From assembly GCF_035084215.1 (NCBI RefSeq), contig NC_090340.1:3100001-3164000 (forward strand): a DNA stretch of 64,000 bases. Reading direction: 5' to 3'. Position 1 is the first letter of the stretch, and each line of letters opens with the position of its first letter. The translations under genes were made by a program, and so were the position numbers. This DNA comes from Heptranchias perlo (lineage: Eukaryota). Shown here piece after piece: positions 1 to 64,000 of this stretch. The notes under the pieces were generated by a model, which saw only the letters and a list, made by a program, of their open reading frames with translations, had not been told where the DNA came from and made no database searches.

Positions 1-1589
1 CCCTAGACCTGATGGCTTACATCCGAGGGTCTTGAGGGAAGTGGCAGTAGGGATTGTGGATGCTTTGGTAATAATTTTCCAGAATTCTCTGGACTCGGCA
101 AAGGTCCCGGCAGATTGGAAAACTGCTAATGTAACACCCTTATTTAAAAAGGGTAGTATGCATAAGGCTGGAAATTATAGACCAGTTAGCCTAACATCTG
201 TGGTGGGTAAAATTTTGGAATCTATTATTAAGGAGACAGCAGCGGAACATTTGGATAAACATAATTTAATAGGACAAAGTCAGCATTGCTTTACGAAGGG
301 GAAGTCATGTCTGACAAATTTGCTTGAGTTCTTTGAGGACATAACGTACAGGGTGGATAAAGGGGAACCCGTGGACGTAGTGTATTTAGACTTCCAGAAG
401 GCATTCGACAAGGTGCCACATAAAAGATTATTGCTCAAGATAAAGAATCACTGGATTGGGGGTAATATACTGACATGGGTGGAGGATTGGTTATCGAACA
501 GGAAGCAGAGAGTTGGGATAAATGATTCATTCTCGGACTGGCAACCATTGGCCAGTGGTGTTCCGCAGGGTCCCCAACTCTTTACAATCTATATTAATGA
601 TTTGGAGGAGGGGACCGAGTGTAACGTATCAAAGTTTGCAGATGATATAAAGATGGGAGGGAAAGTGGAGAGTGAGGAGGACATAAAACATCGACAGGGG
701 GATAGAGACAGGCTGGATGAGTGGGCGGAGATTTGGCAGATGCAATACAATATTGGAAAATGTGAGGTTATGCACTTTGGCAGGAAAAAATCAGAGAGCA
801 AGTTATTATCTTAAAGGCGAGAAACTGGAAAGTACTGCAGTAAAAGGGATCTGGGGGTCCTAGCGCAAGAAGGTCAAAAAGTTAGTATGCAGGTGCAGCA
901 GGTGATCAAGAAGGCCAACGGAATGTTGGCTTTTATTGCTCGGGGGATAGAATGTAAAAACAGGGAGGTATTGCTGCAGTTATATGAGGTATTGGTGAGA
1001 CGGCACCTGGAATACTGCATACAGTTTTGGTGTCCATACTTAAGAAAATACATACTTGCTCTCTCGGCAGTACAAAGAAGGTTCACTTGGTTAATCCCGG
1101 GGATGAGGGGGCGGACATATGAGGAGAGGTTGAGTAGATTGGGACTCTACTCATTGGAGTTCAGAAGAATGAGAGGCGATCTTATTGAAACATATAAGAT
1201 TGTGAAGGGGCTTGATCGGGTGGATGCGGTAAAGATGTTCCCAAGGATGGGTGAAACTAGAACTAGGGGGCATAATCTTAGAATAAGGGGCTGCTCTTTC
1301 AAAATTGAGATGAGGAGAAACTTCTTCACTCAGAGAGTAGTAGGTCTGTGGAATTTGCTGCCCCAGGAAGCTGTGGAAGCTACATCATTAAATAAATTTA
1401 AAACAGAAAACGACAGTTTCCTAGAAGTAAAGGGAATTAGGGGTTACGGGGAGCGGGCAGGAAATTGGACATGAATTTAGATTTGAGATTAGGATCAGAT
1501 CAGCCATGATCTTATTGAATGGCGGAGCAGGCTCGAGGGGCCGATTGGCCTACTCCTGCTTCTATTTCTTATGTTCTTATGTTCTTATA
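1..1589 (+). mobile_element. CR1-clade LINE (family A), 3' part of ORF2 (RT) plus 3' UTR, frameshifted
   Basis: ORFs 32-814 and 887-1474 carry CR1 RT motifs (NYRPVSLTS, YLDFQKAFDKVPH, GVPQG, KFADD, LEFRRMRGDLIETYKI); ends in a TATGTTCT tandem tail. Confidence 0.95.
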
Positions 1590-2345
1590 TTCACTTCCAA
1601 GGCAAGTGTATCCTTCTTTAGATAAGGAGATCAAAACTGAACGCAGTGCTCCACGTGAAGTCTCACTAAAGCCATGTATAACTGTAATACGATTTCCTTA
1701 CTCTTGCACTGCATAACCCTTGCAATAAAGGCCAACATGTTATTTGCTTTCCTAACTGGCTGCTGTACCTGCATACTAAGTTTTTGTGTTTCTTGTACGA
1801 GGACATCGACGTCTCTCTGAATACTAATATTGAATAGTTTCTCATCATTTAAACAATTTTTGAATTCTTCCTACCAAAGTGAATAATTTCACATTTCACA
1901 TTATATTCCATCTGCTACCTTCTTGCCCACTCACTTAACATGTCTATATCCCTTTGCAGACTACCTGTGTCCTCCTGACAGCTTGCTTTGCCACTAAGCT
2001 TTATATCGTCAGTAAACTTGGATACATTACACTCGGTCCCTTCATCTATGTCATTAACATATATTGTAAATAGCTGAGGCCAAAGCACTGATCCTTGTGG
2101 CACCCCACTAGTCACTGACGCCAACCTGAGAATGACCCGTTTATCCCTATTCTCCGTTTTCTGTCATTTAGCCAATTCTCTATCCATGCTAAAATATTAC
2201 GCCCAACCCCATCAGCCTTTACCTTGTGTAACAGCCGTTTATGTGGCACATTATTGAATTCCTTTTGAAAATTCAAATATACTACATCCACTGGTTCCCC
2301 TTTATCTACTCTGCTGGTTACACCCTCAAAAGACTCTAATAAATG
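1590..2345 (-). mobile_element. CR1-clade LINE family A fragment (RT), decayed
   Basis: Minus ORFs 1915-2124 (GVPQGSVL..KFTDD) and 2112-2363 (VDKGEPVDVVYLNFQK). Confidence 0.9.
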
Positions 2346-4494
2346 AGACTGGTAAGGCTGCATCCTGGAATAGGCTGCAATACCTTATGCCTTCTAAGAA
2401 CTTGTGTAATGGTCACCATCGGATCTGTACATAGTCAAGGAACAAATGTGACACTCAGTATCAGCGCGCCAGCACACGGTAATTGTCCACAATGAGCTTC
2501 AAGGAGATTTAGGAGCGTTTTTTGCTTCCTCTGTTTCAACTAATATTAATTGTGAATAAAGTGACTGCCAATGTCAAGCCTGTACTGAAATGTATACAAA
2601 GAAATCAGTAATTTAACTGAATTAAAATTATCCAATTACACAATAAGTAATGCAAAGAATATTTATGCAAAATATTAAAAATACTGTTGCAGGGTGCAGT
2701 GATTTTAAAGTTTATTCAGAAAACGGGATAACTATGAATAGGTAGATCAAATTTCCCAATCGGAAAAGGAATAAAAGTCAAAAACTATTTGTTGTACTTC
2801 ACAAGACGTAGTGCACACCGGCTTACAGAAGGTCTCATGTGTCCTTGTTATCCAATTACAGCGACGATTGGCCTATGGTTTGGAAACATAATTCTCTATT
2901 TGCAAATAAGAAAGTAAAGGAGGTGTAGTTGTTGGTAACACTACAGAAAATCTAATATGAGGATGTATCATTGGCCAAGACACTTTTTCAAGTAGGCAAA
3001 TGGTACAATAATAGTTTTTTTAAGGGCGGGAGCCACATCAATTGTTGCCGAGCATAGTCAACACGCAGTGCAGTGTTTAGCTTCAAACTGCACCTGTGTG
3101 CAAGAATCATGGATAGAAAATAGTTCTGCCTAAATAATGTATTAAGGGGTACAGAAGAATTATGTGGACTTATTTGGGGAATACCTGTTCAAGAAGGTTA
3201 GTCATAAAAACGTGAAAGGACATGACGGAAACAAGAGTTCCCATAGCCCAGTGTTTTGCACCAAAATCGGAGGGGTAGCATGAATTTATATTTGATCACC
3301 ATTATCTCGGTGGTCAAACTGCATGTCAATACCACTGTGCAGCTTAGGCTCCCAATTCCTCCACTTTCAGACTAGCGAAACAGACACGAATTGGGCTAAA
3401 GACTTACTCCGCCATGACTTCGCCCGGATTACGATGCGGAGGATACGCTTCTGCCATAGTTGCATGCATCGTATGCAAGGCTACCAAGTGCAGGGCGGTT
3501 CGGCTCCACGCATGCACGGTACACGGAAGTGAGGGAACAAGTACCCCAAAGGGACCTTGCACCACGTTGTTTTCCAGCTATGCTGATTTTCGCACATTTT
3601 TCGTGAGAGGAGTGGGGCAAAAGAAGCAGGAATTAGGCAATGCACAATGCCCAGCTTACTTTGGAGTATGTGAACTGGGCCTCAGCGCCACTAAAAGTTG
3701 AGGCAAAAACGTAAGTTGTTTCCTTCTGCAGCGTCAGCCGGAAGACGCTCGTGGCTTGGGGGGTCTACTTGATACTGTGTTTTGAGCAGTAGCCAGCAGT
3801 CGGAGGCCATTAACGCTCCTGCAGCCATCTCAGGCGACAGCACCAGCAGCGGCTGGATTCCGCTCCATGCTTTTGGGTGCAGGCGCGTTGCCAAGGCGAG
3901 CGAGGTAATTACAATTCAATGGCTAGATGAATGACCTAACCCTTTCAATGGAGGCTGATTCAGTCCGTCAGGCGGACTAGATTAGCTTCCACTCCACGTT
4001 ATTTGCATTCTGATGATTCGGGGAGGGAAATGGTTAATTGTTGTTGATGGTTGTTGATGGTCTTACTTGGCAGGCAATTTTCATCAATGATAAAATTGAC
4101 CACGTATTTCACTCGGACGGATGCAATTTCAACGGCGCTTCCCCGATCTCCCCCGTTAAATTCGGTGGAAGATGGACGGAATTCTTGAAGTTTGGGCGGA
4201 TTCGACGTTTTGCCGTTTCTCCTGAGACTCCACCGATATTTCGGGGAAGTTAGGGCGGGGTGTAGGAGGAACGCCGCCTTGCTGTTTGGAGAACAGTTTG
4301 CTGTCGGATCGCCTAACTCAGAAAAAATGAAAGGAAAAGCTTAAGGATATTCACTTTGTGTAAAACAACTGAGGAGATCAGTTAGAATAAATGTTAGAAT
4401 ATTTTTTTCTTTCAATCAGAGATTATTGTTCAAATGTGTTTTCATGATTAAGATTTAATTTAATTATAAGTTTGAATCACAGAATGAAACAGAA

Positions 4495-5175
4495 TTTGGT
4501 TTATTTTAGGAGGAAGAATTAGGAGAGAAAATATAAACGGTATGGTACAATTTAAAGGGGAGTGCAGGAACAGAGGGACCTGGCGGTTCACATACACAAA
4601 TTCTCGAAGTCGATGAGGCTGTTAAAATAGCCCATGGGATCTTTGGCCTTAAAAATAGAGGCATAGCATAGGAACACAAGAAACTTATGGCAAAACTCTC
4701 TAAATCACTAGTTAGGTCTCAACTGGGGTATTGTGTCCAGTTCTGGAAACCACATTTTAGGAAGGATTTGAAGGCTGTGACGGTAGAGAGGAGATTTATT
4801 AAAATATTCAGTTATTAGACTTCAGTTATGTAGCGAGACCAGAGAGATTGGGATTGATCTCTTTATAGAAGAGAAGGGTAAATGAAGATTTAATAGAGGT
4901 GTTCAAAATTATGAGCGATTTTGATAGAGTAGGTAGGATGAAACTGTTTCCACTAGCAGGAGGGTGAGTAACCAGAGGACAAAGATGAAAGGTAATTGGC
5001 AAAAGATCCAAGGGGAGAATATTTTTACGCAGCGTGATGTTACAATCTGATATGTACTACCTGAAAGCGTGGGAGCAGATTTCTTAATCACTTTTAAAAG
5101 GGAATTTTATGTTTACTTTATATTCTTTTTGCTGAATGGCCTCTTTCTTTGCTCTATGGTCCTATGTTTCTATGT
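4495..5175 (+). mobile_element. Old CR1 LINE 3' fragment
   Basis: Degenerate similarity to the 3' end of family A (GTATTGTGTCCAGTTCTGG, GATTTAATAGAGGTGTTCAAAATTATG, GAATGGCCT..CTATG tail). Confidence 0.8.
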
Positions 5176-6798
5176 AACGCTTTGTGGCAATTAGAAAGCA
5201 ACTGACCGAGACAAGCAACTTTTCCAAGGCAGATTCGCATTGCCATTTTTGTTGTTGTGTTGCTCCTGTTGTTATTAAGTAAGGGAGACAATTAGCTAGG
5301 GAACCTTTTCCGAGTAATGTACAGCGAGCAAAAACCTGACGACCAGGGGGAAAGAAAGAAGGAGATAAACGCTTTTGAGAATGCTGAGAGAGGCATGCAT
5401 GTTTCTGCTGAGTAGAATAGAGGTGATAAAGACCTGATATGGGAAGGTGAAAATGTATGTGTGTATTAATAAATTTCGCCGATCCTCCATCATAGTGTGA
5501 GAGCGAAAGAGGGAGAGAGGGCGAGAGTAAGCAAAATGTAGGCAATCTGTGAAAATAAATTCAGTACGACCGGATTGAGGGAAGGAGAGGGCAACCGCCT
5601 AGTGCCAGTGACAGGGCGGTGAGTGCGCGTCATATGTGCATCAGCGGGAGCTGCACACGTTAAGCGGATCTGCTCTTTACTCCGAACCACCTTTGCTGGG
5701 CAATGGGCAATTAAATAAGCAAAGCCAGCTTCCATAGTACCCTTTCGAGGAAGTCCCACACTGCCGGAGATGAAAATGTGCTTGGGCTGCATTGGGTCAC
5801 TGGCTACAACGTCAAGAATGGCCTGTCCAATGTGAAGGGGGCAAGATTCCCTTTCAATACAGCTGCCCCTGGAATGTTCAAGGAGCTTTAACTAAGCCCA
5901 GAATCATAAAAATACTTGGGCAATTTGAGGGAGGTAAATCCAACCATTGCTTAAGTCTCAGGAGGGCGCATTGCATCAACTTAGATTGCCTTTCCAGGAA
6001 TTTACAACGTTGAGTTTTGATGTAATTCAGCTGTTAAAAGTTTTAAAGGAATTGAATATGATAGATTCAGAGAAACCGTGTCCCCTAGTGGATGAAAGTG
6101 TTAAGGGTTTCCAGCTTTTAAAGAGGAAGAGAGTTTCGCAGGTTGGGCGAAGACCCAAGTGGATATTATGGTTTATGATATCATAAACTATGCTATTCTC
6201 ACTACTTATGTTTTGATGCCTCAAGTCTACAAGAAAGTAATTAACTAAAAATACATTGTACAACTCACGGACAATCAGTACTAGTGTTATAACATTTCGA
6301 GTATACATCCTTCATCAGACATACTTAAAATTTTAATATCATACCATTACCTTTTATCACTTGTATCTGATCTGCTGTATAAATTATATTGTTTCCTGAT
6401 CGTAAGTGAGATTGGAAGCGTTTGAATTTTTTTAATCTTATATTGTACTACGGGAATTCTGCTTATTTGGAGAACATATCGTGTATTATGAAAGACCATG
6501 GCGAGCGATTGATGAAAAGGGATCTGCTTCTGGAAGCAGCTCCAGATGAGGAGGGTCTGGTCGCTTGATCAAAAGTGCAAGATGTTCAAACAGTTACCTA
6601 AACACTCTGATCAGTTTGTGGCCTCAGAATTGTCGTAGTGTTGTCTCGTGGGTAGAAATCGAGAAGCTGCAAACATTCAACCAATCATTCGCTGAACTGG
6701 ATCTTCATCTGTGAGCCCACTGCATTGCCGTGCGGCAGGGCACATAAGGGATGAAAGACTGCTAAAGAGATGGATATTTCCTTGAGTTTTCGCCCTTT

Positions 6799-7411
6799 AT
6801 GGAGTGATTTGCTGCAGAAGAACTGAGTGAGGTGCTATGGTAAGTGCTGAGGTGTACTTTAACGTGAAAAATCGTCCACATGTTTACCTACTCACTTATG
6901 CTGATAACACAATAGATGTTTCCAATAAATGACGGCGTGATAACCGTAATTGAATTAAGGTGTTACTGGGATTCTTTTGTATCTATTGCCTATCGTAATT
7001 TATATGTCCAAATATTCTCAGTTCACTGGATCTGTGGAGAGCAGTTGGTAACGGTTCCTTGACTGTGTTCATATTACTATTGTACTTTTTGAAATGTTAC
7101 GTGTAGTCCAGTATTATTTTATTCAATAATATTATCTAAAAAAAAGTATATTTGTACAGAATCTTTCATGACCTCAGGATGTCCCAAAGCGCTTCACAGC
7201 CAAGGAAGTAATTCTGAAGTATAGTCACTGTTGTAATGTATGAAACGAGAAGCAAATTTGCCGACAGCAAGGTCCCACAGACGGCAATGTGATAATAACT
7301 AGATAATCTGATTCTAATGAAGCTTGAAGGATAAATATTGGCAAGGATATTTTGGGAATATTCCCCTTCTTTTCTTGGAAATCGTGACATGCGATCTTTT
7401 ATGTGAACATT
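6799..7411. repeat. Left arm of 613-bp inverted duplication
   Basis: Reverse complement of 7666-8278; mirrored ORFs 7166-7459(-) and 7687-7911(+) are near-identical. Confidence 0.95.
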
Positions 7412-7498
7412 TGTTTTGTTTTCGATCACGCTTCCATTTCTTAAAATAAATCCCAACAATGGGTTAATGTTTACAAATGGAAAATATACTTAGATATG

Positions 7499-7935
7499 CC
7501 AGCCGAGGCTCAGTGGTAGCACTCTCGCCTCTGATTCAGAAGGTTGTGGATTCAAGTAAAACTCCAGAGACTTGAGCAGAAAAGCTCGGCTGGTACTCCG
7601 GTGCAGTACTAAGGGAATGCTGCACTGTCAACGTTGCCTTAAATGCGAGGCCCCCTCTGCAATCTAATGTTCACATAAAAGATCCCATGTCACGATTTCC
7701 AAGAAAAGAAGGGGAATATTCCCAAAATATCCTTGCCAATATTTATCCTTCAAGCATCATTAGAAACAGATTATCTAGTTATTATGACTTTCACGTCTGT
7801 GGGACCATGCTGTGGGCAAATTTGCTTCTCGTTTCATACATTACAACAGTGACTATACTTCAGAATTACTTCCTTGGCTGTGAAGCGCTTTGGGACATCC
7901 TGAGGTCGTGAAAGATTCTGTACAAATATACATGT
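7499..7935 (+). mobile_element. tRNA-derived Deu-domain SINE (SacSINE1/AmnSINE1-like)
   Basis: tRNA-like head (GGCTCAGTGGTAGCAC...GGATTCAAG); Deu-type body (TAAAAGATCCCATG, GCCAATATTTATCC, CAGATTATCT, CATTACAACAGTGACT); tail AAGCGCTTTGGGACATCCTGAGGTCGTGAAAG. Family name from recognition, not a search. Confidence 0.8.
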
Positions 7936-8278
7936 TTTTAGATAATATTATTGAATGAAATAATACTGGACTACACGTAACATTTCAAAAAGTACAAAAG
8001 TAATATGAACACAGTAAAGGAACAGTTACCAACTGCTCTCTACAGATCCAGTGAACTGAGAATACTTGGACATGTAAATTACGATAGACAATAGATACAA
8101 AAGAATCTCAGTGACACCTTAATTCAATTACGATTATCACGCCTTCATTTATTGGAAACATCTATTCTGTTATCAGCATAAGTGAGTAGGTAAACATGTG
8201 GACGATTTTTCACATTAAAGTACATCTCAGCACTTACCATAGCACCTCACTCAGTACTTCTGCACCAAATCACTCCAT
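7666..8278. repeat. Right arm of 613-bp inverted duplication
   Basis: AATGTTCACAT...CACTCCAT mirrors ATGGAGTG...ATGTGAACATT at 6799-7411. Confidence 0.95.
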
Positions 8279-9342
8279 CATGCTTCAGAGCATTAATAAC
8301 ATGACATCTTGAAAATCCATGGGGATTCATTGGTATGCTGTCGTCACCCCGCAGAACACTGGCGCAAATCCTGGAGAAATAGCGACAACTTCTTGAAATG
8401 GCCCTTTTTCTGTCATTTACACGGTCTTCCCTAGAAGTTAAAGGAAAGAATGGTGGTCGTCATACGTAATTTCGAATCTGGTTTCATGGCCGCCGTGCAT
8501 ATTTATATTTCTTGCAGGAACCCAAGCTACCTACATTTCTTTGAAGGTTTCGCGATTCTCCACCGTAACTTCAGTGGATAGGGCAATTTTCACTTTTGGT
8601 CAGCGTGTAATACAATTGCCCGTTGTAAACCTCGCTTGACTTTCCCTTCTATTAAAGACAATGGGAACGGAAATTCGGTGGGATGTCCAAATGGTTGTCA
8701 TTCGATATTCCCAGAATTACATTATCCCAAAAGTTAAAATTACAACCGATGATAGGAAGAAACTCTCGGGAAAAGGCAAAAGGCGGCCATTTTTGGTGTG
8801 TCCCTGGAGTGTTCGTCGATTTTACGCCAAAGTTAGAGCGGATATTATCCACCATTATATAATTTATAACACAGCCCTGTACATTAATATTCAACCAATT
8901 TAAATGTATCAATTATATAGAGACATTGAAGGGAACTCCATGGGTATAGATCTAGTGAGAGGGTTAATTTCCTCTAAATAGGAGGTAAGGTTAATTTCAA
9001 ACGGGATTCACTACGAATTGATATACGAGTTTATAAAAAAAATGAACTAGATATTTTAGGATCTATTACTTTTTTAGGCCCTCCTACTTTACACAACACG
9101 GGGTCAATTTCCAAGGGGTTTCTGCCAATCCCTGCCATTTACACCGTTTCTACGGGGTTTCACGAATGTCCCGCCGAAGTAACAGCAAATGAACAGGATA
9201 AAAAGGCGTTGGGAATGCAACCCCATTTGGCGTTCTGTGTTTAATTTAGCCTGCATCTATTCTACAGGATGCACACTCCTTTTTCGATCACCTGGAGGCA
9301 TCGGACCATTCATTTTCTACAAGTGCAGGCGAGTGAATTTCA

Positions 9343-9570
9343 ATAGAATCATAGCATCATAGAAAAGGTTACAGCACGGAGCGCCCCATTCGGCCCATCA
9401 AGCCTGCACCGGCTATATGCAACAGCAATCCAGCTAGTCCCATTTCCCAGCCCTATCCTCGCGTTCCTGCTTTTTTTTTCCTTTCAAGTACTTGTGCAGT
9501 TCCCTTTGGAAGACCATGATTGAATCTGCCTCCCACACCCGCTTGGGCAGTGCATTCCATATCCTAACCG
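9343..9570 (-). mobile_element. CR1 3' tail fragment
   Basis: ATAGAATCATAG..ACAGCACGG..CCATTCGGCCCATC is the reverse complement of a CR1 3' terminus. Confidence 0.8.
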
Positions 9571-9571
9571 C

Positions 9572-12570
9572 ACCAGACACGACAAAGTCAAACCAAGCCC
9601 AGTCGACCATGCAAATTCCTCCTCACTAACATTTGGGGACTTCTGCCAACATTGGGAGAGCTGTTCCACAGACAAATCAAGCATAGCCTGATATAGACAT
9701 ACTGACAGAATCATATCTGTCAGCCAACGTCACAGGCTCTTCGATTACCATCCCTGGGTATGTCCTGTCCCACCGGCAGGACAGACCCAACCTAGGTGGT
9801 ACAGTGAATTACAGTCAAGAGGGAGTGGCCCTGCGAGTACTCAACATTGACTCCGGACCGCAAGAAAGCTCATGGCATCAGCGCAAACATGGGCAAGGAA
9901 ATCTCCTGCTGATTACCACCTAGCGCCTTCCCTCAGCTGAGGAATCAGCACTCGTTCATGTTGAGCACCACTTGGAGAATGCACTGAGGGTAGCAAGAGC
10001 TCAGAATATACTCTGGGTGGGGAAGTTCACTGTCGATCACCAACAGTGGCTCGATAGCAACACTACTGACCGAGCTGGCCGAGTCCTGAAGGATATAGCA
10101 GCCAGACTGGGCCTGCGGCAGGTGGCGAAAGAACCAACACGAGGGAAAAACCTCCTTGACCTTGTCCTCACCAATATACCTGTCGCAGATGCTCCTGACC
10201 ATGACAGTATTGTTAGGAGTGCATACCACACATTCCTCATGGAGAGGAAGTCTCGTCTTCGCACTGAGGACACCATCCAACGTGTTATGTGGCGATATCA
10301 CCGTGCTAAATGGGATAGATTCAGAAAAGATCTAGCAGCTAAAAACTGGGCATCCACGAGGCACTGTGGGCCATCAGCAGCAGCAGAATTGTATTCCAGC
10401 ACAATTTGTAACTTCATGGCCCGGCATATTCCTCACTCTACCTTTACCAACAAGCCAGGGGTTCAACCCTGGTTCAGTAAGGAGTGTAGAAGAACATGCC
10501 TGAAGCAGCACCAGGCGTACATAAAAATGAGGTGCCAACCTGGTGGAGCTACAATTCAGGAATATATGCATGCTAAACAGCGGAAGCAAGATGCTATAGA
10601 CAGAGGTAAGCGACCCCACAAACAACATATCAGATCAAAGCTCTGCAGTCCTGCCACATTCAGTCGTGAATGGTAGTGCGCAACTTTAGAACTAATGGGA
10701 CGAGGAGGTCCTGTAAACAGTCCCATCCTCAATGATGGTAGAGTCCATCACGTGAGTGCAAAAGACAAGGTTGAAGCGTTTGGAACCAGCTTCAGGCAGA
10801 AGTGCCGTGTGGATGCTCCATCTGGGCCTCCTCCCAATATCCCCACCATCACAGAGGCCAGTCTTCAGCCAATTCGATTCAATCCATGATATCAAGAAAC
10901 GGCTGAGTGCACTGGATACAGCAAAGGCTATGCGCCCGACAACATCTCTGCTGTAGTGCGGAAGTCTTGTGCTCCACAAATAGACGCGCCTCTCGCCAAA
11001 CTGTTCCAGTACAACTACAACACTGTTATTGACCCGACAGTGCGGAAAATTGCCCAGGTGTGTCCTGTCCTCAAAAAGCAGGACTAATCAAATCCGGCCA
11101 ATCACCACCCCATCAGTCTACTCTCAATCATCAGCAAAGTGATGGAAAGTGTCGTCGACAGTGCTATGAAGCGAAAATACTCACCAATAACCTGCTCACC
11201 GATGCTCAGTTTGAGTTCTGCAAGAACCATTCGGCGCCAAACCTCATTGCAGCCTTGGTCCAAACATGGACGAAAGAGATGACTTGGAGAGGTCAGGTGA
11301 GAGCGACTGCCCTTGTGATCAAGGCAGCATTTGCTCGAATTTGTCACCAAGGAGCCCTAGTAAAATTGAAGTCAATGCGAATCCGGGGGAAAACTCTCCA
11401 GTGTCTGGAGTCTTACCTAGCAGAAAGGAAGATGGTCGTGGTTGTTGGAGGCCAATCATCTCAGCCCCAGGGCATTGCTGCAGGAGTTCCTCAGGGCAGT
11501 GTCCTGGGCCCAACCATCTTCAGCTGCTTCATCAATGACCTTCCCTCCATCATAAGGTTAAACATGGGGATGTTCGCTGATGATTGCGCAGTGTTCAGTT
11601 CCATTCGCAACGCCTTAGATAAGGAAGCAATCTGTGCCCGGATGCAGCAAGACCTGCACAACATCCTGGTTTGGGCTGATAATTTGCAAGGAACATTCAC
11701 GCCAGACAAGTGCCAGGCAATGACCATTTCCAACAAGAGAGAGTCTAACCACCTCCGCTTGACATTCAATGGAATTACCATCACCGAATCCCCCACAATC
11801 CACATTCTGGGGATCAACATTGTCCAAAAACTTAACTGGACCAGAAACATAAATATTATGGCTACATGAGCAGGTCGGAGGCTGGGTATTCTGCGGGGAG
11901 TGACTCACTTCCTGACTCCCCATAGCCTATCCATCATCTACAAGGCACAAATCAGGAGTGTGATGGAATACTCTCCACTTGCCTGGATGAGTGCAGCTCC
12001 AACAACACTCAAGAAGCTCGACACCATCCAGGACAAAGCAATCCGCTTGATTGGCACCCCATCCACCACCCGAAACATTCACTCCGTTCAACACCGGCCC
12101 ACCGTTACTGCAGTGTTTCCCTTATACAGGATGCACTGCAGCAACTCGCCAAGGATTCTTCGGCAGCACATCCCAAACCCACGACATCTACCACCTAGAA
12201 GGACAAAGGCAGCAGGCACATGGGAACACCTGCACGTTCCCTTCCAAGTCACACACCATCCCTACTTGGAAATATATCGCCGTTCCTTCATCGTCGCTGG
12301 GTGAAAATCCTGGAACTCCCTGCCTTCAAGCACTGTGGGAGATCCTGCACCACACAGACTGCAGTGGTTCAAGAAGGCGGCTCATCACCACCTTCTCAAG
12401 GGCAATTAGGGATGGGCAATAAATGCTGGCCTCGCTAGCGACGGTGCCAGGCAAAGAACATCTCCAACAAGAGAAGTCTATCCACCTCCCCTTGACATTC
12501 AACGGCATTACCATCACCGAATCCCTCACAATCAACATCGTGGGGATCCCATGAACGAATAAAAATAAAC
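9572..12570 (+). mobile_element. CR1/L2-group LINE (family B), near-complete ORF2 (APE endonuclease + RT), inactivated
   Basis: ORFs 9972-10676 (EPTRGKNLLDLVLTN), 11060-11869 (GVPQGSVLGP, MFADD), 11900-12304; tail GGATGGGCAATAAATG..CCCATGAACGAATAAAA. Confidence 0.95.
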
Positions 12571-13899
12571 ACTCGCCATTTTTAAAAAAAAATCCTCATA
12601 TCACCTATGTATGTCGTAGAACCTGCTAAACTAAAATTTAAAGTTTCTGGATTTGTTTTATAAATTTGATCTAAATAGAGGTGAACAATTTACCAAGGTT
12701 ATTCTGCGGTACCACACACGACGAGTTGGGAGATGTGAAAAAGAACATAATTCTTTGACAAACAGCATTTGCTTCTCTGGAGTTCACTGGGGTATAAATT
12801 CGTCCTGGATGTCATTACATATTCTCCAAACAATGCTCGGGCTGGCGCAAATTTCAAGCAGTCCCTTTACCGAGCTGTAGAAACCCCGCGGAAATTCACC
12901 TCCGTTTACTTCTGCAAATTAAAATGAATTGTATAATGCCTTTGATGCAGAAAAGTCCATATCAAAAGTACCACTCGCTAGCAGTGTCTGGACGTAGGAT
13001 ACTTTTTTTTAAGGATGTGGTAAAAGTGCATCGAGTATATGAGGTAACATTCTTGCAAACTACGACCCATTGGAACGCAAGTAGACAGGAATTTCTCGAA
13101 TAAAAAAGGCTATTGTCCATCGAGTTCACCGTCTACCATCGTTCTTTCTCTTCTTAACCGTCTACCATCCTGGTGGTATACATTATACAATCATTTATGG
13201 TTTTGTTGATGAATCATAACAATCAATCACTCAATAAGTCTACATCAGACCCAAACACGAGGCGAGGAAAATTCCAGTGGTGGACAGCTTTGGGAACCAT
13301 GGGCACAAATTCACCAGTTCCTCCCAAGCATGCGACACTTACCACATATCATGTCTCCAATTACTCATGCAAGAATTCCCCAATTTTTTTTTCTCAATGA
13401 AATCTATCAAATCTGAATTTGAATTAGTCTACAATTTATGCTTCCACAGGGAGCCTGTTCGACTTATTTACTACTCTCTCACTTAAATAAGGTTTCCCCA
13501 GTTTAAATTTGAATTGAACCCCTTCAAGCACAGACCGTTCAGTTCTGATTGTTATTGTCGAGCATATCCTGTATTAGCCAATTGGACAACCCTCTTTAAA
13601 CTCACAAAGTTGCTGAATCTGAAACCCCTTAGGGAAAATAGAGATGGGCGATAAATGTTGTCATGCCAGTGTTCGCCACGTCCCAAGATCAAATGAAAAC
13701 AATGAAATTAACTATAGTTTACAGTAATAATAGCACGACATAAGGACCAACAATGTTCTGTCCTTGCAGAATGCGAGGAATTTGGGTAAGGATTGTTTTT
13801 GAAACGAGCAGATATGCTAGAAGCATTTCCATCTACGATTAACTGACATGATCTCAGAAGTTAAGACAAAGTTGAAGACAATCTGACACATCAGAGAGG

Positions 13900-14560
13900 G
13901 AGACAGGTTTATTGAAGCCATTCTTTCAGCAGGGTTTGTAATTAACCACGGGGCAAAGAGAGTGAAGAGGGACACTTTGAGCAATAACATCCAGTTCAAA
14001 TTATCCTCTCCAACGAGTTTGAAGGACTATCTTCCTGTGGATAGCATTATGACTCATACCAGGTTCATCAAATGGACGTTAACAGCATCAATGACAGGAA
14101 ATGGCTCAAGGGGTAGATTATCAAATTAGATCGGATGCAGCAATAATCCGAAAAACGCAGGTTAGTGGAGTAGATATTCTTTATTTTCAGTCCAAACTGA
14201 GAGGCCTGGATACTTTGTTGGCTGCCACGTGGTGGGCAATGGGCATTTTGGAACGGCTGGAAAAGATTCGGGACGAAGAGACGTACCGCCAGCCGCTGTG
14301 CCTATCGTGCAAACCGATCATCTAAGAAAGGAAAGAATTGCTGCAAAAGACTTTGGGAGATTAAGAGACATGCATATGGACAAGACTTCTACACTGATAA
14401 TCTTCAATTTTCACCCCCGCCCTCAAACCAGGTGCGAGATGAGTGAAGGGCAGGAAGGTAAGGAACCTCGGCACATGGCAAAAGGAGGGTGAAGCTTCCT
14501 TGAACAGACACAATATTGCCGTGACCTCTGGAATGTGGTTGATGCAGACAAAACTTAATT
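13900..14560 (+). mobile_element. Very old CR1 ORF1 (SGNH-esterase-like) remnant
   Basis: Translations (ILERLEKIRDEE, PAAVPIVQTDHLRK..KTSTLIIFNFHPRP) loosely match the CR1 ORF1 seen at 51097-51948. Confidence 0.4.
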
Positions 14561-14627
14561 TATTGCTCTTCCCTAATTATCCTGAAAAGAGATCTAAGTC
14601 TCTAACCGCTGTTTTTCTTAGAATTAT

Positions 14628-14880
14628 CGAATCATAGATTGCTACAGCACAGAAGGAGGCCATCCGGACCATCGTGCCTGTGTCGGTTATTTTCAAGAAC
14701 TATCCAATTAGTCCCACTCACATCCTCTTTCTCGATGGCGCTGCAATTTTTTCCCCTTTAAGTGATTATCCAATTCGCCTTTGAAAGTTACGGTTGAATC
14801 TGCATCCAACATCCTTTCGGGCAGTGCATTCCAGATCACAACAAGTCATTGCGAATTTTTTTCCTCCTGTCGCCTCTGGT
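14628..14880 (-). mobile_element. CR1 family A 3' tail, split by the family B LINE; resumes at 18672-19230
   Basis: GAATCATAG..ACAGCACAGAAGGAGGCCAT tail; adjacent CR1 sequence continues after 18672. Confidence 0.75.
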
Positions 14881-14881
14881 T

Positions 14882-17800
14882 CTTATTTTTTATTCGTTCA
14901 TGGGATATGGGCGTCGCCGACGAGGCCGGCATTTATTGCCCATCCCCATTTTCCCTTGAGAAGGTGGTGGTGAGCCGCCTTCTTGAACCGCTGCAGTCCG
15001 TGTGGTGAAGGTTCTCCCACACTGCTGTTAGGAAGGGAGTTCGAGGATTTTGAGCCAGAGACGATGAAGGAACGGCAACATATTCCCAAGTCGGGATGGT
15101 GTGTGACTTGGAGGGGAACGTGCAGGTGGTGTTGTTCCCATGTACCTGCTGCTCTTGTCCTTCTAGGTGGTAGAGGTCGCGGGTTTGGGAGGTGCTGTCG
15201 AAGAAGCCTTGGCGAGTTGCTGCAGTGCATCCTGTGGATGGTACACACTGCAGCCACTGTGCGCCGGTGGTGAAGGGAGTGAATGTTTAGGGTGGTGGAT
15301 GGGGTGCCAATCAAGCGGGCTGCTTTGTCCTGGATGGTGTCGAGCTCTTGAGTGTTGTTGGAGCTGAACTCATCCAGGCAAGTGGAGAGCATTCCATCAC
15401 ACTCCTGACCTGTGCCTTGAAGATGGTGGAAAGGCTTTGGGGAGTCAAGAGGGGAGTCACTCGCCGCACAATACCCAGCCTCTGACCTGCTCTTGTAGCC
15501 ACAGTATTTATATGGCTGGTCCAGTTAAGTTTCTCGTCCATGGTGAACCCTAGGATGTTGATGGTGGGGAATTCGGCGATGGTAATTCCGTCGAATGTCA
15601 TGGGGAGGTGGTTAGACTCTCTCTTCTTAGAGATGGTCATTGCCTGGCAAATGTCTGGCGCGAACGTTATTACCACTTCTGAGCTCAACCCTGGATGTTG
15701 TCTAGGTTTTGCTGGATGCGGGCTCGGACTGCGTAATTATCTGAGTTGTTGCGAATGTAGCAGAGCACTGTGCAATCATCAGCGAACATCCCCATTTCTG
15801 GCCTTATGATGGAGGGAAGGTCATTGATGCAGCAGCTGAAGATGCTTTGGCCGAGGACACTGCCATGAGGAACTCCTGCAGCAATGTCCTGGTGCTTGGA
15901 TGATTGGCCACCAACAACCACTACCATCTTCCTTTGTGCTAGGTATGACACCAGCCACTGGAGAGTTTTCGCCCTGAATATCATTGACTTCAATTTTACT
16001 AAAGCTCCTTGGTGCCACACTCGGTCAAATGCTGTCTTGATGTCAAGGGCAGTCACTCTCACCTCACCTCTGGAATTCAGCTCCTTTGTCCATGTTTGGA
16101 CCAAGGCTGTAATGAGGTCTGGAGCCGAGTGGTCCTTGCGGAACCCAAAATGAACATCTGTGAGCAGATTATTGGTCAGCAAGTGCCGCTTGATAGCACT
16201 GTCGAGGACACCTTCCATCACTTTGCTGATGATTGAGAGTAGCCTGATGCGGCGGCTATTGGCCGGATTGGAATTGTCCTGCTTTTTATGGACAGGACAT
16301 ACCTGTGCAATTTTCCACAATGTCGGGTAGATGCCAGTGTTGTAGCGGTACTGGAACAGCTTGGCTGGAGGCGCAGCTAGTTCTGCAGCACAAGCCTTCA
16401 GCACTCCAGCCGGATTGTTGTCGGCGCACATAGCCTTTGCTGTATCCAGTGCACTCATCTGTTTCTTGATATTACGTGGAGTCAATCGAATTGGTCCAAA
16501 GACTGGCTTCTGTGATGGTAGGGATATCGGGAGGTGTCGAGATGGATCATCCACTCGGCAATTCTGGCTGAAGATGGTTGCAAACGCTTCAGACTTGTTT
16601 TTTTTCACTCACATGCTGGACTCCGCCATCATTGAGGATGGGGATTTTTACAGAGCCTCCTCCTCCCGTTAGTTGTTTAAATGCCCACCACCATTCACGA
16701 CTGGATGTGGCAGGACTCTGGAGCTTTGATCTGATCCGTTGGTTTTGGAATCGCTTAGCTCTGTCTATATCATGTTGCTTCTGCTGTTTAGCATGCATGT
16801 AGTCCTGGGTTGTTGCTTCACTAGTTTGGCACCTCCGTTTTAGGTACGCCTGGTGCTGCTCCTGGCATGCTCTTCTACACTCCTCATTGAATCTGGGTTG
16901 ATCCCCTCGCTTGATGGTAATGGTAGAGTGAGGAATATGCCGTGCCAAGAGGTTACAGATTGTGCTGGAATACAATTCTCCTGCTGCTGATGGCCCGCAG
17001 CGCCTCAAGGATGCCCAGTTTTGAGCTGCAAGATCTGTTCTGAATCTATCCCATTTAGCACAGTGGTAGTGCCACACAACACGTTGGATGGTGTCCTTAG
17101 TGCGAAGACGGGACTTTACCTCCACGAGGACTTTGCAGTGGTCACTCCTACCAATACTGTCATGGACTGATGCATCTGCGACAGGTAGATTGGTGAGGAC
17201 GAGGTCAAGTAAGCTTTTCCCTCGTGTTGGTTCGCTCACCACCTGCCGCAGGTCCATTTGGGCCTCCTTCCAATATCCCCACCATCACAGTGGCTAGTCT
17301 TCAGCCAATTCGATTCACTCCATGATATCAAGAAACGGCTGAGTGCACTGGATACAGCAAAGTCTATGCGCCCCGACAACATCCCTGCTGTCGTGCAGAA
17401 GACTTGTGCTCCACAACTGTTCCAGTACAACTACAACACTGGTATCGAACCGACAGTGTGGAAAATTTCCCAGATATGTCCTGTCCTCAAAAAGCAGGAC
17501 AAATCAAATCCGGCCCATAACCACCCCATCAGTCTACTCCCAATCATCAGCAAAGTGATGGAAAGTGTCGTCGACAGTGCGATGAAGCGAAAATACTCAC
17601 CAAAACCTGCTCACCGATGCTCAGTTTGACTTCCACAAGAACCATTCGGCGACAGGTCTCATTACAGCCTTGGTCCAAACATGGACGAAAGAGCTGAATT
17701 GTGATGTCAGGTGAGAGCGACTGCCCTTGAGATTACGGCAGCATTTGCCTGAGTGTGTCACCGAGGAGAGCGAGTGAAATTGAAGTCAATGGGAATCAGT

Positions 17801-18671
17801 GGGAAAACTTGCCAGTGACTGGAGTCATACCTAGCACCAAGGAATACTGTAATGGTTGCTGGAGGCCAATCATCTCAGCCCCAGGACATTGCTATAGGAG
17901 TTCCTCATGGCTGTGTATTAGGCCCAACCATCTTCAGCTGCTTCATCAATGACCTTCCGTCCATCATAAGGTCAAACATGGGGATGTTCGCTGATGATTG
18001 CACAGTGTTCAGTTCCATTCGGAACCCCTCAGATAAGGAAGCAATCTGTGCCCGGATGCAGCAAGACCTGCACAACATCCAGATTTGGGCTGATAATTTG
18101 CAAGTAACATTCACGCCAGTTAAGTGCCAGGCAATGACCATCTCGAACGAGAGAGAGTCGAACCACCTCCCCTTGACATTCAACGGCATTACCATCACCG
18201 AATCCCCCACAATCAATATCCTGGGGATCACCATTGTCCAAAAACTTAACTGGACCAGAAACATAAATACTATGGCTACACGAGCAGGTCAGAGGCTGGG
18301 TATTCTGCGTGGAATGACTCACTTCCTGACTCCCCATAGCCTTTCCATCATCTACAAGTCACAAGTCAGGAGTGTGATGGAATACTCTCCACTTGCCTGG
18401 ATGAGTGCAGCTCCAACAACACTCAAGAAGCTCGACACCATCCAGGACAAAGCAATCCGCTTGATTGGCACCCCATCCAACACCCTAAACATTCACTCCC
18501 TTCACCACCGGCCCACCGTGGCTGCCGCAGGCCCAGTATAGCAGCTATTTCCTTCAGGTCTCGGCCAGCTCCCTCAGCAGTGGTGCTACTCTTGGTGATG
18601 GACATTGAATTCCCCGACCCATAGTACATGCTGTGCCATTGCTACCTTCACTGCTTCCTCCAAGTGGTGTT
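14882..18671 (-). mobile_element. LINE family B copy (endonuclease + RT), interrupted at 17253-18521 by a plus-strand copied segment
   Basis: Minus ORFs 14898-15392, 15311-15688, 15685-16608, 16589-17257; element resumes at 18522 (CTGCCGCAGGCCCAG). Confidence 0.93.
17253..18521 (+). repeat. 1.27-kb internal LINE-B segment duplicated from 10817-12110
   Basis: Shares private frameshifts/substitutions with 10817-12110 (ATGAAGCGAAAATACTCACC, CAAGAACCATTCGGCG, TGTCCAAAAACTTAACTGGACCAGAAAC); no 3' tail; flanked by CTGCCGCAGG at 17243 and 18522. Confidence 0.85.
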
Positions 18672-19230
18672 TTATGCCAAATTCTTTAAATCTGCGCCTC
18701 TGGATACCCACCCTACTGCCACTGGTAACACTTTCTCCTTATTTACTCAATCAACAACTTTGATGATTTTAACACCTTTATCAAATCTTCCCGTAACTTC
18801 GTCTCTCGAAGGGGAACAATTCCATCTTCTCTAGTCTCTCCACATAATTGAAGTCCCGGATCCCTGGTACACGACACTGGGATCTCTGTAAATCTCCTCT
18901 ACACCCTCTCCAAGACCTTGACATCTTTCCTGAAGTGTGCTGCCCAGAAATGGCCACAATACTACAGCTGGGGCCTAACTGCTGTTTGATAAATGTTTAA
19001 GATAACTTCCTTGTTTTTGTATTCTATGCCTCTATTTATAATGCCAAGGATACCGTAAGCCTTTTTAAAAGCCTTCTCAATTTGTCTTGCCACCTTCAAA
19101 GTTTATGGATGGTCTATGAATGCTGGCCTTGCCAGCGAGGCACACATCCCATGAAGGAAATAATATGCACCCCTACGTCTCTCTGTCCCTGAACCACTTC
19201 TTAAAATTGTGCCATTTAGTTTATATTGTC
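18672..19230 (-). mobile_element. CR1 family A fragment (continuation of 14628-14880)
   Basis: Reverse-complement CR1 C-terminal ORF2 sequence (CCCTCTCCAAGACCTTGACATC..GCCCAGAA..CACAATACT). Confidence 0.75.
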
Positions 19231-20214
19231 TCTCCTCATTCTAAAGAAGAAATGGAATTCTTGTGCTCATCGGGCTGCCATTTTGTGCCCATTCGGGAAT
19301 TTCAGGGTTTGAACCAAACTATGGATCAGCAAGCAGGAATATTTGCCAGCCTTGGATTTGTTTGCACCTTGGCGGCGATCTTGGTGTTGAGGATGTTTGC
19401 ATGACATTGCTGCTCTCGGTGTTGGAGGTCATCTAACGGAATTTTGAATCAAACTTGTTGAGTTGCTGATAGGAATCCTCTAATTGGTAAATACTACTGT
19501 CATTGTGCAGCAATGGATAGTCTGGTGATAGAGCCTCGTGGCAAGGTCATTGAACAACACGCTTTTCTTGGATAGTTCATGGAAATATAAGACAAAGGAA
19601 CAGGCATTGGCCACTCATCCCCTCCAGCCTGTTCCACCTTTCAAGAGATCATGGCTGATCTGTACCCTAAATACATCCAACCGGCTTGCCTCAATATGCC
19701 TTAATACCCGTGGCTACCAAAAATCTATCGATCTCAGATTTAAAATTACTAATTGAGTTAGCGTCTACTGATGTTTGTGGGCGAGAGTTCCACACTTCTG
19801 TCATACTTTGTGTGAAGAAGTGTTTCCCAACTTCTTTCCTGAATGGCCCGGCTCTGATTTTAAGGTAATGCCCCTTGTCCTATACTCCCACACCAGCGGA
19901 AAACGTTTCCCCCATCTACCCTTTAAATTCATTTCAAAATCTTAAATAGCTCAATCTTATCAGCCCTTAACCTTGTATATGCAGGGAATACAAACCTAGT
20001 TTATGTAATCTCTCCTCATAATTTAACCCTTGGAGCCCTGGTAACATTCTGGTGAATCTGCACTGCTCTCTTTCCAAAGCAAACATACCCTTTCTCAGGT
20101 GCGGTGCCCAGAACTGTAGACAGTACTCCATATGGGCTCTGTATTATACCTCCATAGGAGAACGTCCTCCCCTTTATATTCTAGCCCTCTAGATATAAAG
20201 GGCCTTGGTCCGTA

Positions 20215-20368
20215 CAAAATCAAAAGCAAAATATTGCAGATGTTGGAAATCTGAAATAAAATCAGTTCTGATGAAAGGTCTTCGACCTGAAACGTTAACT
20301 CTGTTTCTTTCTCCACAAATGCTGACTGACTTGCTGAGCTTCTCCAGCATTTTCTGTTTTTTTTTCAG
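20215..20368 (+). mobile_element. Short Penelope-derived element inserted in CR1
   Basis: AAAAGCAAAATATTGCAGATGTTGGAAATCTGAAATAAAA...GCTGAGCTTCTCCAGCATTTTCTGTTTT with an internal hammerhead-like core, typical of PLE pseudo-LTR derivatives. Confidence 0.7.
20264..20300 (+). ncRNA. Minimal type I hammerhead ribozyme motif (Penelope-type)
   Basis: AGTT-CTGATGA-A-AGGTC-TTC-GACCT-GAAA-CG-TT-AACT: stem I AGTT/AACT, core CUGAUGA and GAAA, stem II AGGUC/GACCU, palindromic ACGU stem III. Confidence 0.65.
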
Positions 20369-22297
20369 CCGTTCGAAGGTGCGGTGCCCAAAATTGTTTT
20401 CAATATTCCAGATGTGGTCTAATCACGGCTTTGTATAGCTGTAGCACAACTTATTTACATTTATATTCTAGTCCTCCAGATATAAAGGGTAACAATCCAT
20501 TCGCTTGTTTGATTATTTTTTGTACCTGATCAGTACAGTTGAGTGATCTGAGTACATGAACACCGAAATCTCCTTGAACCTTCACTCTTCCTAGCTTTTC
20601 ACCATTTAGAAAAATGCTTAGATCCGTCTTTTTTTGCATCAATATGGTTGAGCTCACGTTGTGTTGAAATCCATCTGCCACAGTTTTGCCCACTCAATTA
20701 ATTCATCAATGTCTCTTTGTAATGTTGTGCTCCCGTCTACAGTACTTCCAATGTGACCTAACTTAGTTTCATCGTCAAACTTGGATATTTGCCTCTCTAT
20801 TGCTTTACCTAAGCCATTAATAAATATAATGATAAGTTGAGGCCCCAGTACAGGTCCTTGTGGGACACCATTACTCATTTCCCCCCAATTCCAGTACATA
20901 CCCATTAACCCTTTACTCTGTCTTCTACCGCCTAACCAATTTCCTAACTAGGTCAAAAATTTGGCTTCAATTCCATGAGCATTAATTTTAGCAAGCAGCC
21001 TCTTATGTGTAACCTTATCGAATACCTTCTCTAAGCCCTTATACCCTGCATCTATATTCATTCACCGTCTACCACTTCAGTTACTTCCTTAAAAAAATCA
21101 GTTCTACGATCAGCTCAAATTTATCTGAGCACTCAGTCACCTTGTCCTTAATTTTAGATTCCAGTAACTTCCCTTGAACAGATGTTAACCTAACAACTCT
21201 ATAATCTCCTGGTTTTGCTCGCCTACCTTTCTTAAATAATGGAGTTATGTTTACAATTTTCCAATCTAAAGGGGCAATTTTTGATTTGAGACAGCTTCGG
21301 AAGATTATGGCTAAAGTAGATATAACAATGAAAAAACAGTAAACCAAGAATCACCAAGTCGCCCATCATCTGTCTCCTCACTGACCCACATGAACACCTG
21401 TTTCCACAAAACCTCAAATTTAAAATGTGCATTGTTCGGCGTAATGCCCTTTTTTCACACCCCAAATATGCGCTCCTGAATGATTATCTAGGATAAAGGT
21501 GTAAATAAGTTCACGTTCTTCTTCTTAATGTTGTTGTCGTCCAACTCTGCAGAATACTTGTGTACTGGAAGAGAGTTTTGGAAATAAGTAGCACCATGCA
21601 ATGATTGTCATCTCCATAAACATTCTCAAAGGAATCCCTACTGGAATGAGTGAACAAGACAGAAGATTACTCACAAACGGGGTAAATCTTTATATTGGGA
21701 TTGTGTGCATTCAGATACAAAAGCCTTTCACTGCCGAGAGAAAAAAAATCATTGGACGATTATTTGTAAAGAATATTGACGGCAGGTGCCATCCAAAATC
21801 GAGACAAACAACAGACTGAACTCCTGCGGGTCGCCTTTGCGCCCAGATGCGAGTCCAGCTTTAGGGGCTTTGTTGACGAACGGAGTAATGAGGATGATTC
21901 CTTTTAATATAACGCACATCCTACCACTGCCTACACGGCCTTCAAAGGACTTTGGAGTTTCCGAAGAATGGAAGATGCTGGCAGTCGCAAGTCCAACAAA
22001 TGCATGAACGTCTCCTAACCCTGCACCCAGGAGTTCAAGGCTATTTCCAACCCAAGACAGGTTCGTGCCTAACCTGTATACTTTCCAGCAGAACTCTTCC
22101 ACCTGTTCAGTGAACAAGAAGACATCGTTTGAAATGAATTGAAAGAAGTGCACATGATGGGCTTAGTTCACATTAGTTTTCTAAATGTACCAAAAATAAT
22201 TTTAATCTCTATATTGCCTCTAAATAGAATCAGTGTGTTCGGCGATGCAGTGTACATTATCCAAGAGTTGGAAGGGGGACAAAATGACGACTGCACA

Positions 22298-24570
22298 TCA
22301 TAAGACCATAAGAGAAAGAAGCAGGAGAATGCCATTAGGCCTGCTCCGCCATCTAATGAGCTGAAGGCTGATCTGATTTTTACCTCAACTCAAATTTCCC
22401 GCCTTTCCCCCATATCCTTCGAAGCCCTTGCTGATCAAATATTTGTCTAACTCAGCCTTGAATATATTCAATGATTCAGCCTCCACAGCTCAAGGAGCAA
22501 AGAATTCCAAAGATTTACGACCCTCTGGAAGAAGAAATTCCTCCTAATTTCCATCTTAAACGGGCGACCCCTTGTTCTGATGCTATGCCCCCTAGTTTTA
22601 GATTCCCCCATGAGGGGTAACATCCTCTCAGCATCTACCATATCGCGTCCCCTCAGAATCTTATATGTTTCAATAAGTTCTCCTCTCATTCTTCTAAACT
22701 CCAATGAGTATAGACCCAACCTGTTCAACCTTTACTTATAAGACAACCCTTCCATACCCGGAATCAACCTAGTGAACCTTCTCTGAACTGCCTCCAATGC
22801 AAGTACGTCCTTCCTTAAATAAGGGCAGCAGAACTGTACGCAGTACTCCAAGTGTGGTCTCACCAGCACCATGTACAGTTGTAGCATGACTTCGCTGCTT
22901 TTATACTCCACCTCCATAGATATAAAGGCCAATTTTCCGTTTGCCTTCCGGATTACCTGCTGCACCTGTATGTTGACTTGTATGTTTCATGTACGAGAAC
23001 ACCCAGATCCCTCTGTACCGCAGCATTTTATAGTATTTCTCCATTAATATAATATTTTGTTTTTTTATTTTTCCTCCAAAAGTGGATGACTTCACACTTT
23101 CCCACATTATATTCCATGTGCCAATATTTTGCCCATTCATTAACCTGCGAATATCCCTTTGCAGAGACTTTGTGTCCTCATCGCCACATGCTTTTCCTCC
23201 TATCTTTGTATCATCCTCAAATTTGGCCACAAGACACTCTGTTCCTTCATCCAAGTCATTCATATATATTGTAAATAGTTAACGCCCCAGCACTGATCCC
23301 TGCGGCACCCCACTAGTCACAGATTGCCATTTTGAGAATGACCCTTTTATCCCGATTCTTTGTTTTCTGTTCGTTAGCCAATCCTCTATACATGCCGGTA
23401 TATTTCCCCCAATACCATGAGCTCTTATCTTATGCAGTAATCTTTTATTTGGCACAATAACGAATGCCTTTTGGAATTCAAATATACTGCATCCATTGGT
23501 TCCCCTTTATCCACCCGGCTCGTTACTTCCGCAAAGAACTCTAATAAATTTGTCAGACATGATTTCCTCTTCATAAAACCACGTTGACTCTCCTTGATTG
23601 CATTATGAGTCTCCAAATGTCCTGCTACTACTTCCTTAATAATGGATTCCAGCATTATCCCAATGACAAATGTTAGGCTAACTCATCAGTTACCTGCTTT
23701 CTGTCTCACTCCCTTCTTGAATAGGCGTGTTACGTTTGCGGTTTTCCAATCCACTGGGAGCTTTCTAGAATCTAGTGAATTCTGGAAGATTACAACCAAT
23801 GCATCCACTATTTCTGTAGCCACTTCCTTTAAGACCCTCGGATGCAAGCCATCAGGTCCCAGGGACTTGTCACCCTTTAGACCCATTAGTTTCCCTACTG
23901 CTTTTTCTCTGGTGATGGTGATTGCTTTTAGTTCCTCCCTCCTCTTTGCCCCTTAATTTTCTACTATTATTGTTATGTTATTCGTGTCTTCTATCTGGTC
24001 AATTCATCTGCCATTTCCTTGTTTTCCATTAATATTTCTCCAGTCTCATCCTCTAAGGGACCAATGTTTATTTAGCTACCCTCTTCTTTTTTATATACTT
24101 GTAGAAGCTTTTACCGTCAGTTTTTATATTTCTTGCTAGTTTACTCTCATGATTTATTTTCTCCCTCTTTATTATTCTTTTAGCCATCGTTTGCTGGTTT
24201 GTAAAGTTTTCTCAATCTTCGGGCTTACCAGTAATTTTTGCCATGTTTATGCGTTTTCTTTTAACCTGATGCCATCCTGTTTCGTTACCCATTACCAGAT
24301 CCAAAATGGCCTGTTTCCTGGTTGGTTCGCTATCGTATTGGTCCAAGAAACAGTCCCGAATACATTGTATGACCTTCTCTTCAGGGTTATTTTTGCCAAT
24401 TTGATTTGTCCAATCTATCTGAAAGTTAAAATCGGCTATGATTATTGCATTACCTTTTTTACAAGCCCCCCTTATTTCCTGAATTTTATTTTGCCCTACA
24501 GTGTAGCTACTTTTAGAGCGCCGATGTACTACTCCCTTCAGTGATTTATTTTCCTTGCTATTTCTTACCT
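22298..24570 (-). mobile_element. CR1 family A LINE, long decayed copy
   Basis: Minus ORFs 22468-22728, 22732-22965, 22901-23263 (KFEDD), 23425-23655, 23686-23886 (GPDGLHPRVLKEVA). Confidence 0.93.
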
Positions 24571-24885
24571 CTCATCATAAAGCAACGATGGTGAGCAGAA
24601 TGAGGTTTCCATTGCTGGGTGTAATTCCTTAGCACAGTATTTCACTTCAATCTACATGGTTGGACATCACGTCCCTCTTTGCCTCCCTGATGTTTATTGC
24701 ACAACTTCTTCCAATGGGAATGTTGCCCCATCAGCCAATACGTTGTCCTTCTGCAAGCCGATCTCGCTTTAAATGGCAACATTTCGTGACAGAAAAATTG
24801 GGTTTACAGACTTTAGATCGACTGAACAGGATTAACCTTTTATGTGGTCTAAATATTGGCATCAGTACTTAAGTATCCATATGTT

Positions 24886-26877
24886 ATTTTTTTTTATTCG
24901 TTCATGGGATGTGAGCGTCGCTGGCGAGGCCAGCATTTTTGCCCATCCCTAATTGCCCTTGAGAAGTTGGTGGTGAGCCGCCTTCTTGAACCGCTGCAGT
25001 CCGTGTGGTGAAGGTTCTCCCACAGTGCTGTTACGAAGGGAGTTCCAGGATTTTGACCCAGCGACAATGAAGGAACGGCGATATATTTCCAAATCGGGAT
25101 GGAGTGTGACTTGCATGGGAACGTGCAGGTGGTGTTGTTCCCATGTACCTGCTGCTCTTGTCCTTCTAGGTGGTAGAGGTCGCGGGTTTGGGAGGTGCTG
25201 TTGACGAAGCCTTGGCGAGTTGCTGCAGTGCATCCTGTGGATGGTGCACACTGCCGCCACAGTGCGCCGGTGGTGAAGTGAGTGAATGTTTAGGGTGGTG
25301 GATGGGGTGCCAATCAAGCGGGCTGCTTTATCTTGGATGGTGTCGAGCTTCTTGAGTGTTGTTGGTGCTGCACTCATCCAGGCAAGTGGAGAGTATTCCA
25401 TCACACACCTGACTTGTGCCTTGTAGATGGTGGAAAGGCTTTGGGGTGTCAGGAGGTGAGTCACTCGTCGCAGAATACCCAGCCTCTGACCTGCTCGAGT
25501 AGCCACAGTATTTATATGGCTGGTCCAGTTAAGTTTCTGGTCAATGGTGACCCCCAGGATGTTGATGGTGGGGGATTCGGCGATGGTAATGCCGTTGAAT
25601 GTCAAGGGGAGGTGGTTAGACTCTCTCTTGGTGGAGATGGTCATTGCCTGGCGCTTATCTGGCGCGAATGTTACTTGCCACTTATGAGGCCAAGACTGGA
25701 TTTTGTCCAGGTCTTGCTGCATGCGGGCTCGGACTCCTTCATTATTTGAGGAGTTGCGAATGGAACTGAACACTGTGCAATCATCAGCGAACATCCCCAT
25801 TTCTGACCTTATGATGGAGGGAAGGTCATTGATGAAGCAGCTGAAGATGGTTGGGCCTAGAACACTGCCCTGGGGAACTCCTGCAACAATGTCCTGGGGC
25901 TGAGATGATTGGCCTCCAACAACCACTACTATCTTCCTTTGTGCTAGGTATGACTACGGCCACTGGAGAGTTTTCCCCCTGATTCGCATTGACTTCAATT
26001 TTACGAGGGCTCCTTGGTGCCACACTCGGTCAAATGCTGCCTTGATGTTAAGGGCAGTCACTCTCACCTCACCTCTGGAATTCAACTCTTTTGTCCATGT
26101 TTGGACCAGGGCTGTAATGAGGTCTGGAGCCGAGTGGTCCTGGCGGAACCCAAACTGAGCATCGGTGAGCAGGTTATTGGTGAGTAAGTGCCGCTTGATA
26201 GCACTGTCGACGACACCTTCCATCACTTTGCTCATGATTGAGAGTAGACTGATGGGGCGGTAATTGGCCGGATTGGATTTGTCCTGCTTTTTGTGAACAG
26301 GACATACCTGGGCAATTTTCCACATTGTCGGGTAGATGTCAGTGTTGTAGCTGTACTGGAACAGCTTGGCTGGAGACGCAGCTCGTTCTGGAGCACAAAT
26401 CTGAAGATGGTTGCAAACGCTTCAGCCTTGTCTTTTGCACTCACGTGCTGGACTCCGCCATCATTGAGAATGGGGATGTTTGCAGAGCCTCCTCCTCCCG
26501 TTAGTTGTTTAATTGTCCACCACCATTCACGACTGGATGTGGCAGGACTGCAGAGCTTTGATCTGATCCGTTGGTTGTGGAATCGCTTAGCTCTGTCTGT
26601 AGCATGTTGCTTCCGCTGTTTGGCATGCATGTTGTTCTGAGTTGTAGCTTCACCAGGTTGGCACCTCATTTTTAGGTACGCCTGGTTCTGCTCCTGGCAT
26701 GCTCTTCTACACTCCTCATTGAACCCGGGCTGATCCCCTGGCTTGTTGGTAATGGTAGAGTGAGGAATATGCCGGGCCATGAGGTTACAGATTGTGCTGG
26801 AATACAATTCTGCTGGGGCTGATGGCCCACAGCGCCTCATGGATGCCCAGTTTTGAGCTGCTAGATCTGTTCTGAAT
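24886..26877 (-). mobile_element. LINE family B, 5'-truncated, internal deletion near 26400
   Basis: Minus ORFs 24949-25926 (325 aa open RT C-terminus), 25954-26325, 26232-26840; poly(T) at 24888. Confidence 0.95.
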
Positions 26878-26989
26878 GATGTTCATCAATAATTTAAGTG
26901 GTGGCCAGAGCCTTTCGGTATCTGCTCTCAGTAGCTGTGCAAATGTTTTTAATTGTGGTCGTCTGTAAGGGGAAGATAGCAAAGTAAAA

Positions 26990-29100
26990 ATGTCGTTGCA
27001 GTGTAGGTTGCTGCACTAATCAGAGAAAACATAATGGCAATAGAAAAAAGGGTCATAAGTAACATTAAAATAGAACCCGAATCCTTATCGTTTGAGACAA
27101 AGCATGTGAATTGATCGATCACGCTAATATGTATATTCTCACTATTGGTGTAATATACATATTAGTTGAAGGGAACTGAGTTGAAATATTTAGACATATC
27201 TATGAACAGATTAATAAACATCGAATCATAAACATGAGAGTTTCCAATTGCCCACAAACAACTGGCAAGAAGAGGCTGGGAAAGAGAAAAGAGAATGGAA
27301 TTTTTATAGTGCGTACAGGACTCCTTTCTTACTCACTATGTGAGTAATCCAACATGAGAGTAAAAACTGTTGGACTTAGCAATGGGAAATGAAGCAGAAC
27401 AGATAAGAGAAGTAAGCATAGGGGAACAACTAGGCAATAGCGATCCTAACATAACAAGTTTTAAACTAATTTTTGAGAAAGATATAAGTAAGACAAAGAC
27501 CAAAGTAATAATTTGGAAATAATCTCATTTTGAGGCATTGAGAATGCAACTGGGGCAGGTAAACTTGAAAGAAAACGCTGACAGACAAAAAGATAGAACA
27601 GCAGTGGGTAATATTTTAAACGGTGATCAGTAAATTTCTGGAGAAATATATTCCTCTAGAAAGCTAGAACAATATATCCAATAATGAAACACCATGGATG
27701 AATAAAGAGATAAGGGTAAAATTGAAACATAAGTAATGGACATAATCTAAGTATGTAGGCAATAAAGGAAAGGATGACAAAAGGGAATACGAAGAGGTTA
27801 TGAAGGAAGTAAAAAAAACAATTTGGAAAGCAAAGAGAAACCATGAGATTAAATTATCAAGGAATCTAAAAAGAAATCGTAAAGTATTCGATAGAAACAT
27901 AAATAACAAAAGAAAAATCAGAATGTGGATAGGGCCAATAAAGAATGCACAAAGTAAACTCACAGGTAACAACAGCGAAATGACGGAAATAATGATTTTT
28001 TTTTGCCTCCGTATTTACCATGGAGGCTAACAAGGTGGACAGGATATTAGAAGAAGAAATCCAAAAAGGTATTAAAACTGGTCCGGATGAATGTCGTCTG
28101 TGAATGTTAAAAGAAGTTAGGGAGGAGATAGCACAGGCACTATTATATAGTTTCATTAGGAAAGGGAACAGTGCCAGAGGACCGGCAGACAGCTAATGTT
28201 AATCCTATCTTTAAAAGTTGAGATTGAACAAGTCCAGGGAGCTACATACCAGTTAGCTTCACATCGGTGGGAGGAAAATAATGGAATCTGCACTCAAAGA
28301 TGTTAGAGAAAGATATCTAGAGAACGAAAATGTTGGAAAGGATAGGCAGCACGGATTACAGAACGAAGAATTATGCTGGACCAACCTTATTAAATTCTTT
28401 GAAGAAGTAACATGAATAGTAGACAAGGCTGATGCAGTAGATGTAATATATTTAGATTTCCAAAAGGCCTTCGATAAGCTCCAGCATTAATGGCTCATGA
28501 CTAGGGTCAGAGAATGTTGACCCAGGGGACAGGTAGCAGAATGGATAGCAAGTTGGCTACAAATCAGAAAAGAGAAGGTAGAGTTTAAGGGTACTACTCT
28601 GACTGGCAAAAGGTGGCATGTAGTTTTCCACATGGACCGGTGCTGGGAACACTGTTGTTCACAATTTACATTAACGATTTGGATTCGGGAATCGGAAATA
28701 AAAATTTCACAATTTGCAGAAGACACCAAATAGGGGTGTGTGGTTAGTACAAAGGAAGAATGAATCAAAATGCCAGAGGACATCAATAAACTTGCAGAAT
28801 GGGCGTGTAATTGGCAAATTCATTTCAATATAGGTAAATGTGAAGTGGTGTATTTTGGTCAGAAGAATAAGGAGCCCACATAGTACTTGGGTAATATGAG
28901 TCTAAATGTGATAGAGGAGCTAAGGGAGCTAGGGGTTCAGAGACACAACTCACAAAAAGTAGCAACGCAGGTTGGTAAAGCCATAAAAAGGCAAATCGAG
29001 TACCAGGATTCATTTCTGGAGGGATCGAATTGAAAAGCACAGAAGTTATGATAAACTTGTATCGAATCTTGGTTTGACCACTTTTGGAGTATTGTGCACA
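26990..29100 (+). mobile_element. Old CR1 LINE (endonuclease to RT), heavily decayed
   Basis: LGNSD-like, KAKRNHEIKLSRNLKRNRKVF, TTAGATTTCCAAAAGGCCTTCGATAAG, AATTTGCAGAAGACACCAAA motifs with many stops. Confidence 0.85.
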
Positions 29101-29984
29101 ATTCCAAAGATTCAAAACCCTCTGAGTGAAGAAATGGTTCCTCATCTCGGCGCTAAATGTCCAATCCCTTATCCTGAGACTATGCCCCCTAGTTCCAGGC
29201 TATCCAACCAGGGGAATCAACCTCCCAGCATCTACCCTGTATGTTCCTCTAAGAATTGTACACGTTACTTTGAGATCACCGCCCATTCTTCTAAACTCGA
29301 GAGAAAATAGGCTCATTCTACTCATTCTCTCCTTATAGAACAATCCTTTCATCCCAGGAATCAATCTAGCGAGCCTTCGTTGTACGACCTCGAAGGCAAG
29401 TATATATTTCTTTAGATAAGGAGACTAAAACAGTGCACGGTACTCCAGGTATGGTCGCACGAAAGCAGCAGGACCTCCTTACTCTTGTACTCTAAACCTC
29501 TTGCAATAAAGTCTAACATACAGCTTGCCTTCCTAGATGCTTGCTGTACCTGCATGTTAACTTTCTGTGATTCGTGTCCAAGGACACAAAAATCCCTTTG
29601 AACTTCAACATTACTTAGTCTCTCGCATTTTGAAAAATATTCTGCGTTTTTCTATTCTTCCCACCGAAGTGGATAATTTCATATTTCCTCACGTTACAAT
29701 TCATCTGCCACATTCTTGCCCACTCACTTAACCTGTCGATATCCCTTTGCAGCCTCTTTGCGTCCTCCTCACAGCTTACTTTCCCACCTAGCTTTGTATC
29801 GTGAGCAAACTTGAATGCATTATACTCGTTCCCTTCATCGAAGTCATTGGTATATTTTGTAAACAGCTGAGGCCGAAGCACTGATCCTTGCAGCACCCCA
29901 TTCGTTACAACCTGCAAATCCGAAATTGACCCGTTTATCCCGACACTCCATTTTCTGTTCGTTAAGCAATCGTCAATCCATGCT
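29100..29984 (-). mobile_element. CR1 family A fragment
   Basis: Minus ORF 29615-29917 (GVLQGSVLRPQLF..KFAHD). Confidence 0.85.
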
Positions 29985-30137
29985 AGATAAGCACATGAAG
30001 GAAAATAGAATAGACGGTTATCATGATAGGGTTAGATGAAGTAGGATGGGGGTGTTTCCTGTGGAGCAAAAATGCCGGTATGGAGCAGTTGGACCGAATG
30101 GCCTGTTTCTGTGCTGCAGTTTCGATGTAACTCGATG
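29985..30137 (+). mobile_element. Short CR1 3' tail fragment
   Basis: GTTGGACCGAATGGCCTGTTTCTGTGCTG terminus. Confidence 0.7.
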
Positions 30138-30371
30138 GAAGTACTGACTGCAAAAAGTAGCCCTGGTCTCCTATGAGTGAACTGTTAATTTTCTGGTCGA
30201 CTTCAAACACGGTAGACTGCTGCTGAGTGAAACATAAAGGGCGCTTTCTTGATAACGGACATGAACATACAGCGTTTATATTTCTATTTTCGGAAACCAC
30301 CCATTCCCTTTTCATGCATGTTGTGTGAATCCATGACTGCCCTAAATGTCAAAGTGACATTTTACAGTTTA

Positions 30372-30700
30372 CAGCTGAGTGGCTTGCTCGGCCATCTCCA
30401 AGGACCGTTAAAAATCAAGCATATTGCTGTGGGTCTGGTGTCACATTTTGGCCAAACCGGGCAAAGACGGCAGCTTTCCTTCTCGAAAGACATTAATGAA
30501 CCAGATGGGACTTTTACGACAATCCGGTAGGTTCCCAGCTACCTTTACTGATACTAGCATTTTAATTCCAGATTTTATTTCATTAATTGAATTTAAATTC
30601 CCCAGCTGCCTTGGCGGGATTTGAATTGATGACCCCGGATTAATTAGTCTAGGTCTCGGGATTAATTGTCCAGTAACATAACCACTATGACACCGTACCC
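30372..30700 (-). mobile_element. tRNA-derived SINE (same family as 57740-58150)
   Basis: Reverse complement reads tRNA-like head (TAGTGGTTATGTTACTGGAC..TTCAAATCCC), then CCCATCTGGTTCATTAATGTC..CTGCCGTC..CAGACCCACAGCAATATG. Confidence 0.75.
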
Positions 30701-30714
30701 AATGTAAGGTCGAT

Positions 30715-31515
30715 AGTTGTAGACTTCAGGAGGACATAGATAAAGTGGTGAAATGGGCAAGCATATAGCAGATGAAATTTAACACAGAGCAGTGAAAGTG
30801 ATGCATTTTGGAAATAAGAACGAGCAGAGGCAATATGAACTACAAGGTACAATGTTAAAGGGGGTGAAGGAACAGAGAGACCGGGGGATTGAAGGTGGCA
30901 AGACAAGTTGATAAAGCTTTGGGCTTTATAAACAGAGGCATAGAGAACAAAGCAAGGAAGTTATGCTAAACCTTTACACAACACTTGTCGCCTCAGCTGG
31001 AGAATTCTGTCCAATTTTGGACACCACAATTTACGAAGGATATCAAGATCTTCGAGTGGGTGGGGAGTAGAGATACTCGAATGGCACCAGGGATGAGGGA
31101 CTTCAGTTATGAAGAGAAATTAGAGAAGAAATGGTTAAGGGGAGAATTATGAGAAGTGTTGGAAATTATGAAGCGTTTTGGTCGTGTAGTTAGGGCGAAA
31201 CTGTTTCCACTGACAGCAGGGACAATAATCAAAAGGCACAGATTTCAGATAATTGACAAAAGCGCCAAGGGTGAGGAGGAGATTTTTTTTTACACAGCTA
31301 TATGTTATGATCCGGAATGCACTGCCTGAAAGCGTGGAAGCAGATTGAATAGTAAATTTCAAAAGGGAATTGAATATATAATTAAAACGGGAAGAAAATG
31401 CAAGGCTATGTGGAAAGTGAAGGGGAGCGAGATTAATTGGATCGCTCTTTTAAAGAGCCGGATTAGAAAGTTTGAGCCGAATGTTCTTCTTCTGTGATGC
31501 ACGATTCTATGATAC
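30715..31515 (+). mobile_element. CR1 LINE 3' fragment
   Basis: GCAGATGAAATTTAA..GATGCATTTTGG, GGAATGCACTGCCTGAAAG, GATTCTATGATACTATG tail. Confidence 0.8.
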
Positions 31516-32512
31516 TATGCAAGGATAGTCTGAGCAACTGTACACATTAGCTTTGCATTGGAGAAGGTTTTGAGCTATATTTCAAGACGATAAAGAATTC
31601 TATTTACGCCACCCTAAACCATTTCACATCGGACTCTAGCAGCCTCCAGACAAAGAAGACTTCAATCTCACCCACGTGAGGCGCGTCGGAACCCAGGTCA
31701 CAAAGGGGAATGAACCGTGACCAAATCACTGCGCTACTCCGGCTCCTGGATCAGTTATAGTGATTTTACAGTAGGGTATCCAATGCCCAGTGCTGCACTG
31801 TGAATAACTTGTATCATTACGTTAATTAAAAACAAAAAAAACGACCTAAATATCGATTGAACCTGGGTATCGATTCTCCACACAGGGCGACAACTGCTTC
31901 AGCTAGCTCTTGGAGGTAAAGAACTGAGCCTTTCTAGTATGCATGTCGCAGACTTAAAATGCTATCTAGTTTTAACCGGCTTACAATCCGGATCCTGATT
32001 GAGGAAAACATGTTCCGAAAGCAGCGTTTTCAGGAACGTGAAAGCTCTCATACAACGTTGCGGGTCTCTCAGAGTAGCGCAGTGGGCTGAGAGACGCCTG
32101 CCTCTTTCCGTAGTCTCCATGTATAGAGAGAAAGTGAATGGGTTGATGTGGATGGAATTGTGACGTAAATAAGAAGCATCGCAGTCAATGAGGGGAATAG
32201 CGATAGGAGTGCGAGCGGAGAAAGTGATAGGATAAAAAGAGAGAGAGAACGAACTGACGGAGGAGATTACTGCCCAAATGAAGCAAGGGAAAGAAGCGAA
32301 GAATGTCGAATTGACAGCTTCATCACCTAGACTACATGAAGCTCAAAAAGTTTGATTACAGGATGAGGAATTAAACTGGTTCTCTGACCAAGACGTGACT
32401 AACTCGCTACTTGTTAACCGATGGGATCTGAGCCTCCATCGAAGACTCAGAAATGTGGTCCCGAATAGAAACAGGGCGACGACAGCTTTGCAAGGATCAG
32501 CGCAATATAAAA

Positions 32513-33073
32513 TGTTTTGTTTATTCGTTCATGGGATGTGGGTGTCGCTGCCGAGGACAGAATTTATTGCCCATCCCTAATTGCTCTTGAGAAGGTGGTG
32601 GTGAGCCGCCTTCTTGAACCGCTGCATTCCGTGCGGTGAAGGTTCTCCCACAGTGCTGTTAGGTGGGGAGTTCCAGGTTTTTGACCCAGCGACGACGAAG
32701 GGACGGCGATATATTTCCAAGTCGGGATGATGTGTGACTTGGAGGGGAACGTGCAGATGGTGTTGTTCCCATGTGCCGGCTGCTCTTGTCCTTCTAGGTG
32801 GTAGAGGTTGCAGGTTTGGGAGGTGCTGTCTGAGAAGCCTTGGCGAGTTTTTGCAGTGCATCCTGTGGATGGTACACACTGCAGCCACAGTGCGCTGGTG
32901 GTGAATAGAGTGAATGTTTAGGGTGGTGGATGGGGAACCAATCAAGCTGGCTGCTTTGTCCTGGATGGTGTCGAGCTTCTTGAGTGTTGATGGAGCTGCA
33001 CTCATTCAGGCAAGTGGGGAGTATTCCATCACACTCCTGACTTGTGCCTTGTAGATGGTGGAAAGGCTTTGGA
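32513..33073 (-). mobile_element. LINE family B 3' part
   Basis: Minus ORF 32577-33005 (..RFKKAAHHHLLKSN) and family B tail. Confidence 0.92.
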
Positions 33074-33559
33074 GATCATACAAGATAGAATCATAGAGCA
33101 TACAAGGAGGCCATTCGACCCATCGTGGCTGAGCTGGCTCTGAAAGAGCTATCGAATTAGTACCACTCCCTCATTCTTTCTCCATTACCCTGCAGAGTTT
33201 TCATTTTCAAACATATATCTAATTATCTTTTGAAATATATATCGAATGTGCTTCAACCGTTTCAGACAGTATATTCCTGATCATAATAACTCGCTACATG
33301 AAACAAATTCTTCCCATCTCTTGTCAGACTATATTGTCCTGACAACAACTGGTTATAATATTGTACTACTACAGTATGGTAGTGTTTTTTTTTTATTTGA
33401 ACAAAAGCAAGGATTAATACATGCAAGTATTTAAGCAAGTAATTTTCAAAGAACAAGGAATCATATTACTCCATTGTCCTTTGGGTGGACATAGTAACTT
33501 AGTCACTGCCACGAATCCGGCCTTCTTCCTTCATGCTAAGCTGTCTTCCTTCTCTACAA

Positions 33560-34801
33560 TTGTCTGGCGCGTATATTACTTGCCACCTATGAGCCCAAGC
33601 CTGGATGTCGTCCAGGTGTTGCTGCATGCGGGCTCGGACTGTTTCATTATCTGAGGGGTTGTGAATGGAACTGAACATTGTGCAATCATCAGCTAACATC
33701 CCATTTCTGACCGTTTGGTGGAGGAAGGTTATTGGTGAAGCAGCTGATGTTGGTTGGACCAAGAACACTGCTGCAGCAATGTCCTGGGGCTGTGATGATT
33801 GACCTCCAGCAACCATTACCATCTTACTTTGTGCTAGGTATGACTCCAGCCACTGGAGATTTTTCCCATTGTTTCCCATTACCTTCAATTTTACTAGGGC
33901 TCCTTGGTGCCACACTCGGTCAAATGCTACATTGATGTCAAGCGCAGTCACTCTCACCTCACCTCTGGAATTCAGTTCTTTTGACAATGTTTGGACCAAG
34001 TCCGTAATGAGATCTGGAGCTGAGTGGTCCTGGCGGAACCCAAACTGAGCATCGGTGAAAAGGTTATTGGTGATTAAGTGCCGCTTGATAGCACTGTTGA
34101 TGACACCTTCCATCACTTTGCTGATGATTGAGAGTAGGCTGATGGGGCGGTAATTGGCCTGATTGGATTTGTCCTCCTTCTTGTGGACAGGACACACCTG
34201 GGCAATTTTCAACATTGTCATTCTCGGCAAAAATGTGCCAATATTGGTGATTAGCCGGGACAGTGAAAAAGCAGACAATAACAGAGATGCATGTTAAACA
34301 GCGGAAGCAACATCTATAGACCGAGCGAAGCGATTCGATTGTCAACAATGTTGTAGCTGTACTGAAACAGTTTGGCTGGAGGCACGGCTAGTTCTGGAGC
34401 GCAAGTCTTCAGCACTGCAGCCGGGATCTTTTCGAGGCCCATAGCCTTCGTTGCATCCAGTGCACTCAGCCGTTTCTTGGAGTGGAGTGAATCGAATTGG
34501 CTGAAGGCTGGCTTCTGTGATGGCGGGGATATCGGGAGGAGACCGAGATGTGACATCCACTCGGCTCTTCTAGCTGAAGATAGTTGCAAACGATTCAGAG
34601 TTGTCTTTTGCACTCACTTGCTGGGGTCTGCCATCATTGAGGATGGAGATGTTCATGCAGCCTGCTCCTCCCTTTAGTTGCTTAATTGTGCGCCACCATT
34701 GACGACTGGATTTGGCAGGACTGCAGAGCTTTGATCTGATCTATTCGTTATCGAATCGCTTAGCTCGGTCTATAGATGTCGCTTCCGCTGTTTAGCATGC
34801 A
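33560..34801 (-). mobile_element. LINE family B RT segment (probably the same insertion as 32513-33073)
   Basis: Minus ORFs 33499-34278 (NYRPISLLS, FDRVWHQG, LADD) and 34342-34560. Confidence 0.9.
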
Positions 34802-34868
34802 TCTCTGTTATTGTCTGCTTTTTCACTGTCCCGGCTAATCTCCAATATTGGCATTTTTGCCGAGAATG
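34219..34868. repeat. ~120-bp inverted repeat pair (34219-34339 and 34750-34868)
   Basis: CATTCTCGGCAAAAATG...GCGATTCGAT vs ATCGAATCGC...CATTTTTGCCGAGAATG. Confidence 0.92.
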
Positions 34869-34974
34869 CGTTGCCTTCCACACACTATGTGGAATGGGAC
34901 CGATCTATCTGCTAATTCCGGTTTGTCCATTGACCCTGCTAATTTCCATTATCTGTTAATGACCTCAGGATGTG

Positions 34975-35098
34975 ATCAACTGTTCTTGAAAGCAACTTTA
35001 ATTTCTTCATTCTAGTTGTGGAAAAATACTGACTCTGTTAGAAAAGCAGTAAAAACTGGATAGACGATTGAATAAATGTAATAACTTAAACTAAAATA
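34975..35098 (-). repeat. Candidate 3' LTR remnant of the ERV (direct repeat of 48478-48625)
   Basis: CTGTTCTTGAAAGCAACTTTAATT..GTGGAAAAATACTGACTCTGTTAGAAAA..GGATAGA..GAATAAA..TAACTTAAACTAAA matches 48478-48625 with ~20-25% divergence by eye. Confidence 0.5.
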
Positions 35099-35104
35099 AG
35101 GGGC

Positions 35105-35946
35105 TTACAATTTTTAAGCACCTCATCTAACCTGTCCTCCCCCCTTCAGGGATTTGTGGACATACACTCCAAATTCTCTTTGTTCCTCTACATCTTTCAG
35201 CATCCTCCCATTTATTGTGTACTCCCTTGCCTTGTTTGCCCTCCCCAAATACATTAGCTCACACTTCTCTGGATTAAATTCCATTTGCCACTTTTCTGCG
35301 CACCTGACCAGTCCATTGATATCTTCCTGCAGTCTAAGCTTTCATCCTCACTATCAACTGCACGGCCATGTTTTGTATTATCTGAAAACTTCCTGATCAA
35401 ACGCAACACATTCAAGTCCAAATCATTAATATATAACACAAAAAGCAAGGTACCTAGTACTTAGCCTTGCAGAACCCAACTGGAAACAGCCTTCTAGTCG
35501 CCAAAACACCATTACCCTTTGCTTACTGCTACTGAGCCAATTTTGATCCAACCAGTCACTTTACCTTGGATCCCATGGGCTTTTATCTTTTGACCAGTCT
35601 GCCATGTGGGGCCTTGTCAAAGGCCTTTCGAAAATCGATCTACACTATGCGTTACCTTCATTGACCCTCCTTGTTACCTGCTCAAAAATTCATTCAAGTT
35701 AGTCAGACACGACCTTCTCTTAACAAATCCATGCTGACTCTTCTTGATTAAACCATGACTTTCTAAATGACGATTTATGCTTTCCCTCAGAATCGATTCC
35801 AATAAGTTGCCCACCGAGGTTAGACTGATTGGCCTATAATTACTCGGTCTATCTCTTTCTCCCCTTTTGAAAAAACAGTGCAACGTTAGCCGCCCTTCAA
35901 TCCGATGGCACCACGCCTCTAGCCAGGGAGGATTGGAAAATGATGG
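35105..35946 (-). mobile_element. CR1 fragment
   Basis: Minus ORFs 35254-35448 and 35674-35883 (NYRPISLTSVG..SQHGFVK). Confidence 0.85.
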
Positions 35947-36039
35947 TTATCATTCACCTCGCCGTAATAACTGTGGATAGGAGTGCTCGCTTCCCAAGTC
36001 TATTCGTAACCTAATTTCCGTAGCCAATTTGTTGATCGG

Positions 36040-38505
36040 TTAATGCACCGTCCTCAGCCAACAGCACAACGAAAGCATTAAGACAACCAACACTATTGGT
36101 CCAATCAGCAAGACAACGATGAGATGTAACAGTAAATTAATTATCCCAGTAGCAGAGCTAGATCATCCAAAGAATAGCCCGCACCAATGGTGTTACGTTT
36201 GGGTCTTAACGCGCTCAAGAACCTTCTGGATATGTCTTCCATCATGATGGACAGTTACGACCGTCGCCTTAGCATCACTTTCTACTGTATGCAATAGTTT
36301 CACTAACTCCTTATGCTGTAAAAGTTGTCGCAATAGTTCCAGGTTCATTCCCAATACGACAAGTTCTATGCGTTCATAAAAAGTATAATTCTGAATCATG
36401 AACTGTTGAGTACATGGTGGTGTAGCCATTTTAAAATCACATCCACCACCGCCCCCCCCCCCACCCCCCAACCATCGCAGTAATATTGCAAGCACATACA
36501 TTGTTCCCATTTGGGTATTCTAAGAACGCTTCATTAATTGTTGTACTTGAACAGGTGGTACGCAGACATATACCCCTTCCCTACATATACGACTTCAGAT
36601 TTTCTTCCCCTATCTTATTTATGATCAAAAATACCTGCCTCCTGTCCCATCTGGGGATAAAAAGGATCACCAGTCTCAAGTATACTTCATGAACAGGTAA
36701 ATCCAAGATCTCTTTCCTGTATGCATGCCTCCAGTGATATATGTCACATTTTGTTCTAATTAGACTTATTATAGGTTAAATGCTCGCATTGTTCAAAGTT
36801 AATACTTACCCTACAAGAGTGTTCAGGTTGACATCATATATGAAGTTTACCAATTGCCAACAAGTCTGCCATTTACGTTCAAACTCTGAGGCGCTATCTA
36901 ATATAATCCTTCGCATCTCTGGGGATAAAATTCCTTTTTCCCCATCCCTTTTCTTACCCATCACCACAATTTGTAGCCGTGCTTGGCCTTGTGTATGGGA
37001 AATTGCTAAGAATACATTCTCTTGATCCATACCTCGTGCTTCAACAAAAACTGATGATCTTTTTCATTCTCATGTTTCAAATCAAGGAACAGATGTGCTT
37101 GCATCCAGTGACCCATTGCCAATTTCTCTGAGGAGGTGAACAGGGGTTTTGCCATATCCCTTATTGAGTGCCATCTATTCTAATTTATTCGTCAATGTTT
37201 CCACATTCACACTATTCAAAACTCCGAGCGCAGCAACTGTTTCTCCCAATACTGCACCCAGGATATCACGTTTACCACGTGTATGCGATTTTTAAGATTG
37301 ATATTGCAACATCGGTTTTAATAAACGTGGTGCACATCGCTTTTATTGAGGAAATAATAGCTCCTTTTAGGGATATTACTATTTTCTTCAGGATCCTACT
37401 AGGATTCACCATTAATCCTTGTGGTGTATTCGCTTGTACCACATATGGTTGAAGCCATGTTACATTTGGTGTCATTGCTGGTAAAACGGGAAAATTCTGT
37501 AAAATTGGAAGAACATAAATAGTCCATAACCCACCCATTTCTGCTCTCATGCGGGCCTTATTTCCACCATTACAACACACATTTAACTGTACATGTAATG
37601 TGTTGTTACGCCATCCATAATCACGTTTATTCAGGCTCCCGAGGTAAGGATTTGTGCTGGAAGTATTACCTAATCTTTGTTGTACAATTCAAACTAAAAG
37701 TCAGAGCCTGACCATCTGGACTCATCGTGATGTTATAATTTGGCCCATTTAATTTCTTTAGTCCTACTTGACTATATCTTACTTCTATGCTAAGGTCGTT
37801 ATCGAGTTTTGCACACAAGGGGTTATTCCATATTACAAAATGACATTTATAATACACGGCTACTCAAACGTCAATACATAGTTCCCATACTTTTAAGTGC
37901 CATGTCCTCAACAATCCCGAATCTTTTGCCATGGCCACACCCTCGTCCCAGTAGAGGATATATTTAAATCAGATGGTGGAATATGTAAACGAAACGAACC
38001 GATTTGTGCTAAGTAACTTTGGGAAATTTAAGAATCTGTTTACAAAGTATTTCCAGAAAGAAGTAAAACCCTCTGAGTATGAGGTAGGAGATGTAGTTAT
38101 GGTTTTGAATTATGAGAAACGAGAACACGTATTTGAGCCGAAATAGGAAGAAGCCTCGCACCAGTAAACATCGTAAGCTGTGGTGTAGGTAGTTGATGGG
38201 TCAAAGACCAGTACTGAGCAATTTCTGGAATCCGAGTTTGACGCTGCCTGTCGACCGTTTCTTTTCTCCGAAGGCAGGGGCATATTGCCATGACAGGTCC
38301 AAATTCTAGAGGTGTTTTGCTTTTCATTATCTTTCAACGTTATTCCACCAACCTCGTGTGATGCCTCTTGTTAACAAATGATGATGGGCACCGGGGCAGT
38401 GTTGGTCTCAAAACTTCGTTGTGCCACATTAGACCAGAGGACATATTAAGTCTCCCAAATCCAGCCATGAATTACAACCCATAGACTCATGAATATCCGT
38501 AACAT
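36040..38505 (-). pseudogene. env: ERV env, class I fusion glycoprotein remnant
   Basis: Possible signal MLRIFMSLWVVIHG at 38505; furin site RGKR (37268-37279) followed by fusion peptide DILGAVLGETVAALGVLNSVNVETLTNKL; helical LELLRQLLQHKELVKLL; HHWCGLFFG*SSSATGIINLLLHLIVVLLIGPIVLVVLMLSLCCW membrane anchor at ~36060-36192. Confidence 0.85.
37960..38155 (+). repeat. Inverted copy of ERV integrase C-terminal region inserted in env
   Basis: Plus strand translates QMVEYVNETNRFVLSNFGKFKNLFTKYFQKEVKPSEYEVGDVVMVLNYEKREHVFEPK, matching minus-strand MVLNYGEREHVIEPKWKEPF at 41565-41657. Confidence 0.85.
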
Positions 38506-38539
38506 CTTTCTTCTCTTGGGTCAGTTAATTTGATTAAAA

Positions 38540-41462
38540 TCGGACGGACCACCCGGCATCGGACCACGAGGCACCGGACACGACAAAGGCAAACCAAGCC
38601 CAGTCGATCCTGCAAAGTCGTACTCACTAAAATCTGGGGACTGGTGCCAAAATTGGGAGAGCTGTCCCACAGACTCGGAAAGCAACAGCCTGACAAAGCC
38701 ATACTCACAGAATCAAACCTTTCAGCCCATTTCCCAGACGCTTCCATCACCATTCCTGGGTATGACCTGTCCCACCGGCAGGACAGACGCACAGGAGGCG
38801 GCGTTACGGTGATATACAGTCAGGAGGGAGTGGCCCTGGGAGTCCTCAACATTGACTTTGGACCACATGAAATCTCATGGCACCAGGTCAAATATGGACA
38901 AGGAAACCTCCTGCTGATTACCACCTACCGCCCTCCCTCAGCTGATGAATCAGTCCTCCTCCATGTTGAACACCACTTGGAGGAAGCACTGAGGGTAGCA
39001 AGGGCACAGAATTTACTCTGGATGGTGGACTCCAATGTCCATCACCAATAGTGGCTCGGTAGCACGATTACTGACCGAGCTGGCCGAGCCCTAAAGGACA
39101 TAACTGCTGGACTGGGTCTGCGGCAGGTGGTGAGCGAACCAACACGAGGGAAAAACTTACTTGACCTCGTCCTCACCAATCTACCAGTCGCAAATGCATT
39201 TGTCCATGACAGTATTGGTTTGAGTGACCACCGTACAGTCCACGTGGAGACGAAGTTCCGTTTTCGCACTGAGGACACCATCCAACGTGTTGTGTGGCAC
39301 TACCACCGTACTAAATGGGACAGATTCAGAACCGATCTAGCAGCTCAAAACTGGGCATCCATGAGGTGTTGTGGGCCATCAGCAGCAGCAGAATTGTATT
39401 CCAGCACAATCTGTAACCTCATGGCCGGGCATATTCTTCACTCTCCCATAACCAACAAGCAAGGGGAGCAACCCTGGTTCAATGAGGAGTGTAGAAGAGC
39501 ATACAAGGAGCAGCATCAGGAGTAACTAAAAATGAGGTGCCAACCTGGTGAAGCTACAAGTCAGGACTACATGCATGCTAAACAGCGGAAGCAACATGCC
39601 AGACACAGAGCTAACCGATTCCACAACCAGCGGAACAGATCAAAGGTCTGCAGTCCTGCCACATCCAGTCGTGAATGGTGGTGGACAATTAAACACCTAA
39701 CGGGAGGAGGAGGCTCTGTAGACATCCCCATCCTCAATGATGGCGGAGTCCAGCACGTGAGTGCAAAAGGAAAAGCTGAAGCGTTTGCAACCATCTTCAT
39801 CCAGAAGTGCCGAGTGGATTATCCATCTCGGCCGCCTCCCGATATCTTTAGCCAATTCGATTCACTCCACGTGATATCAAGAAACGGCTGAGTGCACTGG
39901 ATACAGCAAAGGCTATGGTCCCCGACAATATCCCGGATGTAGTACTGACGACTTGTACTCCAGCACTAGCTGCACCTCTAGCCAAGCTGTTCCAGTACAT
40001 CTACAACACTGGCATCTACCCGACAAAGTTGAAAATTGCCCAGGTATGTCCTGTCCACAAACAGGAGGACAAATCAAATCCGACAATTAAGGCCTTATCC
40101 GTCTACTCTCAATCATCAGCAAAGTGATGGAAGGTGTCGTCGACAGTGCTATCAAGTGGCACTTACTCACCAATAACCTGCTCACCGATGCTCAGTTTGG
40201 GTACCGCCAGGACCACTCGGCTACAGACCTCATTACAGCCTTGGTCCAAACATGGACAAAAGAGCTGAATTCCAGAGGTGAGGTGAGAGTGACTGCCCTT
40301 GACATCAAGGCAGAATTTGTCCGAGTGTGGCACCAAGAAACCCGAGTAAAATTGAAATCAATGTGAATCATGGGGAAAACTCTCCAGTGGCTGGAGTCAT
40401 ACCTCGCACAAAGGTAGATGGCAGTAGTTGTTGCAAGCCAATCATCTCAGCCCCAGGACATTGCTGCAGGAGTTCCTCAAGGCAGTATCCTCGGCCCAAC
40501 AATCTTCAGCTGCTTCATCAATGACCTTCCCTCCATCAAACTCCAGAAATGGGGATGTTCGCTGATGATTGCATAGTGTTCAGTTCCATTCGCAAACCCT
40601 CAGATAATGAAGCATTCCGAGATCGCATGCCACAAGACCTGGACAACATCCAGGCTTGGGCTGAGAAGTGTCAAGTAATATTCGCGCCAGACAAGTGCCA
40701 GGCAATGACCATCTCCAACAAGAGAGAGTCGAACCACCTCCCCTTGACATTCAACGACATTACCATCGCCGAATCCCCCACCATCAACATCCTGGCGGTC
40801 ACCATTGACCAGAAACTTAACTGGACCAGCCATGTAAATACTGTGGCAACAGGAGCAGGCCAGAGTCTGTGTATTCTGCGGCGAGTGACTCACCTCCTGA
40901 CTCCTCAACGTCTTTCCACCATCTATAAGGCACAAGTCAGAAGTTTGATGGAATACTCTCCAGTTGCCTGGATGAGTGCAGCTCCAAAAACACTCAAGAC
41001 GCTCGACACCATCCAGGACAAAGCAGCCAGCTTGATTGGCACCCCATCCACCTAACTAAACATTCACTCCCTTCACCAACATCGCACAGAGGCTGCAGTG
41101 TGTACCATCCACAGGATGCACTGCAGCAACTCGCCAAGGCTTCTTTGGCAGCACCTCCCAAATCTGCGACCTCTACCACCTAGAAGGACAAGAGCAGCAG
41201 GTACATGGGAACAACACCACCACCACGTTCCCCTCCAAGTCACACACCATCCCGACTTGGAAGTATATCGCCCTTCCTTCATCTTCGCTGGGTCAAAATC
41301 CTGGAACTCCCTTCCTAACAGCACTGTGGGAGTGCCTTTAACACACGGACTGCAGCGGTTCAAGAAGATGGCTCACCACCACCTTCTCAACGGCAATTAA
41401 GGATGGGCAATAAATGCCGGCCTCGCCAGCGACGCCCATATACCATGAACGAATAAAAAAAA
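38540..41462 (+). mobile_element. LINE family B, near-complete ORF2, inserted between ERV IN and env
   Basis: ORFs 38530-39051 (APE: ILTES, TTYRPPS), 39127-39525, 40124-40366, 40549-41055 (MFADD), 41098-41400; A-tail at 41455. Confidence 0.95.
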
Positions 41463-41464
41463 TG

Positions 41465-42130
41465 AGCTGATTAATATGGTAGCATTTAATAACCTTTGTC
41501 TCTCCTTTTCCTGTATACTCTATGAAGTACACATCCAGATTTGCTCTGTCTACTGTGGGAAATGGTTCTTTCCATTTAGGCTCGATAACGTGTTCTCGTT
41601 CCCCATAATTCAGAACCATAACTGCATCTCTACCTCATACTCAGTTTTACTTCTTTGCGGTATTTTTTTTTCAATATTAACCAAACAATGCAATAGCCTG
41701 AAGGCATCTGTTGTAAAAGGCTCATGAATTCAATCTGTTAACGTGTCCGAGGTCCCTCAGGGGGAGATGCACTTGGAAGGAACGCACGATTGGTGTGTAA
41801 GGCTGGAATGTGTTGTAGGCATACTAAACATCTCACTGCATCATGAATGAAGTCGTCTTTGCTTTCTGGCCACCAAGCAACTTTTTGGATTTTATGCACT
41901 GTGGTCTCTGCAGAAAAGTGACCAACCACGACATGATTGTGGAACATGTCAAAGAATTCGTCAGCCAGTGTCGGGGAAACACAGAGAATTGGGAAAGATT
42001 CGGACGTGGATTGATACAGAAGTAAGGAGTGTGCATAATCGCCTTGCGTGGCTTCATGAGACGATGTTTTGGGTTGAGATAACGGTTTAATCCCTTGGTG
42101 CCACACCGTGGTTTACTCATACAATGGCCA
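41465..42130 (-). pseudogene. pol: ERV integrase remnant (HHCC finger and C-terminal GPY/F-like module; DDE core deleted)
   Basis: FHNHVVVGHFSAETTVHKIQKVAWWP..CLVC; PPEGP then jump to GDAVMVLNYGEREHVIEPKWKEPF..YHINQL. Confidence 0.85.
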
Positions 42131-42138
42131 GGACATTA

Positions 42139-42630
42139 TTAAGGTGTGCAAGTCGAATTTGATGGAATCACCAGCAATGGCACAGACACGGCCATTTGAG
42201 AATGGACCAAAAGGATACTCGTTGTGTGCGGCCTCGATGGCAGCCTTGTTGGGTGTAGATCGGATCCTTTGGTGTGGGCCTTTACCTTACCGATGAAGTA
42301 TGGCTGCCTTCTATCTCTTATTATTCTAAATACGTCACCATATACCAGTAATTTCCCATCAGAGATATGGTAGTTATTCTTGCAATATGGAGGAATTGAT
42401 AGCGTAGTATTGATAGCGTAGGCACTGTCAGACCAAATATTAATAGGTTGGCCGGTTGTTTCAATTACAGCTGTCAAGAGCGCGGCGATTTCAGAAATTT
42501 GTGCTGTGTGTGGTTCGCACGTCTGTTGCATAATTTTTTTCAGGGAGGATGCTGCAAAAGCCTTAAACAGTCCCCCTTTTTGTTGAAATGAGGAACCATC
42601 GACATCGACATCTGTAACACCCTCCAACGG
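42139..42630 (-). pseudogene. pol: ERV RNase H (retroviral type)
   Basis: VDGSSF..HTAQISEIAALL..INIWSDSAYA..KVKAH. Confidence 0.9.
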
Positions 42631-42659
42631 CGTCTTTTAAACTGGGTTATTACCCAAGT

Positions 42660-43255
42660 CTAACATGACGTTCTCCCAGGTTTTGTAACAACTGTGGTGG
42701 AAGAGTTGTCTGTTTCGGTGTAATGTCGACATATCATTCCTTCAACTAAAATGTCAAGGGGCTTAAAGGAGCATGTGATACCAACGTGTCTCTCAGCTTC
42801 ATCAATAGTTTGGGTGCAGTGTGCACGGAGTGGAGCACGAAAGTTCTCAATTCCCTGATGGAAGTAAATTATTTCACAGCCCAAAAGGTGGCGGTCTTTC
42901 ACACCGGTCCTTTGCCTCTTTCACTCCTGTCAATATTCGCAAGAGCTTGCATTAGACATCTTGACACAGGGCTGCCGCCACACTCTGGACAGTCGCTTCT
43001 ACCTCCACATGAAAAAGCTCGCTTGGAACTGGTGTGATCAGGCACGTTGCTTGTATCGCCATCTTCTTTAGCTGTGGTGCCGCTTTGGTGTGCTGCGAGG
43101 TCCATCTGGACTGCACATCGTCTTCCTTTCCTTTAACAAACTCATACAATGTTTCAGCAAGATCTGCAAAACGCGGTATGAAAGCCATCTGGGATACCAA
43201 CAATCCCAAGAATGAACGGAGCGCTGTCAAAGATATTGCCAAAGGTAATCACTGC
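42660..43255 (-). pseudogene. pol: ERV RT thumb and tether (degenerate first RNase H)
   Basis: LRSFLGLLVSQMAFIPRFADLAETLYE..WTSQHTKA..LKK..FHVEVEAT..AALCQ. Confidence 0.85.
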
Positions 43256-43261
43256 ACAGAA

Positions 43262-46175
43262 GTATAGAAATGTACAAAATAGGAGCAGCAGTCGATCATT
43301 CTGCCCTTCGAGTCTGCTCCACCATTCAGTGTGATCATGTCTGATCCTCCAACTCAATTGCATATTCCCGCTCTCTCCCCATAAATATTGATGCCTTTTG
43401 TGTTGAGAAATCTATCTAGCTCCTTCTTAAATATATCCAGTGACTTGGCCTCCCCAGCCTTTTGTGATAGAGAATTCCACAGGTTCACCACCATCTGAGT
43501 GAAGAAATTTCTCCTCATCTAAGTCCTAAATGTTCTATCCCGTATCCTGAGAGTGTGACCCTTCGTTCTGGATCACACAGCCAGGGGAAACATCCTTCCT
43601 GCATCCAGTCTGTCCAGCCCTGTCAAAATTTATATGTTTCAATGAGAGACTCTCTCATTCTTCTAAACTCGTGTGAATACAGGCCGAGTCGACCCAATCT
43701 CTCCTCATACGACTGTCCTGCCATCCCATAAATCAGTCTGGGTGAACCTTCGCTACACTCCCTCTATGGCAACTATATCCTTTGTTCGGTAAGGAAATCA
43801 AAACTGCACACAATACTCCACCAATGCCCTGTATAACTGCAGTAAGCAACCCTTGCTCCTATATTCAAATCCTCTTGCAATGAAGGCCAACATACAATTT
43901 GACTTCCGAACTGCTTGCTGCACCTGCATGTTTGCTTTCAGTGACTGGTGTACAAGAACACCCAGGTCACTTTGTACATCAACATTCACCAATCTATCAC
44001 CATATAAGTAATACCCTACCTTTCTGTTTTTCCTTCCAAATTGGATAACTTCACATTTATTCACATTATACTGCATCTGCCATGTATTTGCACACTCACT
44101 CAAATTGTCCTATTCGCCTTGAAGCCTCTTTGCATCCGTCTCACAACTCACGATCCCATCTAGTTTTGTGTCATCAGCAAACTTGGAAATATTACATTTG
44201 GTCCCCGAATCCAAATCTTTGATACATATTGTGAATAGCTGGGGCCCGAGCACTAATCCCTGCTGTACCTCACTAGCCACTGCCTGCCACCCCGAAAAAG
44301 ACCCATTCATTCCTACTCTCTGTTTCCTGTCGGTTAGCCAATTTTCAATCCATGCCAGTACATTACCCCCAATCCCATTTGCTTTAATTTTGCACAGTAA
44401 CCTCCCATGTGGGAGTGTATCAAAGGTCTTTTGAAAATCCAAATAAACCACATCCACTCGTTCTCCATTATCTATTCTACCAGTAACTTCCTCAAAAAAC
44501 TCCAATAGGTTTGTAAAACATGATTTCCCTTTCATAAATCAATGTTGTCTTTGTCTAATCCCGTTGATATTTTTAGTGTCCTGTCATCACGTCCTTTATA
44601 ATAGACTCTAACATTTTCCCTACTACTGATTTTAGGCTAACTGGTCTGTAGTTCCCAGTTTTCTCTCTCCCTCCTTTTATAAATAGTATGGTTACATTTA
44701 CCACCCTCCAATCTGCAGGAACTGTTCCATAATCTGTAGAACTTTGGAAGATGTCAACGAAAAAATGCAGCCACTATTTCCATGGCGACCTCTTTCAGTA
44801 CTCTGGGATGCTGATGATTAGGCCGTGGGGATTTATCGGCTTTCAGTCCCATTCATTTCTGCAGCACTATTTTTTTACTGATACTAATTTATTTTATTTT
44901 ATCCTTCTCACTATTCCCTTGGTTCCTGAGCATTTCTGGGAAGTTATTTGTGTCCTCTTCCATGAAGACAGAACCAAAGTATTTGTTTAATTGTTCTGCC
45001 ATTTCCTTGTTCACCATTATAAATTCTCCCGTTTCTGACTCTAAGGGACCTACGTTTATCCACACTAATTTTTTTTCTTTTTACATACTTGTCGTAGCTT
45101 TTACAGTCTACTTTTAATTTCCTTGCAATTTACTCTCATACTCTATTTTTGGTATCTCAATCAATCTCTTGTTCCTTTTGTGCTGAATTATATTCTGCTC
45201 CCAATCCTCAGGCTTGCTACTTTTTCTGGCAACATTGTATGACTCCATTTTGGATCTAATACTATCCTTAATTTATTTTGTTAGCCAAGGTTGGGCCTCA
45301 TTTACTTTTGTGTTTTTGAGCCAGAAAGGAATCGATAATTGTTGCAATTCATGCATTTGTCCCTTAAATGTTAGCCACTGCCTTTCCACCTTCATGCCCT
45401 TTAATGAAGCTTCCCAAACTATCATAGCCAACTCACTCCTCATACCTTCGTAGTTTCCCTTGTTTAGATTTCGGACCCTAGTTTCGGATTGGACCACTTC
45501 ACTTTCCATCTTAATGAAGAATTCGATCATGTTATGGTCACTCTTCCCTAAAGGACCCTGCACAACAAGAATATTAATTAACCTCTTCTCATTGCACATT
45601 TCCCAATTTAGGATAGCCTGTTCCTTGGTTGGCTCCTCAACATACTGGTCTAAAAAAATCTCCACAGTATTAATGCTCATTTCTTTTGGCCATTCTATAT
45701 GCAGATTGAAGTCACCCATGATCTCTGTAGCACCCTTGTTACATGCATCTCTAATCTCCTGCTTGATCCCATCCCCTACATTACCACCACTGTTTTGAGG
45801 CCAATAGACAACTCCCACCAATAATTTTTGCCCTTTGGTGCTTCTTAACTCCACCCAGACTGATTCCATATCTTGATTTTCCAAGCCAATAGCCTTTCTC
45901 ACTATTGCTCTGATTTCATCCTTTACTAACAACGCCACCTCACCTCCATTTACTTTTTGCCTGTCCTTCCTAAAATCGAATGCCCTTGGATATTCAGCTC
46001 CCAGCCTCGGTCACCCTTCAGCCTTGTCTCTGAAATTGCAATTATATCATATCCGTTTACCTCTATTTGCGCTGTTAATTCATCTAACTTATTCAGAATG
46101 CTTCGTGTATTCAGATACAGTGAATCTAGATTTGCTTTTTTAACATTTTTAGACACATAAACATTTTTTGTACTG
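43262..46175 (-). mobile_element. CR1 family A LINE, near-complete ORF2, inserted in ERV RT
   Basis: Minus ORFs 45950-46156 (LYLNTRSI..IAISET), 45273-45938 (MGDFN, LGKSDH), 44110-44535 (KFADD), 43798-44103. Confidence 0.95.
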
Positions 46176-46214
46176 TGGCCTATTATGATTTATTCTTTGT
46201 GCTGATCTGGAGTC

Positions 46215-46870
46215 TGTCCAGCAGCAGATATGGACATGCTCAGAAATGTCATTTGTTCCTGTAGCAGCTGAACCTTTCGAGGGTTAAGTTTTAATTCCAC
46301 TCCTTTTAACATGTCGAACCGCTCTTCCAACACCAGGAGATGTTGCTCCTTTGCTCCGGAGCTAGCAGCAATTCATCTAACATGCTCTCTGGCTTAAAGA
46401 AACCTTTGATGACCTTTGCCATTCGCTTCTGGAAGATCGCGCAGCGTTATGAAATCTCTATATGAAGTGCATGTATAACTCTGATCTTCAACGGTAAAAG
46501 CGAATTTACACTGATCTTTTCTTATGGGTATGCTCGAAAATCCATTAGCTCTGCCACGTTCGAAAACCATTTGTCACTTGGTGGAGTTTGGGATAACAAC
46601 GTTGGTGTTTCCTTACACTGGTGAGCAAGTGAGAGTTACCGAATTTAACTTACGATTATCAATAGTTCATCACCATCTACTGCTTGTTTTCTTAACTGGC
46701 AAAATTGGAGAATTTGCAGTCAGTGTCCCAAATCCAACAATACCCTTCCATACTAACGACTGAACTGTAGCCTCGACATATGGATGGCTTTCTTTAGGAA
46801 TTGGATGCTGTTTTGAAAATAGATATGGAGTCCATTCATGGACTTCTCTCTTTCCATCCGTCCACAATCA
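46215..46870 (-). pseudogene. pol: ERV reverse transcriptase remnant
   Basis: HPIPKESHPYVEATVQSLVWKGIV..NSPILPVKK..W; ANGFSSIPIRKDQCKFAFT; FHN..AIFQKRMAKV..LDELLL (degenerate YxDD); LKLNPRKVQLLQ. Confidence 0.88.
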
Positions 46871-47039
46871 TATTTACTGCGGGAAAATATGAATGCCCAT
46901 TTTTGAAGCATATTTTGTACCTCATGTCCTGGTGGACCAGAAAATCATGCACCTCCTTTTTCTTAATCGAGAACACTGAATGCATATCTGAAATCTCGAC
47001 AACCAACTTACCAGCAGGCCAAACCACAGACGTCAATAA

Positions 47040-47350
47040 TGAACCCGCATTGATCTAAAACGTCAGTTCCCAATATACCTCGCCCATCGCATTTCTACCA
47101 CAGTACGTTGTTTATGTTCCGCACCCTGTAAAGATATCTGAAACAAGCTCAATTGAAAAGCATACAGTGACGATCCATCAAAACCTTTAAATGCATTCGC
47201 TTCCCTCTGGCCGCAGCGTAGATTAGGGGAAATGGAGTATGAATGATGGTTCCCGCTGATTTTGTGTCTATTACCATCATCAGTTGTTGGCCCCCATCAG
47301 TAACAACAGGTACAACAGGTCTAACATGGCCGTCACGTCGGAACTCCACT
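47040..47350 (-). pseudogene. pro: ERV aspartic protease remnant
   Basis: LMMVIDTKSAGTIIH (degenerate D-T-G) between gag and RT. Confidence 0.7.
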
Positions 47351-47399
47351 GTCGATTTCGTCGAGGGTCCCGACTCCCTTTATTGTTGGCCCGGATTTT

Positions 47400-48480
47400 G
47401 TCCTTCAGGCGCAGATGAAGGAGTGGGAGCTATGGCAATTTCCGCCACTTATTTAAATTAGCCCATAATTTAACTGGTTGTCAGTAGTGCCAGTAATTTG
47501 GTCAATTTATCCTCGGCGGTATATGACCGAAGTTCCAGTTTTTGGGAGTACCGAGGTGGTGGAAGAGCTGGGTAGCTGTCCCTTCCCTGTCTACAATCTC
47601 GCCAAAATGTCTCATTTTGCAACAATTGTAACATTGTGGTCCCCTATTTCCTAATCCTGACCCTTTATTTGGTCCCCAGTTATTCATATCCTTCTGTGGT
47701 TCCTCAAACACGGACACTAGTTTCCTCTCGTTCTGGAATTTTGCGGCCCTCCCGTTGGTGTGGCGATGTGTCCTTCTACATTATCCCAGGCTGAATAGTA
47801 TCAAGTTTTCGTCCCACCTATTATTTTTACAGATAGCTACTGATAAACATTTATTTAAACAGGTTATCCTTTCGCCGATCAGACGGCACGTGGTTTGCTG
47901 GCACAAGTACTGGCTGAGATGGCACAATTAGTTGTGTCATTTCATATACATCAAGCAATCCATTTGTGAACGCGGTAGAGTGCTCTGTAGGTTCCTGTAC
48001 CGTCAAATTTAAGGTGTTTATTCCCAACAAATCTACTATTCCGCCAAACATCACATCGGGCCCACTTACTGCATAAGCGGAAGAGTAAGACATGGCTGTA
48101 AGCCCTCATCCTGGGTGGCAAATTAAATAGTTTTTAAATCATCATCTTATAGTTGAAAATCTCCCCAAGCTCGAGTGAGCAAAATAACGTCATTGCCATC
48201 CTTAATGGGCCCTAAATATCTAACCAAAGCAGCTGCTTCATCTGGTTTGATGGTTTTTATTGTCATTGCGTCTTGACGTAATCGCAACTTGTTGATTAAT
48301 TTTCCCACTGTTGGTAATCACATTTAGGGCTGGCTTATGCAGTCACCGCAGTCGAGATTATGATAACATACTGCATCTCATTCTGACAGTTCCCAATCTA
48401 ATCTATCTCCTCCTCCTGTCGTATTTGCTGACAACAGAGTTGTTTGTTGTCCCACTTGTGCTGAAATATTCTATATTCTG
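47400..48480 (-). pseudogene. gag: ERV gag remnant with CCHC knuckle
   Basis: CYNCCKMRHF then RDC after a 1-nt shift (47593-47633); capsid-like QEPTEHSTAFTNGLLDVY upstream. Confidence 0.7.
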
Positions 48481-48625
48481 ATTGACTGTTCTTGAAAACA
48501 ACTTTAATTACATCAACTTTCCAATCCACCGCTTGTTCGTGGTGGAAAAATATTGAGTCTCTGTTAGAAAAACACTAATTGATGGATAGATTACTGAATA
48601 AAGGAAGTAACTTAGACTAAATTTT
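48478..48625 (-). repeat. Candidate 5' LTR remnant of the ERV
   Basis: Direct repeat of 34975-35098, immediately upstream of gag; minus strand contains ..TATTTTTCCACCAC. Confidence 0.5.
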
Positions 48626-48689
48626 TAATGCATTGAAACACTCTTCGTCTACATTTGAAAGTAAAACCCTTATTACAAAAGATATTCCC

Positions 48690-49125
48690 TCTCAGTCTTC
48701 TATGACTCTTTTGCCACTTATATAAAATATGTGTCCTCTGGTAACTGACCATCCTGACAGTGGAAGCAGTTTCTCTTCATTTACTCCATCAAAGTCCTGC
48801 AAAATTTTGGACGCCACTGTTAAATATCCAGTTAGCCTTCCCTGCTCCAAATAGAACAATTCCAGCTTTTCTAGTTCCTCCACATCACTGAAGCTTCTCA
48901 TCCCTGGTATAATTCTTGGGGATCTCCCTTGCAGCCTCGCCAAGGCCTTGGCATCCTTCCTAACGAGTGGTCTTCAGTACTGGACTTTATGCACCATCTG
49001 GGGCCGAATCGGTGATTTATAAAGGTATCGCTTCCTTGCTTTTTTACTCTATGCCTCTCCGAATAAATTCAAGGATACTGTACGCATTTTCCAACAGCTT
49101 TACAAACTTGCCCCGCTACCTTCAA
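48690..49125 (-). mobile_element. CR1 3' fragment
   Basis: Minus ORF 48692-48943 (IPGMRSFSDVEELEKLELFYLEQGRL). Confidence 0.8.
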
Positions 49126-50929
49126 GTTGCGAGAATTGCAGGTTGGAGGGCCAAAAAGTATTTTCGACTGTGTAAATTTGCACCCCTACTGCACCGCCTC
49201 CTCCACCTCCCCCCCCCCCCCCTCCCCCGCCTATTCTGGAATATTGGGAACGTGAACAATATATTTTGTGTGTTTGACGTGGAACTCCGAAAAATATGGT
49301 CCAATTGCTGCCTCTGCTATGCAGGTATCCTTGTCATTCACACTAACCTTAGGTAGCTAAGCGGTTCCTACCTCGCTTCCCTTCATTACTTTGCTCAGAA
49401 GATAATTCTCCTGCCGAGGCACCACGTTTTACCAAAAAAGGCAAAATGATGAAGCAGCCGTATCTACGATATCCACAATTAGCTGTAACCAAACCAAGGC
49501 TGCCTAGCAAATATTGTCATACTCTTTCAAGGGGCGTGAAGTTAGTTTCCCTCATTGAAGCAGTTCAATTGCTTAGAAGTATATTTAAATTAGTGAGCCT
49601 GACGGTCACCCGTTCAAGCACATCACGAAATGATTCGTGCCACATTTACATATAACCTTTGAGCTTTTGTCACCAGGTACCGTTCCCCATTTATATGGCC
49701 CGTTCAACACAAAGTCAATTCATCAAGAATTACTGGGAATTCCGCTGACACAGGCAAAGAAATAAAGGACCCTCCATTGCTTTCAGTTGTTGTGTGGTGT
49801 TGGAAGGTTTCTGTGACATCGATTTACTACACGTTAATTTATTCTTCCCTTGTATATAATTATTCTATTTCTAATTAAAGAGTGTTACAGCCTTCAACTG
49901 AATAACCGATTGTGCTGAATGATTCTATATTCTGATCAACCAACGTATGGAAACAGGCCTAACCACCACCACCCCACTCCCCCGCCAACCCCCTCGCCTT
50001 ATTATAGTGATAATTATAGTGATAATTCAGAGTCCACACTCCTTGTTACCAAAGGAAATAATCTGCCACTGGTCACCCTTTCAGATGCTTTCAGAATTTT
50101 AAAAGGCTCCTTGTCAACCTTTTCTATTCCACTGGAGATAAAGCTCACCTGAATCGTTCTGCATGGCCCCAATTTAATTTTCCGCACAACATTCTAATTT
50201 ATCTTCAATGTACCGTTCAATGGCTTCAAAATACTTTGCTATAATTGTATGAACAGAAAAGCACATATTGCTTCAAATGTGACTCGACTGATACCTTGTG
50301 CAAATTCAACAACGCTTCGTTTCTTTTATATTTGGCTCTCGAATGAATAAAACTCAAAATCCCATCTGCCATTGTATGGCCTATTATATCTGCAGTCCTA
50401 ACTCCTAACTATTATATGAAAGCCTCCAACTGGATGCAGACTTAATTTTCCAATATATACCCCGATGCATGAAACTCTTCCCCGAGTCGACAAAGACAAA
50501 AAAAATACCCAAATTGCATTTGAAGGATGTGCTGTTAATAGACTCATAATCATATTATAAATACGCCAAGTTTCTATCACTACTATATTATGAAATGTTG
50601 AAACATTATATGGCCCAACGGCCTAGAATTACCTTTCCTGGACACAAAGCGGAACTTAGAACCGAAAATGTGTACATTCCCATGCTCATTCTGCACATGG
50701 GGTAAAGCTCCAATTTACTGTCAATCTCATTTGAATGCGCTCGACTGTAGTGTGGGAGTAAATCATCATAAACATAGAACAATCGGGACCCAAGGAAAGC
50801 ATCGAGCTGACACGTATGAAAGATAAGGTGTGAATAGAAAGAGCACTGTGAAACGGACACTGACGCAAAAATAAATAAAATTTGAAAAGTTACGTCCCAG
50901 ACAATACAAAGGGAGAAGCGACGCGGTCC

Positions 50930-51948
50930 GAGGAATAGAAGCTAACTATTTGGTTTATATACTTACGATTTCTTATTTCACTATAGAGAAGCAAAGGAGC
51001 GACGAAACTAAAATACTATATATATATATATATATATGGCAAAAGAGACAAGGGCAAAGCTAAATCTCAGGTAAACAGACAGTAACTCTCAGCAAAATGG
51101 CAGGACAACTGAGACCCGTTGAATGCGCATCCTGTGCCGTGTGGGAAGATCAGGACGCTTCGTGTCTCCTGTTTAACCATGTGTGCAGGTTATGCCTCTG
51201 ACTCTTCGAGCTCGAGCTCCAGCACAGTGTTTCTGAGCTTGATGGGCGGCTTTTGTCACTGCGGGTCATTCGGGAGGCTGAAAATATCCTGTATCCCGCG
51301 TTCCAGGAGGTGGCAACCCGGCAGCCATAGAGAGATCAGGAGGACAGTAAATGGCTGGCCATCAGGCAGTGAAGGAAGAAGTGCAGGAATCCTTGGGAAA
51401 TGTGGAGCTCACCAACCGGTTTTCAGTGCTGAATACCGGTAAGGTTGACGACACCTCGAAGGAATGCAGTCTAGAGCAAATCCATGACACTGGGGGGCAA
51501 ATATTTGCACAGGGGGCACAGTGAAGTGTACAAATACAATCATCATAGGTGATTCGATAGAGAGGGGGATAGACAAGCGTTTCTGCAACTGTCGATATGA
51601 ATCTCGTATGGTGTTTTGGCTCCTTGGTGCCAGCTTAAAAGATGTCATGGAAAGGATGTAGAACATTCTACGTGGGGAAAGGGAACAGCCAGAAGTCATG
51701 GTCTATTTTGGAACCAATAACATAGGAAGTAAAATGGTTGAGGTCCGACAGACAGAGTTTCAGGAGCTAAGGAGGAAACTGAAGAGACGGACCTCAAAGG
51801 TGGTAATGTCTGGATTCATCCTATTACCACGAAAAAGTGAGTATAGAAATAGCAACAGAGAGCCCGTTAATTCGGGCTGGATAAATGGTGAAGGAGAGAG
51901 GGCTTCAGATTCCTGTGGCATTAGGACCCAGTCAGGGGCAGAAGGGAC
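50930..51948 (+). mobile_element. CR1 5' UTR and ORF1 (zinc finger + SGNH esterase), decayed; continues at 53713-53800
   Basis: ATG 51097 MAGQLRPVECASCAVWE..HVCRLC; IIGDSI..GIDKRFC; VYFGTNNIG; DRLHL (DxxH) after the inserted LINE. Confidence 0.85.
51017..51037. repeat. (TA)n microsatellite
   Basis: About ten TA units. Confidence 0.95.
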
Positions 51949-53712
51949 CTTTTTTTTTTTATTCGTTCACGGGATGTGGGCGTCGCTGGCAAGGCCGGCA
52001 TTTATTGCCCATCCCTAATTGCCCTTGAGAAGGTGGTGGTGAGCCGCCTTCTTGAACCGCTGCAGTCCGTGGGGTGACGGTTCTCCCACAGTGCTGTTAG
52101 GAAGGGAGTTCCAGGATTTTGACCCAGCGACAATGAAGGAACGGCGATATATTTCCAAGTCGGGATGGTGTGTGACTTGGAGGGGAACGTGCAGGTGGTG
52201 TTGTTCCCATGCGCCTGCTGCCCTTGTCCTTCTAGGTGGTAGAGGTCGCGGGTTTGGGAGGTGCTGTCGAAGAAGCCTTGGCGAGTTGCTGCAGTGCATC
52301 CTGTGGATGGTGCACACTGCAGCCACAGTGCGCCGGTGGTGAAGGGAGTGAATGTTTAGGGTGGTGGATGGGGTGCCAATCAAGCGGGCTGCTTTATCTT
52401 GGATGGTGTCGAGCTTCTTGAGTGTTGTTGGAGCTGCACTCATCCAGGCAAGTGGAGAGTATTCCATCACACTCCTGACTTGTGCCTTGTAGATGGTGGA
52501 AAGGCTTTGGGGAGTCAGGAGGTGAGTCACTCGCCGCAGAATACCCAGCCTCTGACCTGCTTTTGTAGCCACAGTATTTATATGGCTGGTCCAGTTAAGT
52601 TTCTGGTCAATGGTAACCCCCAGGATGTTGATGGTGGGGTATTCGGCGATGGTAATGCCGTTGAATGTCAAGGGGAGGTGGTTAGACTCTCTCTTGTTGG
52701 AGATGGTCATTGCCTGGCACTTATCTGGCGCGAATGTTACTTGCCACTTATCAGCCCAAGCCTGGATGTTGTCCAGGTCTTGCTGCATGCGGGCTCGGAC
52801 TGCTTCATTATCTGAGGGGTTGCGAATGGAACTGAACACTGTGCAGTCATCAGCGAACATCCCCATTTCTGACCTTATGATGGAGGGAAGGTCATTGATG
52901 AAGCAGCTGAAGATGGTTGGGCCTAGGACACTGCCCTGAGGAACTCCTGCAGCAATGCCCTGGGGCTGAGATGATTGGCCTCCAACAACCACTACCATCT
53001 TCCTTTGTGCTAGGTATGACTCCAGCCACTGGAGAGTTTTCCCCCTGATTCCCATTGACTTCAATTTTACGAGGGCTCCTTGGTGCCACACTCGGTCAAA
53101 TGCTGCCTTGATGTCAAGGGCAGTCACTCTCACCTCACCTCTGGAATTCAGCTCTTTTGTCCATGTTTGGACCAAGGCTGTAATGAGGTCTGGAGCCGAG
53201 TGGTCCTGGCGGAACCCAAACTGAGCATCGGTGAGCAGGTTATTGGTGAGTAAGTGCCGCTTGATAGCACTGTCGACGACACCTTCCATCACTTTGCTGA
53301 TGATTGAGAGTAGACTGATGGGGCGGTAATTGGCCGGATTGGATTTGTCCTGCTTTTTGTGGACAGGACATACCAGGGCAATTTTCCACATTGTCGGGTG
53401 GATGCCAGTGTTGTAGCTGTACTGGAACAGCTTGGCTAGAGGCGCAGCTAGTTCTGGAGCACAAGTCTTCAGCACTACAGCTGGGATGTTGTCGGGGCCC
53501 ATAGCCTTTGCTGTATCCAGTGCACTCAGCCGTTTCTTGATATCACGTGGAGTGAATTGAATTGGCCGAAGACTGGCTTCCGTGATGGTGGGGATATCGG
53601 GAGGAGGCTGAGATGGATTATCCACTCGGCACTTCTGGCTGAAGATGATTAATGCAAACGCTTCAGCCTTGTCTTTTGCACTCACGTGCTGGACTCCGCC
53701 ATCATTGAGAAT
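51949..53712 (-). mobile_element. Young 5'-truncated LINE family B with uninterrupted RT reading frame
   Basis: ORF 52015-53754 open for 579 codons (first ~13 aa are flank); intact GVPQGSVLGP/MFADD; clean poly(T) at 51950-51960. Confidence 0.97.
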
Positions 53713-53809
53713 GGACCGTTTGCACCTGACGAATGCTGGGACAAATGCCCTCACAGGTAGATTAACTAGTGCAGTGTGGAAGGGTTTAAATACTGGCAGG
53801 AAGGCCGGT

Positions 53810-54055
53810 TACCAGAGGACACAATTTTAAGATAATTTGCAAAAAAGCCAGGGGGAATGCAGTGCCTGAAAGGGAGGTGGAAGCAGATTCAATACTAACT
53901 TTCAAAAGGAAAGTAGATATATGCTTAAAACGAAAAAAAAATGTAGTTCGATGCAGCAACAGCTCGCCAGTGGGACTAATTGTTAGGACTTTCCGAGAGC
54001 CGCCACAGGCACGATGGTACGAATGGCCTCATTCAAAGCTGTATGATTCTATGAT
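53810..54055 (+). mobile_element. CR1 3' tail fragment
   Basis: GCCTGAAAGGGAGGTGGAAGCAGATTC..GAATGGCCTC..GTATGATTCTATGATT. Confidence 0.75.
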
Positions 54056-54549
54056 TTACACTTAACATGCAACACTCAGTTGCTTCAGTAGCTGTTTCAA
54101 ATAAACATATCAACCGCAAAGAACGTGTGAACAAAAGCTTGTCGTGCAACACAGGCTACTGAGAAAAGAGACAAAGAGAAACAAAATTTATTCTAGTGGT
54201 GATCTGATGTCAAAACCGCAACTCCTTCCGTTAATTTTTGAGAATGTTACTGGTTTGCAGATGTTGTACACGAAAATAAGTGAGAAAAATATTCTGTGTC
54301 AAAACAAAAATATTTAATTGAATGTGATGAATGCTTCTGAAGTTCAAAAAGCTTTAATAATCTTTTGAGTGATCTCGAATGGTACACCTCATTATTATAT
54401 GTAATTCCAAGGTTATTAATCAGGGACTGTGAGTGAACTTTACAAAAATTGAGCTCCTCAGCCTATAAAGAAGACGACTGTGAGGTTACCTGACTGAAGC
54501 ACGTCCTCAGTAATTAAATCGTGTTACATATCTTTTTATCTTCCATGGC

Positions 54550-54970
54550 GCTTGACGTAGTTCACCACACAGACATCCTCCACAACCTATTCATGCCGTT
54601 GAACTTTATGAATTGGGTTTGTCTTCTGCTAGCCCGGTCGTAGCCTGTATAACTCGGGCAATGGTTACTGTTCACACCGCCACATCCCTGCAGTGACCCA
54701 CTTCTCCCGAAGTTCTGTCGTTGGACATTTCTTCTCCTCCTTTTGCTGACAATTTGTGCCATTATATCCCTAATCGTGGGAATCACTTCCATATGTTTGC
54801 TGAAAACCCCAGATTCACCAGTCCATGACCACAACAGCACAGTCTACCTGTTCGGCTGAAATGCTGCCGTGGGTCATCCAGAATTTCATCAACTTAAATA
54901 TATGTAAAACTAAAACCACCTATTCCTTCTCCCACCTGAAAGTCCACATGGTACTCCAATCATCCTCCTC
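54550..54970 (+). mobile_element. Ancient L2-like LINE RT remnant
   Basis: Degenerate FHMFAE (YADD region) and NFINLNICKTK motifs, CACCACACAGACATCCTCCACAACCT (DHxILLxRL-like). Confidence 0.5.
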
Positions 54971-55122
54971 CTTGGTGCTCAATGCAACTGGAACATTCTC
55001 GATAATCCGCTTCACTATCAGCTGTATTTAAAAGTCTTATTTAATACCTTACATGAAATTTGAGACATGCGCCTAATTGTTTCAAAAATGAATGGGGATG
55101 CTCTCAAGAGTCTGGTAAAGGT

Positions 55123-55144
55123 CACATGCAAATAGCTGCACATG
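55123..55144 (+). promoter_or_regulatory. Ig-type octamer ATGCAAAT (55126-55133) with two CACATG E-boxes
   Basis: GTCACATGCAAATAGCTGCACATG, ~530 bp upstream of the V exon; function inferred only from position. Confidence 0.35.
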
Positions 55145-55398
55145 TTGATTGAAGCATTACTGTTTAACACAACATCAAAGTGTTAACGTTTTTTAGCGTC
55201 AGAATAAATTGGACGGACAGTGAGCTGTTTTCCCGCGGAGCCACACACCATATGGAATTGACATTTTTTCATGTTCTAATTGACAAAATGTAGCATTATC
55301 TCACGACTGTGCGGATTAACCTCCCGGAAAAGAACCAGTAGATCTAAATTGAAATTGTTATTTATCGGTAAACTACTAACCAATCTATCCCTGTGGAA

Positions 55399-55456
55399 AT
55401 CAATTCCCCCGCTCCCTCTCTCCGTCACTCTCTCTACCTGGGGATTTTCTACACAG
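55399..55456 (+). other. Candidate leader exon of the IgSF gene, lacking an in-frame ATG
   Basis: Phase-1 donor CAG/GTATTC at 55457; frame reads (I)NSPAPSLRHSLYLGIFYT, joining in frame to V-AQDVS; ATC at 55399 where ATG would be expected. Confidence 0.35.
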
Positions 55457-55661
55457 GTATTCGACCGATTTTACTGGAGCAGAGAATTGTCATCAATTAT
55501 AGAACGTTCGTATTTCTCTTTGTTCTGTTTGATTGATCACGTTTTAAATTGTTTCCTTTATATTGCGCTATTCTGCTTGTCTCAGTTATGTTCTGTTATT
55601 AATTGTTGGAGTTATTTTGTGTTTAAAGTAAATATTGTGCTACTGTTTTTATTTCCGACAG

Positions 55662-55973
55662 TTGCGCAGGATGTTTCTCGGAATGTCCCTGAATCTGTAA
55701 TGGCGAACAGGGGTGACAATGTAACCTTACACGGCAACGTATCTGGATTCCAGACCAATGAGTACATGAATGTTTACTGGCGTAAGAGCGATTCCAATCA
55801 AACCGTAATAATAGAGTCTGACAACCGCGTAATATCTCGTGTTCGATCGAATGGAACATTTTTCCTTCATCTCCATACTGTGAGTTTCCAGGACTCTGGA
55901 GCCTATCATTGTAGAGTGGCAGTTGGGAATTTCGATTATGTTGATGGATGCGGCACAGAACTGATTGTATGTG
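55662..55973 (+). CDS. Germline-joined VJ-type Ig variable-domain exon of an antigen-receptor-like/SIRP-like IgSF gene
   Basis: Acceptor TTTTTATTTCCGACAG, donor GTAAGT, 312 nt phase 1-1, open. VAQDVS..GDNVTLHG..VYW..LHLHTVSFQDSGAYHC..DGCGTELIVC: DSGxYxC and GxGTxLxV motifs in one exon. Confidence 0.92.
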
Positions 55974-56044
55974 GTAAGTGGCTTTCCATGAAAACCTAAA
56001 TGTTGTTCAGGCACTTATGACATCATGAAAGACAAGAGAATGGC

Positions 56045-56084
56045 TGGATGGACGGATAGATAGATAGATAGTAGATAGATGGAT
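56045..56084. repeat. (GGAT/GATA)n microsatellite
   Basis: TGGATGGACGGATAGATAGATAGATAGTAGATAGATGGATG. Confidence 0.85.
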
Positions 56085-57739
56085 GAAAATATTGGTTAAC
56101 AGAGCTGACGTTCAACTCTAGAAATACTACGCATCTTCCTTAATAACATTCGATATAGATTAAAATCGTCACAGTTTCTACCTGGGAAATTAAGTGAATA
56201 CTTATATATAGGAGTTCTCTATCAAAAGCTGATACAGGTGATAAGTTATTTAATTTTGGGGTGTTCCGCGGCTCTTACGCCGAATTAAAAGTGGATGAGC
56301 GGCAGAATACCCCATAAAACTCTCTGCGGACCATGTACAGCACAACACACGCTGGCATTCGAGTCTGGAGGCAATCTGGCCAAATGAGAGAGACGCCCCC
56401 CAAAAATACAAATCACTCAAAGGAAGAATGGCAGCGGAAAGGAAAGCAGTTTGATCGGTGTGAAAGTCGCCTTAGGCGTCAGCGCAACACGCAGGTCCGC
56501 ATCGGGAACCGGCCACTTTCCTGTTGACTACAATTGGATGGCAAATCGGGCAGGTGTCTTTGCTCTTTTGGGCTGCGGCCAAAGGCAACCCGTGCATGGA
56601 AGTCAATGGGAAACGAAATCCAGCGGGTGACCCGCTAGCGTCAGTCTTTGTCCGTCTAGACTTGGATTTCACCCAAATATGCTACTTTAAAATTCTTATT
56701 TGGACATTGAGCCTCCAAAAATGCTTCTCATCATTTTGACATTCTAAAAAAGTGAACCGAGACTTGTTTTTTAGACAGATAAATAAAAATGAAGTGAAGC
56801 AACAAATAAGTGCACCATAACGTAATCCAATTATTGCCCCTCACTTGCAATTGCTAATTCATCTCATTGGTGAATGAAATCATAATGTTGCTCCAGAACT
56901 CACTTGGGTAGATTTTCAACTTGCGGCCAGGGTGTAAAACCGGTATTGGCAATGGGCCTTTTATAGAATCTCACCCCAGTTGAAATTGGCCCCGATGATA
57001 CCGGTTTCAAATAAGCAGGCTCTATCATATAAGGTTATTTTCGGAAGCGTTTTGCCTCCCACTTATTCCCGTTAATTCGTCTTTTTGGTGAATGAAATCA
57101 TAAAGTTGTTGCAGAACTTATATGGGTACATTTTTAACTTGCCGCCAGGGCCCAAACCTGACATTGCATGTGATCCGTCTATTCTAAAAACCTCCCCAAT
57201 TTAATATCCATTGACATCAAATCGTACCATTTTCCACTTAGGCCCAGGGTCCATATATATATCCTCTCAGTGAGCGACTTCTCCTCAAGACTAACTGCTT
57301 TAAGCTAGTATTAGGCTTTCGCTGGCCTTAGTAAACATTTTTTAGCGGTAATTGTGAAGAACCACTTGATATTTCCATGGGTTCTCCCCGTCTCCTCGGG
57401 TAACTTCGGGCAGAGACCGGCGGAACCAGAGAAAAACGGATTTTGTGGGATTTCCATTGGTCTCCCGCAGACACTGCGCAGCCTCATGGAATTTCACGGC
57501 CCAGACAACAGCATTAAGTTAATTAACCTGCTCTCAATTGGGAGAATCTGAAGAGGGACAATATAGACATTTGTAGACCAGACAAAATAGGGAATGTTGT
57601 TTGCTGTGACAAAGACTGTACACAACTTCAAGATAATATAGATAGGTTGGAAGATTGGTTAGAATCAAGTCAGGTGAAATTTAACGTGGAGATATATGAG
57701 TTAATGCTTTTGGGGAGGAGGAATGAGATCGAATTCAAC

Positions 57740-58150
57740 TGTTAGTGTAGGGTTATAGTTATCTTAGTGTTTAGTAATGCGGAGATGTCGACTAATAATC
57801 CTGACAACATCAGATCAAATCTCAATTTTGCAGTTTGAAAATGTTAGATCAGTTTTAAAAATATGGAAATAAAAAGCTGGGATGAGTGGATTGTCGAGAA
57901 ATCTTACTGGTGCACGAATGTTCTTTAGGGAATGAAATCTGCCATCCTTACTCGGTCTGGCCTAAATGTGTTTCCAATCCTACACCAACGTGGTTGACTC
58001 TCAATTGCCCTCTGAAGTAGATTAGAAAGATAACCTGTTGCCTGAAACCGCTACAAAGGTGGCCCACAAACACAGTCTCCGGGCAATTATAGATGGCCAA
58101 TAAATTATGGCATTGCCAGTGACACACACATTCCAAGAATGAATTAAAAA
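57740..58150 (+). mobile_element. tRNA-derived SINE ending in a family-B LINE-like tail
   Basis: CTTTAGGGAATGAAATCTGCCATCCTTACTCGGTCTGGCCT..TGGTTGACTCTCAATTGCCCTCTGAA; tail GGGCAATTATAGATGGCCAATAAA..GCCAGTGACACACACATTCCAAGAATGAAT. Confidence 0.75.
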
Positions 58151-59273
58151 CAAATCATAGACAAAAATATTAAAGAGCAAGCCGATTTAGGAGTTTGGGC
58201 AGCAATTTCAAAAGATGGCAAAAGGAATAGGCAAAGCTTTAAAAACAATCAAATTCAATCGACTCCAGCGGAGAGTCTCCTGGTCCGTCGCCGTAACTCT
58301 GGCTGGAGACTGGCTCAACCCGTGAAGAAACGTTCTCCCTGTCAGCAGCCGGCCGGTTATACCGTTTCACTGCCCGTGTCCTGCGCGAAACGAATCATAA
58401 CTCCTGCTGAATTTTAGGGCCCTATTTTTTATATAATGGAGCATACGGATCAAAGCAATGGCGTCCCAAAATCTATAAAAATCATTGGGCAGACTCGATT
58501 TAGAAAACTGTGTACAGCTTTAATGGGATTACGTTTGGGAAAGATGTCAAGACGCTGAGAGGTTTCAAAAGATTTTCACCAACATGGGATGAAGGCTGAG
58601 ACGGTTTAGTTATGAGAAGAGACGACAGAAATTGGGACATTATTCCCGAAATCAGTGAGATTTAAGAGATCTGATTGAACGTCACCAGATGTCGATCCCA
58701 CGGAATTTCAGTGCCTTTAGTTCCACTGAGTATTTTCCAGGGCGGCTTGTTTAGGAATTGGGTTCATTTGGAAATCAGCGAGATGCTGTAGAGGGAGCAG
58801 AGTTCAATTGGTACTCTAGTGGGTAAATTCAAATAGGCAGAAGAGCTTTTCTCATTTGCACATGTTTTTTGGATCATGCGATATTTTATTTGGAGTAAAG
58901 ATTCATCAACAGTTGAATGAAAGGCCCTTCTCCAATCAAAATCACATTTCCTCAAAATCGATTTTAAACATCAAGCAAATCTAGTTTTGTTCTGTGAAAG
59001 TTTTGAGCACAGATTTAACTACGTAGCAGAAGCTTTTTTTTGTCTCGCACGCATTTTGTTCATAACATAGCATGAACCTATTGTATCTTGCGTTTACTAA
59101 TTGTTGCTTTAACATATTGACAATACAAACATCAACTTTACGTAATGTCCGTTCTAATGTGATCCTAGCTGAACCTTAAAATGATTGTTGACTTCCTTGC
59201 TGCTCTTTGGATCGCAGTCGAATTTGGTTCACAATTAAATTCAAAATAACATTTATTTCTATTTTCTCAACAG

Positions 59274-59579
59274 TTCCTCCGACGCCTTTGCAGATTTCCT
59301 CCACTGTGTTTAGAAGTGGGTCATCGACTGCTTTGACTCTTGTGTGTAAAACAGCTGCGTTTTTCCCGGAAAAGCTGAACATCAGTTGGTATAAAAATGG
59401 AGCCGAAATTCTGAGCGGGATGGAACGAATCAAAGACCGGAACCCAGCGGGACTGTATAAAGTTTCCAGTTATCTCAATCAAAAAGGTTCGTGTCAGAGC
59501 GGAACCAATTATACCTGTCTGGTATCACACGTCTCTCTCCAGACTGGAGCCAGTGTTCATTACATTTATCAAACTTCAG
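59274..59579 (+). CDS. Ig C1-set constant-domain exon of the same gene
   Basis: Acceptor TTTCTATTTTCTCAACAG, donor GTAAGT, 306 nt phase 1-1, open. LTLVCKTAAFFPEKLNISWYKNG..GLYKVSSYL..YTCLVSHVSL: C1 hallmarks (Cx4FFP, W, YxCxVxH). Confidence 0.95.
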
Positions 59580-59724
59580 GTAAGTTTTCAAGTTTAAAAA
59601 CAGCTATGTATAAATTCGAAAATGCAGACAAAAATGTTTTGGAATAGTTGCAGATTTTCTCCGCATTTCTTCGAATTGTTGATTCTGCTGAGATCCGTCT
59701 CCATGGATTGCCGAAACTATTTTG

Positions 59725-60692
59725 TGCCCAACCATCTTCAGCTGCTTCATCAATGACCTTCCCTCCATCATAAGGTCAGAAATGGGGATGTTCGCTGACG
59801 ATTGCACAGTGTTCTGTTCCATTCGCAACTCCTCAGATAATGAATCAGGCCATGCCCGCATGCAGTAAGACCTGGAGCACATCAAGGCTTGGGCTGAGAA
59901 GTGGCAAGTAACATGCACGTCAGACAAGTGCCAGGCAATGCCCATCTAAAACAAGAGAGAGTCTAACCACCTCCTGTTGTCATTCAACGGGATTACAATC
60001 GCCGAATTCCCCGCCATCAACATCCTGGGAGTCACCATTGACCAGAAAGTTAACTTGCCAGCCATATAAATAATGTGGCTACAAGGGCAGGTCAGAGGCT
60101 GTGTATTCTGTGTCGAGTGACTCACCTCCTGACTCCCCAAAGCCTTTCCACTATCTACAAGGTACAAGTCAGGAGTGTGATGGAATACTCTCCACTTGCC
60201 TGGATGAGTGCAGCTCCAACAACACCCAAGAAGCTGGACACTATCCAGGACAAACCAACCCACTGATTGACACAACATCCATCACTCTAAACATCCATTC
60301 CCTTTAACACGACAACACTGTGGCTGCAGTGTGTACCATCGACAGGATGCACTGCAGCAACTCCCCAAGGCTTCTTTGACAGCACCTCCCAACCCCGCGA
60401 CCTCCACTACCTAGAAGAACAAGGCCAGCAGGCACGTGGGAACAACACCACCTGCACCTTCCCCTACAAGTCATACACCACCCTGACTTGGAAATATATC
60501 GCCGTTCCTTCATCGTCGCTGGGTCAAAATCCTGGAGCTCCCGACCTAACAGCACTGTGGGAGAACCTTCACCACGTGGGCTGCAGCAGTTCAAGAAGGT
60601 AGCTCACCACTACCTTCTCAAGGGCAATTAGGGATGGGCAATCAACGCTGGCCTCACCAGCGACGCCCACCTCCCATGAAGGATAAAAAAAA
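59725..60692 (+). mobile_element. LINE family B 3' fragment, decayed
   Basis: GGGATGTTCGCTGACGATTGC, ORF 60075-60266, family B tail and A-run. Confidence 0.92.
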
Positions 60693-61417
60693 GATGGAGG
60701 TCGGGTTTGCCGCCTCAATAAATTGATGAGAACTTCCGGAAATGCACTAACCTGAAACTTTCTGACCTGTTTTACTCTTAAATCAAGCGGAATTTCGACA
60801 AATCTTTGCATGGAAGCCCTCTCCCATCCTCTTGGGAATTCCAGACTTTACCGTCTGCAATTTCGGCGGCGAATTTGGCCTTTTGTCCGAGGTTTGCGGG
60901 ATTATCCTCCGAGGGGGGAGAACAGGACAACCTTGAGCTAAAATTCTGCCCTTTTGTATTCAGACCTTTGCCGGATGTTGTCTTCACCAAACAAGCCTTG
61001 CATGAATCTAGTTTTAGTCGTCAATTCACTCAGTATACCGGCAGCATTCTATAAGGCTGGTAACAGATTTATTTCTTTGTATAAATTTCGTGATTGTGCG
61101 AAATGAGGGAGAAGTTTTGTTTGCATAGAAATAATTGCTTAAATGTCAGTCAACCATATCTCAGAATTACAGCATTTCAATCAAATTATTTTGTCAAGAA
61201 AATGCATTAGCCGCACTCATGTTTTGTTGTATATCTGGATTCTCCGCGCTTCAAGTGTTAGTCATTGACATTATTTTTGTGCGCAATTCCAAATATGACC
61301 GTTAATTTGAAACTTCCGTTGCAAATACGTTTAATTAAGCTGGCGGGAATAAACCGTCAGAAGCCTGAAATCTTTCACCGTCGGGGTAAAGAAAAGTTGT
61401 GACTAACAGTGATTGGG

Positions 61418-64000
61418 AACATAGAAATAAAGGAAGTAGGCCATTCAGCCCCTCGAGCCTGTTCCTCCATTAAATTAGATCATGGCTGATCTGTATCCTA
61501 ACTCTATCCACCCGCCTTGACTCCACATCCCTTAATACCCTTGGCTAACAAAGATCTATCGCACTCAGATTTAAAATTATTAATTAGGTAGCATCTACCG
61601 CTTTTTTTGTGGGAGAGGGTTCTGAACTTCCAACACCCTTTTCGTGAAGAAGTTTTTCCTAACTTCTCTCCCGAATGGCGTGGCTCCGACTTTAAGGCGA
61701 TGGTCCCCTTTCCTCGACTCCACCACCAGCGGAAATGCTTCTTTCTATCTACCCTATCAATTCCTTTCAAAAACATGAAAACCTCAATCAAATAATCCCT
61801 TAACCTTCTGCATTCCATGTAATACAACCCTAGTTGATGTAATCTCTGCTCATAATAATACAAACTTCGAAGCTCTGTTAACATTCAGGGGAGACTGCTT
61901 TGCACTCCTTCCAAGGCCAATGTATCCTATCCAATGTGTGTTGCCTAGAACTGTACACAGTAGCCCAGATGTGGTCTAACCAGGGCTTTCTATAGCTGCA
62001 GCAAAACTTCCTCTGCTTTACATTATCGCCCTCTGGTTATAAAGGCTAATGTTACTTTAGCAGTTTTGATTATTTTTTGCACCTGACTACAACGATTTAA
62101 TAATCAATGTGGAAGGACACCTAAATCTCTTTGGACCTCCATTGTTCGTAGATTGTCACCATTTAAAAATATTCGCATTTATCTTTTCTTGGTCCAAAAT
62201 TGTTGACCTCACCCTTAATTGCATTGAAATCGAGCTGCCAACGCTTTGCCCACTAACTTAATCTATCAATGTCTCTTTTTAATTTCATGCTCCTGTCTGC
62301 ACGACTTATAATGCCCACAGTCTTTGTGTCATCGGCAAACTTAGATATATTTCTCTCTATTGAGTTATCTAAGTCATTAATCAATACAATGAATAGTTGA
62401 GGCTCCAGCACAGATACCTGTGGACAACACCAGTCAACTTCCAATTCGAGTAAATTGCCGTTATCCCCACTTTCTGTCTTCTACTGCCTAATCAATGTCT
62501 AAAACAGATCGATAATTTGCCTTCAATTCCATGAGCTTTAAATTGAGCTACCATTCCCTTATATGGATTATTATCAAATGCTTTCTGGAAGTCCATATAC
62601 ATTACATCCGTAGACATCCTTCAGTTACTTGCTCAAAAAATTCCATTAGGTTCCTTAGACATGACATCACTTTTACAAATCCATGTTGGCTCGCTTTAAT
62701 GAACTCAGATTTCTCTGCGTGCTAAGAGACTCTGTCATTAATTATCTATTCCAATAAGTTCTCCACATCAGATGTTAGACTAATAGGTCTATACTTTCCT
62801 CGTTTCTCTCTCACTCACCTTTCTTAAATAACGGAGTTACATTTGAAATTCTCCAATCTAAAGGGAGAATTCCTGAAAGAGAGAGCTTTGGAAGATTATG
62901 GCTGAAGCGTTTTCAATTTCCTCACTTGCTTCCTTTAAACCCTGGGGTGGAAACGTTCAAGTGCCGTGGATTTGTCAGTCTTTCGTGGCATCACTTTTTC
63001 TAATTCTGTTTTCTTGCTCACGGTAATTTTAGTGATTTCCAGTCCTTGATTCATTATTCGTTTGGTTGGAATATCAGGTATATTAACCTCTTCCTTTGTT
63101 GTGAAGTCTGATGCAAAGTAATTATTCAACAAGCCAGCTATTTCCTTTTTTTCATTTTCAAGATTACACGCAGCTGTTTTCAAAATGTCCACAACATCCT
63201 TGACTGCCCGTTTTCTTCCAAAATAATTGGAAAAATGTTTTGTATTAATCTTGCCATCCCTCACAAATTCCTTTTCCTAGTCTCTTTTTGCAGCTCTTTC
63301 TATCTTTTTTTCTTCCTTTGCTGTTCTTTATATCTCTCCCGTCCCCTGGATCTACGCGATTATTTTCATCTTTGTATGCTCTTTCCTTTAGTTTTATGTT
63401 ATCTCTCACTTCTTTTGTCGACCATGGCTGTTTTATCTGGTAATTAGTGCTCTTGGCCCTTTCGGGATATACACTCTATTAAGCTATTTTTTTTGAAAAC
63501 CTCCCACTGTTCATTTGTAGTTTTATCCGATAAGAGCTTTGGCCAGTTTGCTGTCGTCAGCCCCTCTCTCATCCCGTTAAATTTGGCCTTACCAACATCT
63601 GCCCCCTTAGTAACTGTGTTAATTTTCTCCACTTCAAACCTAACATTACATTCCATTATATTATGATCACTCTGAGATAATTACCGATGTCTGGCTCAAT
63701 ACTCATTATTACATCTAGTACGAACTGCTCTATTGTTAATTCTACAATATATTGCTCCAGAAAACAATCTTCAATGCGCTCAAGAAATGTATTACCTTTC
63801 TGACTCCGCTCTTCCCTATCTATATGAAAATTAAAGTGTCCTATTAAAACGACACTGATTTTGTTACAAGCCTCTGTAATCTCTGAATTCATACATTCTG
63901 ACACTTCATTGCTGCTATCATGGGGCCTGGAGACAACGCTCATTACAATTTAAAGTCCTCTCTTATTTCTCGAATCTAACCATAGAGTTTCTGTTGATTG
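61418..64000 (-). mobile_element. Old CR1 LINE, long decayed copy running off the window
   Basis: Minus ORFs 61504-61884, 62253-62444 (KFADD), 62935-63264, 63656-63943 (LIGHFN). Confidence 0.9.

Follow-up and report, generated by a model that had tools for sequence, protein, structure and literature searches.

A long-dead, very probably class III-like provirus in an apparent elasmobranch immunoglobulin array, and lokiretrovirus fragments elsewhere in the same genome

We analyzed a stretch of 64,000 nucleotides, which we call the window, and identified on its minus strand a provirus arranged LTR-gag-pro-pol-env-LTR at positions 33322-48694. Judged from its sequence, this element is very probably a provirus, now dead, of the canonical rather than the Loki retroviruses; it would belong to clade Huo, the loosely defined class III-like group related to SnRV, and to a lineage common to elements of Xenopus, frogs, and the coelacanth. 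The window provirus is an old fossil of an ordinary, already known kind; the part rather likely to be new is a set of lokiretrovirus (Loki) fragments found at other loci of the same genome.

Results

On the minus strand, three-frame translation and Pfam searches recovered the pol order protease, RT, tether, RNase H, and integrase; gag precedes these parts, and an env-like region follows them. The Pfam matches were RT_RNaseH_2 (1e-6), RNase_H (3e-9), and Integrase_H2C2 (4e-9). The Xenopus Pol protein P0003 aligns to the provirus from the protease to the end of IN in the collinear order PR-RT-tether-RH-IN. Viral sequence amounts to ~7.4 kb, and every gene is broken. Comparison with other copies revealed that the 130-bp end repeats are portions of an LTR of ~800 bp, with the family termini TGTAAG...CTTACA. 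All proviral parts lie on the minus strand. The 3' LTR consists of an R/U5 part (33322..33559), which shows an 81-87% match to 5' LTRs from other family copies and ends in ...GACA, inside the family termini, and a U3-side part (34804..35104); of the 5' LTR only the start of U3 is left (48479..48694), both of these by comparison with other copies. Between the LTRs are env with stops and frameshifts (35947..38530), the integrase H2C2 domain and C-terminal end (41463..42250; PF17921, 4.4e-9), RNase H (42260..42660; PF00075, 2.9e-9), the RT thumb and tether (42665..43260; PF17919, 1e-6; 43-51% to P0003), the broken RT fingers and palm (46180..46850; sequence matches and tree), a protease remnant (46900..47290; tblastn with P0003 and P0006), and the 3' part of gag (47300..48457), with a zinc-knuckle remnant at 47592-47633. 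A target-site duplication was looked for at this provirus and at other copies, and none was resolved.

Four LINEs are nested in the provirus. One fragment sits within the 3' LTR (33557..34803, minus strand; RVT_1, 4.6e-19) and is absent from paralogous copies. The others are a fragment repeated elsewhere (35105..35946, minus strand; RVT_1, 0.0038), a LINE that is 91% identical to another copy (38540..41462, plus strand; RVT_1, 9e-8), and a LINE at 43262..46175 (minus strand; RVT_1, 9e-13). Most of the integrase core, ~530 bp, has been lost at 41660/41667, and ~1.3 kb holding the remaining 5' LTR, the primer site, the leader, and the gag start has been lost at 48457/48479. An inverted 200-bp integrase piece lies within env (37955..38157, plus strand), as evidenced by a tblastn match of 1e-11 on the opposite strand and a reversed match to other copies. 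The window Gag zinc knuckle lacks its last Cys; in 6 other proviruses the knuckle is whole. From this sequence, the window copy probably has no function now.

This map bears out much of an initial annotation of the window. Its call of an endogenous retrovirus agrees with the LTR-bounded, decayed gag-pol-env, and its size of roughly 7 kb without LINEs agrees with the amount of viral sequence found. The gene order that it gave, minus-strand gag-pro-RT-tether-RNase H-IN-env, is recovered by translation, Pfam, and P0003; the full collinearity is not, owing to the gap in the IN core, the inverted IN piece, and the 5' gap. The three LINEs that it named all carry RVT_1 matches, but it had overlooked the fourth, which splits the 3' LTR, and its limits of 34975..48625 fall short of the provirus at both ends. 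The gag CCHC motif that it reported survives as a remnant rather than as a complete knuckle.

The annotation had also supposed a chondrichthyan host, and here too the evidence is favorable. Host RAG1 is a single open frame of 1048 codons, intronless; compared with the PDB, it excludes a teleost-like gene and no more. Host AChE scored 999 bits against Torpedo-type PDB entries, which we take to be those of Torpedo, versus 790 for the next group and ~698 for mammalian entries. A fair reading of these sequences is that the host is an elasmobranch.

The genome searched for copies is a 3.25-Gb assembly. A DNA search with the RT region returned at least 43 matches, other copies being 67-84% identical. 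Among named proteins, the closest to the RT frame of one family copy came from X. tropicalis (56%), Latimeria (50-53%), Amia (53%), and frogs (46-49%); beyond these, identity was ~33%. Tree references were drawn from 150 representatives, their labels coming from motifs matched in the published RT alignment (Wang and Han) and not from database names, and the SnRV reference (L022) was confirmed via a 10,688-base viral contig. Our main RT tree had 32 rows, a 58-row set minus 26 rows, with all 58 used in a quick tree only; class II, Odin, CmiERV, and fish foamy-like rows were absent from the RT trees.

One clade (100/97) of the 32-row tree united the RT piece of the window with two pieces of the family. 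The family grouped with P0003 and one further row (98/90) and fell inside the non-Loki retroviruses (98/92), with six Loki rows separate (100/99); the family and the Xenopus, Latimeria, and frog Pol proteins (P0003, P0006, and P0009) together formed one clade at 95/87. The family also lay outside Loki in the 58-row quick tree and in a tree with added Loki fragments, and constraining it to join Loki cost 51 log units (AU p=1.6e-4). Across 12 family loci, the RT motif read xQG in 10 and the PFG of Loki in none, with no alignment at the window and one spurious alignment. In lokiretroviruses, IN is placed near CGIN1 and RNase H with foamy viruses; IN and RNase H of the window family scored 123-155 bits with P0003 versus at most 42 with Loki proteins, and in the thumb/tether stretch of RT, Loki proteins scored 35-53 bits versus 38 for SnRV. 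On these sequence comparisons, the family RT is inside the canonical retroviruses and outside Loki, class I, foamy, and Gypsy.

These data make it highly improbable that the window element is a lokiretrovirus, the family to which the initial annotation had assigned it. The element does have the gene order between LTRs of lokiretroviruses, with tether and RNase H (dual RNase H, an arrangement common to all retroviruses), and a long TM subunit whose Cys spacing looks by eye like that of published Loki Env; the first part of RT shows 33-36% likeness to five of six Loki proteins, much the same as to SnRV. The RT clade and motifs, however, differ from those of lokiretroviruses as described in the available part of PMC7947760, and both the AU test and the motif count argue against this assignment. 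In addition, genuine Loki fragments of the same genome enter Loki in the same tree while the window family stays out, which provides a positive control for the tree. The RT motifs quoted in the annotation as a sign of Loki proved generic or of SnRV type. A grouping of RT with Gypsy or class I/III elements was the outcome that it had named as contrary to its reading, and the family was placed among non-Loki retroviruses, class III-like.

Database names of the closest matches, "Gypsy retrotransposon integrase-like" or "NYNRIN-like," would point to a retrotransposon of the Ty3/Gypsy type carrying an additional ORF. We give this explanation next to no credence: the family is split from the Gypsy rows at 100/100, and a tether and a second RNase H are present. 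Membership in the foamy-like ERVs (clade Tu) or in ERV-L/ERV4 is decidedly unlikely. In the PDB, which holds no closer group, the RT piece matched foamy RT best (8e-8), and ERV-L-like rows were near the family in the quick tree, but the 32-row tree joins the family to neither. Moreover, according to the available parts of the respective papers, ERV3/ERV4 have no Gag zinc finger (PMC4299795) and ERV-L has YIDD (PMC8278194), whereas the family has a knuckle and YVDD.

The preferred class III-like placement is accompanied by characters of SnRV type. The SnRV primer site, which we take to be that for Arg tRNA, matched at 14-18 of 18 bases after 8 of the 16 family 5' LTRs (18/18 in one copy) and at 4-7 bases at 13 3' LTRs. 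A different primer site follows 4 of the 16 5' LTRs, and two paralogues of the window insertion match the SnRV site at only 12/18. The family has one Gag zinc knuckle, as in SnRV Gag, and it is whole in 6 proviruses; in the window copy itself, the primer site is deleted and the knuckle broken. SnRV (L022) shares with the family its primer-binding site, a single Gag zinc knuckle, and a QYVDD-type RT, but its RT is only 35-42% identical, it is not sister in the tree, and its Env has no detectable likeness to the window env by search or profile comparison. The family RT was not joined to SnRV, the fork at the base of the non-Loki group being unsupported in the trees. Because this base is open, the clade Huo label is reached by exclusion together with the primer site and the knuckle, and we would list the window provirus among the class III-like (clade Huo) ERVs without a finer class.

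The Xenopus tropicalis, Latimeria, and frog Pol proteins (P0003, P0006, and P0009) are 46-64% identical to family copies in RT and have the same PR-RT-tether-RH-IN order, although their hosts differ from that of the shark family and the comparison is by Pol only. X. tropicalis carries reported SnRV-like elements (available part of PMC4131045); equating P0003-type proteins with them is our supposition. A search for a relative of P0003 among viral contigs found none. As far as the accessible text of these papers goes, clade Huo has hosts in every major vertebrate lineage (PMC6001957), class III-like ERVs are already known in cartilaginous fish (PMC4422223 and PMC6001957), and an SnRV-clustered ERV has been reported from the elephant shark, a chimaera (PMC4422223).

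The window env has a basic cleavage site near 37264 followed by a hydrophobic, fusion-peptide-like stretch, a TM subunit ~390 codons long, and a membrane anchor at 36067-36123, all read from translation. We take it to read like the Env of bird and reptile class III ERVs, a likeness left unconfirmed by two homologue searches among longer proteins, which found nothing; nor is the family RT sister to the bird rows. No match was found in Pfam (PF00523 being absent in 9 degraded pieces), in the PDB or the ESM Atlas, or to the env of a young family, including by profile comparison. A search of papers for the env motif gave no typing, and an AlphaFold model had a pLDDT of 31.5, unusable for typing.

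One possible though doubtful explanation is that the element is a chimera or deep homologue in which canonical gag-pol genes are joined to an env that is F-like (paramyxovirus-like) and shares the fold family of Loki Env. The cleavage site, the fusion peptide, the length of TM, and a C-x9-C-x10-C pattern resembling published Loki Env, by eye only, are consistent with it, and foamy Env is reportedly F-like, going by the title of PMC11468914. The lack of any Pfam or PDB match, the negative profile comparisons, and the unusable structure model argue against it.

The provirus apparently sits within a host immunoglobulin (Ig) array. On the plus strand, the window holds an Ig V-set exon (55685..55969; PF07686, 1e-9) and a C1-set exon (59282..59551; PF07654, 3e-12) in a tandem array on contig C18, which has 102 of 116 C1-set exon matches. 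Six further family copies on C18, at 3.8-5.7 Mb, have one or both flanks in common with the window at 69-81% and are therefore duplicates of one insertion, presumably duplicated because it is sited in the Ig V-C1 array. The middle of env is retained only in the C18 set. Among dispersed copies, two pairs share deletion ends, as would be expected of env-less retrotransposition.

LTR distances in nine proviruses were 0.011-0.179. That of the window provirus was about 0.16-0.19 (0.18-0.19 on 123 columns and 0.17 without CpG sites), versus 0.033 for CmiERV lineage I of the elephant shark, also a cartilaginous fish (Han 2015, PMC4422223, available part). Uncalibrated ages for a distance of 0.16-0.19 are 36-44 My at the mammalian rate in PMC7947760 or 360-440 My with the assumed shark rate of PMC4422223, both rates as given in the accessible text, and we adopt neither. 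Sharks mutate slowly (PMC10587355, available part); therefore, 36-44 My is a floor.

A Loki RT query on the genome, with 150 of 2040 candidates scored, yielded one outlier (51%) with Loki motifs at C6:98.78 Mb. Searching the DNA with this fragment uncovered five further sites: C5:87.75, C7:26.84, C7:26.90, C6:105.15, and C8:53.56. Three fragments (L049, L092, and L100) were all placed inside the Loki clade (100/99), and three (L094, L096, and L098) were assigned to Loki by score only. What is left at these sites, which lie on contigs of chromosome scale, is pol in short, broken pieces, with IN ends at the two C7 loci; a motif scan and translation of their surroundings found no env, gag, or LTR. 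Judged by their sequences, these fragments outside the window are very probably lokiretrovirus remains.

Wang and Han reported Loki absent in 6/6 chondrichthyans (PMC7947760, available part). Since that original survey found none, the host gap that the initial annotation had hoped to fill is filled, by the loci on C5-C8 and not by the window provirus. A literature search, its scope lying outside subscription journals, Dfam, and Repbase, found no chondrichthyan Loki record in the available parts of PMC7947760, PMC4422223, PMC6001957, PMC4299795, PMC4131045, and PMC8278194, nor in those of PMC10536682, PMC10587355, PMC10435555, PMC12690878, PMC8922424, PMC12440569, and bioRxiv 2021.11.23.469661 and 2023.10.26.564294 (main text). 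PMC9040795, on Loki by vertebrate group in 1,768 genomes, has no shark names in its supplement, with Fig. 1B outside the scope of this search. On balance, it is rather likely that chondrichthyan Loki remains were previously unreported.

Discussion

One history that would fit the copies is as follows. An env-bearing virus, presumably primed by Arg tRNA, would have entered the germ line inside the Ig V-C1 array, and duplication of the array would then have copied the insertion with its flanks, giving at least seven paralogues on C18. Env-deleted relatives may have continued to spread by intracellular retrotransposition, and the window copy would later have gained four LINEs, two deletions, and one inversion. 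The value of this provirus lies in its age and context: the dated chimaera copy has an LTR distance only a fifth to a sixth as large, a full env is kept only in the duplicating Ig array, and the provirus could time both.

It is a good deal less than probable, but conceivable, that the genome holds both the first recorded chondrichthyan Loki remains and, in the window, a Mesozoic-or-older, non-Loki provirus with an F-like env homologous to Loki Env. If so, the favored picture would be that Loki and canonical retroviruses descend from an ancestor with an F-like env, and the insertion could be followed as an orthologue for dating across sharks.

The Loki by-product matters more to specialists than the window provirus. 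Chondrichthyan remains fit an old, vertebrate-wide presence of Loki, and they may also have arrived through cross-species transfer.

Loki-like fragments and a younger retrovirus family

Outside the window, the shark genome searched for further copies (G000) was found to carry six degraded pol fragments resembling those of lokiretroviruses (Loki): L049 (G000:C6:98784706-98785293), L092, L094, L096, L098, and L100. Three of the six (L049, L092, and L100) were included in the RT tree, where they fall within Loki with support of 100/99; the others were assigned by score. These fragments are apparently the first from a chondrichthyan. The same genome harbors a second non-Loki family, which is younger, high in copy number, and equipped with long open pol frames, and which makes up matches 2 to 150 of the Loki RT query (150 of 2,040 candidates were scored). 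One of its RTs joins the broad clade containing the window family in the tree. In the single copy that we read, the LTRs are 98% identical and env is interrupted by stops; by eye, the env motifs are like those of Loki Env and snakehead retrovirus Env, and a Pfam search of this env returned no match.

Variation among window-family copies

Four window-family loci (L040, L041, L043, and L044) constitute a subfamily whose primer-binding site differs, a sequence difference that suggests a tRNA switch. The copy at L046/L047 (G000:C13 24.87-24.88 Mb) is decayed apart from its near-identical LTR parts, which are 1.1% apart over 359 compared columns; this low divergence may reflect gene conversion or late insertion.

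Ig V-C1 array and other repeats

Ig V-C1 genes form a large tandem array of ∼100 C1 exons on contig C18 of G000 (2.7-6.0 Mb and 14.5-15.6 Mb), with exons in the window at 55685-55969 (V) and 59282-59551 (C1). The window also holds a 618-bp inverted repeat, the arms of which (6799-7416 and 7661-8278) are 95% complementary and flank a 244-bp spacer. Within the AChE locus, a tandem repeat (L032:10-2052) makes a 680-codon open frame.

What the first reader, a model, noticed from the sequence alone, without database searches (positions are those of the whole stretch)
55662..59579. Non-rearranging, germline-joined VJ-C1 antigen-receptor-like gene
Seen: two open, phase-1-flanked exons with canonical splice sites. 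The first holds V and J (GxGTxLxV) in one exon with no RSS; the second is a true C1-set domain. Known: C1-set domains are largely confined to Ig, TCR, MHC/b2m, tapasin, SIRP and B7-H6-type molecules. VJ-C1 non-rearranging genes are the architecture proposed for the pre-RAG antigen-receptor ancestor. Inference: the V lacks the WYxQ and FGxG light-chain signatures, so it is probably not a germline-joined IgL but a member of a poorly characterised chondrichthyan VJ-C1 receptor family. TM/tail exons were not found and may lie beyond 64000.
Basis: partly seen in the sequence, partly recalled or inferred. Interest (0 to 1): 0.82.

Follow-up and report, generated by a model that had tools for sequence, protein, structure and literature searches.

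The report
Shark paired immune receptors, broken copy
The two exons belong to a likely dead copy (its start codon is deleted) of a family of about 80-100 non-rearranging, antibody-like membrane receptor genes of sharks, rays and chimaeras that come in predicted inhibitory and activating versions with matching outer domains, a family for which I found no description and which may bear on where SIRP-type receptors came from.

Summary
Both exons are real: a joined VJ domain without RSS and a true C1-set domain. The gene continues past the window with an uncharged transmembrane exon and two tyrosine-motif exons, so it is a membrane receptor gene, not a light chain. It is one of about 100 C1-bearing copies (about 80 without near-identical blocks) in two clusters on one chromosome, with relatives in chimaera, sharks, rays and skates, named at random by databases. 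Of 66 copies examined, 45 have an uncharged TM (22 with ITIM-type exons in reach) and 17 a second TM type, 14 with arginine, none with tail exons; both types recur within ectodomain subfamilies, and three opposite pairs have almost identical V domains: a paired-receptor family. The window copy lacks about 460 bp holding promoter region, ATG and most of the leader, and its TM donor is GT>CT; a neighbour 49 kb away is intact. This three-copy lineage also lacks the B-strand cysteine. It works like SIRP but has one C1, arginine TMs, and lies by NUDT21/AMFR, not NSFL1C or a shown MHC. Orthology to SIRP or PRARP is unresolved; no description found in nine searches; four key papers were unavailable.

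The parts
55437..55438 (+). Junction of a deletion of about 460 bp that removed the likely promoter region, 5' UTR, ATG and first 16 leader codons present in both close paralogues
   Evidence: blastn and pairwise alignment with copies A (C18:3078075-3078544) and C (C18:3204042-3204500); no in-frame Met upstream; no other leader match in the window
55438..55456 (+). Remnant of the leader exon (6 codons plus phase-1 base) with its GT donor
   Evidence: the full leader is in copy C and in horn shark model P0067
55662..55973 (+). Joined VJ exon; B-strand Cys replaced by Gly, extra Cys inside the GxG bulge; short C'-D region
   Evidence: model pLDDT 85.5
59274..59579 (+). C1-set exon
59580..64000 (+). 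Intron running out of the window. Beyond it, in G000:C18 coordinates: uncharged TM exon 3166994-3167107 (donor GT of copy C reads CT here); cytoplasmic exon 3177550-3177659 (LTYATL); last exon 3178872-3179036 (LNYCAV, IVYGQV, stop)
   Evidence: same junctions in P0067

Best explanation
The window holds a likely non-functional copy of a large chondrichthyan family of germline-encoded leader-VJ-C1-TM receptor genes that are predicted to work as paired immune receptors. Shown: the exon layout, about 100 copies in two clusters, two TM classes, tyrosine-motif exons only behind the uncharged class, both classes inside the same ectodomain subfamilies, and the loss of ATG, most of the leader and the TM splice donor in this copy. 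Inferred from LILR/PIR/SIRP-type families: uncharged-TM members bind a ligand with the V domain and damp leukocytes through ITIM/ITSM recruitment of SHP-1/2; arginine-TM members signal through an ITAM adaptor of the FcR-gamma type; exchange of V exons keeps activating members matched to inhibitory ones; birth and death leaves many broken copies, this one among them.
For: 102 of 117 C1 matches and 55 of 55 V matches lie on contig C18, at 2.70-5.97 Mb, 14.54-15.63 Mb and one at 19.02 Mb (150 of 290 C1 candidates scored, so a lower bound). 66 copies examined: 45 uncharged TM, 17 second class, 4 no TM found; Arg near the TM start in 14 of 17; tail exons in 22 of 45 versus 0 of 17 (spans mostly 10 kb, so the 22 is a floor). 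TM class changes 15 times on the C1 tree, at least 11 forced by well-supported branches, shuffled mean 15. Three inhibitory/activating pairs have V dN 0.004, lower than their C1. Both TM classes occur in chimaera and other sharks. Definition of paired receptors: PMC3533184. Copy C gives an open leader-to-stop model; P0067 confirms leader, TM and tail junctions. Deletion and donor change.
Against: No expression, ligand or adaptor data. The window copy's frame is still open for 341 codons and an in-frame alternative GT lies 15 bases behind the lost TM donor. dN/dS does not mark it as dead: V 0.61, C1 0.94, TM 1.08 against copy C versus pooled family pN/pS 0.70 and 0.60, on few sites. The deletion rests on one assembly. 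3 of 17 second-class TMs show no Arg (one of them a fragment).
Confidence: 0.72

Rival explanations
1. The window copy is functional: the deletion is an assembly error or a null allele, or an unseen upstream leader exon splices into the V exon and the TM exon uses the downstream GT.
For: All downstream exons open and in frame; in-frame alternative donor; V dN/dS 0.61 like the family.
Against: Two independent lesions (5' deletion, TM donor); flanks align collinearly with both paralogues on each side of a clean gap; no second leader in the window; at least 7 of 66 copies show frameshift-split V or C1 exons, so dead copies are common.
Confidence: 0.17
2. The family is the cartilaginous-fish branch of the SIRP family (one C1 instead of two, different locus, arginine adaptors). 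This is compatible with the best explanation and concerns ancestry only.
For: Language-model features of full-length P0016 are nearest to SIRP-alpha clusters, 0.96; the family profile scores SIRP-alpha 108.8 bits over V-C1, above light chains (97 at best); tails carry repeated ITIM plus TxYxx[LV] units, like SIRP-alpha (recalled); short C'-D region, as SIRP-alpha d1 has a C'D loop; commonest database name is SHPS-1-like.
Against: The 108.8 bits sum three domains, and UrIg2 scores 133; the ectodomain alone does not return a named SIRP cluster; in the fold search SIRP-gamma (Z 13.4, rmsd 6.0, 196 aligned) ranks below B7-H6 (Z 15.5, rmsd 4.4, 191) and ties with NKp30 (Z 13.4, rmsd 2.5, 99, 28% identity); no Ig exon in 180 kb around the NSFL1C-type gene on C22.
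Confidence: 0.3
3. The family is orthologous to PRARP or the amphibian VJC1 genes, relics of the antigen-receptor precursor, and may already be mentioned in papers that were not available.
For: Same VJ-C1-TM-ITIM layout as PRARP (recalled from the abstract of Fu 2019, not held); PMC10751288 says several VJ-C1 genes are known in tetrapods.
Against: PMC10751288 places PRARP among VJ genes of the MHC; here flanks are NUDT21 and AMFR and none of 43 MHC class I matches is on C18 (they lie on small scaffolds). No bony-vertebrate member surfaced, or among 10 of the most divergent hits.
Confidence: 0.15
4. A germline-joined Ig light chain or other once-rearranged antigen-receptor gene.
For: VJ-C1 layout, split leader, some database names 'lambda light chain-like'; Foldseek lists light chains first at about 21% identity.
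Against: TM and ITIM exons; [FW]GxG in 1 of 52 V exons; Trp-to-Cys spacing 41-44 in 51 of 52; no RSS.
Confidence: 0.02

Closest known systems
SIRP family (SIRP-alpha / SIRP-beta1)
   Same: Joined VJ domain followed by C1-set domain(s), clustered genes, inhibitory members with several cytoplasmic tyrosine motifs and activating members with a charged TM
   Different: One C1 rather than two; Arg near the TM start rather than the DAP12-binding type; about 80-100 genes rather than a handful; locus by NUDT21/AMFR; SIRPs reported only in mammals, birds and lizards (PMC9652883)
PRARP / amphibian VJC1 genes (recalled; papers not held)
   Same: Non-rearranging VJ-C1-TM-ITIM layout
   Different: PRARP is one or two genes placed with MHC VJ genes; no activating partners recalled; orthology untested
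UrIg and UrIg2 (PMC12227049)
   Same: Shark, single-exon VJ, split leader, C1 domains; among the highest profile scores in PDB (sum over four domains)
   Different: Three to eleven C1 domains, single genes in the MHC or Ig/TCR complex, liver/gill expression, no paired forms
NKp30 (NCR3)
   Same: Single-exon VJ with G-x-G-T-x-L-x-V; Arg TM (recalled); highest identity among V-domain fold matches, 28%, tied with one MHC class II C1 row
   Different: No C1 domain, no ITIM forms, MHC-linked
Teleost NITR, chicken CHIR, mammalian LILR/PIR clusters
   Same: Large fast-evolving clusters of paired ITIM and charged-TM receptors with many pseudogenes
   Different: No C1-set domain in those families (recalled); different loci

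Membership tests
Paired immune receptor family (PMC3533184) | Conserved ectodomains shared by inhibitory and activating members | tested here: met
   TM class scattered on the C1 tree; three opposite pairs with V dN 0.004
Paired immune receptor family (PMC3533184) | ITIM tails versus short tails with Arg/Lys in the TM | tested here: met
   22 of 45 versus 0 of 17 with tail exons; Arg in 14 of 17
Paired immune receptor family (PMC3533184) | Clustered on one chromosome | tested here: met
   one chromosome-sized contig length per species
Paired immune receptor family (PMC3533184) | Expression on leukocytes; adaptor and phosphatase binding | not testable with these tools
   No RNA holder listed
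C1-set domain (PMC2785349) | (F/Y)(F/Y/H)P, 13 residues Cys to Trp, xVxH | tested here: met
SIRP | Ectodomain V-C1-C1 | tested here: not met
   One C1 exon between V and TM in the copies examined
SIRP | Locus next to NSFL1C (human chr 20; neighbour recalled) | tested here: not met
   SEP-domain genes on C22 and C3; no Ig exon in 180 kb at C22; family flanked by NUDT21/AMFR. A later move of SIRPs is not excluded
SIRP | V and C1 sequences group with SIRPs | tested here: inconclusive
   Profile, language-model and fold searches disagree; no tree with SIRP rows possible
SIRP | CD47 binding | not testable with these tools
PRARP / VJC1 | VJ-C1-TM-ITIM layout (recalled) | tested here: met
PRARP / VJC1 | MHC or MHC-paralogon linkage | tested here: inconclusive
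   No class I on C18 but all 43 matches on small scaffolds; class II search found nothing anywhere
PRARP / VJC1 | Sequence orthology | not tested
   No PRARP sequence retrieved
UrIg / UrIg2 | VJ plus three or more C1 domains | tested here: not met
Germline-joined IgL | Secreted VJ-CL chain with FGxG and no TM | tested here: not met
NKp30 | Single V domain directly on an Arg TM | tested here: not met
   C1 exon present; this copy has an uncharged TM

The most novel reading that the evidence does not exclude
Cartilaginous fishes carry an undescribed repertoire of about 80-100 germline VJ-C1 paired receptors, older than the chimaera-shark split, that is their main variable NK/myeloid receptor system and the surviving expanded branch of the VJ-C1 lineage that gave SIRPs, linking SIRPs to the non-rearranging antigen-receptor precursor; one sub-lineage has rewired its V disulfide from strands B-F to F-G.
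Probability: 0.28. Interest if true: 0.85.

Novelty: new variant of a known kind. Interest (0 to 1): 0.62.

Why it matters
The origin of SIRPs is stated to be unknown (PMC9652883), and single-exon VJ genes are the main evidence on what RAG invaded (PMC12227049). A pan-chondrichthyan cluster of dozens of VJ-C1 receptors with inhibitory and activating forms gives many sequences to root those trees and a concrete candidate for variable innate-cell receptors of sharks. Databases hide it under a dozen unrelated names. The window copy itself matters little; copy C and the inhibitory/activating pairs are the ones to study.

Tried and rejected
RNA: no RNA holder listed for the V exon; three contig sets guessed to be RNA gave no cover of the V exon, one low-depth partial paralogue contig on the C1 exon and one on the C1 exon of the P0002 gene, no splice joints; not used as evidence. 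A 35-base exon candidate between TM and tail was dropped because P0067 joins TM directly to the next exon. dN/dS as a test of pseudogene status: inconclusive. PDB profile search with V exons was swamped by multi-domain chains; SIRP and NKp30 were not in the top 60. Fold searches did not pick a family. MHC class II search rang nowhere. Flanks at 2.59-2.69 Mb and around 19.02 Mb gave no marker gene. Earlier scan notes: none. Literature: nine answered searches listed no description of the family; Ohta 2019, Fu 2019, Dornburg and Yoder 2022 and Flajnik 2023 are not held, and no supplements were read, so a prior mention cannot be excluded. No complex prediction was run.

Full report
Observation. 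They score as V-set (42.3 bits) and C1-set (48.3 bits). The C1 exon has the three C1 marks listed in PMC2785349 (part 2 of 4 read). The V exon ends in GxGTxLxV, and a scan for RSS found none in 55300-59700.

The whole gene. The window is G000:C18:3100001-3164000, a shark genome. Downstream stretches hold an uncharged TM exon at C18:3166994 and two cytoplasmic exons at 3177550 and 3178872 with ITIM-type motifs LTYATL, LNYCAV and IVYGQV. With the leader remnant the frame is open for 341 codons but has no start. Two close paralogues flank it: A (V at 3078773, 74% identical) and C (V at 3204728, 77%). Both carry about 460 bp that the window copy lacks, holding the ATG and the first 16 leader codons; only 55438-55456 remains. 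No in-frame Met precedes the remnant and no other leader matches the window. The TM donor is GT in C and CT here. Copy A has a frameshift in C1 and an arginine-type TM; copy C gives an open model from ATG to stop. Horn shark model P0067 has the same leader, TM and tail junctions and groups with these copies at 98% support, which checks the exon model and shows that the leader is ancestral. The window copy is therefore most likely dead (inference); dN/dS neither confirms nor refutes this.

The family. 102 of 117 C1 matches and all 55 V matches lie on C18, in clusters at 2.70-5.97 and 14.54-15.63 Mb plus one gene at 19.02 Mb (150 of 290 C1 candidates scored). Blocks repeated at about 800 kb and 300 kb spacing are 98.5-99.9% identical in 5 of 5 pairs tested and may be uncollapsed haplotypes, leaving about 80 distinct copies. 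I examined 66, leaving out the near-identical blocks and most weak fragments. V domains are diverse (median identity 37.5%, C1 48%); 49 of 52 have the B-strand Cys, 41 of 52 GxG[ST]xLxV, 1 of 52 [FW]GxG, and the Trp-to-Cys spacing is 41-44 in 51 of 52. A predicted model of the window V (pLDDT 85.5) matches a skate VNAR best (Z 15.4, rmsd 1.8, 99 aligned), probably because both have a short C'-D region.

Paired organisation. 45 copies have an uncharged TM, 17 a second TM type ending in a D/N-H/Y motif, 4 none in reach. 14 of the 17 have Arg near the TM start; none of the 17 has a tail exon in the fetched span, against 22 of the 45. Tail exons mostly carry an ITIM followed by a TxYxx[LV] motif. 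On the C1 tree the TM class changes 15 times (at least 11 forced; shuffled mean 15; 99 columns, quick method): ectodomain subfamilies contain both types. Three opposite pairs have V dN of 0.004, less than their C1, as expected from exon exchange. This meets the definition of paired receptors in PMC3533184 (passages read), where Arg TMs of LILRA pair with FcR-gamma. Signalling itself is inferred.

Range. A profile of six full-length models found 69 chondrichthyan proteins among 70 hits, from chimaera, horn, carpet and ground sharks, rays and skates, under names from SHPS-1-like to tapasin-like, light-chain-like and B7-H6-like (two names cut off). A wider profile gave 25 chondrichthyan hits at E 2e-51 or better and then only distant Ig proteins. 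The index-free search listed 150 hits down to 173 bits; 10 of 10 of the most divergent short hits looked up were chondrichthyan. SIRP-alpha scores 109 bits with this profile, so this list could not have shown it. Several subfamilies are shared between sharks and batoids, and Arg-type TMs occur in the chimaera.

Position. Cluster 2 abuts NUDT21 and AMFR; exons I recognise as OSGIN- and GST-type (recalled, weak Pfam support) lie at the other edges. NUDT21 and AMFR are neighbours on human 16q (recalled). SEP-domain genes lie on C22 and C3; 180 kb around the C22 gene, which I read as NSFL1C, hold no Ig exon. None of 43 MHC class I matches is on C18, but all are on small scaffolds.

Relation to known families. 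For SIRP: language-model neighbours of a full-length member are SIRP-alpha clusters (0.96), and the profile ranks SIRP-alpha above light chains. Against: one C1, Arg TMs, other locus, no named SIRP cluster for the ectodomain alone, and fold matches tied among B7 family, nectin-like, MHC and Ig chains with SIRP-gamma and NKp30 lower. It works like SIRP; membership is not shown. It is not UrIg (PMC12227049: abstract, part 1 and section 7 read), not a light chain, not NKp30. PRARP has the same layout as recalled but could not be compared. PMC11599192 (passages) lists the known joined-VJ genes (CD79, NITR, SIRP, CD8, NKp30, PRARP); PMC10751288 (passages) mentions tetrapod VJ-C1 genes; PMC9652883 (passages) says SIRPs are known from mammals, birds and lizards and their origin is unknown; PMC6795676 and PMC3716694 (passages) add nothing on this family. 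Nine searches found no description of it; four likely papers are not held.

A detail of this lineage. The only three V exons without the B-strand Cys (A, window, C) are the only three with a Cys inside the GxG bulge (3 of 3 versus 0 of 49). They share one ancestor, so this is one event. The F-strand Cys may bond to this Cys, or it may link chains; untested.

Verdict. Real feature; likely pseudogene; points to a large, apparently undescribed paired VJ-C1 receptor family of cartilaginous fishes. New variant of a known kind; interest 0.62.

Noticed in passing
P0067 (horn shark model): The orthologue of the window lineage is modelled as leader joined directly to C1, without a V exon; exon skipping, loss, or an annotation miss of a Cys-less V.
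   Followed up: no
P0017, P0138, P0152, P0175: Family models with V-TM-tail and no C1 (NKp30- or PD-1-like layout); splice forms or separate genes.
   Followed up: no
G000:C18 3.46-4.02 vs 4.26-4.85 Mb; 14.68-14.75 vs 14.98-15.05 Mb: Blocks 98.5-99.9% identical: uncollapsed haplotypes or very recent duplications.
   Followed up: partly
L025:452-1037 (copy C): The 207-base leader-V intron is open in frame from the ATG into the V exon, so intron retention would keep the frame.
   Followed up: no
L102:2631-6161 (C18 about 5.99 Mb, minus strand): Orphan TM and last-exon remnant of the window lineage at the far end of cluster 1.
   Followed up: partly
L080, L141, L142 (C18 19.00-19.03 Mb): A lone, divergent inhibitory-type member 3.4 Mb from cluster 2; possible old locus.
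   Followed up: partly
L121-L129; L112-L113; L134-L135: NUDT21 and AMFR next to cluster 2; OSGIN-type and GST-type exons at other cluster edges (last two recognised from memory).
   Followed up: partly
L161-L178 (C22 26.60-26.78 Mb): NSFL1C-type gene flanked by exons that look like an MFSD2-type transporter and a TRH-receptor-type GPCR (recalled), with no SIRP-like exon.
   Followed up: partly
window 1-55000, 59726-60700, 61400-64000: Largely fragments that look like LINE-type retroelements (long ORFs; heavy contig cover at 59726-60000); no other family exon in the window.
   Followed up: no
G000 small contigs C1050, C1057, C1101, C1105 and others: All 43 MHC class I matches lie on small scaffolds, many in tandem.
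   Followed up: no
L159:7053-7325: Stretch whose translation resembles that of large-subunit rDNA fragments (recalled, not tested).
   Followed up: no
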